DNA of 64,000 nucleotides from an uncultured Nitrososphaerota archaeon. GTDB taxonomy: Archaea; Thermoproteota; Nitrososphaeria; Nitrososphaerales; Gagatemarchaeaceae. Positions within the stretch are counted from its first letter, which is position 1. Every line of letters starts with the position of its first letter. The translations under genes were made by a program, and so were the position numbers. This document shows positions 1 to 64,000 of the stretch, one piece after another. The DNA lies in NCBI GenBank assembly GCA_963703285.1, contig OY969807.1, forward strand, positions 256,001 through 320,000, read 5' to 3'. The notes below the pieces were generated by a model. That model did no database searches. It had not been told where the DNA came from and worked only from the letters and a program-made list of their open reading frames with translations.

Positions 1-417
1 GACGTCTTCATCGGTGTCGTCTACTACCAGAAGCTCCACCACATGGTCGCCGACAAGATCCATGCGAGGGCGCGCGGGCAGGTCCAGATGCTCACCAAGC
101 AGCCCACCGAGGGAAGGGCTCGGGGCGGGGGCCTGAGGTTCGGGGAGATGGAGAGGGACTGCCTCATAGCCTACGGGGCGTCGATGGTGCTCAAGGACAG
201 GCTCCTCGACGAGGCGGACAAGACGGAGATCAACGTCTGCGAGAAGTGCGGCCTCATCGCCTACTACGACGCCAAGCAGAGGAAGTACGCCTGCAAGATA
301 GACGGTGACCAGGCGAAGATCTCCACGGTCGTCGTCGCCTACGCCTTCAAGCTCCTCCTCCAGGAGATGATGTCACTGAACATAGCCCCGCGGCTGAGGC
401 TGAAGGACGCGGTGTAG
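1..417 (+). CDS. rpoB: DNA-directed RNA polymerase subunit B, C-terminal part (5' end outside window)
   Basis: [22 protein letters not shown] and YAFKLLLQE motifs; directly upstream of rpoA. Confidence 0.98.
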
Positions 418-429
418 TGGTGATAGAAG

Positions 430-3400
430 ATGGCAATGAAAGAAGCGCTTAGGACGATCAAGAAGATCGACTTCGCCCTCCTCTCACCCACCGAGATCAG
501 GAAGTACTCCGTCGCAGAGATTACGCAGCCGGAGACCTACGACGAGGACGGCATGCCGGTCCAGGGGGGCCTGATGGACGGCCGCCTCGGGACGCTGGAA
601 CCGGGGCAGAAGTGCGCGACCTGTGGCAACACCGCGTCCCGCTGCCCGGGCCACTTCGGCCACATCGAGCTCGCCGAGCCGGTGCTCCACATGGCGTTCG
701 TCACCGACATCAACAAGCTCATCCAGGCCACGTGCAGGACCTGCGGAAGGCTCCTCCTCCCGACGCCCGAGCTCGAGGCCTACGCCCAGAGGATCAAGAA
801 CGCCACCGAGTTCACGCCCACGCTGGGGGAGGAGATAGCCAAGGAGATACTCACCAAGGCGAAGAAGGTGAAGCTCTGTCCGCACTGCGGGAAGCAGCAG
901 TACCAGATCGAGCTCACCAAGCCGACAATCTTCCACGAGATCACCGAGGAGGGGGGCGCCACGAGGCTGCTCCCGGGCGCGGTCCGAGAGAGGCTCGAGA
1001 GGATCACCAACGAGGACCTCGAACTGGTCGGGTACAACCCCAAGGTTGCCCGCCCCGAGTGGTTCGTCCTCCAGGTCCTCCCCGTCCCGCCCCTGACAGT
1101 GAGGCCCTCGATCACGCTCGAGTCGGGCATCCGCTCCGAGGACGACCTCACCCACAAGATCGTCGACATCCTCAGGGTAAACCAGAGGGTCCGCGAGGCG
1201 AAGGAGTCGGGCACGCCCCACCTCATCGTCCAGGACCTTGTGGACCTGCTCCACTACCACGTCACGACCTACTTCGACAACGAGGTCTCGGGCATTCCGC
1301 AGGCGCACCACCGCTCCGGCAGGCCGCTGAAGACGCTTAGCCAGAGGCTCAAGGGGAAGGAGGGGAGGTTCAGGGGTTCGCTCTCGGGCAAGAGGGTGGA
1401 CTTCTCGTCCCGCACCGTCATCAGCCCCGACCCGTCCCTCGACATCAGCGAGGTCGGCATCCCGTTCGAGGTCGCGAAGAAGCTCACGATACCCGAGAAG
1501 GTCTCCCAGTGGAACATCGAGTCGCTCAAGGCGCTCGTGGTCAAGGGACCCTTCGAGCACCCGGGGGCCAACTACGTCATCAGGCCCGACGGCGTTAAGA
1601 TCAGGCTGGACTTCGCCAGCGACAGGAAGGCCCTGGCCGACTCGATAGCACCCGGGTTCATCGTCGAACGCCACCTCATGGACGGCGACATCGTGCTCTT
1701 CAACAGACAGCCCTCGCTCCACCGCATGTCGGTGATGGCGCACACCGTCAAGGTCCTCCCGTTCAGGACGTTCAGGCTCCATCCCTCGGTCTGTCCGCCC
1801 TACAACGCGGACTTCGACGGCGACGAGATGAACCTGCACGTCCCCCAGAGCGAGGAATCGCGCTCCGAGGCGCTCATGCTCATGCGCGTCCAGGACCAGA
1901 TCCTCTCGCCGCGCTACGGGGGCCCGATAATCGGCGCGATAAGGGACTTCCTCACGGGCGCGTACCTCCTCACCAGGGACGAGACCTTCCTCACGCCAGA
2001 GCAGTTCACGAACCTCGCGCTCGCAGGCGACTACCAGGGCGAGCTCCCCGAGCCAAAGGTGAAGGGCGCCAACCCGATGTACACCGGCAAGCAGCTCTTC
2101 TCGCTCTTCCTCCCCAAGGACCTCAACTTCGTGCTGACGTCGAAGTGGGGCAAGGCGAAGACGGGGGAGGCCAACGACGTCGTGATCAAGGACGGCGAGC
2201 TCATCTCCGGGGTCATCGACAAGGCCGCCATAGGCGCGGAGGAGCCAGACAGCCTCCTCCACCGCATCGCCAAGGACTACGGCAACGACCAAGCGAGGCG
2301 CTTCCTAAACTCCATCCTCGCGGTCCTCAAGACCTACATCACGAGGCGCGGTTTCACCTACGGGTTCAACGAGCTGAGGCTCTCCCCGGAGGCGGTCCAG
2401 AAGATAGCCGACACGCTACAGGAGGCCTACGACAACGTCACAGAGCTCATCAAGAAGTACAAGGCCGGGACGCTACCCCTCACGAGGGGCCTCTCGCCCG
2501 AGGGCTCCCTCGAGTTCTACATCGTCAACGAGCTCTCAAAGTCCAGAGACAGGGCGGGCAGGATCGCAGACAAGTCATTCTCCACCGAGAACTCCGGCGT
2601 GATCATGGCCAGGACGGGCGCCAGGGGCTCGAGCCTCAACCTCGGGCAGATGACCGCCGCCCTCGGCCAGCAATCGGTCAGGGGCAAGAGGATAGAGAAG
2701 GGGATGCGGGGCAGGTCGCTCAGCCATTTCGCTCCCTACGACCTCTCCCCGGAGGCGAAGGGCTTCGTCAAGAGTAACTACAGGGACGGGCTCACGCCGA
2801 CGGAGTTCTTCTTCCACGCGATGGGCGGCAGGGAGGGGCTGGTCGACACGGCCGTCAGGACACAGCAGAGCGGCTACATGCAGAGACGCCTCGTCAACGC
2901 CATGGAGCACCTGAGGGTCGAGTACGACCTGACGGTCAGGGACCCCGGAGGAAACATAATCCAGTTCCTGTACGGCGAGGACGGCATCGACCCGGCGAAG
3001 AGCGACCACGGGCGCCCCGTGAACCTCGACAGGGTGATAAGCGCCGAAGGGCTCATGAACGCCTCTCGGGGCAAGTTCGGGGAGAAGGAGGCGGAGGGGC
3101 TGCTCAAGCGCTACCAGGGCAAGCTGAACAAGCGCCTCTTCGAGGAGCTCCAGCAGAGGCTCTCCGAGAGCCACCTAACAGAGGAGGGATCCAAGAACGT
3201 CCTCGACAAGGTCATGGAGTCGATCGACTACGCGACCGTCGAACCCGGGGAGGCGTCCGGTATCGTCGCGGCCCAATCCATCGGCGAGCCGGGGACGCAG
3301 ATGACCCTCAGGACGTTCCACTTCGCGGGCGTCAAGGAGCGGGACGTCACGCTGGGCCTCCCGAGGCTGATGGAGCTCGTCGACGCGAGGAAGATCCCAG

Positions 3401-4212
3401 CCAAGCCATCGATGGACGTCTATCTCACGGACGACTACAAGCGGTCCCGCGAGAAGGCTCTGAAGGTCGCGAACGACCTTCTGTTCACCAAGGTGGGGTC
3501 CGTCGTGGACTACAGCGAGGTCGACCCGACCGAGGGGATCAAGCTGCACGTCAACGAGGAGATGATGGCCGACCGCAACGTCAAGATCGAGGACGTCGCC
3601 GAGGTCATGGAGACGGGCAAGCGCAACGTCCAGCCAGACAAGAACGGGAAGATCATCCACGTCAACCTTGAGGGCGCCGACCTCTCGACTCTCTTCACGC
3701 TGCGCAACAAGCTGCTCAACATGAAGCTCAAGGGGATCCCCGGCATAAGCAGGGTGACGGTCGTCCAGGACAACGAAGAGTGGGTCATCCAGACGGCCGG
3801 CTCGAACCTTGCGAAGGTCATCCAGATACCCGGGGTCGACACGAACCGCATCTACACCAACAACATCCACGAGGTCGCCCAGGTCCTCGGGATCGAGGCT
3901 GCGAGGGCCACCCTCATCCGGGAGGTCATGGGGACGCTCGACGAGCAGGGGCTCGAGGTCGACGTGCGCCACATTTTCATCGTCGCAGACCTGATGACGT
4001 CCAAGGGCTACCTCCAGCAGATCGGGAGGCACGGCATCGCAGGGACGAAGACGTCGGTTCTGGCGAGGGCGGCCTTCGAGATCACGGTCCCGACGCTGGC
4101 GGAGGCGGCCATCCGGGGCGAGTCCGAGGAGCTGAAGGGCGTGACCGAGAACGTTATTGTAGGCCTCCCCATACCAGTCGGGACTGGGATTGTAGACCTC
4201 TACATGGGGTAA
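430..4212 (+). CDS. rpoA: DNA-directed RNA polymerase subunit A, fused A'/A'' (1260 aa)
   Basis: NADFDGD catalytic motif, N-terminal Zn sites, and A''-type AAQSIGEPGTQMTLRTFH in the same frame. Confidence 0.98.
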   Translation: MAMKEALRTIKKIDFALLSPTEIRKYSVAEITQPETYDEDGMPVQGGLMDGRLGTLEPGQKCATCGNTASRCPGHFGHIELAEPVLHMAFVTDINKLIQATCRTCGRLLLPTPELEAYAQRIKNATEFTPTLGEEIAKEILTKAKKVKLCPHCGKQQYQIELTKPTIFHEITEEGGATRLLPGAVRERLERITNEDLELVGYNPKVARPEWFVLQVLPVPPLTVRPSITLESGIRSEDDLTHKIVDILRVNQRVREAKESGTPHLIVQDLVDLLHYHVTTYFDNEVSGIPQAHHRSGRPLKTLSQRLKGKEGRFRGSLSGKRVDFSSRTVISPDPSLDISEVGIPFEVAKKLTIPEKVSQWNIESLKALVVKGPFEHPGANYVIRPDGVKIRLDFASDRKALADSIAPGFIVERHLMDGDIVLFNRQPSLHRMSVMAHTVKVLPFRTFRLHPSVCPPYNADFDGDEMNLHVPQSEESRSEALMLMRVQDQILSPRYGGPIIGAIRDFLTGAYLLTRDETFLTPEQFTNLALAGDYQGELPEPKVKGANPMYTGKQLFSLFLPKDLNFVLTSKWGKAKTGEANDVVIKDGELISGVIDKAAIGAEEPDSLLHRIAKDYGNDQARRFLNSILAVLKTYITRRGFTYGFNELRLSPEAVQKIADTLQEAYDNVTELIKKYKAGTLPLTRGLSPEGSLEFYIVNELSKSRDRAGRIADKSFSTENSGVIMARTGARGSSLNLGQMTAALGQQSVRGKRIEKGMRGRSLSHFAPYDLSPEAKGFVKSNYRDGLTPTEFFFHAMGGREGLVDTAVRTQQSGYMQRRLVNAMEHLRVEYDLTVRDPGGNIIQFLYGEDGIDPAKSDHGRPVNLDRVISAEGLMNASRGKFGEKEAEGLLKRYQGKLNKRLFEELQQRLSESHLTEEGSKNVLDKVMESIDYATVEPGEASGIVAAQSIGEPGTQMTLRTFHFAGVKERDVTLGLPRLMELVDARKIPAKPSMDVYLTDDYKRSREKALKVANDLLFTKVGSVVDYSEVDPTEGIKLHVNEEMMADRNVKIEDVAEVMETGKRNVQPDKNGKIIHVNLEGADLSTLFTLRNKLLNMKLKGIPGISRVTVVQDNEEWVIQTAGSNLAKVIQIPGVDTNRIYTNNIHEVAQVLGIEAARATLIREVMGTLDEQGLEVDVRHIFIVADLMTSKGYLQQIGRHGIAGTKTSVLARAAFEITVPTLAEAAIRGESEELKGVTENVIVGLPIPVGTGIVDLYMG

Positions 4213-4216
4213 TCGA

Positions 4217-4522
4217 ATGGTCGACCAGCAGATTCTCGGACGCGTCCTGAAAGACGCAATGAAGGGAGGGAAGTTCACCCTCGGCACCAGGGAGGTGATC
4301 TCCGAAGTCAAGAGCTCGAAGGTCGTCATAGCCGCGTCCTCGATGGCGGGGAAGGCCGGGGAGCCCCTCAAGGCGGAGGCGGAGAAGAACAAGGTGCCCG
4401 TCGTCATCCTCGACAAGAACTCGGCCCAGTTGGGCAGGCTCCTAGGAAGGCCCTACAAGGTCTCTGCCATAGCGCTGCGCCAGATCACCGAATCCGACCT
4501 GAGACAGCTCCAGGCGAAGTGA
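4217..4522 (+). CDS. rpl30e: 50S ribosomal protein L30e (L7Ae family)
   Basis: GKFTLGTREV...LGRLLGRPYKVSAIA; conserved position after rpoA. Confidence 0.9.
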   Translation: MVDQQILGRVLKDAMKGGKFTLGTREVISEVKSSKVVIAASSMAGKAGEPLKAEAEKNKVPVVILDKNSAQLGRLLGRPYKVSAIALRQITESDLRQLQAK

Positions 4523-4526
4523 GAGG

Positions 4527-4970
4527 ATGACGAACATCAAGCTCTCCTCTGACCAGCTCGGCCTTATCTCGATCTTCCAGAACATGAGCGGCGCTACCGT
4601 CAGGGACTGCATCGTCGACGACAAGGCGGGCCGCCTCATCTTCATCATCAGCAAGGGTCAGATGGGCCTCGCCATAGGCAAGAAGGGGGCCACCATAGAG
4701 AACATCGAGCGCGTCGTCAAGAAGCCCGTCGAGGTTGTGGAGTGGTCCGACGACCCGGCCGAGATGATAAGCAACGCCCTCGACCCGCGCTTCGTCTCCG
4801 AGGTCAGGATAACCGACAGGCTCGACGGAACCAAGGGCGCGTCGGTGGTCGTGGACCCGCGGAAGAAGGGCGCGGTCCTCGGAAGGGGCGGGAGGAACGC
4901 AGAGAAGGCCCGCCTGATCGCGAAGAAGTACTTCGACATCGCCAACCTCCAGATAATCACTTCGCAGTGA
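4527..4970 (+). CDS. nusA: Archaeal NusA (KH-domain transcription factor)
   Basis: Two KH GxxG motifs (AIGKKG, VLGRGG); synteny. Confidence 0.95.
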   Translation: MTNIKLSSDQLGLISIFQNMSGATVRDCIVDDKAGRLIFIISKGQMGLAIGKKGATIENIERVVKKPVEVVEWSDDPAEMISNALDPRFVSEVRITDRLDGTKGASVVVDPRKKGAVLGRGGRNAEKARLIAKKYFDIANLQIITSQ

Positions 4971-5071
4971 AGACGTCGGCCAGACTAGTAGATTCATCTC
5001 CTAGGCAGAAATGCTCCTCACGCATCGCAGTGCAGACGCAGTGGTTGAGGGTATCCAGAAATCCAACGGGT

Positions 5072-5548
5072 ATGAATTACGTGGTGCTCGGAATCGCGAT
5101 GGCCCTGGCCGCGGTCCTCGTGGCCGCGAGCGCTCTCGCCTATGGCGCGAGCCTGCCTTCCACGCGGATAGTCACCACGACGGTCTCGGCGCCCTCAACC
5201 AACTCATCCGGCGTCCGCGTCTACCAGGTGACCTTCAGGCAGGTGGGTGATTGCACGCCAGCTGTGTACACCGCACCTTGGTCTGTGGCAATGGGCGCGG
5301 AAACCGAGGCGGAGCCTGCGAACACCACGCTGCCGGTTCCAAGCTCTGGAATCTCCGGGAGCCCCAGTTTCGTCAACGAATCGGCAATCGTCTTCTCGGT
5401 CCCCAACGGTGTCTATAGTTACACCATAGCTCCTAAGTTCGGCTTCTCAAGCACCTCCGGGACAGTGACGGTCCAAGGAGATGACCTCACCATCTCGCTT
5501 TACCAGGAGTTCTCCTGCTCTTCGGTCTCGACCCCAGGCGCTCCCTGA
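5072..5548 (+). CDS. Secreted or membrane-anchored protein with thermopsin-C-terminal-like beta repeat
   Basis: N-terminal hydrophobic helix (MNYVVLGIAMALAAVLVAA); VTF..W.V..IVFSVPNGVYSYTI pattern; start moved to ATG 5072. Confidence 0.65.
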   Translation: MNYVVLGIAMALAAVLVAASALAYGASLPSTRIVTTTVSAPSTNSSGVRVYQVTFRQVGDCTPAVYTAPWSVAMGAETEAEPANTTLPVPSSGISGSPSFVNESAIVFSVPNGVYSYTIAPKFGFSSTSGTVTVQGDDLTISLYQEFSCSSVSTPGAP

Positions 5549-5571
5549 CGCGGGCGCTCCACCCGTCAAAC

Positions 5572-5580
5572 CTTTTATAG
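5572..5580 (+). promoter_or_regulatory. TATA box for rps12-rps7
   Basis: CTTTTATAG about 28 nt before ATG 5608. Confidence 0.6.
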
Positions 5581-5607
5581 ACAAAGGAGACGACGGGGTG
5601 AATCTAC

Positions 5608-6036
5608 ATGCCCGGCGGTGAATTCTCAGCCCGTCAGATGTCGCTTAACAGGCAGAGACTCCGCTGGAGCAACAAGTACTACAAGAGGAAGGTACTCCGG
5701 CTCGATGTCAAGGCCGATCCCCTCGAAGGAGCCCCTCAGGCTAGGGGAATCGTGCTCGAGAAGGTTGGCATCGAGTCAAAGCAGCCCAACTCGGCGATCC
5801 GGAAGTGCGTTCGCGTTCAGATTGTCAAGAACGGCAAGCAGGTCACAGCTTTCCTCCCCGGCGATGGCGCCCTGAACTTCGTCGACGAGCACGACGAGGT
5901 GATGCTGGAGGGCATTGGAGGCTCCATGAAGAGGGCCATGGGTGACATCCCGGGCGTCCGATGGCAGGTTTCCATGGTCAACGGTGTTTCGCTCAACGAA
6001 CTTGTCTACGGCAGGAAGGAGAAGCCGCGGAGATAG
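5608..6036 (+). CDS. rps12: 30S ribosomal protein S12 (uS12)
   Basis: [14 protein letters not shown] and GDIPGVRW motifs. Confidence 0.98.
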
Positions 6037-6039
6037 GCA

Positions 6040-6651
6040 TTGGTGAGCCAGAAGCTCGAGTACCCGAACCTCCTGCTGTGGGGGAAGTGGGACTTCACCC
6101 AGGTCAAGGTGGAGGACATCGGCCTCACGAGCGTCATCGACCTCAGGCCGACCATGATCCCGCACTCCGGAGGCAGGCACGAGCACCAGAAGTTCTCAAA
6201 GTCCAAGGTGAACGTCGTCGAGAGGCTCGTCAACCAGATGATGCACTTCGGCAAGAAGAACGCAAAGAACACCGGACGAATGGGCGGCAAGAAGCAGAAG
6301 GCGCTCAACATCGTCAAGACGTCGTTCGAGATAATCCACCTCAAGACCGGCCAGAACCCGATTCAGGTTCTCGTCAATGCCCTGCAGAAGTCGGCCCCGA
6401 ACGAGGACACCACGAGGATGAGCTACGGAGGGGTCGTCTACCACATCTCTGTCGACATATCGCCCACGCGGAGGATGGACATCGCCCTCAGGTTCATCTC
6501 GGAGGGCGTCAGGGAGGCGGCGTTCGGGAACCTGAAGTCGGTCGAAGAGGTGCTGGCCGACGAGCTGATCCTCGCTTCTACGGGCGACTCGAACAGCCAC
6601 GCCGTGAAGAAGAAGAACGAGCAAGAACGGATTGCGATGGCCTCTAGGTAG
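6040..6651 (+). CDS. rps7: 30S ribosomal protein S7 (uS7)
   Basis: PHSGGRHEH, NPIQVLVNA, ERIAMASR. Confidence 0.98.
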   Translation: MVSQKLEYPNLLLWGKWDFTQVKVEDIGLTSVIDLRPTMIPHSGGRHEHQKFSKSKVNVVERLVNQMMHFGKKNAKNTGRMGGKKQKALNIVKTSFEIIHLKTGQNPIQVLVNALQKSAPNEDTTRMSYGGVVYHISVDISPTRRMDIALRFISEGVREAAFGNLKSVEEVLADELILASTGDSNSHAVKKKNEQERIAMASR

Positions 6652-7366
6652 TGGCCTGACCCTTCGTCGCGTCGTCGCTCTTCATAGCAAGTCCCTTCAG
6701 CTCCGGCTCCAGCTCTGGCGGCGCGGCTATCTTCTCCGACGGTGAGGAGAGGAAGTCTCGGATGAGCTTCAGTATCACGTCCTTCCTGTACCTCTCGAGC
6801 TTGTGGGCCGCGGTGAAGTCATACTGCGGGTCCTTGGCGACGGCGCCAAGCACCTCCAGCCTCGAGGTTCCGATCGAGTCCCTGAGGAGGTAACCCCCCT
6901 TGATCTGCGCGACGAGGTCGTCTTCGGCCCATATGATCAGCGTGGGTCTCTTCATGGCTCCGAGCCGTCCGAGCTGTGGCTTGTCGTAGGTGCTCGAGAT
7001 CAGGACCAGGGCCTCCACGGCCGCCGGCCAGTTGATCGCGAGCTCGAGGGCGACCTGACCTCCCCAGGAGGTCCCCACGAGTACGGCCTTCTGTATGCCC
7101 AGCCTCTCCATCATCTCGTGAAGCACGCTGGCCTGGACCCTGTAGTCGGGCGTCTCGGCCGGAATCGTCGACCTCCCGAACCCCACGAGATCGGGCATCA
7201 CCAAGGAGTACTCCTTGGAGAGCTCGAGCAGTGGCTCCCACACCCTCCAGTCCTCCCTCTTGTCCGACCCGTGGATCATTACCATCGCTGGGCCGGTCCC
7301 CTCCGTGGCGTAGTTGACCACGAACTCTCCTAGCTCGACCGTCTTGACGGTCGCGGAAGCGCTCAT
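6644..7366 (-). CDS. Alpha/beta hydrolase
   Basis: IHG oxyanion motif, PDLVGFGRS, GTSWGG nucleophile elbow. Confidence 0.9.
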   Translation of the reverse strand: MSASATVKTVELGEFVVNYATEGTGPAMVMIHGSDKREDWRVWEPLLELSKEYSLVMPDLVGFGRSTIPAETPDYRVQASVLHEMMERLGIQKAVLVGTSWGGQVALELAINWPAAVEALVLISSTYDKPQLGRLGAMKRPTLIIWAEDDLVAQIKGGYLLRDSIGTSRLEVLGAVAKDPQYDFTAAHKLERYRKDVILKLIRDFLSSPSEKIAAPPELEPELKGLAMKSDDATKGQATT

Positions 7367-7478
7367 CGTTCTCTCCGCCCCGCGGCCCCGAGGTGGTTTT
7401 ATCTGCTTCGGCCATTGAAAACGGCCGAAAACCGCGTTTTCACAAGCGTTATTTAGGGGTCAGGAGGCTCCATGCCCA

Positions 7479-7646
7479 ATGGAAGCCGACCCCACTGCCG
7501 TCTTCGGAGGGCTGCTGAAGGCGTGCATCAAGGACGATTGGACCAAGGAGTCGATGCTGGCAGCGACAGCCATTTCCTTCGTTCTGGGGATCGGGGCGAG
7601 CATGGTCACCGCCTACGTCCTGACGGCGGCGCACGCGTTCATCTGA
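7479..7646 (+). CDS. Small membrane protein, 55 aa (not in ORF track)
   Basis: MEADPTAVFGGLLKACIKDDWTKESMLAATAISFVLGIGASMVTAYVLTAAHAFI; TTATTTA box about 25 nt upstream. Confidence 0.55.
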   Translation: MEADPTAVFGGLLKACIKDDWTKESMLAATAISFVLGIGASMVTAYVLTAAHAFI

Positions 7647-7740
7647 CCGGCGTCTATAAAATTCGACTTGTCTGTAAAGAGTTTCCACTCTTATCGCATT
7701 TACGAGTTCTGAATCCTATCATGCTTCGGTAATCCACAAA

Positions 7741-7947
7741 ATGGGTCGAAAAGCAGTTCTGTTCGGGTTCTGGCTACTCGGGTACTTCCTAGGCTTCTTC
7801 GCCTGGCTCGTGCGAGCGCCGGTCATCAACATGGTTCAGAACCTCGGTGTGAGCGCGGACGTCGCGGGCGCCCTGATCACCGGGTTGGCTGGGTCCATAG
7901 TGATGCTGGTAGGGGTAATCCTCTGGAGCTACCTCTCGAACGCGTAG
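7741..7947 (+). CDS. Small two-helix membrane protein (68 aa)
   Basis: Two hydrophobic segments; host-like codon usage. Confidence 0.7.
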   Translation: MGRKAVLFGFWLLGYFLGFFAWLVRAPVINMVQNLGVSADVAGALITGLAGSIVMLVGVILWSYLSNA

Positions 7948-7965
7948 AGCCTAAAACCCTCGCGG

Positions 7966-8715
7966 CTAGGCAGGAAGATTCGAGCTATCGCCAACTTTTG
8001 TTTCAGACGGTAGCTCCGCCCGCTTTTCATTCTTCAACATGTTGAGCTTCTTGTTCAGGATGATCGTCAGGGCGATGAGCGCTACGAACGGCACCCAGGT
8101 TATCAACAGGTAGGCCGCACCGAGCTCTATCTCCACAGATTCGAATGTCGCGGCCACTGCGAGCATCACCACCACTATGGCGAGGTTTATCACAAACTGC
8201 CATCCCTCGATGGTCCAGTTCACGGGATTCCCGCCGCTGGAGAAGGCCCACCTCCAGATCGCGTAGAGCAGGTAGAGTCCCTCGCCGGTCGCGACGGCGT
8301 AGGCCGGGAGTTCGATGTAGCTGTGGGGGAACAGCAGCAGGAGGAGGAAGACGACCAGGAAAGGGGGGTCGTGGTACGATATGGCGTAGACCTCGAGGAT
8401 CCTTGCCGTCGAGTAGAGGGAGAACGCGAAGAGGGCGGCGCCTAGACCGGGTACCATCTCGAAGAGGGCTATCCTGAAGTTGTTGGAGAAGATTCCCCAG
8501 AACAAGACCAGCAGGCCCGCTCCCGCGAACTCGTTGGTAATCTGGTTCCCCTGGCTAGTGTAGAGCGCCTGTTCGCCTGGGAAGAAGGGAAGGCTCGAGA
8601 CGACGAAGAAGATGACGACCTCGGCTCCGAAGAGGATGACGTAGAGCATCAGGCCCCTCGTAGCATACGCGGCGAGCCCCTTTCTCAGCCCTACGCTAGG
8701 CCGCTCGTTATCCAT
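7966..8715 (-). CDS. SpoIIM/DUF95-family membrane protein
   Basis: IFSNNFRIA, PHSYIELPAY and AATFES motifs. Confidence 0.85.
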   Translation of the reverse strand: MDNERPSVGLRKGLAAYATRGLMLYVILFGAEVVIFFVVSSLPFFPGEQALYTSQGNQITNEFAGAGLLVLFWGIFSNNFRIALFEMVPGLGAALFAFSLYSTARILEVYAISYHDPPFLVVFLLLLLFPHSYIELPAYAVATGEGLYLLYAIWRWAFSSGGNPVNWTIEGWQFVINLAIVVVMLAVAATFESVEIELGAAYLLITWVPFVALIALTIILNKKLNMLKNEKRAELPSETKVGDSSNLPA

Positions 8716-8988
8716 CTTGTCCAATCGCGGGGTACCATTGCACCAAGAGAAAAAGCTCCCTACAATCCAACTGGCGAATCGCAATCGAGACTTCGTCAGC
8801 TGCCGTATAACAATTTAGCCATCGGCTCTTCTGAATGAATTGGACGGTAATAAGCAAGAAGGTTCCGCAAGTTATTTATGTAAAGTCTGACGGGCTATAC
8901 GAGTGGGCCGAGTTCGTGGAAGTCCCAAAGGGTACACGCGGCCATATTGAGGTACATGCCCCGGTATGGACAAGGGGAGGTGTCTAGG

Positions 8989-10146
8989 ATGAGCCTTGAG
9001 ACTCGGCCGAGTGAACACATACCCAAGGAGGACTTCGCCTCGATGGTACGAGAGATTGCGGTGGTCGGCCCTCGAGTCCCCGAAATTGCCCGTAGACTAG
9101 GCAGACACAAGGAGACGGTGAGGTACTGGTACAAGAAGCTGGAGGATCACAACTTCGCAATTCAAGGCATCACAAACAACCAGGCATTCGGGCTCAGGAG
9201 AATTCTGCTGCAGGTGACGATCGGAGAGGACTACGAGGACTACGTGAAGCCCCTCATGTTCGCCATGAATGAACTCTGTTACGTGACCAGCTATGCAAAA
9301 GCGCTCGCGGAGGATTACTACAGCGTAAACTGTGCCGTGCCGGAAGGGCTCCTGTCGGAGTACTTCTCGTTCGTCGAGGACTTAAAGGAGATGGGACTCT
9401 TCAAGAGTCTTGAGTTCTACGACCTAGGATGGAGCCGTAACATCCCCATGCGAGGAGAATTCTACGACTTCGCAACGGGTAAATGGGAGTTCGACCTGAA
9501 GTCTCTGACAGAACGAGAGTCGGCCTTCCAACCACCAGAACAGTACGATGAGGTCAAGTTCGACAAGATAGACCTTCTCATCGTGAAGGAGCTCTACATG
9601 GACGCTACCCGTGAGCTGCGGGAAATTCAGAGGTCTATAAGCCAGAACGATGGCGTCGATATCAACTACAAGACCCTCTGCTGGCACCTGAAGGAGCACG
9701 TTCTGGGCAGAAAGATGATAAAGGGTTTCAGGATCAACTGGATGGGAACGCGGTGGGACGCTGTGACGGACAGGCCCGAGCAGAAGTCGCACAGCTACAT
9801 CGGTGTTCATTTCATGGTCAAGAACCCGACTGAGGAGGAGAGGTTGGAGCTGATGAAGAAGTTCGACCGCCTGCCGGTCGTCTGGATGGAAGGGGCTGGG
9901 CTCGATTACTTCGCGGAACTTGCAGTCCCTACCGAGATGATGATTGACTTCATGGAGTTCCTTACGAAGACCATGGCGCCGGTTCGCGACAGGGCCACTT
10001 TCCACATAATGGACCAGCGCAACGCAGTGGGATTCTTCATCTCGTATAAGCTCTATGACGAGGAGACGATGTCATGGAGGTTCAACAGGGAGGAGTTGTT
10101 AGTGAAGTTCAAGGCGTTGGAAGCACAGGTCAGGCAGAGCTCCTAA
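8989..10146 (+). CDS. Tandem Lrp/AsnC-like wHTH transcriptional regulator
   Basis: HTH1 PEIARRLGRHKETVRYWY; HTH2 FDKIDLLIVKELYMDATRELREI; each followed by a putative RAM-like domain. Confidence 0.8.
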   Translation: MSLETRPSEHIPKEDFASMVREIAVVGPRVPEIARRLGRHKETVRYWYKKLEDHNFAIQGITNNQAFGLRRILLQVTIGEDYEDYVKPLMFAMNELCYVTSYAKALAEDYYSVNCAVPEGLLSEYFSFVEDLKEMGLFKSLEFYDLGWSRNIPMRGEFYDFATGKWEFDLKSLTERESAFQPPEQYDEVKFDKIDLLIVKELYMDATRELREIQRSISQNDGVDINYKTLCWHLKEHVLGRKMIKGFRINWMGTRWDAVTDRPEQKSHSYIGVHFMVKNPTEEERLELMKKFDRLPVVWMEGAGLDYFAELAVPTEMMIDFMEFLTKTMAPVRDRATFHIMDQRNAVGFFISYKLYDEETMSWRFNREELLVKFKALEAQVRQSS

Positions 10147-10275
10147 AGATTTCAGAACTTTGCGAATTCGAGCGCCGTCCGCGTTGGCGTGCACGTTGCC
10201 CTAGAAACGCACCTAGGCTAACACTGGGCATGCGGAGCAGGGGCACGCGAAATTATTGCGTCCGAGGTTGGGAGG

Positions 10276-10281
10276 AAAAAA
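10276..10281 (-). terminator. Oligo-T terminator of the peptide gene
   Basis: TAG GGA TTTTTT directly after the stop on the minus strand. Confidence 0.55.
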
Positions 10282-10284
10282 TCC

Positions 10285-10410
10285 CTAGGTTCCGCCGAAT
10301 CCGCTGCCAGCAACCGCCGCTGGGTTGATGTGTACGCCGAATGCTGCCAGTACAACAGACGCTCCGCCTAGTGCCATCATTCCGTATCTGATCTTTTCGT
10401 CGGTAGTCAT
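10285..10410 (-). CDS. 41-aa short hydrophobic peptide, candidate signalling-peptide precursor
   Basis: MTTDEKIRYGMMALGGASVVLAAFGVHINPAAVAGSGFGGT; TTTATC box about 26 nt upstream; T6 tract downstream. Confidence 0.65.
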   Translation of the reverse strand: MTTDEKIRYGMMALGGASVVLAAFGVHINPAAVAGSGFGGT

Positions 10411-10432
10411 GGGCACCCTACACCTGACAGTG

Positions 10433-10516
10433 GAAGATAAATCTTCAGTATACACATGAACCCGTCTATTAGGGCATCCATGAGACATCTAACTCTCTAT
10501 GCCCTAGGCATGAGAC
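10433..10516. promoter_or_regulatory. Promoter/operator region of the peptide gene
   Basis: Palindrome GAAGAT-AA-ATCTTC (10433-10446); inverted repeat TAGGGCAT/ATGCCCTA (10470, 10499); direct repeat CATGAGAC (10479, 10509). Confidence 0.4.
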
Positions 10517-10669
10517 GAGAAACGTTGTCCCGTAACAGTGTCCTAGTCAGATGTTCTATAATCAACGAAGATAAGTTTTGTGTTTCATCGAAAAAGAGGT
10601 GAAGTACATGGGAACTTCGTGTTTGCCACCCTTTTTTATGATGGAGTTGGAGCTTCCCTGGAGTCAGAA

Positions 10670-11428
10670 ATGGAAGCAGAGTACGACGCTCTGGCCGAAG
10701 AGTATGATGCGACCAGGGAGTCGGCCACCCAGAAGGAGATCGATTCTCTTGCAAGGTCGTTTGAGGGGTGCAGGACGATTCTCGACGTTGGAGTCGGGAC
10801 CGGCCGATTTGCAAAGCCCCTCTCTGATTTGGGGTTCGATGTCACCGGTGTCGATGTCTCTCGCAGGATGCTCTCGAAGGCGCACGAGAAAGGAGTCGAG
10901 CGGCTCGTTCTCGGAGACGCGTACAAGCTGCCCTTCACTGGCAAGTCCTTCGACGGCTCTGTCATTATCCACGTGCTCCACGTCGTCGCCGACTGGATGA
11001 CGGTCATGCGGGAAATGGGACGGGTCACCAAGGGCCCGGTCGTCTCGCTCCTGAGGGTGCCGCAGGGGCAGGGGCGCTCCCCGCTCCCGCAACAGTCGAT
11101 TGGCATCGCCGGCCCGCCGCCCGCGTCCAAGGGGTACCCCGTCAGGACTCAGCACAGGATGTGGCAGAACGAGCTCGAGCTGAAATCGAGGGTCCCCCCG
11201 GCCAAGCTCGAGAGGATCAGGGACGAGACGATATCGATACCCGTCGCCGATGCCATGAGGAGTCTCCAGGCCAAGCGGTCCATGGGCGCGCAGATAATGC
11301 CTCCCGAGGTGCGACAGGAGATGCTGGAGAGGATAGTCGCGATGACCGGCACCCGGACCGTCCAGAGGAGGATAGTGGAGGACCTCGCTGTCTGGCGCGC
11401 CGACGACCTGACGGACCTGGCCGAGTGA
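10670..11428 (+). CDS. Class I SAM-dependent methyltransferase
   Basis: ILDVGVGTGRF, GVDVSRRML, GDAYKLPF..SFD motifs. Confidence 0.92.
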   Translation: MEAEYDALAEEYDATRESATQKEIDSLARSFEGCRTILDVGVGTGRFAKPLSDLGFDVTGVDVSRRMLSKAHEKGVERLVLGDAYKLPFTGKSFDGSVIIHVLHVVADWMTVMREMGRVTKGPVVSLLRVPQGQGRSPLPQQSIGIAGPPPASKGYPVRTQHRMWQNELELKSRVPPAKLERIRDETISIPVADAMRSLQAKRSMGAQIMPPEVRQEMLERIVAMTGTRTVQRRIVEDLAVWRADDLTDLAE

Positions 11429-11467
11429 GCAAGAGTCGATTCGGACGCGCTTCGGGGGTGTGTGTCC

Positions 11468-12253
11468 TCAATCCGCCCAGTTCGGGAAGGCGCGACGGTT
11501 CGAGGTCAGCACGCTCCGCACCTGCCCCCGTCTCAGCTCGATGAAGCTCGCCGACGCGGACCGCTCCTCTTCGGTGATTCCCCACTCGCCCGGGATTGCG
11601 GCGACAATCTCTTCGATGACCGAGTCAGGCACCGCTTCGATCCGCCTAAGCGTCGACTCGAACGAGGAGGGGCCTCTCACCAATACCGCTATCTCGGGGA
11701 GGACCGGCATGGGGACCCTCAAGAACGAGCCCTGCTCCAGCGAGTCGACCGTCCAGTTCGGACCCGTGAAGCTGTGGGTGAAATCCACCATGAAGTACCT
11801 GAACCCTCCCGGTACCGCCTGAAGCAGGTGATTCTCGGCCCTGTCCCTGTCTTGCGTCAGTATCCAGTTGTCGAGGCAGACGGTCCCGGGAAGCACCTCT
11901 GAGTTAACGAGCTCTTGGTCCAGACTGGTCTGGCGGTTCAGTATCTGAGAGAGGTCCGACGCGTTGGCGACAACCTCCGAACCCTGGTGGAGCCCGGGCT
12001 CAATCGCCCTGTTCTGCAGGTCGTTCGAGTGAGCTATCATCTCCGAGCTCACCTCCACCAGCGCGCTCGGGGGTGTCGGGAGGCCGGCGGTGTGCGCCAG
12101 CCAGTGGCCAAGGTGCTCGTTGACAGCCGCCCTCGATCCTTTGGAGAACTTCACTAGGTACGTCAGGCCGTCGTCGCACTCCATGAAGTGAGGACCTGTC
12201 GCGCCTCTGTTGATCCCGACGTCGCGCACAGCCCTCACAGCCTTGACCTGCAC
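11468..12253 (-). CDS. HipA-like (PI3/PI4-kinase fold) kinase
   Basis: GATGP, YLVK, NE.LG..LA...GLPTP, DNWILTQDR...N, VDFTHSF. Confidence 0.85.
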   Translation of the reverse strand: MQVKAVRAVRDVGINRGATGPHFMECDDGLTYLVKFSKGSRAAVNEHLGHWLAHTAGLPTPPSALVEVSSEMIAHSNDLQNRAIEPGLHQGSEVVANASDLSQILNRQTSLDQELVNSEVLPGTVCLDNWILTQDRDRAENHLLQAVPGGFRYFMVDFTHSFTGPNWTVDSLEQGSFLRVPMPVLPEIAVLVRGPSSFESTLRRIEAVPDSVIEEIVAAIPGEWGITEEERSASASFIELRRGQVRSVLTSNRRAFPNWAD

Positions 12254-12365
12254 TCTAAGCTGGCCCCACCTCCGGCACTTTGCAGGGGCTCTTAATCCTG
12301 ACTGGCTGGAGTTCATCTCGATTCAACCCGAAGCCTTTAAGAAACTCGACGAGACTGCGAGACGA

Positions 12366-13073
12366 ATGGCCGGGGCTGATGGGGAAGGAATGAGCGCCGA
12401 GCCCCATAAGGAATCCAGACCCTCCCGGGAGCTCTTCTGGGTGGTCAGCGGTCTGGTCATGCTCTACCTCATCCTCGACGTGATAGCCCAGTCGCTTCCG
12501 CCCCACTACAACCCCATCAACACGGCGGAGAGCGACCTCGCGGTCGGTCCCTACGGCTACGTAATGGCCCTGAACTTCCTCAACCGGGGCGTCCTCTCCC
12601 TCCTGTTCCTGTACGCGTTCTCCCAGGCGCTGAGACTGCGCGGCGCTGACGTGCAGAGGTACCGCACTGGAATCCTTCTTCTCTCGGTCTGGGGCGTGGG
12701 AGCCTTGCTACTTGCGGCTTTCCCAACCGACGTCCCAGCGACGCCCGTCTCGTGGCACGGTCTGATCCATCTGGTCGTCGCGTTCTTCGCCTTCGTCGGG
12801 GGTGCCCTGGGCGTCCTCAGCCTCTCGTTGCAGTTCGAACGGGATCCTGCCCTTCGTGGCGCTAGGAAGTTCGCCCTCCCGATCGCAGTCGTGGCCGTCC
12901 TCTTCTTTGTCCTGCTCTTCGGTCTGCCCTTCTCAGCGCCTCACTTCGCGTCGCGCGTCGGTGGGGTGACAGAAAGGGTCCTGATAGGATCTGTTCTCCT
13001 CTGGATCCTTTACGTCTCGGTCTTCCTTTCTCGGGGACAGCGGCCCGCTCGGGCGGCGTCTCCTGTTGGCTAG
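12366..13073 (+). CDS. DUF998-family membrane protein
   Basis: YNPINTAESDLAVGPYG, FPTD, WHGLIH and ER motifs; about 5 TM helices. Confidence 0.85.
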   Translation: MAGADGEGMSAEPHKESRPSRELFWVVSGLVMLYLILDVIAQSLPPHYNPINTAESDLAVGPYGYVMALNFLNRGVLSLLFLYAFSQALRLRGADVQRYRTGILLLSVWGVGALLLAAFPTDVPATPVSWHGLIHLVVAFFAFVGGALGVLSLSLQFERDPALRGARKFALPIAVVAVLFFVLLFGLPFSAPHFASRVGGVTERVLIGSVLLWILYVSVFLSRGQRPARAASPVG

Positions 13074-13167
13074 AGGCCGGTAGAGTTCCTCTGGGCAGAC
13101 GACCCTTTCCGGGAGCCTTCGGTGTACGGCGAAACCGTAAATAATCTGGAGGCCTGGCGCGTGCCAG

Positions 13168-13293
13168 ATGGCGACGAGCGATCCCCTTCTTCTACTCGTA
13201 CTCCTGCTCAACTTCCTGCTCGTCATTGGCGTAGTGTACGTGCTCTTTCGAATCTACCGCAGCAGGAACAGGAAGGTCAAGAAGCTGCGCTGA
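13168..13293 (+). CDS. 41-aa single-TM protein with basic tail (not in ORF track)
   Basis: MATSDPLLLLVLLLNFLLVIGVVYVLFRIYRSRNRKVKKLR; TAAATAA box about 25 nt upstream. Confidence 0.6.
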   Translation: MATSDPLLLLVLLLNFLLVIGVVYVLFRIYRSRNRKVKKLR

Positions 13294-13337
13294 ATGCCGT
13301 CGGCTCCCCCACCGAGACTTAGAGTCATCAAACAAAA

Positions 13338-13359
13338 TTAGATTTATCTAACTTAAATA
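13338..13359 (+). promoter_or_regulatory. Palindrome abutting the TATA box of the ABC operon
   Basis: TTAGAT-TT-ATCTAA followed by CTTAAATA, 25 nt before GTG 13385. Confidence 0.55.
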
Positions 13360-13384
13360 CACCCCAAAAGTCCCAAGAAGGCGA

Positions 13385-14377
13385 GTGGCTTTGCCAAGCA
13401 TCATCTCGGCCGAGGACCTGGTCATCGTCTACGCCGACGGCACAAGGGCCGTCGACGGCGTCTCCTTCGATGTCGAGGAGGGCGGCTTCTTCGGTTTCCT
13501 GGGTCCGAACGGTGCCGGAAAGAGCACCACCATCAAAGTTCTCACCACTCTACTCAGGAAGACCTCCGGGAAGGTGAACGTCGCCCGCCACGACCTCGAC
13601 ACGTCCCCGGCGGAGATCCGCAAGGCAATAGGGGTGGTGAGCCAGGAGACGATCGTCGACGTCGACCTCACGGGGAGGGAGAACCTCCGCCTTCAGGGCC
13701 GCCTCCAGCAGATGCACGGGCGCGCTCTGGAGGACCGCGTCGACGAGCTGCTCAAGATGGTTCAGCTCGACACGGTCGCGGAGAAGGAGGCGGGCAGATA
13801 CTCGGGCGGCATGAAGAAGAGGCTGGATCTGGCTTCCGCTCTGGTGCACAGGCCCCGACTGTTGTTCCTGGACGAGCCGACGACGGGGCTCGACCCGCAG
13901 TCGCGGACGGCCATCTGGGAACACCTCGAGAAGCTCAACAAGGTGGACGGCGTAACCATCTTTCTGACCACGCAGTATCTGGATGAGGCCGACAGGCTCT
14001 GCCGCGAGCTCTCCATAATCGACCACGGGAGGATAATCGCGAGGGGCACCCCCTCCGAGCTCAAGGCGGCCATGGGCGGCGACACCATCTCTCTCACGCT
14101 CGAAGATGCCACCCTGAGGTCCAGAGCAGCCGAGATACTCAAGACGATTCCGGGCATAACGAACATCATGGGTTCTGAGGAGGGCGTCGTCGCCTACGCG
14201 AAGAACGGAGGCCAGGTGATCGCCGAGATAATCACGACCCTCGGCCGAAACGGCATCAGGTCCTCGCTCCTGAGCATCTCCTCTCCAACGCTGGACGACG
14301 TCTTCCTGCGCCAGACCGGCAGGCGCATCAGGTCCGAGGAGCTGTCGCAGAAGGAGACGGAGCCGTTCCTCACGTGA
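13385..14377 (+). CDS. ABC exporter ATP-binding subunit (DrrA-like)
   Basis: GPNGAGKST, YSGGMKKRL, LFLDEPTTGLDP. Confidence 0.95.
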   Translation: MALPSIISAEDLVIVYADGTRAVDGVSFDVEEGGFFGFLGPNGAGKSTTIKVLTTLLRKTSGKVNVARHDLDTSPAEIRKAIGVVSQETIVDVDLTGRENLRLQGRLQQMHGRALEDRVDELLKMVQLDTVAEKEAGRYSGGMKKRLDLASALVHRPRLLFLDEPTTGLDPQSRTAIWEHLEKLNKVDGVTIFLTTQYLDEADRLCRELSIIDHGRIIARGTPSELKAAMGGDTISLTLEDATLRSRAAEILKTIPGITNIMGSEEGVVAYAKNGGQVIAEIITTLGRNGIRSSLLSISSPTLDDVFLRQTGRRIRSEELSQKETEPFLT

Positions 14378-14387
14378 GCTAATCCGA

Positions 14388-15155
14388 TTGACCATAATCT
14401 ACGACACGCAGTCCCTCCTCGTGAGGTACCTCACGAAGCTGGTCCGTAACCCCACTCTGCTCGCCACGAACCTGCTGACGCCACTCCTCTTCCTCCTGCT
14501 CTTCTCCCAGCTTCTTACCAAATTCGGCCAATTCATCCCCGGCTCGCCCGGCGGATACCTCGCGTATCTGACGCCCGGGGTCGTGATGCTGAACGCGATG
14601 ATCAGCGCACCCCTCGGGGGTGTCTCAATCGCGAATGACCTGAACTCGGGTTTCCTCTCGAAGATGCTCTTGACCCAGGTCAGGAGACCGGCCATCCTGC
14701 TCGGACGGCTGCTGACGGACGTACTCGTAGTCGTCGGGCAGTCTCTCATCACGCTCGCCGTCGCGGTCGCCATGGGGGTCAGGATCAGTTACGGGGTGCC
14801 GGGCGTCCTCCTGATCATCCTGACCGCTGCCTTCTTTGAGGTTGCCCTCTCCGGAATCTTCCTCACGATTGGGATAAGAACGAGGAAGACGGAGACCATC
14901 TCCGCGATCTCTGGAGTCCTCTTCTTTCCGTTGATCTTCATCAGCAGTGCCATGTTCCCGGTCTCGTTCTTCCCTGACTGGGCGATGACGGTCTCGAAGT
15001 ACAACCCCGTGAGCTACGCGTCTGACGTCACCCGCGAACTGGTGATCGGCGGGCTGTCCCCGGGTACGCTTCTCTCCGCCTTCGCTCTCATAGGGGCCAT
15101 AGCGGCGGTGACCTTTGCCGCGACGCTTTACCAGTTCAGGAAGGTGGTCAGCTAG
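14388..15155 (+). CDS. ABC-2 type permease (DrrB-like)
   Basis: About 6 TM helices; FISSAMFP..FPDW...NPVSY; operonic with the ATPase. Confidence 0.92.
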   Translation: MTIIYDTQSLLVRYLTKLVRNPTLLATNLLTPLLFLLLFSQLLTKFGQFIPGSPGGYLAYLTPGVVMLNAMISAPLGGVSIANDLNSGFLSKMLLTQVRRPAILLGRLLTDVLVVVGQSLITLAVAVAMGVRISYGVPGVLLIILTAAFFEVALSGIFLTIGIRTRKTETISAISGVLFFPLIFISSAMFPVSFFPDWAMTVSKYNPVSYASDVTRELVIGGLSPGTLLSAFALIGAIAAVTFAATLYQFRKVVS

Positions 15156-15276
15156 GCGGGATTCGGCGAGCCTCCCCATGATGGCGGCGGGAGCTGCACC
15201 GTGGCGTTATCAAAGATGAGAATCATAATCGGACGTTAAATAGAGTGGGGGTGCGCGCGTACCAACGTGGAGAGAG

Positions 15277-15669
15277 ATGGAATCCGCGGACCCGATTCGG
15301 CTCTTCTCGGGCAGAAGATACATCAGCCTCGAGTCCTACGACTCTGACGGAGAGCCCAGACGGACTCCGGTCCTGTCGGTCGAGAGCGGAGGTCTCCTCT
15401 ATCTGCGCACGGATCCACACACCTGGAAGGTCAAGAGAATCCAGAGCAATCCTCATGTCCGCGTCGCTCTCTGCGACAGGACCGGGAGGCCTACCGGGGC
15501 CTGGCTCGAGGCGGATGCTAAGGTGATTGAGGGGCAGGAACAATCCAAGGTGACGGACGTCTTCGATAAGGAGTACGGGTCTCTCGGAAACCTGCTGGTC
15601 ACGCTCGTGAGCCGCCTCAGGGGCGAGAAGCTCACGACCTTCATCTCAGTTAAGCTCAGGCCGTCCTAG
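15277..15669 (+). CDS. PPOX-class probable F420-dependent oxidoreductase
   Basis: YISLESY..DGEPRRTPV, WKVKRIQSNPHVRVALC. Confidence 0.85.
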   Translation: MESADPIRLFSGRRYISLESYDSDGEPRRTPVLSVESGGLLYLRTDPHTWKVKRIQSNPHVRVALCDRTGRPTGAWLEADAKVIEGQEQSKVTDVFDKEYGSLGNLLVTLVSRLRGEKLTTFISVKLRPS

Positions 15670-15811
15670 GCCTCCAGCGCTTCGTCGCAGACAAAGACCA
15701 CCAGATGGGACGCAGATAGCGCCCGGCGATGCCGCGAGACACCCCGTCCCCCCCTCAAACCTTAAATAAACGACCCCGGGAGCGTTTCGAACGTAAAGGT
15801 AGTTATTCGTA

Positions 15812-17137
15812 ATGGCAGACAAACCTCACCTGAACCTTATCGTGACCGGTCACGTCGACCACGGGAAGTCCACCAGCATGGGCCACTTCCTCTTCGACCT
15901 CGGCGCAGTCGACCAGAGGACGATCGACGAGTTCGCCCGCGAGTCCGAGAAGACCGGTATGGGTGACAGCTTCAAGTTCGCGTGGGTCTTGGACCAGCTG
16001 AAAGACGAGAGGGAGCGCGGAGTCACCATCGACCTCGCCTTCCAGAAATTCGAGACGCAGAAGTACTTCTACACGCTCATCGACGCGCCCGGCCACCGCG
16101 ACTTCATCAAGAACATGATTACCGGCGCCTCGGAGGCGGACGCGGCCGTCCTGGTCGTCTCCGCGAAGACGGGCGAGAAGGACACAGCCCTCGGCCCGGG
16201 CGGCCAGGCAAGGGAGCACGCCTTCCTGCTCAAGACGCTGGGCGTCAACCAGCTCGTCGTGATCATCAACAAGATGGACGACCAGACCGTCAAGTACAGC
16301 GAGAAGATGTACAACGACGCCAAGCAGGACGTCGAGAACCTGCTGAAGGCCTCGGGGTACAATGTCTCCAAGATACGATTCATCCCTGTCTCTGGCTGGA
16401 CCGGAGAGAACCTCGTCAAGAAGTCCGATAACATGCCCTGGTACAAGGGTCCGACCCTCCTCCAGGCGCTCGACGAGTTCGTGGAGCCCCCGAAGCCGAT
16501 CGAGAAGCCGCTGAGACTCCCAGTTCAGGACGTCTACACGATTACAGGTGTCGGAACCGTTCCGGTCGGAAGAGTAGAGACGGGCAAGATCAAGGTCGGG
16601 GACACGGTCGCCATCATGCCAGAGGGCTTGACCGCAGAGGTCAAGTCCATCGAGACCCACCACACTCCGATGCAGGAGGCGATGGCGGGCGACAACATCG
16701 GGTTCAACCTCAGGGGCGTCGCGAAGACGGACTTCCACAGGGGAAGCGTCTTGGGGCCCTCCAACAACCCTCCGACCATCGCAAAGGAGTTCATGGCCCA
16801 GATCATCGTCGTCTTCCATCCCACCGCCATCGCGGCCGGGTACACGCCGGTCCTGCACGCACACACGGCCCAGGTCGCCGCGACCATCACGGAGATAGTC
16901 GCCAAGATCGACCCGAGGACAGGCCAGGCCACCGAGGAGAAGCCGAAGACCATCAAGACCGGAGACTCGGCAATCGTAAAAATCACACCCTTGCGCCCCG
17001 TAGTCCTCGAGACCTTCAAAGAATTCCCAGAATTGGGCAGATTTGCATTGAGAGACATGGGGTCAACTGTCGCAGCAGGCATCGTGCGAGAAATCACCGT
17101 CAAGGGTCAAGTCGAGAAGGCAGTCGCAAAGGCGTAG
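15812..17137 (+). CDS. tuf: Translation elongation factor EF-1 alpha
   Basis: GHVDHGKST, DAPGHRDFIKNMITG, NKMD, LGRFALRDMG; CTTAAATA promoter at about 15761. Confidence 0.99.
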   Translation: MADKPHLNLIVTGHVDHGKSTSMGHFLFDLGAVDQRTIDEFARESEKTGMGDSFKFAWVLDQLKDERERGVTIDLAFQKFETQKYFYTLIDAPGHRDFIKNMITGASEADAAVLVVSAKTGEKDTALGPGGQAREHAFLLKTLGVNQLVVIINKMDDQTVKYSEKMYNDAKQDVENLLKASGYNVSKIRFIPVSGWTGENLVKKSDNMPWYKGPTLLQALDEFVEPPKPIEKPLRLPVQDVYTITGVGTVPVGRVETGKIKVGDTVAIMPEGLTAEVKSIETHHTPMQEAMAGDNIGFNLRGVAKTDFHRGSVLGPSNNPPTIAKEFMAQIIVVFHPTAIAAGYTPVLHAHTAQVAATITEIVAKIDPRTGQATEEKPKTIKTGDSAIVKITPLRPVVLETFKEFPELGRFALRDMGSTVAAGIVREITVKGQVEKAVAKA

Positions 17138-17302
17138 GCTCCCCACCTCTTACTTTCTATAGACAATTCATGGGGGTGTTTCCGACGTTCCCTTCTGCTG
17201 ACCAGTGGGCACGTAGCCCTCGTCCAAAATCCATAGCCGGAGAGGATTTAGATAAAACATATGGTATAGACTTAAAAGTCACAGATAGGCTAGAAATCAC
17301 CG

Positions 17303-19420
17303 ATGTCGTCCAAGGGGAAGAGCGATTTGTCGGTAAGCCAGTCGAAGCAAGCGGCCAAGCCTGCGGTCCCGAAGGAACGAGAGCAGTTCAGCGCCCTATT
17401 GCTGACCAACCCGAACTACTTCGGGAATCTTGCGAGCCCAATCAACCCAGTTGTGAGCATCCTGTCGGACACGACCTACGAGAATCTCGCGTGCGTCGGG
17501 TTCCAGCCGCAGCTGAACTGGCTCGAGGGGGTCGTGTATGTGAACCAGACCTCTGGCTACGGCGGCGGTCTCTGTTCCAGCGGATCGCAGGAGTACGTCC
17601 GCTTCTACCTCTCATACGACGGCGGGGTCACCTGGCTGGACCAGGGCCTGACGAGCTTCACAGTGTATGACATCACCCACACAGGGGCGCTCGAGTACGA
17701 CGTCACGCTCCCGATCAATCCGAACGCAGAACTCTGCTTTGTCGAGAACCTGCCGACGGTCCGAGCGATACTCTCCTGGAACAACCCTCCCCCTGCGAAC
17801 ACCCCCAGTTTCATACCTGTCTGGGGGAACGTCGTCGACTCCCGAATTCAGATAGCGCCTGGCGGATTCATAACGCTGTCGGACCTGCTGACCGACGAGA
17901 AGGTCGCTCTTCCGGCGAATCTGAAATCCGTGCTCGACCCTATGCAGCCGCTTCAGACGGTTAAGCCCAAACCGGTAGCGCTCGCCGACCTGCAGACGGC
18001 CTACAAGGCAGCGAACGTTCCCGTCCATCGTTACGCGTTCGCAGACCTCCAGAAGCTCATCAAGTATCCGGCTCCCTCCCCATCCGCTACCGCGTCCGGG
18101 GCAAACAGCAGCCTGAGTGTGCTCAACGTCAACATCGCCGAGGTTCTGGGGAACCTTGAGGCGACGGAGGGCGACACCAGCTATGAGCAGCTAAACTGCG
18201 TCGGGCTCGACACCAACAGGAACGTCTTGGACGGCATCTTGACGATCAAGCTTCAGGAGGGATACTCCGGAAGCCTCTGCACCGCCGGGAGCCAGGAGTA
18301 CGTCGCTTACTGGGTCGATTGGGGGAGCGGCTGGACTTACGTCGGCACGACCTCCGTGAACGTCCACGACATCAGCGGGATTCCCGTCGAAGGGCTGAAG
18401 TATGCGGCCGTCGTCCCGGTCGACGTATCGAGCCATCGCCAGCCCTGTCAGCAGGGAGCCAACACCGCCCGCGTGAGGGCCACGCTCTCTTGGCAGACAC
18501 CTCCACCCCCAAGCGACCCTGACTACGTTCCAGTTTGGGGGAACACCGTGGAGACCATTGTCAACATTGACCCAGGGGCCGCGGCGACCGCTGGTACCCC
18601 TGACATCAGCATCATCGGAGGCGTGGGGATCGCTGACATAGACGTGACAGGTACAGGGCTAACGTTCCCTGGCGCGAACTTCGCGCTGACGGGAGGCCCC
18701 ACCGACCCCTGGCTCAACACGAGACAGTGCCCGTTCGGCGGCCAGGTGGTGATACAGGGCTATCCGACGGTCGGTTCGAAGTACAGGGTCTGGGTCCAGG
18801 AGTCCGGCAGCCCCTTCCCGACGATGCTGACGTCCGAAATCTGGACGGTCAACCTGATGGGAGTGGGAAGCTGGATGTCTCCGGACAGCAGCGGCTTCTT
18901 CACCTACCTCGACACCACCCAGAACATGGACAACACTCTCGCGTACTGGTACAGCACGGGAGATGACCTCTGGCAGGTCTGGCTCGAGATCGCCAACACC
19001 TCCGACGTGGTCTTGGGATCCACGCCAAGGTACAACATTCAGCTCGACAACACGGCACCCACCGTCCAGATCCACATAGACTCCGGCGGCGACTGCAAGG
19101 ACTTCACCGTCGACACGACGGTCGACGGACACTTCGTCGCGCAGGACGCAAACTTCGGCTACTTCTCGCTGAGCACCCTCCCGAACAACCCGCCCACAAT
19201 GCCCTCGAACGACCCAACGACCACGACGCCCAACGCCTCAGAGACTGCAGCGCCTCCGGGAGACCCCTGGACTCTCAACACGATGAGCCCAGCAGAGATG
19301 GTGCCGTGCGGCTACGTCGTCCTTCTGGAGGCGTGGGACCTCTCGATCGTCGACAGCTCTCCTGGCTCGCACAACGGCAACAGCACATCCGTCGGGTTCT
19401 GTCTCCGCGCTTCGGACTAG
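17303..19420 (+). CDS. 705-aa hypothetical protein with two internal Cys-containing repeats
   Basis: Duplicated DT.YE.L.CVG...GY.G.LC..GSQEYV...PVWGN unit. Confidence 0.8.
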   Translation: MSSKGKSDLSVSQSKQAAKPAVPKEREQFSALLLTNPNYFGNLASPINPVVSILSDTTYENLACVGFQPQLNWLEGVVYVNQTSGYGGGLCSSGSQEYVRFYLSYDGGVTWLDQGLTSFTVYDITHTGALEYDVTLPINPNAELCFVENLPTVRAILSWNNPPPANTPSFIPVWGNVVDSRIQIAPGGFITLSDLLTDEKVALPANLKSVLDPMQPLQTVKPKPVALADLQTAYKAANVPVHRYAFADLQKLIKYPAPSPSATASGANSSLSVLNVNIAEVLGNLEATEGDTSYEQLNCVGLDTNRNVLDGILTIKLQEGYSGSLCTAGSQEYVAYWVDWGSGWTYVGTTSVNVHDISGIPVEGLKYAAVVPVDVSSHRQPCQQGANTARVRATLSWQTPPPPSDPDYVPVWGNTVETIVNIDPGAAATAGTPDISIIGGVGIADIDVTGTGLTFPGANFALTGGPTDPWLNTRQCPFGGQVVIQGYPTVGSKYRVWVQESGSPFPTMLTSEIWTVNLMGVGSWMSPDSSGFFTYLDTTQNMDNTLAYWYSTGDDLWQVWLEIANTSDVVLGSTPRYNIQLDNTAPTVQIHIDSGGDCKDFTVDTTVDGHFVAQDANFGYFSLSTLPNNPPTMPSNDPTTTTPNASETAAPPGDPWTLNTMSPAEMVPCGYVVLLEAWDLSIVDSSPGSHNGNSTSVGFCLRASD

Positions 19421-19592
19421 AAGCGCGGGCTTCCCTGGCAGGTCCTCGAGTCGGGTCGGCTTCACAGCGCCCGATTCCTGGCTCACAGAAATCGCCAACG
19501 ATGCCTCGTAAGGAGCCGCTCCGGCATGTCTCGATCTTCTGAGGTCCTCGGGGTTTCTCGCGATGCGACTTCTGTGATCCGACTTGACGGCG

Positions 19593-19982
19593 CTAGTCCT
19601 TCCGGTTGGATATCAGGAACTCGTTCCCATCCGGGTCAGCAAAAACCGCCCGGTGGAAGCTGGCTCCCGTCACCTCGACGAGCGTCGGCTCCACCGTCAC
19701 GGCTCCTCCCCTCCTCTTGATCTCTTCACAAGCGGCCACCGGGTCGGGGCTATAGAAGACGACCCCCGTGACCGTCCCCGGCTCCCTGCCTCCCTCCCCC
19801 GGAGCCATTATGTGCATCGTCAGGAGCGTCGAGGTCTCCGGCAGCGCGAAGACCGCCCGGTTCGCCTTCTCATTGAAGCTCACCTCCTTCAAGCCGAGCA
19901 CCTCCGAGTAGAACTTCCTCGCCTTCTGGATGTCGACGATGTGCAGTGTCACTGCGTGCAGCCCCGCAACTGGATCAGTCAT
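19593..19982 (-). CDS. VOC/glyoxalase family protein
   Basis: V.DIQKARKFYSEVLGL and FADPDGNEF. Confidence 0.9.
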   Translation of the reverse strand: MTDPVAGLHAVTLHIVDIQKARKFYSEVLGLKEVSFNEKANRAVFALPETSTLLTMHIMAPGEGGREPGTVTGVVFYSPDPVAACEEIKRRGGAVTVEPTLVEVTGASFHRAVFADPDGNEFLISNRKD

Positions 19983-20007
19983 GGCAGGACAGCGGACTCG
20001 GTAACTG

Positions 20008-22716
20008 TTAAGGGCTGCGGCTCTGCGGAGTCTGGACGTCGGGGACGGCCGGGCTCTCGGCCTTCTGGCCCCGCTCTAGGAGGAGCAGCATCGAGGGGAA
20101 GTAGAAGATGCGGATAACGAAGGTGTCGATTATCATCGATATCACGAACGCTATCCCAATCTGCTCGAGGAGGCCGAACGGTACGAGCCCCAGGCTCCCG
20201 AGCGATACCGCTAGGATGAGGCCCAGGGCGGTCACCACGGACCCCGAACCGACCATCGCCCTTGCCAGGCCCTCCTCGAACCCGTGCGCAGCCTGCTCCT
20301 CCCTCACGCGGGAGAGTATGAAGACGGCAAAGTCGTTCCCCAGCGACATCAGGATGACGTAGATGATGATGGGAATCAGGAAGACCAGTTCCTCACCGAG
20401 CAGGTACTTCGAGATCGCGTACAGTATCGCCGTCGTCCACGTGATGCTGATGAAGACTCCCGTGAGCGAGATGAATGGATACTTTGCGCTCCTGAACGAG
20501 TAGCCGAGCACGATGGCGATGACCGCGACGATGAGAAGCTCCAGTTCGAGGAAGGCTGAGTTGTAGTAGCCTTGGAGGTCGATGATGCTCGACGTCAGCC
20601 CTCCGACGAGGAACTGGCTGTTTGACCTCAGCTGGTCCACGAGCGAGATGGCGTTGCTCGAGTAGGGGTCGTAGACCGTGAATACGATGAAGTACGCGTA
20701 GGAGCCGTGGTCGAAGACGAACTGCGAATCCAGGTTGCTCGGCTGGATCTTCGTCCCGTTGATTGTCGGACCTATCACCTCCTTGATCCCAGGCGTCGCG
20801 AGGAGGGTCCTCGCGTCCGACTCCAGGGTCGACGTCGCCGCGGAAGTGAGGCCTCCGGCGCCGCCCGTAGCGTTCTCGGGGAAGCTCACGATCACGAACG
20901 TGGGGTAGATCTCGTTGGTGCCGAACTTCTGGTCTACGATGTTCAGCGCCTGAACGCTAGACAGATTCTGGGGCAGGCCCTCGTTGAGGTTGTAGGTGGT
21001 GGGAATCGTGAACCAGAGGAGGGTTGTGGGGACGGCGAGTAGCACGATTACCCCCAGAATCAGGAACTTGCGCCTCTGGGAGAGCCTCGCGATCCTGTAG
21101 AACGACGACCCCTCCACCGACGGCGCCCTCTTCTGCGTCTCCGCCCGCCCGCGCCGCAGCCGAAGTGTTCCGATGGTGAACACCCTCGGCCCGAGGAGGC
21201 TGAGGATGGCTGGCACGAGGGTCGTCTCGAGAAGCACGGTGAGGAGGATCGTGAGCGATAGGACGGGCCCCCAGCTCTCGAGCCCTGAGACCAGGGAGAT
21301 TGCGCCCAGGCTGAGGGCGACGGTGACGCCAGATACGAGAACCGCGAATCCAGCCTTCCTCGTCGCAGTGTTGAGCGCCCCTAAGCTCGATTGGCCCTTC
21401 CTCAGTTCCTCCCTGTACCTCGACAGCATGAAGACGAAGTAGTCCGTCGAGACGCCGAGCACGACCGCGGTCAGGATGTTTGTGACATCATAGTCCACCG
21501 AGCCTATCGCCATCCCCGTCAGCGTGATGGAGACGTATCCCAGCGCAGTCGTCAGGGAGACGACGATGAGCACCAGGACGGGCGGGAGCACCGCCGCGAA
21601 GAGCAGCCCGACGGTGACGGCGAGAAAGACGAAGATGAGGCCGAAGGCGTAGGCTGAGCTCGCCGAGAGCTGGGCCGTGTCCGCGGCCACCGCACCGAGT
21701 CCGGTGACCTCGGAGGTCCCGAAGTACTTCCCGGACAGGGTCCTGACTTCGGCGGTCGCGCTCTGGGCTGGATAGAAGTCATTGGCGCCACGGTAGCTCT
21801 CGGTCACATTGAAGTTGACCGTGACCAGGTACGTCGAGTTGTCGGGGCTGACGTACTGCTGCCTGATGAAGGACGGGGCGCCCAGCAGGCCGTACTTTGT
21901 GAGGTAGTAGTCGCTCGCGTTGTCTCCCGCGACGAGCGAGGCCTGTACGAGGCGCGTCGATATCGGGAACCCTGAAGCGGCCGTCAGGAACGCGGAGACC
22001 GGCGTCAGGACGTCGGAGCGATAGTTCGTCACGTTGTATCCCGCCGTGTAGACCACGGGGAAGATCTCGAAGGGCTGAAGCGGGAAGAATTTCTGGACGG
22101 CGGCCCACGAGGTCGAGTTCTGTACCTTCTCAACGGGGCTCCATGATGGTTCCGTCGAGAATGTCTGGTTGAGGTCCTTCAGGAACAGGGACTCGTAGGC
22201 GCTCCCGTCGTAGGAAGCGCCCGACGCGGCCTGGTTTATGGCCGTTTGAGCATAATCATACTCCGTCCAGTTCCCGAGGAACGCGCTCGGGAACGCGTAA
22301 ACCTGTGCCGCCAGCGTCGAGATGCTCGAGTAGGTGGAGTTTATCCCTTGGACGGTGCTGTTAGTGAAAACCTGCTTGAGGAACTTCTCGAAGCTGGAGA
22401 ACGCCGAGCTGCTGCCCGAGAGGTACGGGATGCGGCTCGAGTTGAGCGCGGCTTGGAATGCGAGCGTCTGGTTCTGTATCTCGGCCTCGGTCTCGGTGCT
22501 GCTCGGCTGGAAGACGACGACGAGGGTGGAGTTCGAGGGCGAGAGCGAGGAGAGCACCTGCTGCGCTCTCGAGGATTCGCTGTTCGCGAGAGACTTGGGG
22601 CTCTCTGAGTAGCTGATGTAATGCCCATAGTTAAGGAGGAGCGGCGTCACCGCGATGAAGGCGATGACCCACAATATGATCACCGTCCTCTTCCGCTGTA
22701 CCACCGTCTCTGACAT
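20008..22716 (-). CDS. MMPL (RND) family transporter
   Basis: Two TM bundles with GVSTDYFVFMLSRYREE and SLGNDFAVFILSRVREE; large external loops. Confidence 0.93.
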   Translation of the reverse strand: MSETVVQRKRTVIILWVIAFIAVTPLLLNYGHYISYSESPKSLANSESSRAQQVLSSLSPSNSTLVVVFQPSSTETEAEIQNQTLAFQAALNSSRIPYLSGSSSAFSSFEKFLKQVFTNSTVQGINSTYSSISTLAAQVYAFPSAFLGNWTEYDYAQTAINQAASGASYDGSAYESLFLKDLNQTFSTEPSWSPVEKVQNSTSWAAVQKFFPLQPFEIFPVVYTAGYNVTNYRSDVLTPVSAFLTAASGFPISTRLVQASLVAGDNASDYYLTKYGLLGAPSFIRQQYVSPDNSTYLVTVNFNVTESYRGANDFYPAQSATAEVRTLSGKYFGTSEVTGLGAVAADTAQLSASSAYAFGLIFVFLAVTVGLLFAAVLPPVLVLIVVSLTTALGYVSITLTGMAIGSVDYDVTNILTAVVLGVSTDYFVFMLSRYREELRKGQSSLGALNTATRKAGFAVLVSGVTVALSLGAISLVSGLESWGPVLSLTILLTVLLETTLVPAILSLLGPRVFTIGTLRLRRGRAETQKRAPSVEGSSFYRIARLSQRRKFLILGVIVLLAVPTTLLWFTIPTTYNLNEGLPQNLSSVQALNIVDQKFGTNEIYPTFVIVSFPENATGGAGGLTSAATSTLESDARTLLATPGIKEVIGPTINGTKIQPSNLDSQFVFDHGSYAYFIVFTVYDPYSSNAISLVDQLRSNSQFLVGGLTSSIIDLQGYYNSAFLELELLIVAVIAIVLGYSFRSAKYPFISLTGVFISITWTTAILYAISKYLLGEELVFLIPIIIYVILMSLGNDFAVFILSRVREEQAAHGFEEGLARAMVGSGSVVTALGLILAVSLGSLGLVPFGLLEQIGIAFVISMIIDTFVIRIFYFPSMLLLLERGQKAESPAVPDVQTPQSRSP

Positions 22717-22921
22717 TCTCAATCCAATTGTCCTGCCTCTTCCCGGGAGGGAAGATTCCCTCTATTCTTCACGAACGCTCGCCGGACGGGCATTGATAAC
22801 CGTTACATCCGACGTGCCGAAACAACCCCGTTTGTCCTCGCTACCCGTTTAGCCGTCCAAGGGCGCCCCGCTTCTTGAGACAACCCTTACATGCAAGTGA
22901 CTCCCCGTCGATCCAGTGGAA

Positions 22922-23113
22922 ATGCTCTGCCAGCTGTGTCACCGTCCCGTTTCCATGGTGGACCAGTCGTGGGCGGACAGGCTGTCGGCCCTAGAGGGAA
23001 GACCGCCCGGCCGCAGGGCTTACGAATGCCACATCTGTGAGGCCCTGATCTTCGAGGATGAGATGCCTGGTGGCGACTTCGCTCCCAAGCAGCCCCGCAG
23101 GTTCTGGAGCTGA
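22922..23113 (+). CDS. Small C4 zinc-finger protein
   Basis: CQLC...YECHIC. Confidence 0.6.
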   Translation: MLCQLCHRPVSMVDQSWADRLSALEGRPPGRRAYECHICEALIFEDEMPGGDFAPKQPRRFWS

Positions 23114-23180
23114 CTGGTTTCGACGGCGTGGGGTTGACACCCCGGTCTCAGCGATTCTGTCTCGAACTCGGCTGCTATGC

Positions 23181-23591
23181 TCACTCGATGGTCGAAAGGA
23201 TGTCGGCGATCTTCTTGCACACGTACTCGGCGATGGATGAGCGCGACATCCTGAGCGCGAGGGACATCTTGTGATCCGGGGCCTCGATCAACACTATCTT
23301 CTGGTTCTTGAATGCACCTATGAGGAACTCCAGCCCGCCGAGCATCCCCGATTCTTGGTCTGCCGCACCGAGTATCAGCTTGGACAGGACCCCCAGCTTC
23401 GGCAGGAGGTCCTCGTCGATGTAGTTGGCCCTGGCCAGCCTCCCCGACCTCCCGATCGCCAGGACCTCCCCGCGGGAGTCCACGACGAGCAGGCTCAGGA
23501 TCGAGGGGTCGCAGTCTACGACCGCTTTCGCTATCCTCCCCGCTAGCTGCTTCCGCGCCGTCTCCTCCGTTTCTCTTGCCCCCTTCTTCAT
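23181..23591 (-). CDS. Roadblock/longin-like small protein
   Basis: ILSLLVVDSRGEVLA...LGGLEFLIGAFKNQKIVLI pattern. Confidence 0.55.
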   Translation of the reverse strand: MKKGARETEETARKQLAGRIAKAVVDCDPSILSLLVVDSRGEVLAIGRSGRLARANYIDEDLLPKLGVLSKLILGAADQESGMLGGLEFLIGAFKNQKIVLIEAPDHKMSLALRMSRSSIAEYVCKKIADILSTIE

Positions 23592-23781
23592 GCGAGGTCG
23601 TCGAGGCCGACGGGACGTATTTGAGAGTTGAGTCGACTTCGTGGGGGCCCTAGGCCGCGGTAACGGAGCGAAGTGAGGCAGGCTGGTCACCTCCATCCCT
23701 CTCAGTGTGCCCGGCGACCGGATTTTCAAACTTGAGAATTGACTAGGCGCATTAAATAGCTTGTTGTAACGCTCGACAACC

Positions 23782-24216
23782 ATGGACCAGCTCGTTGTTG
23801 CCGTCGACGGCTCCCCGCACTCCGTCAAGGTGGTCGACTTCGCCGCCCAGCTGGCAAGGTCGATCCCCGCAACGATAGTGCTGGTGAACGTGATCCCGGA
23901 TCCGAACGTCCCGAGCGGCTACGTGGAGTATACCAAGACCGAGGGGGTGGACCCAGCGGCCTACTACGAGCAGGTCTCTCGGGTGATAGTCGATACCATG
24001 GGCGCTCGCCTCAGGAAGGCTGGTCTGAAGTACGAGGTAGCCGCCAATAGGGGCAACCCCGCAACCTTCATCCTGGAGGTAGCGAAACGGAAGAAGGCGA
24101 GCATGATCATAGTAGGGGTCTTCGGACTGCACCACCTGGGTCGCATCAGGTCTCTCGGCAGCGTCTCGCGCCGCGTGGCTGAGAACTCGACGATTCCTGT
24201 AGTGCTGGTCCCCTAG
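23782..24216 (+). CDS. Universal stress protein (UspA)
   Basis: LVVAVDGSPHS and LGSVSRRVAENSTIPVVLV. Confidence 0.95.
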   Translation: MDQLVVAVDGSPHSVKVVDFAAQLARSIPATIVLVNVIPDPNVPSGYVEYTKTEGVDPAAYYEQVSRVIVDTMGARLRKAGLKYEVAANRGNPATFILEVAKRKKASMIIVGVFGLHHLGRIRSLGSVSRRVAENSTIPVVLVP

Positions 24217-24390
24217 GGAACCCGGAGAGAATCGAGAGTTGACCCACTTGCACCTCCTCAACGCCAGGTGCTCCTCAGGCTCAGGAGCGTCGGGCCCAAG
24301 CCGTCCAGTCGGCGGGACCGGCCTGTCTCCGTTCAATAGTCTTATGAAGCGCCTGCCAAAGCGAAGGTCAAGCCCCCGGAGCAATGTGGT

Positions 24391-26265
24391 TTGGGTCTAG
24401 ACGACGCTTTCAGGACGGACCTTACGCTGCTGCATGCGCCATCTGTCTACGACTTCCGCAAGAAGACGATCATGCAGGGCCCGGTTGCGGACGCTGTGCC
24501 ATCGACCAACGAGTTCGAGATGTATCCCGTCGGCCTAACCAGCATAGCGTCTTACCTCGGGAAGAACCAGTACAACGTCAGGATAATCAACCTCGCCTAC
24601 AGGATGCTCCGGGACCCAGCCTACGACGTGGAGGCGAGGCTCGGAAGGCTCCGTTCGACGGTCTTCGGGATAGACCTCCACTGGCTTCCCCACGCCAACG
24701 GCGCGCTCGCGGTAGCACAGATCGTGAAGAAGCTGCACCCGGAGAGCTACGTCCTGATGGGGGGGCTCTCCTCCAGCTACTACCACGAGGAGCTCATCCG
24801 TTATCCGTTCGTCGACTTCGTCCTCCGGGGCGACTCCACCGAAGAACCATGCCGACAGCTCCTTCACGCGATTCGAGTCGGCGGAAGGCTCGACTCGGTG
24901 GAGAACCTGACCTGGAAGCGTCGCGGCGAGGTCGTCGTCAACCCCCTCACGTTCATCCCCGCCAATCTCGACTACATCGACGTCCCCGACTATCTCTATG
25001 CGATACGGCTTATGCTGAAGTACAGGAGCGTGGAGGACATCTCCCCCTACCTCCGCTGGCTCCAGCACCCGACCACGATGCTGCTCAACTCGCGGGGCTG
25101 CACCCTCGACTGCTCGACGTGCGGTGGGTCCCGCTCAGCATACGAGAGGGTGTGCGAGAGGTCCTGGCCGGCCTTCAGGTCGCCCGAGAAGCTTGCGTCG
25201 GACGCCAAGTCGATTATGACCTTCTCCCGGAGCCCGATAATGCTGATACACGACCCGCGCATCGGGGGGCTCGCACGCGCGCAGCGCCTCTTCGCCCTCC
25301 TGAAGAAGCTGGACATGCCCAACGAGTTCGTATCCGAGCTCTTCTACCCCGCCGGGGACGAGTATTTCCGGATGATCAAGGACAGCGTCCGGCGCTGGTC
25401 GATCGAGGTGACGATAGAGACGGCGGACGAGAAGCTTCGCAAGCAGGACTGCCTCAAGTTTCCGGTGGCCAACGCTAAGATCGAGGAGACAATATCGAGC
25501 GCGCTGTCCAACGGTTGCCGCAAGCTCGACCTGTTCTTCATGGTCGGTATTCCGCACCAGACATACGAGAGCGCGATGGGCACCGTTCCCTACTGCGAGA
25601 GCCTCATCCGTCGCTTCAACGCCGACCCCCGCCTCCAGTTCTTCGTATCTCCGATGGGACCGTTCCTTGACCCCGGGTGCGGGGCTTTCGAGGATCCGAA
25701 GTACGGGTACAGGCACTTCTACCGGACGCTCGAGGATCACAGGCGTGCGCTCCTGCAGCCTTCCTGGAAGTCGATACTCTCCTACGAGACAGACGCGATG
25801 ACCAGGAGTGAGATAATCGCGGGTAGCTACGACGTGGCCGCGGCGCTGAACGATCTCAAGTACGAGCACGGGCTCATCGACGAGGCGACGCACTCGAGGG
25901 TGAGGGACCATCAGGAGACGGCGAGGGTCGCGATAGACGAAATCGAGAGCGCGCTTCTGCTTCCGGAAGGGGATAGGGAGACGGCACTGGCCACGCTTCA
26001 GGAGAAGGTGAGGCGGGCCAACGCCGATACCCTCTTCACAAAGCAGGAGCTGGATTGGGATTCCGACAGCGGATTGAGGGTCAGCGCCGCCCTGGTCAGG
26101 ACCATGGTCTCGGGCTTCATCGCGGAGGTGGACCACGGGATGCACCGTCTGGCAGGTAGCTATGACACGGCGGTCTTCAGGGGAGAGCGAATCCCGCTTC
26201 AGGCCATGACGATGGAGGCTTTCCAGGAGCTCAGCACGGTCAACCAGCCGGGGACTCGAAGCTGA
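24391..26265 (+). CDS. B12-binding radical SAM protein, Ta0216-like (TIGR04190) family
   Basis: LLHAPSVYDFR, FEMYPVG, GIDLHWLPH; CxxxCxxC in RGCTLDCSTCGG. Confidence 0.88.
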   Translation: MGLDDAFRTDLTLLHAPSVYDFRKKTIMQGPVADAVPSTNEFEMYPVGLTSIASYLGKNQYNVRIINLAYRMLRDPAYDVEARLGRLRSTVFGIDLHWLPHANGALAVAQIVKKLHPESYVLMGGLSSSYYHEELIRYPFVDFVLRGDSTEEPCRQLLHAIRVGGRLDSVENLTWKRRGEVVVNPLTFIPANLDYIDVPDYLYAIRLMLKYRSVEDISPYLRWLQHPTTMLLNSRGCTLDCSTCGGSRSAYERVCERSWPAFRSPEKLASDAKSIMTFSRSPIMLIHDPRIGGLARAQRLFALLKKLDMPNEFVSELFYPAGDEYFRMIKDSVRRWSIEVTIETADEKLRKQDCLKFPVANAKIEETISSALSNGCRKLDLFFMVGIPHQTYESAMGTVPYCESLIRRFNADPRLQFFVSPMGPFLDPGCGAFEDPKYGYRHFYRTLEDHRRALLQPSWKSILSYETDAMTRSEIIAGSYDVAAALNDLKYEHGLIDEATHSRVRDHQETARVAIDEIESALLLPEGDRETALATLQEKVRRANADTLFTKQELDWDSDSGLRVSAALVRTMVSGFIAEVDHGMHRLAGSYDTAVFRGERIPLQAMTMEAFQELSTVNQPGTRS

Positions 26266-26296
26266 CGCAGCCGGATTGGTTCTCCGGTGGGAGAGG

Positions 26297-26944
26297 ATGA
26301 CCACCCTCTACAAGAACAGGACAGAAGCGGGCAGGCAGCTCGCGCGTGCACTGGGCTTCCTTGGGGGCGACAGGAGCGTCCTGGTGCTTGCCATCCCAAG
26401 AGGGGGCGTCCCGGTCGCGAGGGAGATTGCGGACTCGGTCGGCGCTCCTCTGGATGTCATCATCGTCCGGAAGATAGGAGCGCCGGGTAACCCCGAACTG
26501 GCCGTCGGCGCCGTGACGCAGGATGGAGACCCCGTCATCGACCGCGAACTCGTGCGGACGCTCCGCGTCCCCGAAGACTACCTGAAACGGGAGGCCGCGA
26601 GCGAGAGCGCCGAGGTGAGAAGGCGACTGGAGGAATACCGAGGAGACCGACCCTACCCACACCTGGACGGGAAGACGGTTGTAATTGTGGACGACGGGGT
26701 GGCCACCGGCTCGACCGTCTTAGCCGCCGTGCAGTCTGCAAAGAGAAGGGGGGCGAGGTCCGTGATGGTCGCGGTTCCCGTGGGCCCCCGAGATACCATC
26801 TCAATGCTGGCGGGGTCGGCCGACCGCGTGGTCTGTCTGAGCACGCCCGATCCCTTCTACGCGATAGGAGAGTTCTACCAGGACTTTTCTCAGGTGGCCG
26901 ACGCGGCCGTGAAGGAAATCCTGGTCGCCTCGTGGCGACCCTGA
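26297..26944 (+). CDS. Phosphoribosyltransferase-family protein
   Basis: AIPRGGVPVA and VVIVDDGVATGST PRPP-binding loop. Confidence 0.92.
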   Translation: MTTLYKNRTEAGRQLARALGFLGGDRSVLVLAIPRGGVPVAREIADSVGAPLDVIIVRKIGAPGNPELAVGAVTQDGDPVIDRELVRTLRVPEDYLKREAASESAEVRRRLEEYRGDRPYPHLDGKTVVIVDDGVATGSTVLAAVQSAKRRGARSVMVAVPVGPRDTISMLAGSADRVVCLSTPDPFYAIGEFYQDFSQVADAAVKEILVASWRP

Positions 26945-26972
26945 TTGCGCAAGTGCTCGCCGCTCCGCGTAG

Positions 26973-27488
26973 CTACCGCTTGTACCCTATCTTCCGGAGG
27001 AACTCTCTTCTCTCCTGCTTGTCGGCCTCCGACTCCACTCCCTTCGACGTCACGCCGTCCACCACGCCCAGGATCCCCCTTCCGTCCTCTGTCTCGCCGA
27101 CTATCGCGGTGACGCTGTTGGATGTCGCGCAGTAGACGCCCGTGACCTCCTCCAGGGCTTTGATCCTGTTCAGGATGTTGATAGGATACGAGTCCTTGAG
27201 GATGACAACAAAGGAGTGGCCCGCCGCGAGGCGGGTGGCGAAGTCGACGGCTGTCCGCACGGAGCCCTCGTCCGTCCCGTCGTACCTGATGAGCGCCTTA
27301 CCCGAGGCCTCGCAGAATCCAATTCCGAACTTCGCTCCCGGCATCGAGGATACCAGCGTCTCGTAAAGGTCCTCGACCGTCTTGATGAAGTGGCTCTGCC
27401 CGACGATGAGCTGGTATCCCTCTGGGACCTCGAGCTTCACCTGCTTTATCTCCATCTTAGTCCGGGGATACGTCGCCCCGCTCTCCAT
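26973..27488 (-). CDS. Adenosine-specific kinase family protein
   Basis: GQSHFIKTVEDL, FCEASG, GRGILGVVDG, FLRKIGYKR. Confidence 0.9.
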   Translation of the reverse strand: MESGATYPRTKMEIKQVKLEVPEGYQLIVGQSHFIKTVEDLYETLVSSMPGAKFGIGFCEASGKALIRYDGTDEGSVRTAVDFATRLAAGHSFVVILKDSYPINILNRIKALEEVTGVYCATSNSVTAIVGETEDGRGILGVVDGVTSKGVESEADKQERREFLRKIGYKR

Positions 27489-27524
27489 TTAAGTCGCTCT
27501 GACAGCGAAATGAGGCGACCTGCC

Positions 27525-28052
27525 CTACCTTACCAGAACCTTGTGCTTGGAGCCCTCCGTGGGAGTCTTCTTGGGGATCCTCACCTCGAGGACTCCGTTG
27601 TTCAGCGTGGCCTCAGCGCTGTTGGCCACGACCTCCTCTGAAAACGTCACCTTTCTCATTATCCTCGAGTTCGCCCCTCCTTCAAGGACGGAGCCCTCCG
27701 TCCCCTCGAGGATGACCGGCTCAGAGACCCTCTCTATCTTGATGTCTTTGTCTGTGACTCCGATGTAGATTTGGTCTTTGGGGACGCCTGGAACCTCGAC
27801 CACCACCCGGTAGTCCTTGCCCGAATCGAAGAGGTCGGCATACTGGCGCCAGTAACTTGACGGGTCCCCTCCCATGCGTTTGGACGGAAACCTCGCCCCT
27901 GCAAATTGCGCCGGTGCCCTGGCAAATAGCCTCGAGAGGCCCTTGAACTTCTGGTCTCGCTCAGCAATGTGACTCGTGGAAGAACTCGACGGGGGGCCGC
28001 TCTCCTCGGCGCCGTGAACCTTCACAGGAACCCGCTTCTCGTTCTCCGACAT
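27525..28052 (-). CDS. Small heat shock protein (Hsp20)
   Basis: VVVEVPGVPKDQI and AEATLNNGVLEVRIPK. Confidence 0.9.
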   Translation of the reverse strand: MSENEKRVPVKVHGAEESGPPSSSSTSHIAERDQKFKGLSRLFARAPAQFAGARFPSKRMGGDPSSYWRQYADLFDSGKDYRVVVEVPGVPKDQIYIGVTDKDIKIERVSEPVILEGTEGSVLEGGANSRIMRKVTFSEEVVANSAEATLNNGVLEVRIPKKTPTEGSKHKVLVR

Positions 28053-28221
28053 TTCCGTCGAATGGATGATTCCATCCGAGACATTTAAGATGAGGAGTCG
28101 ATTCTCAATTGTGATAACGCCGGTGAACCGAGGGGAGTCCTCGACCCTCCTCTTCGGGCGGTTCCCATTTCTGAGAATCGCATCGGGGCTATAAATACCC
28201 ATTGCGGGCTCCGCAACTGTT

Positions 28222-29820
28222 ATGTCAAGAGGATTCAGAGAGCGGGTTACGCACATCGCGATGGCTCTGGCGGTGGTGCTCCTATTCGTGGTTTCTTCCA
28301 CAGCCGTATCCACGGTGTCGGCAGCGCCGACGGCGATAACGGCGCCCCCGGCGACGGTGCCGGTCAACGTGAAGTCCGGGTACTCGGCTTCCCAGTGGAC
28401 GGACGTCACGCCGACGACCGATGCCCTCTCGGGTGTAACCTTCGGAGCGAAGGTGGCCCAGAATGACTCCGGTTGGTACTTCTTCGTAACCTGGCAGTCC
28501 GGCGGCGCGACCTGCGCCGACAGCTCCTGCTATGGAGGGATCGAGCTCAACACGCTGTCCAACACAGGAGCGATGGGCTCGTCGAGCACGCCATCTCTGA
28601 TGATCCTGGCCAGCCAGTCGTTCACTAACACCGTCGGTCACGCGGTCGACGAGTTCATCTCGACCGACGTGGTCACGCCCTCCTCAGTCGAATCGCTGGG
28701 GTCCTACACCACGCAATCCGTCTGCAGCGCGCTCTCCCTGTCCGGAACGACCTACTCCTTCCAGTGCTACCGTCCCTTCAAACTGACCGGTGCGGACCCC
28801 CAGGACCCGACGGCTTCGATGAACGTCGGCTCCACGGTGGAGATAGCCTTCGCGGTCGGTGAGTTCAGCAGCCCCGGCCTGCACAGCGCGGACTCGATGT
28901 CTTCCTACACCCTGACCTTCAGCGGCTCCACCTCGACGACGAGCAGCTCCGGACAGTCCACCACCTCCTCTTCTTCAAGTCAGTCAACAACCTCCACCAC
29001 CTCGACAAGCCAGCAACAGACCACGCAGTCCACGCAGTCCACGCAGTCCACCACCTCCACGCCCGCATCTTCCGCGACAACTATCACCGCCTACAAGTCC
29101 CAGAGCGCCGTCAACGTCAAGTCTCCGTTCCAGAGTTCACAGTGGCAAGACACGGTGACGACGACAGAATCGACCAGCGGCATGAGCGTCGCCTTCAAGG
29201 AGAACAGCACCGGCCTCCTCTTCACGATGAGCTGGCAGACGTCCTCGACAGACTGCTCAGACAGCTACTGCTACGGCGGAATCGAGCTCGGTTCCCTCTC
29301 CAATACACAGGAGATGGGCTCCAGCTCCACGCCCACCCTCATGATACTCGTCAGCCCGTCGTTCACGGGCAACGTGGGCGAGTACATCTCGACCGGGCCG
29401 TTCACCCCGGCCGCCGTCGAGAAGAGCGGGTACGCCACTCAGACGGTCTGCGGGCTGAACTTGTCCGGCACCACCTACACGGCGGTCTGCTACAGGCCCT
29501 TCGTGACCAACAACGGAGACCCGCAGGCGCCAGCGCTCTCAATAGGCTCGACGGTTGAGCTGGGCTTCGCCGTGGGAGAGTTCAACAAGCCTGGCACGCA
29601 CCTTGCGACGACCATGCAGAGCTACGTCCTGACTATCAGCGGAAGCGACATCCCGTCGAACGTCAGCACGAGTCAGACGGCCAGCCAGGTCTCCACTCCG
29701 AGCACCTTCCCAGGTCTCAACACGGAGACGCTCTTCATCGTGATGGCCGGCGCGTGTCTCATCGGAGTCGTCCTCGGCATCGGCGTCTCGGTAAGGGCCA
29801 GGAAGGCCGGGCACCCATGA
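28222..29820 (+). CDS. Secreted, C-terminally anchored protein with two DOMON-like (putative heme b) domains and a Ser/Thr linker
   Basis: Signal peptide; repeat W...C.DS.CYGGIEL..MG...C...CYRPF...AVGEF..PG.H occurs twice; C-terminal TM with basic tail; CTATAAATA box upstream. Confidence 0.7.
   Translation: MSRGFRERVTHIAMALAVVLLFVVSSTAVSTVSAAPTAITAPPATVPVNVKSGYSASQWTDVTPTTDALSGVTFGAKVAQNDSGWYFFVTWQSGGATCADSSCYGGIELNTLSNTGAMGSSSTPSLMILASQSFTNTVGHAVDEFISTDVVTPSSVESLGSYTTQSVCSALSLSGTTYSFQCYRPFKLTGADPQDPTASMNVGSTVEIAFAVGEFSSPGLHSADSMSSYTLTFSGSTSTTSSSGQSTTSSSSSQSTTSTTSTSQQQTTQSTQSTQSTTSTPASSATTITAYKSQSAVNVKSPFQSSQWQDTVTTTESTSGMSVAFKENSTGLLFTMSWQTSSTDCSDSYCYGGIELGSLSNTQEMGSSSTPTLMILVSPSFTGNVGEYISTGPFTPAAVEKSGYATQTVCGLNLSGTTYTAVCYRPFVTNNGDPQAPALSIGSTVELGFAVGEFNKPGTHLATTMQSYVLTISGSDIPSNVSTSQTASQVSTPSTFPGLNTETLFIVMAGACLIGVVLGIGVSVRARKAGHP
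29022..29048 (+). repeat. 9-bp tandem repeat (CACGCAGTC)x3 in the linker
   Basis: Encodes TQS-TQS-TQS. Confidence 0.8.
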
Positions 29821-30734
29821 GCTCCGTCTTCACTAGCAAGGTAATCTCGAGCATCGTCATCTATTCGCTCATAGCGTCGCTCACGGTGATGTGGATCATC
29901 ACTGTCGTCGTCATCCCGACCCTCACAACCGCCGTGACCTTCGACCCTACCGGCCTGGTCAGCCTGCTCTTCGACATCCTCATCACTGGCCTGATTCTCT
30001 TCGCGGTAGTCCACAACGGCCTCGATATCATAACCTACGCCGGCAGAGGGATACAGAAGCTGCCCGACTCGCCGAAGATCAAGAGGTTCGACCTCAACCA
30101 GCGCATCCAGCACCTCGTTCTCTTCATCTCGATGATATTCCTGAGCGTGACTGGCATGGCGATGCTCTTCATCGGGAACTGGGGAGGGGATGTAGTCAAC
30201 GACCTCGGGGGCTTCCAGAGCACGCTCGACATACATTACGCCTCGGCCATCGTCATGGGTGGCCTGGTCTTCTACCACTTCGGCTTCTACACATCCAAGT
30301 ACATCGCCAACAAGCTCACCCACAAGCCAGCCCCGTTCGACATCAACCTGGGCCTGCAGGACATCAAGGACGCGATGGGCAACATGAAGTTCTATCTCGG
30401 TATCGGTCCCAAGCCGAGCTTCGGCAAGTACGACTACATGCAGAAGTTCGACTACTGGGGCATCTACTGGGGGATGATAATCCTCGGACTTCCGGGGGTG
30501 CTCATGTGGTTGTATGGAGTGAACGCCTACAACGGGCTCGCCTTCGTGTTCCACACGAAAGAGGCTCTCCTGGCTGTGCTATTCCTAGGCATATTCCACC
30601 TGTACCAGGCGCACTTCAGCCCGCGCAAGCTGCCCATCAACATGAGCATCTTCTCGGGCACGACTTCAGAGGCGGAGATGAAGGAGGATCACCCAGCCGA
30701 GCTCGAGAAGCTGAAGGAGCAGGGCAAGGCATAG
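29817..30734 (+). CDS. Di-heme cytochrome b, FdnI/hydrogenase-cytochrome-b type
   Basis: RF...QRIQH, LDIH, GKY...QKFDYW, VFH..EA, IFHLY; ATGA overlap with the upstream gene. Confidence 0.88.
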   Translation: MSSVFTSKVISSIVIYSLIASLTVMWIITVVVIPTLTTAVTFDPTGLVSLLFDILITGLILFAVVHNGLDIITYAGRGIQKLPDSPKIKRFDLNQRIQHLVLFISMIFLSVTGMAMLFIGNWGGDVVNDLGGFQSTLDIHYASAIVMGGLVFYHFGFYTSKYIANKLTHKPAPFDINLGLQDIKDAMGNMKFYLGIGPKPSFGKYDYMQKFDYWGIYWGMIILGLPGVLMWLYGVNAYNGLAFVFHTKEALLAVLFLGIFHLYQAHFSPRKLPINMSIFSGTTSEAEMKEDHPAELEKLKEQGKA

Positions 30735-30792
30735 CCGTCGCGGCAGCGTACCAGCCCCGCCAACAGCCGTAAGCAGCGATCAGCGAGCGATG

Positions 30793-31020
30793 CTACTTCC
30801 GTCTGGCAGGCACGATCGAGGAGATGGTCTTCAGGATATCGGCCTGTATCGGTTGATTTCTCTTGGGATCGCCATCGTAACGTATGCGGAGCTTGTTCGA
30901 GGCTAACATGAGCTCGACGCTGTTGACCCCCCTAATCTTCGTGAGCCGCTTCTTGACCGTCTCAAAGTCTCCCACGTCGCTGAGGGTGACTATGAGCGTC
31001 GCCTGGGATTCTTCTGTCAT
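30793..31020 (-). CDS. HMA-fold small protein lacking CxxC
   Basis: VKKRLTKIRGVNSVEL....KLRIRYD pattern. Confidence 0.6.
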   Translation of the reverse strand: MTEESQATLIVTLSDVGDFETVKKRLTKIRGVNSVELMLASNKLRIRYDGDPKRNQPIQADILKTISSIVPARRK

Positions 31021-31132
31021 GCCTCTTCAGATTCATCATCGAAAGGTGCATTATATCTCCGGGACGTACCGATTGCGGTCGATTGCGTTGCGCCGATGGG
31101 CAAGCTCCGCGACCCGCGACACGGGGCGTGAA

Positions 31133-31648
31133 CTACAGCCTGATGGTTATCGCGTCTGGATACTGCGTGATCTTGAACGGGGGCCCCAGCGGCTTGAGGA
31201 GCGCCTCCACGTAGTTCGCCAGGAATATGCTCCCCTGAGGTCCGAGGTCGTGCGTCAGGGTGATCGACGACGTACCGCTGCCCATGGACTCGCTGTAGTC
31301 GAAGAGGTTCGCGTGAGCCCCGGTCGTCCTCAGGTAGTCGATCGCGTTCGGGAGGTTGTACTCACCCTTCTCCGCCAGGATGAAGCTGACGGGGACGCTG
31401 GAGCCGGCCATCTTCCCTGCCTCCTGGATCGCCTCGGACGTCGAGGCGTTCAGGATTCGCTTGAAGGTCGGAGCCGAGAGCTTGATCATGCGGAACTTCG
31501 CAAGATACCTGTCGTATTCCGAGTAGGTGACGAACAGCTGGTTTGCGAGCGTGTTTATGCTGACGTTACGCTTCTTCGAGTCCTCCTGAAGGGCCCTGAA
31601 GGCGCTCTCACTTATGCGGAACGAGATGGTTACGGTCTTCTCCTTCAA
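31133..31648 (-). CDS. Ribbon-helix-helix regulator with C-terminal domain
   Basis: TVTISFRISE...LQEDSKKRNVSINTLANQLF. Confidence 0.75.
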   Translation of the reverse strand: MKEKTVTISFRISESAFRALQEDSKKRNVSINTLANQLFVTYSEYDRYLAKFRMIKLSAPTFKRILNASTSEAIQEAGKMAGSSVPVSFILAEKGEYNLPNAIDYLRTTGAHANLFDYSESMGSGTSSITLTHDLGPQGSIFLANYVEALLKPLGPPFKITQYPDAITIRL

Positions 31649-31852
31649 GTCGAGCGCCTTGGATGGGCGACCCCTCCTTAACCGATATAATCTTTTCAAC
31701 TCCTCCGTCCAATTTCAGAAGGAGAGCCCGAGATTCGCTCCCCCGCCCGCCCGAATTGCAAATCGCTGCATTTGCGCCGACTGCGACCAAAAACGTTGCA
31801 GCCAATACGGCCCCATCAAATATCACACCCGCTCTCTCCGTGCCGACGAGAG

Positions 31853-32296
31853 ATGGCGACGGCACCAAGACTCGAGCAGAAGGGGAATAGCGATGTTCTG
31901 GTGTCCACTGTCCTGAACGGTGCTCTGGCAAGGTGCGTCGTCGCGGCTCTCGCAGACGAATTCTCCAGGCGCATTATCGCATCCACGGTCGACGAAGGCA
32001 GGACCGTGCAGGAGATCAGCGTGGAGCAGGCGATCCCCCTGAGCACGTGCTACAGGAGGGCGAGCGAACTGGCGCACAAGGGTCTCCTTATGATCGAGCG
32101 CATCGTGGTGACGGGGGAAGGCAAGAGGTACGCTGTCTACAGGAGCTCCTTCAAGGCCCTGAAGATAACCTCGGATCTCGAGACGGTGTCCGCGACCGCC
32201 GAGCTGAACCCCAGTGTGGCGGAGAAGTTCCACAGGATGTGGCTGAACGGCGGGATGCCGACCTCCGAGCAAGATCGCTCGTCTTGGACGAAGTAG
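31853..32296 (+). CDS. Winged-HTH (ArsR-like) regulator
   Basis: ALADEFSRRII...IPLSTCYRR..EL...GLL. Confidence 0.8.
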   Translation: MATAPRLEQKGNSDVLVSTVLNGALARCVVAALADEFSRRIIASTVDEGRTVQEISVEQAIPLSTCYRRASELAHKGLLMIERIVVTGEGKRYAVYRSSFKALKITSDLETVSATAELNPSVAEKFHRMWLNGGMPTSEQDRSSWTK

Positions 32297-32445
32297 CCAC
32301 GCGCGCCCCGGGTCAGGGCCTTCGATTTGACCGTACAATGAACCGCCGGTCGTCATTCGGAAGTTTTATGACTTGGAGCGGGGAACACCGTCTGACCGTG
32401 CCTTCCTTGGGTGGGGACCGACGTTCGCTTCTGGGTGATCTCTGA

Positions 32446-32619
32446 ATGGGCATAGTGGTATCGCCTTCCACGTGCGCGGAGTGCCACAGGACCGAGATCC
32501 TGAACCTGCTCTGCAGGAAGTGCAGACTCCACTTCTGCGAAGAGTGCGCCAAGGAACTCTCCTACAACTGTCCCGTCTGCAAGGGGAAGCTGGAAAGAAG
32601 GGGTTTCGAGCTCTACTAG
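32446..32619 (+). CDS. 57-aa C4C4 RING-like zinc-finger protein (not in ORF track)
   Basis: CAEC-x9-CRKC-x4-CEEC-x7-CPVC. Confidence 0.75.
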   Translation: MGIVVSPSTCAECHRTEILNLLCRKCRLHFCEECAKELSYNCPVCKGKLERRGFELY

Positions 32620-32717
32620 GCCTCGGTAGCTACCAGCCCGGATAGTCCGGGGAGCCGCGCCGGGGCCATGTGCGCGCTGTTTTTCTACTGGCCAATGCGA
32701 GAGAATCAGGCGATACG

Positions 32718-32849
32718 ATGTCAGCGAAGAGCAAGGCGAAGGCTGCGATGAAGAAGACCGAAGCGGACGTCTCCAAGGTCGGCCACGAGATAGCGAAGGG
32801 CGGGAAGGCCGTCGGCAAGGATCTCAAGAAGATCAAGAAGAAGGTCTAG
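32718..32849 (+). CDS. 43-aa Lys/Ala-rich helical peptide (not in ORF track)
   Basis: MSAKSKAKAAMKKTEADVSKVGHEIAKGGKAVGKDLKKIKKKV; strong host codon usage. Confidence 0.65.
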   Translation: MSAKSKAKAAMKKTEADVSKVGHEIAKGGKAVGKDLKKIKKKV

Positions 32850-32904
32850 GTCAGAACACTCCTGCCCGCCTGCCACCTTACCGGGGCGTCTGCCGGATGA
32901 GTCC

Positions 32905-33675
32905 CTAGACCGGGCTCACGACCGTCGTCTCGTATGGATGCGCGCTGTGGGTTGAGATGAAGACGGTGTAGTTCGACTCGGGCCTCCAGGAGAACGGGAC
33001 GGTCACTTGGTCGACGTGCCCAGGGGGAAAGCCCTCGGTGCCGACGGTAGCCGACCCGGCGCTTCCAGCTGGCAGCGTCGTGCCATTGTTCAGGATGTAG
33101 CCGTAAAGCGAGAAGTCGAGGTTTCCTGTCTGGAGCTCGCTCGAGGCCTGGGGGCTGTTCGGCGAGAGCAGGCCATAGACGAGCCAGAGCGACCCGTTGT
33201 TGATCGCCACCGATTCCAACCCATCCTCTAGAGTGCCCTGGTTCGCGACGATCACGACGACGGCCGTAGAATTGGGGAAGCCGATGGCCGTTATCGCCAA
33301 GTCGTACGTCCCGACGGGACCAGCGGGACGAGAGTAGATCTCGTATCCGGCGCCTATGTACACGAACGAGATGAGCAGCCCGATCGTAAAGATTGTCGCG
33401 GCCACCCTAGGATTGTATTTCTTGACCGCCCGGTAACCTATGACTCCTCCGACTACGGCAAGGAAGACCAGGAGGTAGTACCTTGCCGGGATGGTTCCTT
33501 CGGCGCTCCCGGCTTGCACGCTTACCGACCGCGCCTCTCGCCCTGCTTCTGTCGATGCCCCGGGCGCTGCAGCCGAAGGCGGGACCGGCGCCGGTTTGAC
33601 GAACTCGTAGCCGCACCTTGGGCAGAATCTCGGGTCCGGGTCCAGGATCTCGTGCCCACAACCAGGACAGAGCAT
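32905..33675 (-). CDS. Zinc-ribbon membrane protein with external domain
   Basis: CPGCG...FCPRCG, two TM helices, beta-rich C-terminus. Confidence 0.75.
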   Translation of the reverse strand: MLCPGCGHEILDPDPRFCPRCGYEFVKPAPVPPSAAAPGASTEAGREARSVSVQAGSAEGTIPARYYLLVFLAVVGGVIGYRAVKKYNPRVAATIFTIGLLISFVYIGAGYEIYSRPAGPVGTYDLAITAIGFPNSTAVVVIVANQGTLEDGLESVAINNGSLWLVYGLLSPNSPQASSELQTGNLDFSLYGYILNNGTTLPAGSAGSATVGTEGFPPGHVDQVTVPFSWRPESNYTVFISTHSAHPYETTVVSPV

Positions 33676-33826
33676 ATCCCCTGCCTTGGGATTCTGTCTA
33701 ATAAGGCCGCCTCGGCTGCCGCTTCTGATGGCCACAACACCACCGGCGGAAGAGGGTACTTGGGCTCGGACCGAAAGCCGTACCCCTCGGTTTGGTTATG
33801 GGCGCATGAGACGCCCCATGTCAGAA

Positions 33827-34513
33827 TTATGTCTTATCCAAGTACTTACGGCCCAGCACGATTAGAACCGCCTTCAAGGCTGAGGAGACCAGGTATACGT
33901 ACGCGAATATTCCCGCAAGGGCGAGGACCACAAGGTATGTGTTGATGACAAAGCCCCCGAGGATGCTGACTACTATCCCGGCTATGCCCGCGGCGCGCGA
34001 CCCACGCAGAAGGAACATCGATATCGACATGTCAACGATCCCGGCCCCGAAGGCGAGCAGCCCCACATCCAGCGCCTGCGAGGCAGGGAATTTGAGCACG
34101 TCGGCGAAGTAAGTGAAGAACGCCTGAAGCACGGGGGTAAAGGAGTAGGAAGCATTCGGCTCATGCCCGACGAGACCGATTACGATTAGGAGGAAGCCCA
34201 CCACGGCGCCCGCGAGGCCGTTCAGGACCGCGAGGACGGCCGCCACATAGATAGCGGCCCTCCTGAAGCGTGTGTGGGGTGTCAGCTGAGCCTTCTTCTG
34301 CAATTTCACCGCGTCCTTGACCTGGAGCGTCTCGGCGTCCGACCTGCAGTAGTTCCTGCCATTGAAGGTCGCTCTGCATAGCCTGCAGACGCCTCTATTG
34401 CATACCGCACAGACCGCGACGGCCCTACGCTCGGGGTGCACGTAGCAGTGTGACTGGGGCGTGCGGGCCCCCGCCTGCGGGTTGGGAGTTTGGCTACCAG
34501 TCGGAGTCGTCAC
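33827..34513 (-). CDS. B-box-like zinc-finger membrane protein
   Basis: CYVHP...CAVC...VCRLC...YC followed by about 4 TM helices. Confidence 0.75.
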   Translation of the reverse strand: MTTPTGSQTPNPQAGARTPQSHCYVHPERRAVAVCAVCNRGVCRLCRATFNGRNYCRSDAETLQVKDAVKLQKKAQLTPHTRFRRAAIYVAAVLAVLNGLAGAVVGFLLIVIGLVGHEPNASYSFTPVLQAFFTYFADVLKFPASQALDVGLLAFGAGIVDMSISMFLLRGSRAAGIAGIVVSILGGFVINTYLVVLALAGIFAYVYLVSSALKAVLIVLGRKYLDKT

Positions 34514-34669
34514 GGACGACCTTCACGCCTTTCTTCATACGGGAATGGCGGGAAGTAGTCGCGTCTTTATGCTTACTGGATGCAGCCTCCTCGAGTTCCA
34601 AGGCGGGAGAAGACCAATCATCTCGACCGGACGACTGCTTAAATAAGAACCGCGCTTCATTACTCCCAA

Positions 34670-35068
34670 ATGCTCTCTGAATCAGGCACCCACGCGACGC
34701 TGCTGACGGTCCGCAACATGGACCGGGCGGTGAAGTTCTATACGGAGACGCTCGGTGGGAAGCTGCTCTCGAGGGACGAGGGGGAGATGAAGGACTTTTG
34801 GGCTTCCGTGAGGGTAAGCAAATCGGTATTCTGGCTGGTCACGCCGGATCAGAAGGAGAAGCGCGAGCTCGCCTACTCTGTCTTCATCGTCAAGGACATC
34901 AAGGGGGTCGTCGCCGACTTGAAGTCGAAGGGCGTGAAGTTCCAGCGCGCTGAGAAGGACGAGATGACGTCGAGGGTCGAAGGGCCGATAGGCTACTCTC
35001 CGATGGGGGCCACAGCGTTCTTCAAGGACACCGAAGGCAACCTCCTGATGCTGTATCAGGGCGCGTAG
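34670..35068 (+). CDS. VOC/glyoxalase family protein
   Basis: VRNMDRAVKFYTETLG and FFKDTEGNLL. Confidence 0.9.
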   Translation: MLSESGTHATLLTVRNMDRAVKFYTETLGGKLLSRDEGEMKDFWASVRVSKSVFWLVTPDQKEKRELAYSVFIVKDIKGVVADLKSKGVKFQRAEKDEMTSRVEGPIGYSPMGATAFFKDTEGNLLMLYQGA

Positions 35069-35152
35069 CGGAAGAGCCTTCGGAGTCGCTAGCAAGACGC
35101 CTAAAACCTGACACGTTCTTAAGCCCGAGGCTGAGGGGCCGGTCGCAAGGCA

Positions 35153-36295
35153 ATGAAGCCAGTAGATCTGATGTCTGTTTCGATCTCTGAATTCGTCACC
35201 GGTGTCGACGCCTTCTCCCCTACGGACCGAGTCTCGGAGGTGATAGGCTACATGAAAGAGAATCAGTGGTACGAAGCGCTGGTGGAGGACGGCGACCGGA
35301 CATCAATTGTCACCGTCCGCGATCTGCTGGACCTGACGAGCCTCGAGACCCGGCTCTCGAAGCTCATGCACCAGGTGCCGCGGCTCAACCGGCAGAACAC
35401 CGTCAGCGACGCCGCTTCCCTGATGTTCGAGTACAGGACCAGGTCGATGCCGATTTACGACGGTGACAAGCTCGTCGGACAGGCGACTTCGCCGCTGATA
35501 TTGGGCAGGATGTTCGACTCGGAGGTCCCGGTCAGGTTGTCCTCGGTAATGACCAAGGAGCCCAACACCATCCAGTCGGACAGTACCGTGGCCTCCGCCA
35601 GGGAGCTGATGCGCAGGAAGAAGATCGACCAGGTTCCCATCATCGATCAGGGCAGGCTGAGCGGTGTCATCACCTCGGATTCCATCGTCTTCAACATGGT
35701 CCCGAGGACTGACCGAGATGTGAAGGGCGGCAACCGCGGGGGCAGGTTCGCTGAACCGCTCAGGGAGTATGGAACCGGCAGCATCGTGACCAACGAGGTC
35801 ACCGACTCGCTCTTGGACGTGTACGTCAAGATGAAGGAGGAACAGTCAAATTACTCGATGATAGTCAACACAGGCGAGCTTCAAGGCATCGTCACATACA
35901 GAGACTTCATGAAGGTTCTCCTGAGACGGAGCGCGCCGGCTCAACTCCCCGTCTACATAGTCGGCCTCCCCGACGACCCGTTCAGCGCCGCGGCGGTCCG
36001 GCAGAAGTTCACTGAGGCGATACGCACCCTTCGGAAGGGGTTCCCTGAGATGTCGGAGGCCAGGGCCGTGATCAAGTCAGCGGAAGCAGGCGGTCCGAAG
36101 CAGAAGAGCCAGGTCGACGTCTTCATCGCATCCCCCAAAGAGAGGTACTCGTACAGCGTCTTCTCGTACGAGGTTGCGGACGCCTTCGACCAGGTGAACG
36201 CGTGGGCGAAGAAGCTGAATTCCCAGCGCAAGAAAGCCCGGTTGAAGACGAGGGAGAAGCGCCGTCTGCACGCGGTCGAGTTCCCAGAAGAGTGA
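35153..36295 (+). CDS. Four-CBS-domain protein with C-terminal HPF-like domain (candidate ribosome hibernation factor)
   Basis: CBS repeats (e.g. IDQVPIIDQGRLSGVIT) then a beta-alpha-beta-beta-beta-alpha-like domain and a basic tail. Confidence 0.75.
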   Translation: MKPVDLMSVSISEFVTGVDAFSPTDRVSEVIGYMKENQWYEALVEDGDRTSIVTVRDLLDLTSLETRLSKLMHQVPRLNRQNTVSDAASLMFEYRTRSMPIYDGDKLVGQATSPLILGRMFDSEVPVRLSSVMTKEPNTIQSDSTVASARELMRRKKIDQVPIIDQGRLSGVITSDSIVFNMVPRTDRDVKGGNRGGRFAEPLREYGTGSIVTNEVTDSLLDVYVKMKEEQSNYSMIVNTGELQGIVTYRDFMKVLLRRSAPAQLPVYIVGLPDDPFSAAAVRQKFTEAIRTLRKGFPEMSEARAVIKSAEAGGPKQKSQVDVFIASPKERYSYSVFSYEVADAFDQVNAWAKKLNSQRKKARLKTREKRRLHAVEFPEE

Positions 36296-36360
36296 CCCTA
36301 GCAAAGGGGTGTCGCGACCGGCGACACGCTCTCTCGCGCACATCAGTGCGATGTTCCCGC

Positions 36361-36402
36361 TGGTCGAGCAAGGATTCGAACCCTCATTGGACCTTGGGAG
36401 CG
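36361..36402 (-). pseudogene. Degenerate tRNA 3'-half-like relic
   Basis: CTCCCAA...GAGGGTTCGAATCCTT...ACCA; no pairing 5' half. Confidence 0.3.
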
Positions 36403-36521
36403 CGTGCCACCTCACAGGAAAACAGCCTGGTGGAGGTGATTCTGATCCCGATGGCTCTGACCCACCTGCCGGTGTGACTCCAGGGACTATTAGATATAGG
36501 AGAGCTTTCATCTCCCCCGCG

Positions 36522-36734
36522 TTGTCGAATCAAGAACCGAGAAGACCTCCGAAGGGGTGGAGGAGAAACATGGCCGTCTCCGCGCTCCTCTTGATACTTC
36601 TCGCAGCAATCATCGTCTCGCCCTCTCCGAGTTTACCGAGACTCTTGTTCGCCCTTCTCGTCGTTATCATCGTTCTTGGTGCTATCGCAGCCATCTGGCG
36701 TCGCAACTCCCGCCTCGAGCGGGCCAATAGCTGA
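36522..36734 (+). CDS. Small two-helix membrane protein
   Basis: Two hydrophobic segments flanked by basic residues; AT-rich box upstream. Confidence 0.5.
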   Translation: MSNQEPRRPPKGWRRNMAVSALLLILLAAIIVSPSPSLPRLLFALLVVIIVLGAIAAIWRRNSRLERANS

Positions 36735-36880
36735 AACCCGGAGATGCCGTCATTACTTGGGGCAGCCAAGCAGATGGCTCGCCGATGTCCTGCCTTGCGC
36801 CTTTCCCGGAGTTTCCTGTCAAGGTGCGACGATTACCTCTGCCCCGATTTCCTAGAATTTCGCATGAATGAAGGGTAATT

Positions 36881-37138
36881 GGAATATTAAATACGTATAT
36901 ACCGCTTTATAACATACGTTAAGGCAATGGCTGATAGCAGCAAGCCAATGACCAAGGAAGGAGACCGAAGGACCTTCCTCAAGATTGGCGCCGGCGTGGT
37001 TGCTGGCGCAGTCGTAGCAGGTGTCGCAACAGACGCCTACCTCAGTAGCGTGATAGGAAGCAACAATAGTAGCTCGAGCAGCGCAGTCGCATCCCTCTCG
37101 AATCAGCTCGCATCGACGCAGAACGAGCTGTCATCGAC
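36881..37138 (+). repeat. 258-bp direct repeat, copy 1 (promoter, Tat signal, start of stalk)
   Basis: Identical by eye to 40898-41155 (offset 4017). Confidence 0.9.
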
Positions 37139-38069
37139 TCAAGGTCAACTCTCCTCGACGGCAGCCCAGCTGTCATCCGCGCAGGCGCAGGCAGCGTCTC
37201 TGAGCGGCCAGCTGAGCTCGACGCAGGCGCAGCTCACGAGCGCGAACTCCGCACTGACCAGCGTCAGCTCCCAATTAACCTCGACGCAGCAGGCACTGAC
37301 GAGCGCCAACAGCCAGGTCACCACCTTGAACAGCCAGGTCACCTCCCTGAACTCAGAGTTGAGCCTCGCGAACTCGCATGCCTTTCAATTCTTCCAAACC
37401 ACCGAGATACCGCTTGTGGCTGCTATCGCATCGACCATGATCCCGACGGACAGCAACGGGCCCGGCGCGAATGAGGCCGGTGTGATTTACTTCCTTGATG
37501 GTCAGCTGGCGGGTGATTACGGGACGAGCGCCAACATGTATTTCCAGGGTCCTTGGATCCAGCCGTCTACGGCTGGGCCACTGACGGTCGATGGCGTGAC
37601 CTACTCCGGAGGGAGCGCGCCAGCTAGGCTGACCGCTGGAGGCGGATTCCAGTACCCGTTGACTTGGCAGAACTTTTGGAGGAACTGCCTCACCTATACC
37701 GAGGCCTACGCGAACAGCGCCTACCGAGCGAACTTCGAGGACCTGTCAGCGGCTAACCAGACTGCCTGCCTTACCGACCTGTGGAACAACAAGCCCACGA
37801 ACTTCAACGGTATCGTCCCCCAGGCATGGTTCTCCGAGCTCCACGACATGGTTTGGGCTGGGTTCTTCACCGATCCGCTGTACGGCGGAAACCAGGGCAT
37901 GGTGAGTTGGAAGCTCATGGGGTTCTCGGGCACGAACCAGGGCGACGCCTACGGAGAGGGATACACCACCAAAGAGTTGATGCTAATGACAACCCCATTC
38001 AGACTGCAGCCGCAGAGCCTGACGGAATTCCAGATAGCGGCCGGACAAACCCCCGCGGGGAGTAGCTAG
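36927..38069 (+). CDS. Gluconate 2-dehydrogenase subunit-3-like protein with Tat signal and coiled-coil stalk (copy 1)
   Basis: DRRTFLK; heptad repeats; IPTD..GPGA.EAGV.YF.D.QL; GFFTDPLYGGN. Confidence 0.9.
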   Translation: MADSSKPMTKEGDRRTFLKIGAGVVAGAVVAGVATDAYLSSVIGSNNSSSSSAVASLSNQLASTQNELSSTQGQLSSTAAQLSSAQAQAASLSGQLSSTQAQLTSANSALTSVSSQLTSTQQALTSANSQVTTLNSQVTSLNSELSLANSHAFQFFQTTEIPLVAAIASTMIPTDSNGPGANEAGVIYFLDGQLAGDYGTSANMYFQGPWIQPSTAGPLTVDGVTYSGGSAPARLTAGGGFQYPLTWQNFWRNCLTYTEAYANSAYRANFEDLSAANQTACLTDLWNNKPTNFNGIVPQAWFSELHDMVWAGFFTDPLYGGNQGMVSWKLMGFSGTNQGDAYGEGYTTKELMLMTTPFRLQPQSLTEFQIAAGQTPAGSS

Positions 38070-38071
38070 AC

Positions 38072-39868
38072 ATGTCCACCACAATAACCGAGCCGGCAGC
38101 CGACGTCGTCGTGGTCGGCCTAGGAGCGACCGGAGGAATCATATGCGCCGAACTCGTGAAGGCCGGGCTGAAAGTCGTAGGAATCGACAAGGGACCCTAC
38201 CTGGACTACTCAGTCGACTTTGCAGAGTCGCAGAAGTTCGACGAGTGGAAGACCCAATTCGCGCACTTCTACGATCATCACCTCAGCATGTGGACCTACA
38301 GCATCCGAAACGAGCCGACCCAGTTCGCTATCCCGGTAAGGAGGTACACGAAGTCCATCTCCACCGTGCCCGAAGCCCACGAAGTCGGCGGAATGTGTGT
38401 ACACTTCAGCGGCGGCCTCGGGAGATACATGCCCTGGACCTATCAGGCCTATTCCATGACCAACAGCAGGTACGGGACGAGCTTCCTTGACAGCATAGAG
38501 GGTAACATCGACCTCGAAGATTACCCCTTCACCGCCGCGGATCTCGTTCCCTACGCCCAATCTTGGGAGCAGTGTGACGGTGTCTCCGGGACCAACCAAG
38601 AGCCCTTCATTCCCAATTCGACCTATCCTGTGCCGCCCCATCCGACGACAGCGTTGGGTACCTTGTTCAACGACACCGCCTCAGATCTTGGATACCACCC
38701 CTATCCATCACCCACAGGAATCCTGTCCGAGCCCTATGTGAATCAGTACGGCCTCTCCCGCAACGAGTGCGTCTACGATGGCTGGTGCACGACCGCGACC
38801 TGCAACTTTGTATGCGAGACCGGCGCCAAGGGCAGCTCACACGTCAGCGCCATCCCTTATGCCTTGGCATCGAGCAACTTCACCATGGTCACAAACTCCT
38901 ACGTCTTCCGCGTCAACCTGAACTCCGCCCAGACCCAGGCAACGGGAGTCAGCTACTACGACCAAGCAGGGAATATCCATATTCAGCCCGCTTCGGTCGT
39001 CCACATCTCGCAGTGGAGCGGATCGTCCATGAGACAGATGTTCCTTTCTGGAATAGGAACGCAGTACAACTACACCACTCAGACCGGTGCCCTCGGCAGA
39101 GGTTTCGTCCCGACGCCCGTTGGGAACGCCTCGACTTCGGGGACCATTGCCATCGGAGGCAACGGGTATCCAGCCGGTAACGCGTCGGGCGGAGGCTACG
39201 CGTTCGAGGACTGGGCAGGCGACAACGTGGACCACACGGGCCTCAACTTCATAGGTGGAGTAACAGTCTCTGCCGGAGGCTACCCAGGAGGCTCCATAAA
39301 CACTCTCACGCTCGTGAGCCCCGGTGCAACAAACTTCGGGAGCACTTACAAGGCGAACCTGAAGAACCACTTCCTTCCGACTACCCAGACCGTGAGCGTG
39401 GGTGGTTCCGGCATCATTCTCCCCACCTACGACCACTTCACCGACCTTGATCCCCACTACGAGGACATGTACGGGGACCCCATCCTGAGGATGTGCATGG
39501 ACAACGACACCAACGCCCCAACCTGCACCAACTACTTCGCCCAGCTCCCTGAAGCGACGACGCTCCTCCAGAAACTGGGTGCGACGAACATCAAGACCTC
39601 CGTGCCAGCAATCAGCAGCATAGCCCACGTCGACAGATGGAGCGCGCACCAGCGTGGCGGCGCGAGGGCGGGGGCAAATCCAAGCACGTCGGCCTTCAAC
39701 GCGTGGCTCCAATCCTGGACGGTGGATAATGTCTTCACGACAGGAGAGCACCTCCAGATGCTCGGGGACAACGTGACTCCAGGCACCCATGGGATTGGCC
39801 CCTACGCGTATCTGGCTTCGGAGGGAATCCAGATGTATTTGAAGAGTCCAGGACCGCTAGCGACCTGA
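38072..39868 (+). CDS. GMC flavoprotein oxidoreductase, gluconate-2-DH flavoprotein-like (copy 1)
   Basis: GLGATG Rossmann motif, VGGMCVH, CVYDGWC...C...CETGAK, AHQRGG. Confidence 0.92.
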   Translation: MSTTITEPAADVVVVGLGATGGIICAELVKAGLKVVGIDKGPYLDYSVDFAESQKFDEWKTQFAHFYDHHLSMWTYSIRNEPTQFAIPVRRYTKSISTVPEAHEVGGMCVHFSGGLGRYMPWTYQAYSMTNSRYGTSFLDSIEGNIDLEDYPFTAADLVPYAQSWEQCDGVSGTNQEPFIPNSTYPVPPHPTTALGTLFNDTASDLGYHPYPSPTGILSEPYVNQYGLSRNECVYDGWCTTATCNFVCETGAKGSSHVSAIPYALASSNFTMVTNSYVFRVNLNSAQTQATGVSYYDQAGNIHIQPASVVHISQWSGSSMRQMFLSGIGTQYNYTTQTGALGRGFVPTPVGNASTSGTIAIGGNGYPAGNASGGGYAFEDWAGDNVDHTGLNFIGGVTVSAGGYPGGSINTLTLVSPGATNFGSTYKANLKNHFLPTTQTVSVGGSGIILPTYDHFTDLDPHYEDMYGDPILRMCMDNDTNAPTCTNYFAQLPEATTLLQKLGATNIKTSVPAISSIAHVDRWSAHQRGGARAGANPSTSAFNAWLQSWTVDNVFTTGEHLQMLGDNVTPGTHGIGPYAYLASEGIQMYLKSPGPLAT

Positions 39869-39879
39869 CCAGAAGATAC

Positions 39880-40160
39880 CAGCACACAATCTCGGATAGG
39901 AAGACGTCGGCCTCAGGGGGCAGTTCTCTGGTCCTGGCTTCAAGGTTCGGAGCACCGCGTAGGAGGACGGCATCTCGGCATCGCCTGATCAGGGAGTTCA
40001 CCTCGTCGGGTGTCTTTTCGAGTATGCAATCGTTCACCAGGAAGTCCCTAGCTGACGGCTCCTCCATGAAACCGATGAGCGGAAGGGCGTCTCGCGAAGT
40101 ATCGGCCACGGTCGTTCGAAGAGACTTCAGCTTCGATTCGATAATAAGCTGAGCGTCAGC
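39880..40160 (-). pseudogene. Probable truncated gene remnant
   Basis: Protein-like stretch (LPLIGFMEEPSARDFLVNDCIL...) that runs into the 3' end of the GMC gene. Confidence 0.3.
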
Positions 40161-40395
40161 TTGCTGTCTCGGGACGGATAGGAAACTGGCGGTCCCTCTT
40201 CGGCCTTCCTGTGAGCGCGGATTGAAGGCCTGACAAGAACCATATAATGTTGGGGTTAGGAAAGAAGGGCAATCAAGTCGTAGACCTAACCAGGGGGCCT
40301 CATTCGACGGTAATCGGCGTCGTAATGAAATCTCAGGCCTGCATCCCCCATTGGGTCGCTTGGTCGAAGGACCGATAATTTTTTCCAAGAGACCG

Positions 40396-40521
40396 ATGAC
40401 TGGACCAGCCATGACGGTGAAAGAGGCCTATGTCTTAGAGGAGAAGCAGAAGCCATCGTTCATCTGCGATTTCTGTGGTCTCGAGAAGCCCGCGGATCGC
40501 TACCTTCGATGTCCCCGCTAA
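40396..40521 (+). pseudogene. Truncated AN1 zinc-finger paralog
   Basis: Near-identical to 44769.. including upstream DNA, but similarity breaks after KPAD and it stops early. Confidence 0.75.
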
Positions 40522-40897
40522 CTTCACGATCTAGGTCTTGCCGCCGTCGCGCTCTAGAACGTGGGACCCCGTCGCGCCGCTGGCAATGCCGAGATCCTCT
40601 AAAGCTCTGACCGCCTTCAGGTGGATCTGCGCATGCCGGATCGGCGGTTTCTTCACGCGCCAACACTTGAGCCTGATGCGAGCCTTTCCGCGCCCGCTCT
40701 CCAACGGCGGCTGCAGATTCCCGCCTTTGAGCCGGGCTGCCAACGCGTTGTCGTTAGTCCGCCCCGAAACCTTATTCAACACAGGCTTGTCGGAAATGGC
40801 GAACTTCGGTTTGGGCCGGACTCAATCGCGGCAATTCTCAACAATGAGCATCGTGCGCGGTCAATATCCTTGCGTTCCGCATAAATGATGAATGGCC

Positions 40898-41155
40898 GGA
40901 ATATTAAATACGTATATACCGCTTTATAACATACGTTAAGGCAATGGCTGATAGCAGCAAGCCAATGACCAAGGAAGGAGACCGAAGGACCTTCCTCAAG
41001 ATTGGCGCCGGCGTGGTTGCTGGCGCAGTCGTAGCAGGTGTCGCAACAGACGCCTACCTCAGTAGCGTGATAGGAAGCAACAATAGTAGCTCGAGCAGCG
41101 CAGTCGCATCCCTCTCGAATCAGCTCGCATCGACGCAGAACGAGCTGTCATCGAC
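40898..41155 (+). repeat. 258-bp direct repeat, copy 2
   Basis: Identical by eye to 36881-37138. Confidence 0.9.
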
Positions 41156-42260
41156 CGCAGCCCAACTAAGCTCCGCGCAGGCCCAGGCGGCTTCGCTCAG
41201 CGGTCAGCTGAGTTCGACTCAGGCGCAGCTCACCAGCGCGAGCTCCGCGCTGACGAGCGTCAGCTCGCAGCTCACCTCGACCCAGCAGGCGCTCTCGAGC
41301 GCGAATGGGCAGGTAGCGTCGCTGAACACCCAGGTCACGTCCCTGAACTCCGCCGTCTCCAGCGCGACCATGCAGGCGACGACCCTTCAGGACAACCTGG
41401 ACACGCAGTCCGCTTTCCTCTCCCTTAGCACGACGGAGCAGGTGGAACTTGAAGCGATATGCGAGTGCATCATCCCGTCCGATAGCACCGGACCCGGGGC
41501 AAAGGAGGCAGGAGCAATCTACTTCATAGACAGACAGCTGAAGGGCGTGTACGGGACGAACGGCCTGATGTATAGGCAGGAACCGTACATCCCCTCGAAC
41601 GTCTCGACCACACTCACGGTGTTAAGCTCGGCCGGAACTCCGATCACTTACCCCGGAGGCTCGGTCACGTACGTGAACGGTCCCAACTCGTTCACGGTGA
41701 AGTACAATCCAACCGCCAACGTCAGGGTCGGCGCAGGGTCCCGGTATCAGTACGCGTTCGACATGAAGGAGTTCTGGACGATAGGCCTCGCAGGCATCCA
41801 GCAGTACGCCAACGCCAAGTACGGCGGAAACTTCGAGACGCTCTCGGCAACGAACCAGACAGCCTGCCTAACCGACCTCTGGAACAACGTGCCAACCTAC
41901 GACGGCGCGGGCGGTGCCATCACGGGTGGATCGCCGAGCAGCAACCAGGGGGTCATACCGAACATCAACGCCCCATCCGGACTCGACAGCAGCGTTGCAG
42001 TCCCCGGAACTCAGTTCGGAGCCGTCCTTCCTTCAGACTTCGCATACGAGCTGTTCTTCATGGTGTGGAACGGCTACTGGGTGGACCCAGTGTACGGTGG
42101 CAACAAGGGAATGGTCGGGTGGTCCTACGTCGGGTTCCACGGTGTCAACCTGGGCGACTTCTACAACGAAGGATACACATCGAAGCAGCTCATGGTCGCG
42201 ACGACACCGATCACCCTCAAGCCAGCGAGCCTCGGGCAGTACCAGAAGGGGTCCGCATAG
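40944..42260 (+). CDS. Gluconate 2-dehydrogenase subunit-3-like protein with Tat signal and coiled-coil stalk (copy 2)
   Basis: DRRTFLK; heptad repeats; IIPSD..GPGAKEAGA.YFIDRQL; DPVYGGNKGMVGW. Confidence 0.9.
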   Translation: MADSSKPMTKEGDRRTFLKIGAGVVAGAVVAGVATDAYLSSVIGSNNSSSSSAVASLSNQLASTQNELSSTAAQLSSAQAQAASLSGQLSSTQAQLTSASSALTSVSSQLTSTQQALSSANGQVASLNTQVTSLNSAVSSATMQATTLQDNLDTQSAFLSLSTTEQVELEAICECIIPSDSTGPGAKEAGAIYFIDRQLKGVYGTNGLMYRQEPYIPSNVSTTLTVLSSAGTPITYPGGSVTYVNGPNSFTVKYNPTANVRVGAGSRYQYAFDMKEFWTIGLAGIQQYANAKYGGNFETLSATNQTACLTDLWNNVPTYDGAGGAITGGSPSSNQGVIPNINAPSGLDSSVAVPGTQFGAVLPSDFAYELFFMVWNGYWVDPVYGGNKGMVGWSYVGFHGVNLGDFYNEGYTSKQLMVATTPITLKPASLGQYQKGSA

Positions 42261-42266
42261 GAGCTG

Positions 42267-44159
42267 ATGGAGATGTCTACTACAATCACGGAACCGGCGG
42301 CCGACGTCGTCCTGATGGGCGTCGGGGTAGTGAGCGGCACAATCGCGGCCGAGCTCACTGCCGCGGGATACAAGGTGGCGGGTATCGTCAGGGGTCCCTA
42401 CTGGAACTTCGTGACCGACTTCGCGTCCACCAAGTACGACGAATGGGGCATCCAGTGGGAGAGGAAGTTCGACGTCCCATACTCCTGGGGAGCCCAGACA
42501 ATCAGAAACAACTCCAACCAGTTCGCACTTCCCATACGGAGAGCGACCTTCCCCATCCAATACCACAACTTTGGGTTGGGTGTAGGCGGAGCGGCGCACC
42601 ACTACGGTGGGGCCATGGGCAGGAACAGCCCTTGGGGCTTCTCCATGATGTCCTCGACGGTCAACCGTTACGGTGCGAGTTTCCTCCCCTCGATCAACCC
42701 CTTCGATGACACCGAGGACTGGCCGATGACCTATGCCGAGTACGAGCCATACTACTCGGCTTGGGAACAGAACTTCGGTCTCAGTGGCCACACCGCAGGG
42801 AGCAACGGAAACGGCGAAGCCATCACCTCTGCTGGCATCGCCGGCGGACCCGCCATACCCATGAGCAAGGACTATCCACTTCCTGGACATCCAGATACAC
42901 CCCTCGGCACGCTGTTCAAGACAGCCACTGCGGATCTGGGTTACAACCCATTCCCAACGACAAGCTCACTCGCGTCCGAAGCCTACGTGAACCCGTACGG
43001 GGTCACGATCAACGGGTGCGTCTATGAAGGATGGTGCACAGGCGGAGGATGCAACTTCGTCTGCGAGACGGGCGCCAAGGGCAACTCGGCGTTCAGAAGC
43101 GTCCCCGCGGCGGTCAAGTCCGGCAAGTTCACCCTCTCCCTGAACAGCGAGGTATTCAGGATGGACTACGACACAACAACAGGGCTCGTCACCGCTGCAA
43201 GGTACTACGACGCGGCAGGTAACGTCCACATCCAGCCCGGCACGGCCTTCTTCAACGGTCTCCACGGTGGCAACCAGGTCAGGGCGATGCTCACGTCAGG
43301 TGTGGGTGTCCCGTACAATCCGACCACTGTCACGGGGACCGTGGGCAGGGGCTACACCAACGGCTACCTCCCGTTCAGCGGCACCGGAGGCCCGAGCGGT
43401 TCGATCGCGGGGCTGGGCCTCAACTCCATCGCAGGAAACGGGGGCGGAGGCTACACCCTCTACGAGTTCATGGACGACGGCTTCGACCACACGGGACTGA
43501 CCTTCATCGGCGGACCCGAGCAGTCCGCTGGAGGCTACTCAGGAAGCGGTCCCACCAACGTATCCACGGCCGGTGGCGCGAGCTCTGGCAGCCAAGGCAG
43601 CAAGTACAAGGCGACGCTGCAGAACAGGTACATCACGGGCGGCAGCGCCGCACGCGTGGGCTTCGGAGGAATGGGGCCAGACCTTCCCAACACGCTCAAC
43701 ATGTGGGACCTCGACCCACACTACAACGACCTATGGGGAGACCCCATACCAAGAATCACGCACGAGTGGACCCCGAACCCCTATCAGTCGGCCACCTACT
43801 TCGCTTCAGCGCCCGGGAACACGGCTTTCATACCGATCCTGAACAAGTTGGGCGCAACGAACATCTCCGACGGGGGGACCACAATCGTGCAGCCTTACAG
43901 CGCACACAACGACTGGTGGGGACACCACATCAGAGGAGGCAACAGGGTCGGCCTGTCCTCGAGCTCCTCCACATTCAACGCGTACCAGCAGTGCTGGACG
44001 GCACCAAACCTCTTCGCCGCGGGCGAATGCAACAACACGACGGGCGACACGGTTCCATCCGGGACGCACCAGGCAGGGATGCAGTCGGAAGTAGCATCGG
44101 AAGGCATCCAGATGTACCTGAAGAACACGTCTGGCGGCCTGCTAGTAGCGTCGAAGTAA
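42267..44159 (+). CDS. GMC flavoprotein oxidoreductase (copy 2)
   Basis: MGVGVVSG, VGGAAHHY, CVYEGWC...CNFVCETGAK, GHHIRGG. Confidence 0.92.
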   Translation: MEMSTTITEPAADVVLMGVGVVSGTIAAELTAAGYKVAGIVRGPYWNFVTDFASTKYDEWGIQWERKFDVPYSWGAQTIRNNSNQFALPIRRATFPIQYHNFGLGVGGAAHHYGGAMGRNSPWGFSMMSSTVNRYGASFLPSINPFDDTEDWPMTYAEYEPYYSAWEQNFGLSGHTAGSNGNGEAITSAGIAGGPAIPMSKDYPLPGHPDTPLGTLFKTATADLGYNPFPTTSSLASEAYVNPYGVTINGCVYEGWCTGGGCNFVCETGAKGNSAFRSVPAAVKSGKFTLSLNSEVFRMDYDTTTGLVTAARYYDAAGNVHIQPGTAFFNGLHGGNQVRAMLTSGVGVPYNPTTVTGTVGRGYTNGYLPFSGTGGPSGSIAGLGLNSIAGNGGGGYTLYEFMDDGFDHTGLTFIGGPEQSAGGYSGSGPTNVSTAGGASSGSQGSKYKATLQNRYITGGSAARVGFGGMGPDLPNTLNMWDLDPHYNDLWGDPIPRITHEWTPNPYQSATYFASAPGNTAFIPILNKLGATNISDGGTTIVQPYSAHNDWWGHHIRGGNRVGLSSSSSTFNAYQQCWTAPNLFAAGECNNTTGDTVPSGTHQAGMQSEVASEGIQMYLKNTSGGLLVASK

Positions 44160-44362
44160 GCGTCCAAAGAAGAGAGGTGCCTGAACAAGGCACCTTCTTT
44201 CCTCATTTTCTAGGATTTTTGCAGCTGTGTGAAGCCACACTTACTGCTATCAGTTTCGATCAAGGGTTCCAATCGCTGGCACGAGCCCTTCCGATCAGTG
44301 TCGCTCTGGGTTCCAGGGCAGGGCCTAGGATTTATTTAGTGCCGCGGAGGAGAGTTCAGGTA

Positions 44363-44623
44363 ATGGCTGAGAAACAAGCTGACCAGGCTGGAGCCGTCGA
44401 GGGAGGCCGAGCGACCCCGGAATCTCCGGAAGCCGCCCCCGTTCCCGCGAAGGAGCGGCCCACCTTCGTCTGCGAGTCCTGTGGTCCGCAGAAGCCAGTA
44501 CAGGAGGTCTATCAGTGCACGCTTTGCACATTGAGCTATTGTGTCAACCATATCGCCCCCATGGCTCACTATTGCTTCGGCGCACTAGGCAAGCCACAGA
44601 CCATCGGCGTGTCGGGATCCTAG
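44363..44623 (+). CDS. Stand-alone AN1-type zinc-finger protein (86 aa)
   Basis: CESC-x11-CTLC-x4-C-x2-H-x5-H-x-C. Confidence 0.8.
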   Translation: MAEKQADQAGAVEGGRATPESPEAAPVPAKERPTFVCESCGPQKPVQEVYQCTLCTLSYCVNHIAPMAHYCFGALGKPQTIGVSGS

Positions 44624-44768
44624 GGTCGGCAGGACATCCGCCCGCTGGACTGGGCCCGGAGCTCGGAGTCCCTTCGTTCGAACGTACTCCTCGCTGAGAC
44701 AGATTTCTTCACACGCACGTCAACCGGGTCGACTGGTCGAAAGACCGATAATTTTTTCTAAGAGACGG

Positions 44769-44954
44769 ATGGCTGGCCCAGCCATGACCGTGAAAGAGGC
44801 CGACGTCGCGGGGGAGAAGAAGCCGACGTTCATCTGCGATTTCTGTGGTCCCGAGAAGCCCGCGGATCAAGTGTTTCAGTGTACGGTCTGCCTGAAGGAC
44901 TTCTGCGTGGTCCATCTCGTCACCTGGGCACACGACTGCTTTCACAACGAGTGA
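44769..44954 (+). CDS. Stand-alone AN1-type zinc-finger protein (61 aa)
   Basis: CDFC-x11-CTVC-x4-C-x2-H-x5-H-x-C. Confidence 0.8.
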   Translation: MAGPAMTVKEADVAGEKKPTFICDFCGPEKPADQVFQCTVCLKDFCVVHLVTWAHDCFHNE

Positions 44955-45090
44955 AATCCAACAGCGGCGGCGCTACGGGCGGAGGACGGCGTTCGCCTTC
45001 CTCCGAATCCTAAGACGTGGACGTCTCTCGACAGAGCTGCTTAGGAAGAGCTAATATCTCCCCTCGAGCGCTGTCGTTGAGGAGATAGAA

Positions 45091-45693
45091 TTGCTCAACG
45101 CGCCCAGGAAGGGTCCGCCCCCGAAGCTCGAAATGTACTCGAGCAGGGTCCCCAAGCCGGAGGAGATTGTGCTAGTCCCCCAGCCGATCCTCAAGACGTC
45201 AATGAAGGTCCTGGATAGGCTGAAGGACAACGTCAGGGCAAAGTGGGCCGTAGGAGGGGATGCGGGCGAGGTGATGTCGGGCGTGAACGTCACCCCGGAA
45301 TACCTGGAGATCCTCACGACAAAGGACGGATGCGACGAGATATGCAAGGAGCTGGCCGAGTATCAGACCTTAGCACCGTCGGTCGTCGAGAGGAAGCTCT
45401 CGAAGGAGGCGGACATAGACGGAAAGATGCTCCCCGTCTACACGAAGAGCTACTATGCCGAACTCACGATCGATGGTGTCAAGGTCGAGGTCCACGGTGA
45501 CGAGCAGATCAAGGTGGGCGAGTGGGAATGGGGAGACCCATTGGACTTCACGCCAGATTACACCTACATCCCGGGTGGGAAGCTCCCGCTCGTCCCCCTG
45601 TCGCTGAAGAGCGAGCTCTACATCGGCTTGGGCTGGCTAGACCGTGTAAGGCTGGTATCCGACGCGGTCCTCGCGAAGCATCACGGCCACTGA
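45091..45693 (+). CDS. Nucleotidyltransferase-fold protein with degenerate motif
   Basis: WAVGG.....SGV...PEYLEILT in place of the usual GS...P.DID. Confidence 0.6.
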   Translation: MLNAPRKGPPPKLEMYSSRVPKPEEIVLVPQPILKTSMKVLDRLKDNVRAKWAVGGDAGEVMSGVNVTPEYLEILTTKDGCDEICKELAEYQTLAPSVVERKLSKEADIDGKMLPVYTKSYYAELTIDGVKVEVHGDEQIKVGEWEWGDPLDFTPDYTYIPGGKLPLVPLSLKSELYIGLGWLDRVRLVSDAVLAKHHGH

Positions 45694-45706
45694 AGTTGGT
45701 CGGGGC

Positions 45707-46054
45707 TCAGGCGCCGCAGAGGAAGCACCTGAGATCGGAACCGGTAGGGCTCGCAGGGTGCGTCTTGTTCTCCAGCTGCCCGCGGAAGTTGTGATACTGC
45801 GCGCATTCCGTCTCGAAGGCTATCTTCGGGTTGCCCAAGCTGAACTTGAAGTAGGCGTACTTCATGGTCGAGAGCTTCTCCGTTATCTCGGCCCTCAGGT
45901 CGGAGTCGGACCTTCCGATGTATCTCGGGATGAACTCGCCTGAATCGTCCTTGAATCCGAGGACGTAGTTGCCTGGCTCCCCCGGCCTGACCATGCGCTC
46001 TATCACGACCTGTTCGAATCTGAACACGTTCGGTCCCATCCAGAGGTCAGGCAT
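45707..46054 (-). CDS. Small GIY-YIG-like protein
   Basis: PGNYVLG...RYIGRSDSDL, AFETEC, N..HP, C-terminal CxxC. Confidence 0.65.
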   Translation of the reverse strand: MPDLWMGPNVFRFEQVVIERMVRPGEPGNYVLGFKDDSGEFIPRYIGRSDSDLRAEITEKLSTMKYAYFKFSLGNPKIAFETECAQYHNFRGQLENKTHPASPTGSDLRCFLCGA

Positions 46055-46231
46055 GCAATCGTCGGCCCGGACGAGCCGTAATTATAGTTGTGCTCGTATC
46101 TCCACAGAGTCGAAGGCCAATCCGTGTGATTCGTGCCAATCGACCGGGCCTCGAACAGGTATGGCGGTCCTCGCCGACCCGCGACCGTCACCCCAAAACC
46201 TTTTTCTAGGAAGAGACGCTACCGTCGGCAT

Positions 46232-46600
46232 ATGTCTTCTCCGGCGAAGCCAATACTACTCACTGCCAACTATGTGACTGGCTACAAGGTGGATAGGGTC
46301 CTCGGCCTCGTCTATGGGATCACCGTAAGGTCCCGGGGCGTCGGAGGGAACATAATGGCGGGGCTGCGCACGCTCAAGGGCGGCGAGATCAACGAGTACA
46401 CGGAGATGGCCCACCAGGCCCGGCAGCAAGCCCTGGACAGACTCTCGGACCAGGCGGCCAAGATCGGTGCGAACGCCGTAATCAGCGTGATGTTCGACTC
46501 CACCGAGATCGGGAGCACGATGGACGAGATAATCGCCTTCGGCACCGCGGTCGTCGTCACGCCTACCTCAGACCCACAGCAGTTCGTCCGACTCAGCTGA
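46232..46600 (+). CDS. YbjQ/UPF0145 family protein
   Basis: LGLVYG.TVRSR, GGEINEYT, GANAVI, AFGTAVVV. Confidence 0.93.
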   Translation: MSSPAKPILLTANYVTGYKVDRVLGLVYGITVRSRGVGGNIMAGLRTLKGGEINEYTEMAHQARQQALDRLSDQAAKIGANAVISVMFDSTEIGSTMDEIIAFGTAVVVTPTSDPQQFVRLS

Positions 46601-46712
46601 TGCGTCTAGTCGGCGCGGAAGGCGCGTGACTCTCCTCCGCGAGCGTCCCGAAATCACTATGGTTATATAACCACTGATTAGTGGGCGTCCAATACGTTCT
46701 GGGGATTTCCAA

Positions 46713-48398
46713 GTGACCGAGCCACAACCTTCTCCCGCCAAGGCGAGTTCTGAAGCCTCACCCTCCGCCGCAGGGTCCGCGCTCTCCCAAACCCAGGCCA
46801 TACCGAGAAGGAACTTCGTCCTGATAATCGCCGGCCTCATGACGGGCCTCCTGCTCGGCGCGCTCGACCAGACGATCGTAGCCACCGCGGGTCCGACCAT
46901 AATCTCCGACCTCGGCGGTCTCAACGTGTACGCGTGGGTCTTCAGCGCCTACATCCTGACGCAGACGGTCGCGATGCCGATCTTCGGGAAGCTCTCCGAC
47001 CTCTACGGTCGCAGGAGGTTCTTCGTCCTCGGGCTCGTCATCTTCATGGCGGGCTCGATTGCCTCCGGGGCGGCGCAGAACATAGACTGGCTCATCGTCT
47101 CGAGGGCCGTCCAGGGACTCGGGGGCGGGGCGTTCTTCCCCATCGCCCTGAGCATTGCCGGCGTCACATTCCCCCCCGAGCAGAGGGGCCGGATAACGGG
47201 CATCTTCTCGAGCGTCTTCGGTATCGCGTCCGTCCTCGGTCCGTCGGTGGGCACCTACATCGTCGACATCGTCAACTGGAGGTGGGTCTTCTACATCAAC
47301 CTCCCCCTGGGCGTCGCTTCGATAATCCTGCTCTTCGCCGGCCTGGCCGAGTCCAAGAGCCCCATCAAGCCCAGGCTCGACCTCCTCGGGATTCCTGCGC
47401 TCGCGGGATGGATCGCGCTGCTGGACGTTGGGTTTCTCAACGGGGGGTCCACCTACCCGTGGGTGTCGTGGCAGGAGTCGGGTTTCTTCCTAGGCGCGGC
47501 CGCCCTCTTCGTGGCGTTCATCCAGATTGAGAGGCGGGCGTCGGAGCCGGTCCTACCGCTGAGCCTCTTCAAGGTCAGGAACATCTCGTCCGCCTCGGGC
47601 GTTTCGTTCCTGAGGGGGCTGATGCTCCTGGCGGTCGTCTCGTACATCCCGCTCTTCGTCGAGGCAGGACTGGGACGCTCCATAAACACCTCGAGCGAGG
47701 TGCTCGACGCCTTCCTCCTTCCAATGATCGTCGCGAGCATCTTAGGCGGGGTGCTCGTCACAAGGCTGAGCTACAGGACCCTCACGGTCGTCGGCCTCCT
47801 GATCGCAACCGCCGGGGCCTACACGCTCACCCTCTTCGATGCGACCGTGGGGACGGCCCAGATAATGGAGTCGGTTGCCATAGCGGGTTTCGGGGTGGGC
47901 ATGACCTTCTCCGCGACCTTCCTCGCCATACAGAACTCCGCGCCGAGGAAGCAGATCGGGATAGCCTCCTCGCTGCCTCAGTTCATGGGAAACCTAGGAG
48001 GGACCATCGGCCTGGCGATTCTCGGGACCATCCAGGTCAACACCTTCGCCTCCAAGGTGCACGGAGTGCTGGCGCAGGTACCCCCTCAGGACCAGCAGCT
48101 CGCCTCACAGTACCTCGGGAATGCCAACCAGGCGGGCCAGATACTCGCCTCTCCGCAGGCGCTGCAGCAGCTCCTCTCGTCCTATCCCTCTCTCGGCTCG
48201 CTGATTCCAGAGCTCAGAGTGGCGTTCGTCGCCTCCATCAGCCCCCTCTTTGAGGCGGGTGTCGTGATGGCCGCAGCTTCCGTCGTCGCCGGTCTGCTCT
48301 TCCGTGGCTCCATGAAGCAGCAGCTTCTGGCGCGGCGGCTCGCCGCCGAAGCCTCGGGCGCGAAGGTAGACGAAACGCCTACCGCGGCGCCGATGTAG
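46713..48398 (+). CDS. MFS drug:H+ antiporter (DHA2, EmrB/QacA type)
   Basis: LDQTIVATA, GKLSDLYGRR, WRWVFYINLPLG. Confidence 0.95.
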   Translation: MTEPQPSPAKASSEASPSAAGSALSQTQAIPRRNFVLIIAGLMTGLLLGALDQTIVATAGPTIISDLGGLNVYAWVFSAYILTQTVAMPIFGKLSDLYGRRRFFVLGLVIFMAGSIASGAAQNIDWLIVSRAVQGLGGGAFFPIALSIAGVTFPPEQRGRITGIFSSVFGIASVLGPSVGTYIVDIVNWRWVFYINLPLGVASIILLFAGLAESKSPIKPRLDLLGIPALAGWIALLDVGFLNGGSTYPWVSWQESGFFLGAAALFVAFIQIERRASEPVLPLSLFKVRNISSASGVSFLRGLMLLAVVSYIPLFVEAGLGRSINTSSEVLDAFLLPMIVASILGGVLVTRLSYRTLTVVGLLIATAGAYTLTLFDATVGTAQIMESVAIAGFGVGMTFSATFLAIQNSAPRKQIGIASSLPQFMGNLGGTIGLAILGTIQVNTFASKVHGVLAQVPPQDQQLASQYLGNANQAGQILASPQALQQLLSSYPSLGSLIPELRVAFVASISPLFEAGVVMAAASVVAGLLFRGSMKQQLLARRLAAEASGAKVDETPTAAPM

Positions 48399-48454
48399 CC
48401 CGGGTTGGAGGCCTACGTCGACCCGACCCACGCGAAAGGGAGAAATCCCCTATC

Positions 48455-49915
48455 GTGGCGGCATCCGGGATGCAATACAAGTGGGTTGCGCTCTCCAACA
48501 CCACCATCGGCACACTGATGTCCTCCCTCGACACCAACATCGTGCTGATAGCGCTCCCCACGATAGGGCGGGAACTCTCCAACACCAGCGTGGCCGACCT
48601 GCTCTGGACCCTCCTGGGCTACCAGCTCATCACGGCCTCCGTCCTGGTCAACTTCGGGAGGCTCTCCGACATGTTCGGGAGGGTGAGGCTCTACACTCTT
48701 GGGTTCGCGGTCTTCACGGCGGGGTCGGCCCTCTGCAGCCTCTCCCAGTCGGGAATCGAGCTCGTCTTCTTCAGGATGCTCCAGGCCTTCGGCTCCGCCT
48801 TCCTGTTCTCGAACAGCGCCGCCATACTCACCGACGCCTTCCCTCTAAACGAGCGGGGAAAGGCACTCGGCGTCAACCAGTCGTCCATCGTGGCGGGGTC
48901 TGTCTCGGGGCTCGTCCTCGGCGGTGTCCTGACCTCGACCATCGGATGGCGGTCCATCTTCTGGGTGAACATCCCCATAGGCATCTTCGCTACCGTCTGG
49001 TCGCACTACAAGCTCCGTGAAATCAGCCGGCAGACCGAGCGTCAGCGGATCGACATCGTCGGCAACATCACCTTCGCTGGCGGTATCTCGTCCATACTCG
49101 TGGGCATGACGCTGAACCTCATAGCTGGGCTCAGCCTCGTCATGACCTACGCGCTGATCGGCCTCGGCGCGGCCCTCCTGGTGGCGTTTCTCGTCACGGA
49201 GAGGATCGTGAGCATGCCAATGCTGACGCTCTCGCTCTTCCGTGTCAGGGCGTTCGCGGCGGGCAACCTCGCAATCATCCTGAACTCGCTGGCTCGAGGT
49301 GCGGTAACCCTGGTGCTCGTCTTCTACCTCCAGGGCCCGACCATGCGTCTCAGCGCACTGACCGCGGGGCTCTTCCTCATCCCAACCTCCGCCTCGCTGG
49401 CCTTCTTCGGTCCGATAAGCGGGTACCTCTCGGACCGCTACGGGGCCCGGCTTCTATCTACGATCGGGCTGCTCGTCTCCTCGATCGGGTTCCTGCTCCT
49501 CACGGGCCTCGGCCCCCGGGTGTCATTCCTGGGGTTGGCGGTCCCCCTGATCTTCGTCGGGAGCGGTATGGGACTCTTCGCCGCGCCCAACAGGGCCTCG
49601 ATAATGAACTCCGTCCCGCCCGAGGAGAGGGGCATCGCCTCGGGCATCAGCGTCACCTTCGTCAACCTGGGCTCCACTCTGAGCCTGGCGGTCGCGTTTC
49701 TGGTCATGGCGACCGTCACCCCCTTGAATACGCTCGTCCAGATCTTCCTGGGAACCGGCTCGGGCACAGCGGCTTCGACGGCGAGCTTCATCAGCTCGAC
49801 CCACGTGGTCTTCCTCCTCTCGACCGCTTTTCTCCTCCTTGCACTGATCCCCTCGCTGCTGAGGGGACCGCGGCAGGCGACCGTGGAGATTCCCGTCGAC
49901 GAGCCTGAGCAGTGA
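48455..49915 (+). CDS. MFS drug:H+ antiporter (DHA2)
   Basis: LDTNIVLIALP, GRLSDMFGR, WRSIFWVNIPIG. Confidence 0.95.
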   Translation: MAASGMQYKWVALSNTTIGTLMSSLDTNIVLIALPTIGRELSNTSVADLLWTLLGYQLITASVLVNFGRLSDMFGRVRLYTLGFAVFTAGSALCSLSQSGIELVFFRMLQAFGSAFLFSNSAAILTDAFPLNERGKALGVNQSSIVAGSVSGLVLGGVLTSTIGWRSIFWVNIPIGIFATVWSHYKLREISRQTERQRIDIVGNITFAGGISSILVGMTLNLIAGLSLVMTYALIGLGAALLVAFLVTERIVSMPMLTLSLFRVRAFAAGNLAIILNSLARGAVTLVLVFYLQGPTMRLSALTAGLFLIPTSASLAFFGPISGYLSDRYGARLLSTIGLLVSSIGFLLLTGLGPRVSFLGLAVPLIFVGSGMGLFAAPNRASIMNSVPPEERGIASGISVTFVNLGSTLSLAVAFLVMATVTPLNTLVQIFLGTGSGTAASTASFISSTHVVFLLSTAFLLLALIPSLLRGPRQATVEIPVDEPEQ

Positions 49916-49952
49916 CTCTCCCTTAAGTAACGACGGCTACCCTCCACGGGCC

Positions 49953-50207
49953 ATGGTTTCAAACGAAGAACCCGAGCCGCAGAGGAGCCTGAAGCGCGTC
50001 ACGTGGCAGTACGAGAACTGCCTGGCCTGCGTCTGGTTCAGGCCCAACGACCCTTTGAACGCCGACCTCTTCGAGAGGGGGATGTGCGTCCATTCGAAGC
50101 TCAAGGAGTTCGAGCTCGTCGTCTCCGGGCGAGACTGGTGCAACCTCTTCACCGAGATAAGGCAGAGGCAGATCGACAAGGTTCAGGAGAAGGCCTCGAA
50201 GGGCTGA
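49953..50207 (+). CDS. Small four-Cys protein with HiPIP-like spacing
   Basis: NCLACVWF...GMC...VSGRDWCNLF. Confidence 0.65.
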   Translation: MVSNEEPEPQRSLKRVTWQYENCLACVWFRPNDPLNADLFERGMCVHSKLKEFELVVSGRDWCNLFTEIRQRQIDKVQEKASKG

Positions 50208-50213
50208 CCGGCA

Positions 50214-50672
50214 TCAGCGCGCCAGCGCGCGCCTGATCGCCGCCGCGGTCTCCGCCATCTCGCCCTCGTCGAGCTTGATCCTGTCCATCGGCCTTCCCCT
50301 GTCCTCCATCATGACGGGGATGACGTGCACGTGGACGTGGGCCACCACCTGGTTCGCCGCCTCGCCGTTGTTCTGGACGAACCTGAAGCCGTCCGACCCG
50401 GTGGCCTCCACGACTGCCCTCGAGACCTTGGCGGCCACCGAGAAGAGCCCCCCTATCTGTGATTCCGTCATGTCCCACACAGTTTCTCCGTGCGCCTTGG
50501 GACAGACGAGCGTGTGCCCCCTCGAGAACGGGTTGATGTCGAGGAACGCCAGGTAGTCCTCGTCCTCGTAGACGATGTGGGAAGGCAGCTCTCCCCGCTT
50601 GATCCGGCAGAAGACGCACCTCCCTTCGTCGACGCTGGCGGAGTTGACGATGCGCCTGGAAGCTCCTTTCAA
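50214..50672 (-). CDS. HIT family hydrolase
   Basis: CVFC, AFLDINP..GHTLV.PK, HVHVHVIP. Confidence 0.95.
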   Translation of the reverse strand: MKGASRRIVNSASVDEGRCVFCRIKRGELPSHIVYEDEDYLAFLDINPFSRGHTLVCPKAHGETVWDMTESQIGGLFSVAAKVSRAVVEATGSDGFRFVQNNGEAANQVVAHVHVHVIPVMMEDRGRPMDRIKLDEGEMAETAAAIRRALAR

Positions 50673-50764
50673 TCTGCTCCCCTGCCGGGCCCCGTCCAAA
50701 AGTTCTAAACGTTTGCCTTGGCTTCAATCCCTCGCGGGTCGTGGCGGGGGGAGGTGCGAGGAGG

Positions 50765-51232
50765 CTAGCTCCACCTGGCGTAGGCGGGGTGGCCCTCCTT
50801 CACCGCGACAAACGTTCCCCTGAACGTCGCTCTGACCTTCCCATCCGCCTCGAGCGTCGCCTCCACGACCGCCCTGTCGCCCCTCAGCTCGACCGCCCTC
50901 GCCCTCAGATGCAGAGTCGTGTCCATGGGGGTCGGCCTCAGCATCTTGAGCTGGAACTCGGAGGTCACCGTCGGCGGCGGGGTCTCCGTCCCGTCCCTCA
51001 CCATCATGGCGTGGACGGCGGTCCAGTTGGAGTGGCAGTCCAGTATCGCTCCTACTATCCCTCCGTTGAGTATCCCTTCGAACGCGTGATGGTGGTCCTC
51101 CGGCTTCCAGTCGCAGACAACGTCGTCCCCATCGACCTTGCTCTTGATTCTGAGGCCGCGTGCGTTGGCCGGACCGCACCCGAAGCAAACGCTCCTAGGC
51201 GCGTACCTCTCCTGCAGGCTTGGCTCGGGCAT
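50765..51232 (-). CDS. PaaI/hotdog-fold thioesterase
   Basis: CFGCGPAN..GL and GILNGGIVGAILDCH. Confidence 0.9.
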   Translation of the reverse strand: MPEPSLQERYAPRSVCFGCGPANARGLRIKSKVDGDDVVCDWKPEDHHHAFEGILNGGIVGAILDCHSNWTAVHAMMVRDGTETPPPTVTSEFQLKMLRPTPMDTTLHLRARAVELRGDRAVVEATLEADGKVRATFRGTFVAVKEGHPAYARWS

Positions 51233-51272
51233 GCCGGGGATAGGCTCGTCTGCCTATAAATCGGTTGGGCGG

Positions 51273-51758
51273 TCAGGAAGCGGTGCCATTGGTCAGCTTC
51301 ACCGTGGCGGTCCAGGTCGCCGTCTGCTGCAGTGTGTCGGTCAGCGTGATCGTGTAGAGACAGCCGATTCCGGTGGGCTGGCCTGTGGGCCCTATCACGA
51401 TGTAGTTCTTCTTCACGGTCGAATCATAGCTGATTGTGATGTTGGTGTAGACTCGCACCTTTCCCGTGTTGTTCGCAGTAGGGTCCAAGCAGAGTCGGCT
51501 CGCGGTTACCGGAAGCGATACGTCCGTGCCCGGGGGAAGCGAGAAGTAGAGCGATATCGTGCTTGCGTTGGTAGTCTCCAGGTTCAGAACCCCGCTCTTG
51601 AGGGCGACACCCTGGGAGGGGGTTCCCCAAAACACCGAGTTCACCTCCGCGTTCGTTATCCCCTTGCCGGTGACGTTGCCGTAGTTCCCCAGCAGCAGAA
51701 TCAGCACGGCGAGGGCGAGGAACTGGGCGCTCACTATCGCAACCTCTCCCCTCTCCAA
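51273..51758 (-). CDS. Membrane-anchored surface protein, possibly pilin-like
   Basis: Short charged leader (ERG) then a hydrophobic helix and a Thr/Asn-rich beta domain with two Cys. Confidence 0.55.
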   Translation of the reverse strand: MERGEVAIVSAQFLALAVLILLLGNYGNVTGKGITNAEVNSVFWGTPSQGVALKSGVLNLETTNASTISLYFSLPPGTDVSLPVTASRLCLDPTANNTGKVRVYTNITISYDSTVKKNYIVIGPTGQPTGIGCLYTITLTDTLQQTATWTATVKLTNGTAS

Positions 51759-51802
51759 TACCCTGACCTCTCTCGGCGCACGGCCAAAGTCCGCTGATAA
51801 GT

Positions 51803-52903
51803 CTACCGCTCGGGCGCCCGCCCCAGAGCGTCCTCGAGCTCCTCGACTACCCTCTCGTTCACCTTCGGCGTCCCAATCGTCGTCCTGAGACAACCCTCCA
51901 GGCCTCTGACCCCGCTAAGATTCCTCACCACGAGTCCCTTCTCCATCAGCCTCTCGTGGACCCGGTCCGGGTCCCCCTTCCGGAGCCTGAAGAGAACGAA
52001 GTTCGTCTTGCTCGGGTATGGTTCGATCCCGGGAATGGCCGCCAGCATGTCCACGAGCCTTCCCCTCTCCTTGACTGTCTCCCGCACGTGCCTCCTCATC
52101 TCGCCGACGTGCGCGAGCGCGAAACGGCCCAGGGCGAGCGACAGCACCGAGAGGCTGTTGGGGGGCCTCACCACGTTGAGCTTCCTTGTCGTCTCGGCTC
52201 CCGCCACAAGATAGCCTATCCTCACCCCCGCCATAGAGAATGCCTTCGAGAGCGTCCTGCAGACTATGACGTTCTCGAGCCTGTCGGTGAGGTCGATGGC
52301 GCTCGTGCCACAGTACTCGAAGTAGGCTTCGTCCACCGCTACGGCGACGTCCGACTCCTTGGCCAGCCTCTCGACGGCAGCTATCGGTGACAGGTCCGCG
52401 GTGGGGTTGTTGGGGTTGCAGAGGAAGATGACCTTGGTCCTCCTCCTGACCGAGGAGAGGATGCCGTCGACGTCGAGGCTGAAGTCCTCCCCCCGCGGCA
52501 CGCCGACGACCTTGGCGCCCATCAGGCTGGCGGCTATCCCGTACATGGAGTAGGTGGGTGTGGCGACGATCGCCTCATCGCCCGGGTCCAGGAACACCTT
52601 CGCTATGATGTCGAGCCCCTCGTCGGCCCCGTTCGTGACGACGAACCTCCCGGAGTCCTTGCCGGTGTACCTCGAGAGGCCATCCCGGAGCGAGCGGTAA
52701 GAAGTGTCAGGGTACTGGTTGACGTCCATCCTTCCCAGGACGCGGCCCAGATCCCTGAGCGCCGACTCCGGCCTGAACGGCGACGTGTTCGTGTCGAGCC
52801 TCACTATCTGGTCCTCCCTGAGGCCCACCCTGGCCGCAATCTCCCAGCTGGGCGTCTCCCACCCGTACTCCTCGAATCCCTCGAAAAGTCTCCTGACCTT
52901 CAT
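51803..52903 (-). CDS. hisC: Histidinol-phosphate aminotransferase
   Basis: RLDTNTSP, NGADEGL, CNPNNPT, VDEAYFEY, RTLSKAFSMAGVRIGY. Confidence 0.9.
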   Translation of the reverse strand: MKVRRLFEGFEEYGWETPSWEIAARVGLREDQIVRLDTNTSPFRPESALRDLGRVLGRMDVNQYPDTSYRSLRDGLSRYTGKDSGRFVVTNGADEGLDIIAKVFLDPGDEAIVATPTYSMYGIAASLMGAKVVGVPRGEDFSLDVDGILSSVRRRTKVIFLCNPNNPTADLSPIAAVERLAKESDVAVAVDEAYFEYCGTSAIDLTDRLENVIVCRTLSKAFSMAGVRIGYLVAGAETTRKLNVVRPPNSLSVLSLALGRFALAHVGEMRRHVRETVKERGRLVDMLAAIPGIEPYPSKTNFVLFRLRKGDPDRVHERLMEKGLVVRNLSGVRGLEGCLRTTIGTPKVNERVVEELEDALGRAPER

Positions 52904-53044
52904 CGTCGATTCTCCCGCCAAGGGCGCGGCCATTTAAGAGCATGACCGTGGCGGCCCTTACTTACGACCGGGATTATCGAGCGCTAGATAGGCCCTCGGA
53001 ACACACAATAGCTCCTTCCACGGGCCCCGCGGCGGCGGGACACA

Positions 53045-53638
53045 GTGCCAAAGTCGTCTCAGGGCTCGGCAGTGATACTCGAGGCCGCCGCCAGGCTCTT
53101 TTCCGAGAGGGGCTACTCCAACGTCTCGATAAGGGACGTCTGCAAGGAGGCCAAGACCTCCCCTCCGATGATATACTACTACTTCAAGGACAAGAAGCGG
53201 CTCTTCGAGGCGGCGGTGAGCTACAGGGTGAGCATACGGGAGTTCATCGCGAGGCTCCGCAAGCAGGCGGACCTGAAGGATCCGGCAAAGGGCGTCGAGG
53301 CCTTCATCCGGATCTACCTCTCCTCCTTCCCGACGGACGCCTTCGAGCCCGGTCTGTATCTGGTGGAGACCGCAAGGCTGGACCGGACCAGCGCGGCCCG
53401 CATAAGCGAACAGCTGGACGAGGTTCACAACGTCGCGGAGAAGATCCTGCGGCGTGGCGTCACCGAGGGCGCCTTCCTCAAGACCGACCCGAAGTCCGCC
53501 GCTGACTGCCTCATGGGGATGCTCAACCACGTCGTCTTCCAGAAGTTCCACTTCGCGAAGACCTGGGACGCCGAGAAGACAGGGCGTTTCATAACGCAGT
53601 TCTTCCTCAGGGCGATGGGCTCCCGGGCCGCCACGTGA
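53045..53638 (+). CDS. TetR/AcrR family regulator
   Basis: ILEAAARLFSERGY..VSIRDVC...IYYYFKDK. Confidence 0.93.
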   Translation: MPKSSQGSAVILEAAARLFSERGYSNVSIRDVCKEAKTSPPMIYYYFKDKKRLFEAAVSYRVSIREFIARLRKQADLKDPAKGVEAFIRIYLSSFPTDAFEPGLYLVETARLDRTSAARISEQLDEVHNVAEKILRRGVTEGAFLKTDPKSAADCLMGMLNHVVFQKFHFAKTWDAEKTGRFITQFFLRAMGSRAAT

Positions 53639-53643
53639 CGGCC

Positions 53644-56481
53644 TCACCAGAACGGCCGCGTCTCGATGAACTTCAGCTTCGCCTCGAGAAGCTCCCTGTA
53701 GAAGCTCCCCTCGTCCTCCTCCATCCTCGCCAGTATCCTTGCCGCCGTCTGCGGCCCGATCCCGTAGACCGCCTGCGCCACCACAGCCCTCCTTCCATAG
53801 GAGAGGACGAGGTCGGCCGCCCGCCTTGCCTTGGCGAGCTCCGACTTCTCGTCATCGGAGAGCTCCTCGCGCGCCAGCCTCCTCGACATCAGCTTGGCCA
53901 CCTGGCTCGACGTCCAGAACGCTGGTGATAGCAGCCCAGAACCGCACGCGTCGCACTTCGGCTCCTCGGCCAACTCGCCAATCGTCGCGGGGCCCTGCGG
54001 CTGCCCGCACTTCATGCAGACCAGCTCGACGGACGTCCCGTAGATGCTGAGCTTCATCTTCTCGATGGTCGTCTTCGCCAGGGAGTCGGGCGCGACAAGC
54101 TCGGGGACGTCGAGATACCTGTACAGGATGTGGTACGCTATCGGTGTCGGCTTCTCCTCCGAGAGGAACGTCTCGACGTGGACCCTACCCTTCGCCACCG
54201 AGACGAGCAGCTCCTTTGCCCGCGCCATGTCCAGGAGGTCACGCCCCGTCTCCTGCAGGGCTTCCTCGAAGACGGGCGTGTTCTCGAACCTGGTGGGGAG
54301 CGAGCAGAGGTTCGGGTGGGCTATGAACTGGCCCCGCCTCAGCGCGCCGAACCTCTCGGCTATCGCCTTCACCCTGGCCGGGAAGGGGAAGTTCCGCTGG
54401 GCCGCCACCGCGTAGGTCCTCTCGAACTCCTCGGGCGCCATCCCGAAGAGCTGCTCCCCCAGTCCCTTCAGGTCGAGCTCCGCCGAGTCCACGGTCAGCT
54501 CTATCATTATCCTGTATCCGTCGAGGTACCATAGGCGGATGAGGCCCTTGCGGGACAGGACCTCCTCGAACGTGTAGGCTAGGGTCCTGTTGACGTTCTC
54601 TCCACTGCAGGTGTGGATGATGAGGTACTTCTGCCACCCCTCGAGCAGTATCAGGTCCTCGCTCGGGAGGGGCGCCCCGAGCCGGAGGTGTTCGTGCACC
54701 TCGTCAACGACGATTCGGGTCCCCTCGATGGCGACTGGGATCTCGGACGCGAGGAGCTCGGACGACTCCTCCGGCGTGTTCCCGGCGAGGATAGAGGCGA
54801 CCCTCTTCCTCAGGCTGCCCGTCTTCTGGGCGAGGTGGTAGGGTATCGGGAGCATCTCGCCGTCCCATCCTGGCACCGCGGCGAGCGGGTCCTCGACGGT
54901 GGTGACGTAGATCTTCCTGTCGTCCGCTATCTTCTCGATCTGCCATATCCTTCCCTTGAGGATGAAGTGCAGCCCCACCTTCGCCTGGAAGAGGACGAAC
55001 TCCATGCCGAGGATGCCGACGCTCTGGTTGTTCGCGACGTCGATGACCAGGTAGCGCGTCTCGTCCGGGATGGTCGAGAGGTTCTGGAAGTAGTACTCCC
55101 GCGTCCCGCGCGTCCTGTAGAGCTTCGTCCCTTCGACCCTCAGCTTGCGGAGCTGGCCCAGGTAGTCGACCACGCGCTGGAACGTCTCCTCGTCGAGGTC
55201 CCTGTAGGGGTGTGCCCTCCTTACCTCTCGGAAGATCTCGCCCTTCTCGACCGTCTCGAAGTCCATGAGGTAGCCGGCTATCTGGTGCGCCAGGACGTCA
55301 AGCGACTTCGCGTACGGCCTGGTCTCCTCCAGCCGTCCCCCCTTGGCCTCCTCTATGGCGGCTGCAGACTCGAGGACGTCCTCGGCCGAAACTGTGATCA
55401 TCACGCCCTCCGACGTCCGCCGCAGGTCGTGGCCCGACCTCCCCACCCTCTGTATCAGGGATGTGACCTGTCTCGGGGACATGTACTGGAGCACGAGGTC
55501 GACGGACCCGATGTCGATCCCGAGCTCCAGCGTGCTCGTGCAGACGAGCGCCCTGAGCTCGCCCTGCTTGAATGCGCTCTCCACCCTCTCCCTCTCCTCC
55601 CGCGGAAGGGAGCCATGGTGGACACCGACGTCCCCGCGAAGCCTGTTGAGCTTCTCCCCGAGCATCTCCGCCAACGTCCTGCTGTTCACGAAGATGAGCG
55701 TGGACCTGTGCGACTCGATCTGTTCGTCTATGACCGACAGCCTCGCCGCGAGGTCGATCGTGCTGAAGGTTTCCCGGGAGATCTCGCCATCAGCCGAGTC
55801 GGGCGTCGGGTACTCGACCCTATAGCGGAAATCCTTTGGGACGGCGGCCCTCACGATCCTGTGCTTCGCCTCCCCGAAGATGAAGCGCGCCGTCTCCTCC
55901 GGGCTGCCCACGGTCGCCGAGAGCGCCACCAGCTGGAAGTCTCCCGCAACCTTCCTCAGCCTCTGCAGCCCGACCGTCAGCTGGACTCCCCTCTTGCTCT
56001 CCACGAGGTTGTGCAGCTCGTCGACGACAACGGCCTTCACGCAGGCGAGGTTCCTCCTCATCCTAGAGCCAGGCAGCATCGCCTGGAGGGTCTCGGGTGT
56101 CGTGACGAGGACGTCGGGAGGGTCCCTCGACTGTCTCTGCCTCTGCGCCATGGGCGTGTCGCCGTGCCTGACCTCTATCTTCAGCGAGAGCTTGGAGCAC
56201 CAGACCTCCAGACGCCTCAGCATGTCCCTGTTCAGCGCCCTGAGAGGGGTGATGTAGATGATCGAGACCCCCTGCCCCCGCCCCTCCTTCACGAGGCGGG
56301 AGAGGAGGGGGAGCATGGCCGCCTCCGTCTTGCCCGAACCGGTGGGCGCGATGACGAGGACGTTCTCGCCCCTCGCAATCATCGGGGAGGCCTCAATCTG
56401 CGGGGGGGTGGGGCTGCTGATTCCCATCTCCTCCAGCATGCCTCTTATCGGGTCGGCGAGAAACTCAAAGCCTGTACTCAA
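53644..56481 (-). CDS. lhr: Lhr-family SF2 helicase
   Basis: APTGSGKT, ITPLRALNRD, DELH, SAT, QRVGRSGH; C-terminal Zn motif. Confidence 0.93.
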   Translation of the reverse strand: MSTGFEFLADPIRGMLEEMGISSPTPPQIEASPMIARGENVLVIAPTGSGKTEAAMLPLLSRLVKEGRGQGVSIIYITPLRALNRDMLRRLEVWCSKLSLKIEVRHGDTPMAQRQRQSRDPPDVLVTTPETLQAMLPGSRMRRNLACVKAVVVDELHNLVESKRGVQLTVGLQRLRKVAGDFQLVALSATVGSPEETARFIFGEAKHRIVRAAVPKDFRYRVEYPTPDSADGEISRETFSTIDLAARLSVIDEQIESHRSTLIFVNSRTLAEMLGEKLNRLRGDVGVHHGSLPREERERVESAFKQGELRALVCTSTLELGIDIGSVDLVLQYMSPRQVTSLIQRVGRSGHDLRRTSEGVMITVSAEDVLESAAAIEEAKGGRLEETRPYAKSLDVLAHQIAGYLMDFETVEKGEIFREVRRAHPYRDLDEETFQRVVDYLGQLRKLRVEGTKLYRTRGTREYYFQNLSTIPDETRYLVIDVANNQSVGILGMEFVLFQAKVGLHFILKGRIWQIEKIADDRKIYVTTVEDPLAAVPGWDGEMLPIPYHLAQKTGSLRKRVASILAGNTPEESSELLASEIPVAIEGTRIVVDEVHEHLRLGAPLPSEDLILLEGWQKYLIIHTCSGENVNRTLAYTFEEVLSRKGLIRLWYLDGYRIMIELTVDSAELDLKGLGEQLFGMAPEEFERTYAVAAQRNFPFPARVKAIAERFGALRRGQFIAHPNLCSLPTRFENTPVFEEALQETGRDLLDMARAKELLVSVAKGRVHVETFLSEEKPTPIAYHILYRYLDVPELVAPDSLAKTTIEKMKLSIYGTSVELVCMKCGQPQGPATIGELAEEPKCDACGSGLLSPAFWTSSQVAKLMSRRLAREELSDDEKSELAKARRAADLVLSYGRRAVVAQAVYGIGPQTAARILARMEEDEGSFYRELLEAKLKFIETRPFW

Positions 56482-56517
56482 TCGACGGGACTGATTTCCC
56501 GGGGTTCTATTAAGGGC

Positions 56518-56844
56518 TCACCCGCGATTCGCCAGACAGACGCTGCACTCGCAGAGGGAGAGGAGGTAATCGTAGGGGTATATCCCGGTGCTGTGGCCGT
56601 CGCTCCACGCGAAGGAAAGCGCATAGAGCCCGACCCTCGTGAAGGCCGTCGCCTTTACGTCCGCCGATATGTCCTGCAGCACGCGGAAGGAGCGCCTTCC
56701 TCCCATGGGGCTGACCTCGCCCTTGCAGAGGGCGCACGGACAGGCCTCCCTCAGGGATACGTTCGAGAAGACGCTCGAGTGGCCGTCACTCCAATCGATT
56801 CTCACCCGCTGCTCTCCGAGCTCCACGGACCCCGGTCTGACCAT
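56518..56844 (-). CDS. DUF971 / GBBH-N-like protein
   Basis: WSDGH, LREACPCALC, WSDGHSTGIY. Confidence 0.9.
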   Translation of the reverse strand: MVRPGSVELGEQRVRIDWSDGHSSVFSNVSLREACPCALCKGEVSPMGGRRSFRVLQDISADVKATAFTRVGLYALSFAWSDGHSTGIYPYDYLLSLCECSVCLANRG

Positions 56845-56933
56845 CCCGAAGCGCCTTCCATCTCGCCGCCATGAAAAGGCTTGGTTTCCAGTCAAAAGGT
56901 TAATCACCGAGCGCGCGCCAACGCGACACCGGC

Positions 56934-57329
56934 ATGGTCAAGCTCAACGAGAAGGCCGCAAGCGTCCTCAAGGGCAAGAACTTCGCATTCATCGCAACGA
57001 TAAACCCCGACGGCTCCCCTCATGTGAGTCCGGTCTGGGTGGACACCGACGGCACGAACGTCTTGATCAATACCGCGATCGCAAGGGTGAAGGAGCGAAA
57101 CGCGAAGAGGGACCCCCGCGTCGCCGTCGCCGTAACCGACGCAGCGAACCCCTACTATCGGGTAGTCCTCGACGGGAAGGTCACGGAGACGATCACCGGG
57201 AAGAGGGCGAACGACAGCATCGATTCTCTCTCCTTCAAGTACACGGGGAACAAGAAGTACCAGGCTGGCGGTTCCGGGGAGAAGCGGGTTCTCCTCGTCA
57301 TAAAACCGACCAGGATAAGAGAACAGTAG
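56934..57329 (+). CDS. PPOX-class probable F420-dependent oxidoreductase
   Basis: ATINPDGSPHVSPVWVD and K.RN..RDPRVAV. Confidence 0.9.
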   Translation: MVKLNEKAASVLKGKNFAFIATINPDGSPHVSPVWVDTDGTNVLINTAIARVKERNAKRDPRVAVAVTDAANPYYRVVLDGKVTETITGKRANDSIDSLSFKYTGNKKYQAGGSGEKRVLLVIKPTRIREQ

Positions 57330-57391
57330 GCGTCGGCCTCGAGAGTCCACAGACGGGACGCGGCCTCGCCATAGGCCGGAGCGGGCCGACG

Positions 57392-58333
57392 ATGCCGAAG
57401 CAGAGGCTCTTCACCTCCGACGGACGGTCTCTCCTCGAGAGGACCTTGGAAGCTCCCGGACGTCTCCGCTGGGCGTGCTGGAACAGGTCCGGCGACACCT
57501 CGCTGATCGTCGGAGACCATGGGACGGTGCTTTTCTTCAGGGACGGCGACTCCAAGGCCCTGGAGTCTGGGACGACCGGCAACCTGAGGTGCGCCGACTA
57601 CGGGAGGGGAGAGACGGTCTACGCCTGCGGGAACAGCGGCCTCATCCTGAGGATCTCCGATGGGCATCCGGAGAGGATGCGCTTCGACGTGCGCGAGAAC
57701 CTTCGGCGGGTCGCGTCGGATCCCTCGGGCGAGAGGTCGCTCTTCGTGGGGAACTACGGCTCCGCCTACCTGCTCGGCCCGTCGCGATTCGAGACCATCC
57801 ACGGCGCGGACACGCACCTCCGCTCCGTCTCGTGGCACCCCGCCGGGGGATACGCGCTCGTCGCAGGGAACTGCTTCAGGGACTCGGTGGGAGGGCTCTC
57901 GCCCTCTCCCAACCTCTTCAGGTTCGAGGGGAGCTCGCTGAGGGACGTCTCTTCCCTGGCCGAGAGCAGGGCCGACCTCGTTGCGGGAAGCTGGAGGCCC
58001 GACGGCTCGTCGTGTCTCCTGACCGGTTTCGACCAGACCTGGCACACCCCCGTCCTGCTGTCCTACGAGGACGAGTCGCTGAGGGAGATTCCCTGGGTCG
58101 GTGGGAGCGTCTTCCCCACGGCCTGTGCCTGGCACCCCTCCGGGGAATACGCCCTGATCGGGACGAGCGCGATTACCTCCGAGGAGGGGACGGCAGCCCT
58201 CTACAGGTTCGACGGGAAGACGGTCACGAAGCTCTCGGGCCTCGGGGGGATGGGCGTTTCTTGCATCGCCTGGTCCCCGGGGGGCCTCGCCCTCATCATC
58301 GGGTCCAGGTCGACGAGGGCGTTCTCCGCCTGA
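57392..58333 (+). CDS. Beta-propeller repeat protein
   Basis: Repeated LR.v.W.P.G...L.vG blades. Confidence 0.8.
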   Translation: MPKQRLFTSDGRSLLERTLEAPGRLRWACWNRSGDTSLIVGDHGTVLFFRDGDSKALESGTTGNLRCADYGRGETVYACGNSGLILRISDGHPERMRFDVRENLRRVASDPSGERSLFVGNYGSAYLLGPSRFETIHGADTHLRSVSWHPAGGYALVAGNCFRDSVGGLSPSPNLFRFEGSSLRDVSSLAESRADLVAGSWRPDGSSCLLTGFDQTWHTPVLLSYEDESLREIPWVGGSVFPTACAWHPSGEYALIGTSAITSEEGTAALYRFDGKTVTKLSGLGGMGVSCIAWSPGGLALIIGSRSTRAFSA

Positions 58334-58351
58334 AGCCGCGCCCCGGCGGAG

Positions 58352-59488
58352 TCACGCGGTCGCGAAGAACGACTTCATCCCGTCCATCGCCCTTTCTATC
58401 GTCTCCTCTGGCGCCGCGAAGCAGAGCCGGAGGTGTTTCTCCCCAGAGGGGCCGAAGGCGGTTCCCGGCAGGACCGCGACGTTCTGCTCGCTGAGGAGCC
58501 TCCTCGACAGGTCGCGGGAGTTGAGCTTGAGCGTGTAGCCGGGGAAAGCGTAGAAGGAGCCCTCTATCCTCGGCGGGCGGAGCTTTGGTATCTCTGCCAT
58601 CCTGTCGCTGATCAGCTTCATCCTCTTGACGTACTCCGCCTTGAACTGCTGGACGAATCTGTCTCCCTTCCTCAGCGCGAAGGCCGACGCGCTCATTATG
58701 AACGGCGGGAAGCAGGTGACGGTGTGTTCGAGCAGCCTGTTGGCCAGCTTGATCCTCTCTTCGGATCCTACTATGTAGCCTGCCGTCCAGCCGGGCATCG
58801 AGTAGCTCTTCGAGAGCGTGTAGAGCGACATGACCAGTCGTGGCTCCTTCTCCAGGGAGCCGATGGAGACGTGTTTCTTGGCGTACACGAGGTCCTCGTA
58901 GGCCTCGTCGCTGAGCACGTACATCCCCCTCTCCGCGCAGAAGTCATAGAGCTCACGAAGCTCCCGCGATCCGTAGACCGTCCCGCAGGGGTTCGAGGGC
59001 GTGTTGATCACGATCGCCCTGGTCTTGGGACCCGTCCGCCTCCTGATCTCGTCCAGGTCGAGACCGAAGGTCGGCGACAGCCCGTAGCGGACGGGACGTC
59101 CCCCGGTGAGGATAACGGGCTCGGAGTAGAAGTACCCGGGATCGGGGACGAGGACCTCGTACGACCGCTGCGAGACGGACGCGAGGGAGGCGAAGACGGC
59201 CATCTTGGCGGTGACGAAGATGGTGTTCTCGACCTTCGCCCTTATGCCGTTCTTCCTCCTGACCTTCTCGACTATCGCCTCCCGGACTTCGAGCGTGCCG
59301 TAGGAGTGCGCATAGTGGGTCCCGCCGCTGAGCATGCTTGCGTGGGCCACGTCCGCTATCTCCTTCGGGGTGTCGAAGGAGGGGTCTCCGGGCGCGAGCG
59401 AAATCACCTCCTCTCCTCTGCTCTTCTTCTCAAAGACGAGGTTTATCATCTCGAGCGAGGGTGAGTCGCCCAGTTTCTCGAGGAACAA
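58352..59488 (-). CDS. Class I/II PLP aminotransferase (aspartate aminotransferase-like)
   Basis: GDPSFDTP, NTPSNPCG, SDEAYE, SKSYSMPGW. Confidence 0.92.
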   Translation of the reverse strand: MFLEKLGDSPSLEMINLVFEKKSRGEEVISLAPGDPSFDTPKEIADVAHASMLSGGTHYAHSYGTLEVREAIVEKVRRKNGIRAKVENTIFVTAKMAVFASLASVSQRSYEVLVPDPGYFYSEPVILTGGRPVRYGLSPTFGLDLDEIRRRTGPKTRAIVINTPSNPCGTVYGSRELRELYDFCAERGMYVLSDEAYEDLVYAKKHVSIGSLEKEPRLVMSLYTLSKSYSMPGWTAGYIVGSEERIKLANRLLEHTVTCFPPFIMSASAFALRKGDRFVQQFKAEYVKRMKLISDRMAEIPKLRPPRIEGSFYAFPGYTLKLNSRDLSRRLLSEQNVAVLPGTAFGPSGEKHLRLCFAAPEETIERAMDGMKSFFATA

Positions 59489-59525
59489 GGATGGGGAGGG
59501 CGGGGAGTGGAATCTTAAATGTTCT

Positions 59526-61028
59526 TCAGAACCCCGCCGGAAGCCCCTCGCCCCTGACATCGCAGACGCCCTTCAGGCAACCCTCCATGAGCTCTACGCC
59601 CTGCGCGACCCCCGTGGGTCCGGGATAGGCGACCACCTCGTGCTTCGCGCCCAGACCTTCGAGACCCGAGTATCCCTCCTCGACCCTCAGCCCCGCCTGG
59701 CCGTCCCAGAGGAACCGGGGGAAGTCGATCGCCCTCTCCAGGCTCATGGCGTGGTCCACGAGGTTGGTCACGAGGAGCGCGTGCTGCTGGGGCCTGTACT
59801 CCCCGCCGCTGCAGCCCGCCGCGAAGGTCGGCCGGCCATCCCTGAACAGTATGAGCGAGGAGAGGGTGTGGAGGGGCCTCTTCCGGGGCTCGAGCTTGTT
59901 CGGTCCAGCCATCGCGAAGGCCGACCCCCTGTTGTTGAGGAAGAAGCCGCAGTCCTCCAGGAACACCCTCGAGCCGAAGTGGTGGAAGAGGCTCTGGATG
60001 CACGAGAGCAGGTTCCCCTCCCGGTCGGCCACTGCGAAGTAGGTCGTGTCCGCCTCGTCTATCCGCCTCTGCGCACCAGCCGCTCCACGAGACCCAAGGA
60101 AGTCCTCTAGGTCGAACCCCACGAACCTCGGATCACCCAGCATCCTGTCCCTGGCGGCGTAGGCCTCCTTCGCTGCCCCGACGGTCGCCCCGACCCTCTC
60201 TGCGGTCGCCGGTCCGTACCTCCCAATCCCGTCATCCTCCAGAATCTTCAGCATCAGCAGTGTCGTGGCTCCCATGCTGTTCGGGGGGACCTCGAAGACC
60301 TCCGACCCCCCGTATGGCATCCTGAGCGGGTCCGTCCACTCGGGTTCGAACGAAGCCACGTCCTCCTCGCTCGCCTCGAACCCGCCGGAGGCGAAGGCCT
60401 CGCGGATTGACCTGGCGGGTCCGCCGCCGTAGAAGACCTCCGGCCCTCCTCGGGCCACCTCTCGAAGCGTCGCGGCCAGCCTCGGCTGCCTGAGGACGCT
60501 GCCGACCGCAGGTAGAGTCCCATCCGCGCCGAAGACCTTCCTGGCGCTCGGAGCGAGCTCGGCCCCGACCGCGGCGAGGGACCTCACGAGCCCCGGACCG
60601 ATGGGGAACCCCTCCTCTGCGAGACGCGTCCCGTCCTCCAGGGTTCTCGAGAACTCTAGGACTCCGAACCTTCTCTGCATATGGTGGACGCCCCTGAGAT
60701 AGCCGGGGATCACCGCGCTCCCGGGACCGAAGAGTGGCACCCCCTCGCGACCCGACCTCCTCATCCCATCCACCGTCATGGACGAGGGAGCCCACCCGCT
60801 AGAGTTCAGACAGAGCACCTTGCCTTCGCTCGCGTGGTAGAGCAGCGCGAAGAAGTCACCGCCGAGCCCGCTCAGGTGGGGCTGGGTAACGGCGAGGGCG
60901 AAGCTTGCGGCGGCCGCTCCGTCGAACGCGTTACCTCCCCGCTCGATCGCTTTGCAGGCCGCCATCGAGGCAAGGGGATGTTCCGTCGCCGCTACGGCTC
61001 CTCCGGCCATCATCACCTTCCCGGGCAA
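59526..61028 (-). CDS. ggt: Gamma-glutamyltransferase family protein
   Basis: GGNAFDGA, SGLGGDFF, DTTYF nucleophile, LNNRG, KRPLHTL; real start about 61028 (TATA at about 61055), not 62369. Confidence 0.92.
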   Translation of the reverse strand: MPGKVMMAGGAVAATEHPLASMAACKAIERGGNAFDGAAAASFALAVTQPHLSGLGGDFFALLYHASEGKVLCLNSSGWAPSSMTVDGMRRSGREGVPLFGPGSAVIPGYLRGVHHMQRRFGVLEFSRTLEDGTRLAEEGFPIGPGLVRSLAAVGAELAPSARKVFGADGTLPAVGSVLRQPRLAATLREVARGGPEVFYGGGPARSIREAFASGGFEASEEDVASFEPEWTDPLRMPYGGSEVFEVPPNSMGATTLLMLKILEDDGIGRYGPATAERVGATVGAAKEAYAARDRMLGDPRFVGFDLEDFLGSRGAAGAQRRIDEADTTYFAVADREGNLLSCIQSLFHHFGSRVFLEDCGFFLNNRGSAFAMAGPNKLEPRKRPLHTLSSLILFRDGRPTFAAGCSGGEYRPQQHALLVTNLVDHAMSLERAIDFPRFLWDGQAGLRVEEGYSGLEGLGAKHEVVAYPGPTGVAQGVELMEGCLKGVCDVRGEGLPAGF

Positions 61029-61125
61029 GGGACCCCAAGACCGTGCCCGCCCAATAAAAGCATGTCCCGTCCGGGGTCGCGGGAGCGGCTCAAGAGATAA
61101 ATCTCGTACAACGGTCCTCCCCACG

Positions 61126-62115
61126 ATGAAGAGAATCGGTTTCATCGGTCTCGGCATCATGGGAAGGCCGATGTCGCAGAACCTGCTCAGTGCAGGATAC
61201 CCCCTTACGGTCTTTAACAGGAGCAAGGGCGCCTCCGACGCGCTCGCCTCACTCGGAGCAAGGGTCGCAGCCTCGCCGAGAGACGTCGCGGCAGAGTCTG
61301 ACGTGGTGATAACGATGGTGACGGACACTCCCGACGTGGAACAGGTCATCCTCGGGCCCCGGGGCGTCATCGAGGGCGCCAGGAAGGGCCTCGTCGTGAT
61401 AGACATGAGCACCATCTCGCCGAAGGCGACCCGCGAAATCTCTTCGAAGCTGGCCGGGGTCGGCGCGCAGATGCTGGACGCCCCCGTGAGCGGCGGGGAC
61501 AAGGGCGCCCGCGAAGGCACTCTCACTATAATGGTCGGCGGGCCGGAGGAGGCTTTCAATGACTGCCTCCCCGTGCTCCAGGCGATGGGGAAGAAGGTCG
61601 TCCTGATGGGCGGTCCGGGCTCCGGGCAGCTGACCAAGCTCGCCAACCAGATCCTCGTGGCGGGCAACATGATGGGCGTCTGCGAGTGCCTCGTCTTCGC
61701 CAGGAAGGCGGGGCTCGACCCGAGGACCGTCATCGAATCGCTCTCGGCCGGGGCTGCCTCGTCATGGAGCCTCGTGAACCTGGGTCCCAGGGCTGCGGAC
61801 GGGGACTTCGCGCCCGGCTTCAAGGTCAAGCTCCTGCAGAAGGATCTCAGGCTCGTCCTCGGCACCGCCGATGACCTAGACGTCTCGCTCCCCAACACCA
61901 GCCTCGCCCACCAGCTGTACAACGCACTGGACGCCGCCGGGGAGGGGAATAAAGGAACCCAGGCTCTGATAAAGGTATACGAGCGCTTGTCGGGGTTCTG
62001 CTTCGTTAGCGGGGTGATGGGTCGGGGTGGTTCATTTGGGGTGATTCGTCGCACCATGAGCGATTTCCGAGATTGCTTCGGTTCCTGTAACTCCTCGTCG
62101 GAATCGTCTTGGTGA
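61126..62115 (+). CDS. NAD-dependent beta-hydroxyacid dehydrogenase (GarR/3-hydroxyisobutyrate DH family), C-terminus extended into foreign DNA
   Basis: IGFIGLGIMG, DAPVSGG, GSGQLTKLANQ, KDL; homology appears to end at YERLSG (about 61995). Confidence 0.92.
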   Translation: MKRIGFIGLGIMGRPMSQNLLSAGYPLTVFNRSKGASDALASLGARVAASPRDVAAESDVVITMVTDTPDVEQVILGPRGVIEGARKGLVVIDMSTISPKATREISSKLAGVGAQMLDAPVSGGDKGAREGTLTIMVGGPEEAFNDCLPVLQAMGKKVVLMGGPGSGQLTKLANQILVAGNMMGVCECLVFARKAGLDPRTVIESLSAGAASSWSLVNLGPRAADGDFAPGFKVKLLQKDLRLVLGTADDLDVSLPNTSLAHQLYNALDAAGEGNKGTQALIKVYERLSGFCFVSGVMGRGGSFGVIRRTMSDFRDCFGSCNSSSESSW

Positions 62116-62366
62116 TAACTGTCGTCGGATTTGACCGCCGCCTTCTTTGGGTGCCTGAAACGGTAGTTGCTTTCTGATTGGTAGCCCGCCAGTGCGAGTC
62201 TTTGCATCACCCGCTCAGGAAGAATGTGCTTGTGCCAAAAGCCGTCTCTTCCTCTGAGGTAAAGGATGTTCCCTTCCAGTCGGTAAGGTCTGGTGCAGAT
62301 GTGCTCTTCCATCTCTTCAAGAATGACCCTCGCCCCGCATCTGGGGCACAGGACGATTGAATCCAT
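61994..62366 (-). CDS. Passenger zinc-finger protein with no stop inside the element
   Basis: CPRC...EEHIC; start overlaps the upstream stop codon. Confidence 0.55.
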
Positions 62367-63085
62367 CAAGGGCCTTGCACTACTTCGGTCTCGGTGAGTA
62401 GTTCATCCAGCATGATTTCGAAGAAGTGCAAGTCCTTCGCGTTGAGGGCGACAGACTTGATGAGGCTGTTCTCATTCCTTTTGAGCCTCTTGTTTTCCTT
62501 GCTCTGAGACTTGAGTTGCTTCTGCATTTCGTCGCGTTGACTCTTCAGTCTGCCCACGTAATCTCTGAGTTGCATCAACTCCTCATTCAGCATCTTCGCT
62601 GTCTGGGCGGGACTCTGAACCTCTTTGCTGTCCGAATCGAGTTCTTCAAGGTCTTCCTCGATTACCTCAAGGTCTGCGAGGTCAAATCCTGCTCTCAGCA
62701 GTTCGGTTTCTGCCTGTTCCAAGGTGCCGACTCTGTGTACGGTGAAGTCATAGAGGCCACCTTCTCCATCCCATCCCATCTTGCTGAGTTTTGAAAGCGC
62801 CTCAGCCGTAAATTCTAAGCGCTCTTTGAGTTCTTGACCCTTGCTCCGCATTTCAGCGATCAGTTCAGTCGTGAGAACGCCGTTTTCAAATCCCTGAATT
62901 TCCCAACTGGGTTTGCCGAAAAGGAAGAGTGTGGTCGAAATCACGATGCTTGGTGACTTTTGCTTCTTGATTCGGGGTGGCGCTTCTGAGACGAGGGTTT
63001 CTGAGATTCCTGTGTGAGAGGACATCATCTGCTCCTCGTCCATCTCATCAAAGGCTTTGGCGGCTCGCAATGCTTCTTCCTTCAA
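62366..63085 (-). CDS. Passenger hypothetical protein with C-terminal coiled coil
   Basis: 239-aa ORF, overlapping start/stop with both neighbours. Confidence 0.7.
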   Translation of the reverse strand: MKEEALRAAKAFDEMDEEQMMSSHTGISETLVSEAPPRIKKQKSPSIVISTTLFLFGKPSWEIQGFENGVLTTELIAEMRSKGQELKERLEFTAEALSKLSKMGWDGEGGLYDFTVHRVGTLEQAETELLRAGFDLADLEVIEEDLEELDSDSKEVQSPAQTAKMLNEELMQLRDYVGRLKSQRDEMQKQLKSQSKENKRLKRNENSLIKSVALNAKDLHFFEIMLDELLTETEVVQGP

Positions 63086-63273
63086 TGCTTCTCTCCCTTT
63101 CTATGCCTCTTCATGGCCTCGGTGACTTCCTTGGGTAAAGCGTCTCTTCTGGGCTTATTCCAATACGGTGACTTGCACTTCGGGCAAATCACAGGCTCCC
63201 CTTCCGTAGTCGCCCTCGGCACCCAAGTATGACCGCACCTCTCGCACTTGTATCCTTCCAGCATCAACTTCAT
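63082..63273 (-). CDS. Passenger small zinc-ribbon protein
   Basis: CERCGHTW...CPKCKSPYWN. Confidence 0.75.
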   Translation of the reverse strand: MKLMLEGYKCERCGHTWVPRATTEGEPVICPKCKSPYWNKPRRDALPKEVTEAMKRHRKGEKH

Positions 63274-63419
63274 TAGTTGTGTGCACTTACCTTTTACATA
63301 TATACTTAGTGCATAGGCTTTAGCACATATCTGCTAATAAGCCACCCCCAAAACATCTCTCTATGGGAGTAGTGTTATATACCCGTTGGGTGATACCTAT
63401 TAGGTATGAGCCCAGAACA

Positions 63420-64000
63420 ATGGCGAAAGGTCAGACGCATCCGAAGGAGAAGGGGATTTTGAGCAACCCCTCACCTTCCGACGCGCGAATGACAAGGGGT
63501 CTTGAGATTGCCAAGATGAACGTCATAGCAGAGAATCCTGACGGCTCTTTCAGCGTTCCTTCGCAATCGGTTGAGGAAATAGCATATCTGGTAAGGGCGA
63601 TTGACGGTGAGTATCTCTGCAACTGTCTGGACTTCAAGCAGAGGCGCGAGCAAATCAAGGCGTGCAAGCACATCCACGCGGTTCGATTCTGGGTCGCTGC
63701 ACAGGTCGAGTTAGAACAAAAGCCCAAGCCCAAGGTCTTCGCGGACGACGCGACCCAATGCCCCAAGTGCGGCTCAATCCGAGTAGTCAAGTGCGGAAGG
63801 AGCAGGGGCAAGCAGGCTTTCAGGTGCAACGACTGTCTGCACAGGTTCAGGGAGCAGAGCCTGATCCGACGGTCGAGGTATTCGCCAGAGATGGTCAGCC
63901 TCACTCTCGACCTTTATTTTTCTGGAATGTCGCTCAGGAAGATTTCTCGGACAGTGAACAATCACTTTGACCTGAACCTCGGAAATGCGACAATCTATCG
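63420..64000 (+). CDS. IS6-family-like transposase, N-terminal part (SWIM, Zn ribbon, HTH); not in ORF track
   Basis: CNCLDF...CKHIHAV, CPKCGS...FRCNDC, LDLYFSGMSLRKI; frame open to the window edge. Confidence 0.85.
   Translation, partial: MAKGQTHPKEKGILSNPSPSDARMTRGLEIAKMNVIAENPDGSFSVPSQSVEEIAYLVRAIDGEYLCNCLDFKQRREQIKACKHIHAVRFWVAAQVELEQKPKPKVFADDATQCPKCGSIRVVKCGRSRGKQAFRCNDCLHRFREQSLIRRSRYSPEMVSLTLDLYFSGMSLRKISRTVNNHFDLNLGNATIY

Follow-up and report, generated by a model that had tools for sequence, protein, structure and literature searches.

A double-Lrp regulator and a conserved signal-peptide-like micro-protein form a gene pair in Nitrososphaerota

We found that a gene for a 385-amino-acid regulator with two Lrp-like units and a 41-codon gene that faces it are very likely a real, dedicated regulator-peptide pair. 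The two genes lie in a 64,000-nucleotide stretch of archaeal DNA, hereafter the window. We read them as a self-contained two-gene module of Nitrososphaerota, made of a dedicated regulator and a putatively exported pre-peptide. The organisms that carry the module come from soil metagenomes, parts of the stretch are present in four soil-metagenome DNA runs of one study, and the genus of the window includes Candidatus Gagatemarchaeum. Its family, Gagatemarchaeaceae, is reported in PMC10640624 to be abundant in acidic soils. A term search of this genome paper gave no mention of Lrp or of small proteins.

The regulator gene (8989-10146, plus strand, with its ATG at 8989) was taken from the list of open reading frames and studied by profile search, AF2 modelling and structure comparison. 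It is positioned tail-to-tail with the pre-peptide gene (10285-10410, minus strand, 41 codons and a TAG), which encodes MTTDEKIRYGMMALGGASVVLAAFGVHINPAAVAGSGFGGT, and the two stop codons are separated by 138 nt. The GC content is 0.50-0.55 over 8600-11000 and 0.58-0.67 in the flanks, which bears out the block of lower GC in the preliminary description of this DNA. The regulator and peptide features listed there were all found in their places. The same applies to the TATA-like box within a palindrome, the upstream repeats and the T6 run, which are all present in the sequence and are described below.

The preliminary description had made its reading depend on similar peptides lying beside the regulator homologues, and this is where we found them. 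An intact, convergent homologous ORF was present in 20 of 21 relatives' loci, the 21st being cut by a contig end. In public loci an intact peptide homologue adjoined the regulator in 72 of 80 cases, always convergent and directly downstream, although two of the 72 matches are uncertain (L055 lacks an ATG and is nested in a long open frame, and L092 reaches only 14.6 bits). The homologous peptides are 39-42 amino acids long. Since pN is 0.20 and pS is 0.66, the peptide ORF is under purifying selection, and the variability of its three codon positions is 0.20/0.09/0.41. Judged from the sequences, the small gene is real: across about 90 loci its reading frame is conserved and uninterrupted and evolves under purifying selection, which goes far beyond chance. 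The peptide family comprises at least 596 database clusters, none of them named, and Pfam and NCBIfam scans of the peptide gave no match.

The pairing also follows the regulator tree. The peptide is carried by 79 of 87 main-clade rows, and six of the eight exceptions make up one nested subclade, which suggests a single loss. The regulator family has ten paralogues in this genome. Matches were found in all 22 genomes of the genus and, with the window's own genome counted, in 31 of the 41 genomes searched. Its homologues are named Thaumarchaeota, Nitrososphaerales or Candidatus Gagatemarchaeum, while the protein-atlas neighbours of the regulator include HTH_AsnC proteins of about 355-415 amino acids from Bathyarchaeota and Thorarchaeota. 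Clades A, C and D are all represented in this genome, and the pair holds conserved syntenic positions across the whole genus and beyond. The peptide genes of this genome, two strong family members and two of the D type, all adjoin regulators, and there are no orphans among them. No adjacent hydrophobic small ORF was detected beside the genome's paralogues L022-L027, nor beside L096, L097, L099, L100, L105, L106 and L107, with filters that can miss short or non-hydrophobic ORFs. Among the phylum's distant homologues, a crude filter gave candidate small ORFs in 9 of 25 loci. Five of these nine look mutually related (L136/L137 and L152/L153/L155) and the other four are candidates only. Related peptide designs adjoin distant regulator homologues in two other families of the phylum.

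We compared the neighbours of the loci within 1.5 kb on either side, a range that does not reach the ABC-2 exporter of the preliminary description. In this range the neighbours of clades A, B and C are unrelated, and only the regulator-peptide pair is common to all. No uptake, immunity, modification or export gene common to the clades was found within the same distance, and no mobile elements flank the pair in the loci compared. Assisting roles had earlier been suggested for a SpoIIM-like protein and a methyltransferase encoded nearby. Neither suggestion is supported, as the SpoIIM-like gene accompanies only the orthologous clade A and 4 of the 11 clade-A loci (L001-L011) have the methyltransferase gene.

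The pre-peptide is built of three parts: an n-region with the motif MTxDEKIRY, a hydrophobic core of 13-16 residues, and a small-x-Gly site followed by a tail of 13-17 residues. In the window, the (-3,-1) pattern delimits a signal-peptide-like leader of residues 1-25 (10336-10410, minus strand). The tail that follows Gly25, VHINPAAVAGSGFGGT, comprises the 16 residues 26-41 (10288-10335, minus strand). The charged N-terminus, hydrophobic core and tail noticed earlier recur, as a signal-peptide-like design with a conserved short tail, across 76 unique peptides. Position -1 is Gly in all 76 and position -3 is Ala, Ser or Thr in 71. The tail has 13-17 residues in 75 peptides and exactly 15 in 53, and its family consensus is roughly [LV][HK]xGPLEIIGG[FWY]Gxx. 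The tail may resemble the short hydrophobic pheromones of streptococci. The identity of leader versus tail is 0.81 versus 0.65 within clades and 0.62 versus 0.40 between clades; such a difference in favour of the leader is typical of leader-plus-core precursors. By the labels of the regulator tree, many tails are identical across species, which fits any conserved function and not specifically a pheromone.

The small-x-Gly site fits signal peptidase I, with the (-3,-1) rule as the sole guide to its position. The genome encodes three archaeal-type signal peptidase I genes and peptide-binding SBP_bac_5 proteins, and these are permissive for export and uptake. The putative export and cleavage of the pre-peptide are, in our estimate, fairly probable. 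The n-region is net neutral, with conserved Asp/Glu beside Lys/Arg. Such an n-region is unusual for a Sec signal peptide and points to a further constraint on the N-terminus. Two other leader types were considered and rejected. The Glu and Gly-Gly spacing in the tail misfits the consensus of double-glycine leaders, and the product would be only 2-4 residues long. Type IV pilin-like signals have a charged residue at -2, whereas here it is at -3.

Clade D, a distant paralogous clade, keeps the gene arrangement with a different leader. Its regulator has 27% identity to the window regulator, and all 12 orthologous loci have a convergent ORF that encodes a basic N-terminus and then a hydrophobic run with Gly as its last residue. 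The N-termini of these leaders are purely basic and unrelated to those of the other clades. After the leader comes a unit of about 16 residues, the length of the single tail in the other clades, present in one copy (5 loci), two copies (3 loci) or three copies (4 loci). The units end in a motif such as GDPGGNTGPN, and every copy contains His and Asp. By analogy, the repeated tails of clade D are like cassette-type propeptides.

The same features bear on whether the peptide leaves the membrane at all. An uncleaved, single-pass micro-protein could tether or modulate the regulator through MTxDEKIRY, or could modulate another membrane protein, which would make the pair a minimal transmembrane sensor. 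Such an anchor would account for the N-terminal motif and the hydrophobic run being the most conserved parts, as the between-clade leader and tail identities indicate, and for the conserved acidic residues of the n-region. It would also suit the basic residue (His/Lys/Arg) at +2, which follows the hydrophobic run in 69 of 76 peptides, and the hydrophobic runs of about 21-23 residues in some database relatives. However, in 72 of the 76 unique peptides the uncharged run has no more than 17 residues; it is rich in Gly, Ser and Thr and short for a stable span. The small residues at -3 and -1 are almost invariant. The clade-D leaders are unrelated and basic, with the same arrangement and repeated cassette tails, so that a released product fits better. 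We consider the membrane anchor improbable.

A toxin-like role is harder still to reconcile with these data. The peptide would then resemble the small hydrophobic type I toxins of bacteria and would be checked by interference or antisense from the convergent gene, or by the regulator acting as a repressor. The peptide is indeed small, hydrophobic and present in several copies per genome, and the genes lie tail-to-tail, so close in many loci that just tens of nucleotides separate the stop codons (138 nt in the window). Nevertheless, the synteny is conserved across the genus and beyond, the gene is under purifying selection and nothing mobile lies beside the pair in the compared loci. In addition, the tail motif is conserved, polar and Gly/Pro-rich and is repeated in clade D, none of which is needed by a pore-forming toxin. 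A toxin-like peptide is therefore, in our view, highly improbable.

The dedicated regulator of the pair was modelled with AF2 (pLDDT 88.8, pTM 0.86). In the model, two three-helix HTH units are each followed by a beta-alpha-beta-beta-alpha-beta domain. HTH1 (residues 13-53) precedes RAM-like domain 1 (57-151) and an extension (152-192), and HTH2 (193-239) precedes RAM-like domain 2 (244-348) and a C-terminal helix. The family profile matches the Lrp/AsnC protein ST1022 at E 1.3e-5 in two stretches, covering HTH1 and HTH2. Each half is matched by single Lrp/AsnC regulators (Z 6.5-8.4), and whole chains of this kind cover residues 8-160 (Z 6.6-7.3) and 187-357 (Z 6.4-8.4). Profile, AF2 fold and structure matches thus agree with the tandem Lrp-like regulator with two wHTH units that had been proposed. 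Among 38 family members, 13 match the Pfam model PF13404, of the HTH_AsnC type, 8 match PF13412 and none matches the RAM model; the window regulator alone has only sub-threshold generic HTH matches in Pfam. With E up to 0.1 as the limit, Pfam and NCBIfam scans of the regulator matched HTH models and nothing else. The HTH is hence of the AsnC type and the RAM domain is recognised by its fold only, and instead of a single HTH+RAM chain of about 150 residues there are 385 residues with two complete units. As modelled, the regulator is an architectural variant of Lrp/AsnC with two fused units. Each unit carries an extension of about 40 residues with conserved aromatics (F161 and W166 in the first, F349 and W363 in the second), and few regions of the protein are as conserved as its two HTH units. 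The regulator is most likely an intramolecular pseudo-dimer and a local transcription factor.

Each gene has its own candidate signals for expression. A Shine-Dalgarno-like GGAGGTG (8976-8982, plus strand), read from the sequence, is positioned 6 nt before the regulator ATG, and similar purine-rich stretches precede the start in regulator orthologues. About 100 nt before the start codon lies the element TTCCGCAAGTTATTTATGTAAAGTCTGA (8863-8890, plus strand), with the TATA-like TTATTTAT within it. It is near-identical in 10 of 10 aligned clade-A loci and probably acts as a promoter. On the minus strand, the peptide gene has a TATA-like box TTTAT (10437-10441) within the palindrome GAAGA-TTTA-TCTTC (10433-10446). 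Its position 31 nt ahead of the ATG implies that the mRNA has little or no leader. Among 75 unique promoters, 69 have a TATA-like element whose start lies 29-33 nt ahead of the ATG, and the palindrome around the window's box is not conserved in orthologues. Behind the gene, 4 nt after the stop codon, a T6 run (10276-10281, minus strand) is a likely archaeal oligo-T terminator; a T-rich stretch follows the stop in several orthologues, not in all.

Two conserved boxes lie further upstream of the peptide gene. Box 2, TCATGTGTATAC (10448-10459, minus strand), is a candidate binding site of the regulator just upstream of the TATA/BRE region. Of the 75 unique promoters, 45% carry the motif TCATG 40-62 nt ahead of the ATG, versus 1.8% of shuffles (maximum 9.3%), and the composite pattern of box 2 and TATA has one occurrence in the 2.25-Mb genome. 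Box 1, TTAGATGTCTCATGG (10478-10492, minus strand), is a candidate second site about 30 nt upstream of box 2. Box 1 is aligned in clades A and B, and TTAGA is found 80-89 nt before the ATG in 27 of the 75 promoters. The direct repeats CATGAGAC at 10479 and 10509 and the inverted repeats TAGGGCAT/ATGCCCTA at 10470/10499 are also upstream, and these 8-nt repeats are short enough for chance alone. No motif common to the upstream regions of the regulator and the peptide was found in the window when we asked for 9 exact nt, for 11 nt with one mismatch allowed or for 13 nt with two. According to passages of PMC2995911, archaeal Lrp activators bind just upstream of the BRE, with further sites two or three helical turns off. 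Binding of the regulator to boxes 1 and 2 would follow this geometry.

We propose that a TATA box of its own drives the peptide gene and yields a leaderless mRNA, and that the regulator may control this transcription by binding both conserved boxes upstream of the peptide TATA/BRE. The Sec pathway would export the pre-peptide and a cut after Gly25 would free the tail outside the cell, as the statistics of the peptide sequences suggest. The tail, or a trimmed form of it, could then be a signal that acts back on the regulator encoded beside it, either directly once taken up or by an indirect route. We infer this feedback step because the pair is exclusively co-inherited and because the repeats are cassette-like. 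The outcome would be an RRNPP-like autoinduction loop built on an Lrp scaffold, and each genome would run several such pairs in parallel. Taken as a whole, from control through export to tail sensing, the signalling loop is a tentative proposal from sequence patterns to which we give a little less than even chances. The quorum-sensing-like reading of the preliminary description thus survives in part. The pairing, the tandem Lrp fold, the signal-peptide-like design, the repeated tails of clade D and the pair as the sole common linkage all support it, and the parts assigned to the SpoIIM-like protein and the methyltransferase are not supported.

Clade-specific regulator positions number 7 of 41 in HTH1, 3 of 95 in the first RAM-like domain and 4 of 105 in the second. 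Since they cluster in HTH1, we see in these counts no sign of ligand domains co-diversifying with the tails. Complex prediction of the regulator with the pre-peptide, each with its alignment, gave scores of 0.07 and 0.12, against a mark of 0.32, which carries no weight for or against a complex. The known effectors of the Lrp family in passages of PMC2995911 are amino acids and possibly other small molecules, many members act locally, and the passages that match the search terms name no oligopeptide effector.

The small-molecule effectors and the local action of Lrp regulators would suit a regulator-target pair with no feedback. In that case the double-Lrp protein would sense a small molecule, e.g. 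an amino acid, and switch on its neighbour, and the peptide would do other work outside the cell: its conserved His/Asp/Glu could bind metal ions or protons, or it could act on competitors or alter the cell surface. Of the 76 tails, 45 have His at +2 and 51 have Glu/Asp at +7, every clade-D unit contains His and Asp, and the tails are strongly conserved across species. The soil-metagenome origin of the organisms would suit such a job, as would the acidic soils in which PMC10640624 reports the family to be abundant. However, the clades have only the pair in common, with no uptake, immunity, modification or export gene, which is unusual for metallophores or antimicrobial peptides. Moreover, the strict one-to-one pairing survives repeated duplication and the genome has no orphan peptides, and a generic metabolite sensor needs neither. 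We regard a pair with no feedback as rather unlikely.

In its boldest form, our signalling proposal makes the pairs the first archaeal peptide-based cell-to-cell channels. The peptide would be exported by Sec and cut by signal peptidase I, the clade-D units would be cut further, and the peptide of 13-17 residues would re-enter the cell, where its own double-Lrp receptor would bind it directly. The receptor would then activate the peptide promoter and possibly other genes, with several orthogonal channels per cell (A, C and D). Such a logic would have evolved on the Lrp scaffold independently of the TPR-based systems of Bacillota. We put this extended version forward as doubtful. No published pair of an Lrp-type regulator and a propeptide in archaea was found among titles and abstracts of the literature outside subscription journals. 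In the introduction of PMC12240190, the example of archaeal communication is a carboxylated acyl-homoserine lactone, which is not a peptide. Cell-to-cell communication in archaea is little understood, and a pair with only housekeeping export and uptake would be a directly testable candidate. If the signalling proposal is true, it would give a role to a widespread, unnamed family of double-Lrp proteins of about 380 residues and to the unnamed micro-protein family of at least 596 clusters. Even if one of the rivals is true, the locus is a clean case of a conserved, mostly unnamed archaeal micro-protein gene with a dedicated regulator.

Compared with the archaeal Lrp/AsnC proteins ST1022/Grp, FL11, Ptr2, LysM and Ss-LrpB, each half of the regulator has the same AsnC-type HTH and RAM-like fold. 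Unlike them, it has two units in one 385-residue chain, each with an extension of about 40 residues, and its family is tied to a pre-peptide gene and not to genes of amino-acid metabolism. The candidate boxes just upstream of BRE/TATA, the second about three helical turns off, resemble the sites of the archaeal Lrp activators in the passages of PMC2995911. Fused tandem Lrp/AsnC-like units are also found in the siroheme decarboxylases NirDL / AhbA-AhbB, and NirDL (4ch7) is the best whole-chain structural match of the regulator (Z 16.0, rmsd 5.0 over 290 residues, identity 13%). Membership in this enzyme group was rejected in view of the 13% identity, the ten paralogues, against one such enzyme per genome, and the lack of haem-synthesis neighbours among those compared.

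The closest parallel of the whole pair is with the RRNPP(A) systems. According to PMC9765709 and PMC11343458, RRNPPA propeptides are encoded beside the receptor gene, Sec exports them, a signal peptidase cuts them and Opp brings them back into the cell; some of them carry tandem pheromone copies. Here, as in Rap-Phr, NprR-NprX, PlcR-PapR, AimR-AimP and Rgg-SHP, the gene of a cytoplasmic regulator adjoins a gene of about 40 codons whose product begins like a signal peptide and ends in a short tail. The adjoining gene was found in 20 of 21, 72 of 80 and, for clade D, 12 of 12 loci. Several parallel pairs per genome and tandem tail copies in some propeptides, here those of clade D, are further likenesses. 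The pheromones of RRNPP(A) systems have five to eight residues, and the putative mature peptide here is longer, with 13-17. The n-region of the pre-peptide does not have the Lys-Lys typical of RRNPP propeptides, and the host is an archaeon, whereas RRNPP(A) systems belong to Bacillota and their phages and mobile elements. No TPR family was found in Pfam scans of the window regulator and the family members. Since the receptor has a tandem Lrp/AsnC fold and not a TPR fold, the pair is an analogue of the RRNPP(A) systems and not a member of them.

The regulator gene (8989-10146, + strand, an ORF of 385 codons with its ATG at 8989, preceded by GGAGGTG) and the peptide gene (10410-10285, - strand, an ORF of 41 codons) are convergent, with 138 nt from stop codon to stop codon. 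The host genome is a single contig of 2.25 Mb, and public homologues come from Thaumarchaeota and Nitrososphaerales MAGs, with Candidatus Gagatemarchaeum stordalenia in the same genus. The details read around the small gene in the preliminary description were confirmed. Its TATA-like box (TTTAT) lies within the palindrome GAAGA-TTTA-TCTTC with the ATG 31 nt downstream, a terminator-like T6 follows the stop codon, direct and inverted repeats of 8 nt each lie upstream, and GC content is 0.50-0.55 across 8600-11000 versus 0.58-0.67 in the flanks.

The small gene is real. Homologues of the regulator do adjoin a similar peptide: an intact tail-to-tail homologue of 39-42 codons was found in 20 of 21 relatives' loci, and in the remaining one it is cut by a contig end. 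Scanning public genomes gave a homologue in 72 of 80 loci; eleven of these had already been counted among the relatives' loci, another two are duplicates internal to the scan, two matches are doubtful, and one of the loci without a match falls at a contig end. Across 20 sequences, codons 1-31 carry a purifying-type signal (pN 0.20 vs pS 0.66), with variabilities of 0.20, 0.09 and 0.41 at codon positions 1, 2 and 3. At least 596 database clusters belong to this micro-protein family, all of them unnamed or 'hypothetical protein' and none with a Pfam domain. An exhaustive profile search, reduced to representatives at 50% identity, gave 70 sequences; almost every one stops directly past the tail.

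Its fold and HTH place the regulator in the Lrp/AsnC superfamily, of which it is an extended variant with fused units. Against Pfam and NCBIfam the window's protein gave only sub-threshold generic HTH matches (residues 17-55). A family profile built from 38 homologues matched the Sulfolobus tokodaii Lrp/AsnC protein ST1022 (E 1.3e-5) over two stretches, HTH plus RAM in the first half and HTH in the second. When members were scanned singly, 13/38 matched an HTH_AsnC-type model and 8/38 HTH_24; none of the 38 matched the Pfam RAM model. In the confident AlphaFold2 model (pLDDT 88.8, pTM 0.86) the same arrangement is seen two times in succession, each a three-helix HTH with a beta-alpha-beta-beta-alpha-beta domain after it. 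Each half aligns separately with ordinary Lrp/AsnC regulators (Z 6.5-8.4) and carries an extra stretch of ~40 residues with aromatic residues that are invariant among the aligned homologues. The best whole-chain structural match was the fused siroheme decarboxylase NirDL (Foldseek E 1.8e-9; Z 16.0 over 290 residues). We do not regard the regulator as a decarboxylase, because it shares only 13% identity with NirDL, the host genome encodes ten regulator paralogues, the neighbouring genes are unrelated to haem synthesis and few regions of the protein are as well conserved as the two HTH units. The closest protein-atlas clusters are archaeal (Nitrososphaerota, Thermoproteota, Methanobacteriota, Bathyarchaeota, Thorarchaeota), 355-415 residues long and unnamed or labelled 'Lrp/AsnC family'.

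The neighbouring ORFs were clustered across 29 loci. Clade A, to which the window's pair belongs, has a SpoIIM-like gene upstream of the regulator (in the window 7966-8784, - strand, Pfam E 5.6e-10). This divergent gene is kept in all clade-A loci that retain the flank and is absent from the other clades. The neighbour sets of clades B and C differ from that of clade A and from one another; the three clades share nothing but the regulator and the small ORF. The methyltransferase adjoining the window's pair occurs in 4 of 11 clade-A loci (L001-L011). Also nearby are a 68-codon ORF (7741-7947, + strand) whose strongly hydrophobic product has two predicted spans and matches nothing in Pfam, a HipA_2-family kinase-like gene (11468-12316, - strand, Pfam E 6.7e-16) with no obvious partner gene in the window's ORF list, and, after it, a DUF998 membrane protein gene (12210-13073) and an ABC-2 transporter pair (13385-15155).

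In a FastTree tree of 95 regulators, the peptide is present in 79 of the 87 rows of the main clade (support 83). Of the eight rows that lack it, six group in one nested subclade adjoining a TFB gene (L022, L096, L097, L100, L105, L107), which suggests a single loss of the peptide gene; in at least three of these loci (L097, L100, L107) the C-terminal end of a TFB-like ORF lies directly upstream of the regulator. The host genome has two strong peptide genes (the window locus and one near 853.9 kb) and two divergent ones. All adjoin regulators, and no orphan peptide genes were found in this genome.

The design of the peptide was analysed over 76 unique sequences. In the window's peptide, the putative cut after Gly25 would separate a leader (residues 1-25) from a tail (26-41). 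Gly occupies the putative -1 position in 76/76 and Ala, Ser or Thr the -3 position in 71/76, and 72/76 have an uncharged run of 17 residues. The tail past Gly measures 13-17 residues in 75/76 (exactly 15 in 53) and favours Pro at +5 (68/76), Leu at +6 (69/76) and Glu/Asp at +7 (51/76). This pattern is more in keeping with the signal peptidase I rule and a signal-peptide h-region than with a stable membrane span. However, the n-region has conserved acidic residues and no net charge, and a basic residue (His/Lys/Arg) follows the hydrophobic run in 69/76, both of which speak against a signal peptide. Conservation is higher in the leader than in the tail, both within clades (0.81 vs 0.65) and between them (0.62 vs 0.40), which is the pattern of a leader-plus-core precursor and unlike that of ordinary secreted proteins. 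One database peptide of the main family (P0251) has a partial internal duplication of the tail start, with two successive His-x-x-Pro stretches, which hints that tail duplication extends beyond clade D.

Clade D provides the most telling comparison for the pair. Its regulators share 27% identity with the window's protein, and a convergent small ORF is present in 12/12 orthologous loci. This ORF encodes a basic N-terminus, a hydrophobic run with Gly as its last residue, and then one (5 loci), two (3) or three (4) units of ~16 residues, the length of the single tail of the other clades. Tandem units were noted in the relatives' loci L114-L121, e.g. L115:1247-1480 (+) and L119:2594-2824 (-). Each unit ends in a Gly/Pro-rich decapeptide, e.g. 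GDPGGNTGPN, which is the same within one precursor and different between species. Such variation in unit number behind a signal-like leader is the behaviour of cassette-type propeptides, RRNPPA pheromone precursors among them (PMC11343458). The host genome has two clade-D copies with a single unit each. They lie outside the window in a 2.24-kb segmental duplication (1736039-1738277 and 2160475-2162713, 97.8% identical) that takes in the genes for regulator and pre-peptide together with a small ORF upstream; the regulator proteins are identical and the peptides differ at several leader positions near the duplication edge. In two further families of the phylum, more distant homologues have related designs next to them, and 0/19 genomes of one well-sampled family of the same order gave a regulator match.

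A dedicated regulator with a putatively exported pre-peptide is the best-supported reading of the pair. The regulator would control the peptide promoter through two candidate boxes, as judged from their conservation, uniqueness in the genome and geometry. A TATA-like element begins 29-33 nt 5' of the ATG in 69/75 unique promoters, so the peptide mRNA should be leaderless or nearly so. Box 2 (TCATG), 40-62 nt 5' of the ATG, occurs in 45% of the 75 promoters versus 1.8% of shuffles, and box 1 (TTAGA), 80-89 nt 5' of it, in 27/75. The box 2 and TATA composite derived from orthologues has a single match in the genome, the window's peptide promoter. According to PMC2995911, archaeal Lrp activators have a site just upstream of the BRE and more sites two or three helical turns away. 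An operator common to both genes was not found in this window. In the 8863-8988 region the regulator gene has its own conserved TATA-containing element ~100 nt 5' of its start codon, which implies an mRNA 5' leader of ~85 nt; blocks of this leader are partly conserved in some orthologues.

By its sequence statistics the pre-peptide would be exported, and archaeal signal peptidase I is encoded by three genes of the host genome. The peptide would then feed back on its own regulator, a step we infer only from their exclusive one-to-one co-inheritance through repeated duplications, with no other gene shared. Peptide-binding transporter proteins encoded in the host genome, and oligopeptide transporters reported for its family (PMC10640624), are just permissive for feedback. 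The RAM-like domains showed no sign of co-diversification with the tail. The consulted part of the Lrp review (PMC2995911) names no peptide effector for an Lrp-type protein.

Among the titles and abstracts that our literature searches listed, none described such a regulator-peptide pair. This window adds multiple paralogous pairs within a genome. It also adds a large sample for comparison, which shows conservation of the pair alone and a tail that acts as a unit open to repetition. The workings of the module would be like those of the RRNPP(A) cassette, as described in PMC9765709. Nevertheless, the module is not a member of that family, since its receptor is not a TPR protein and its host is an archaeon.
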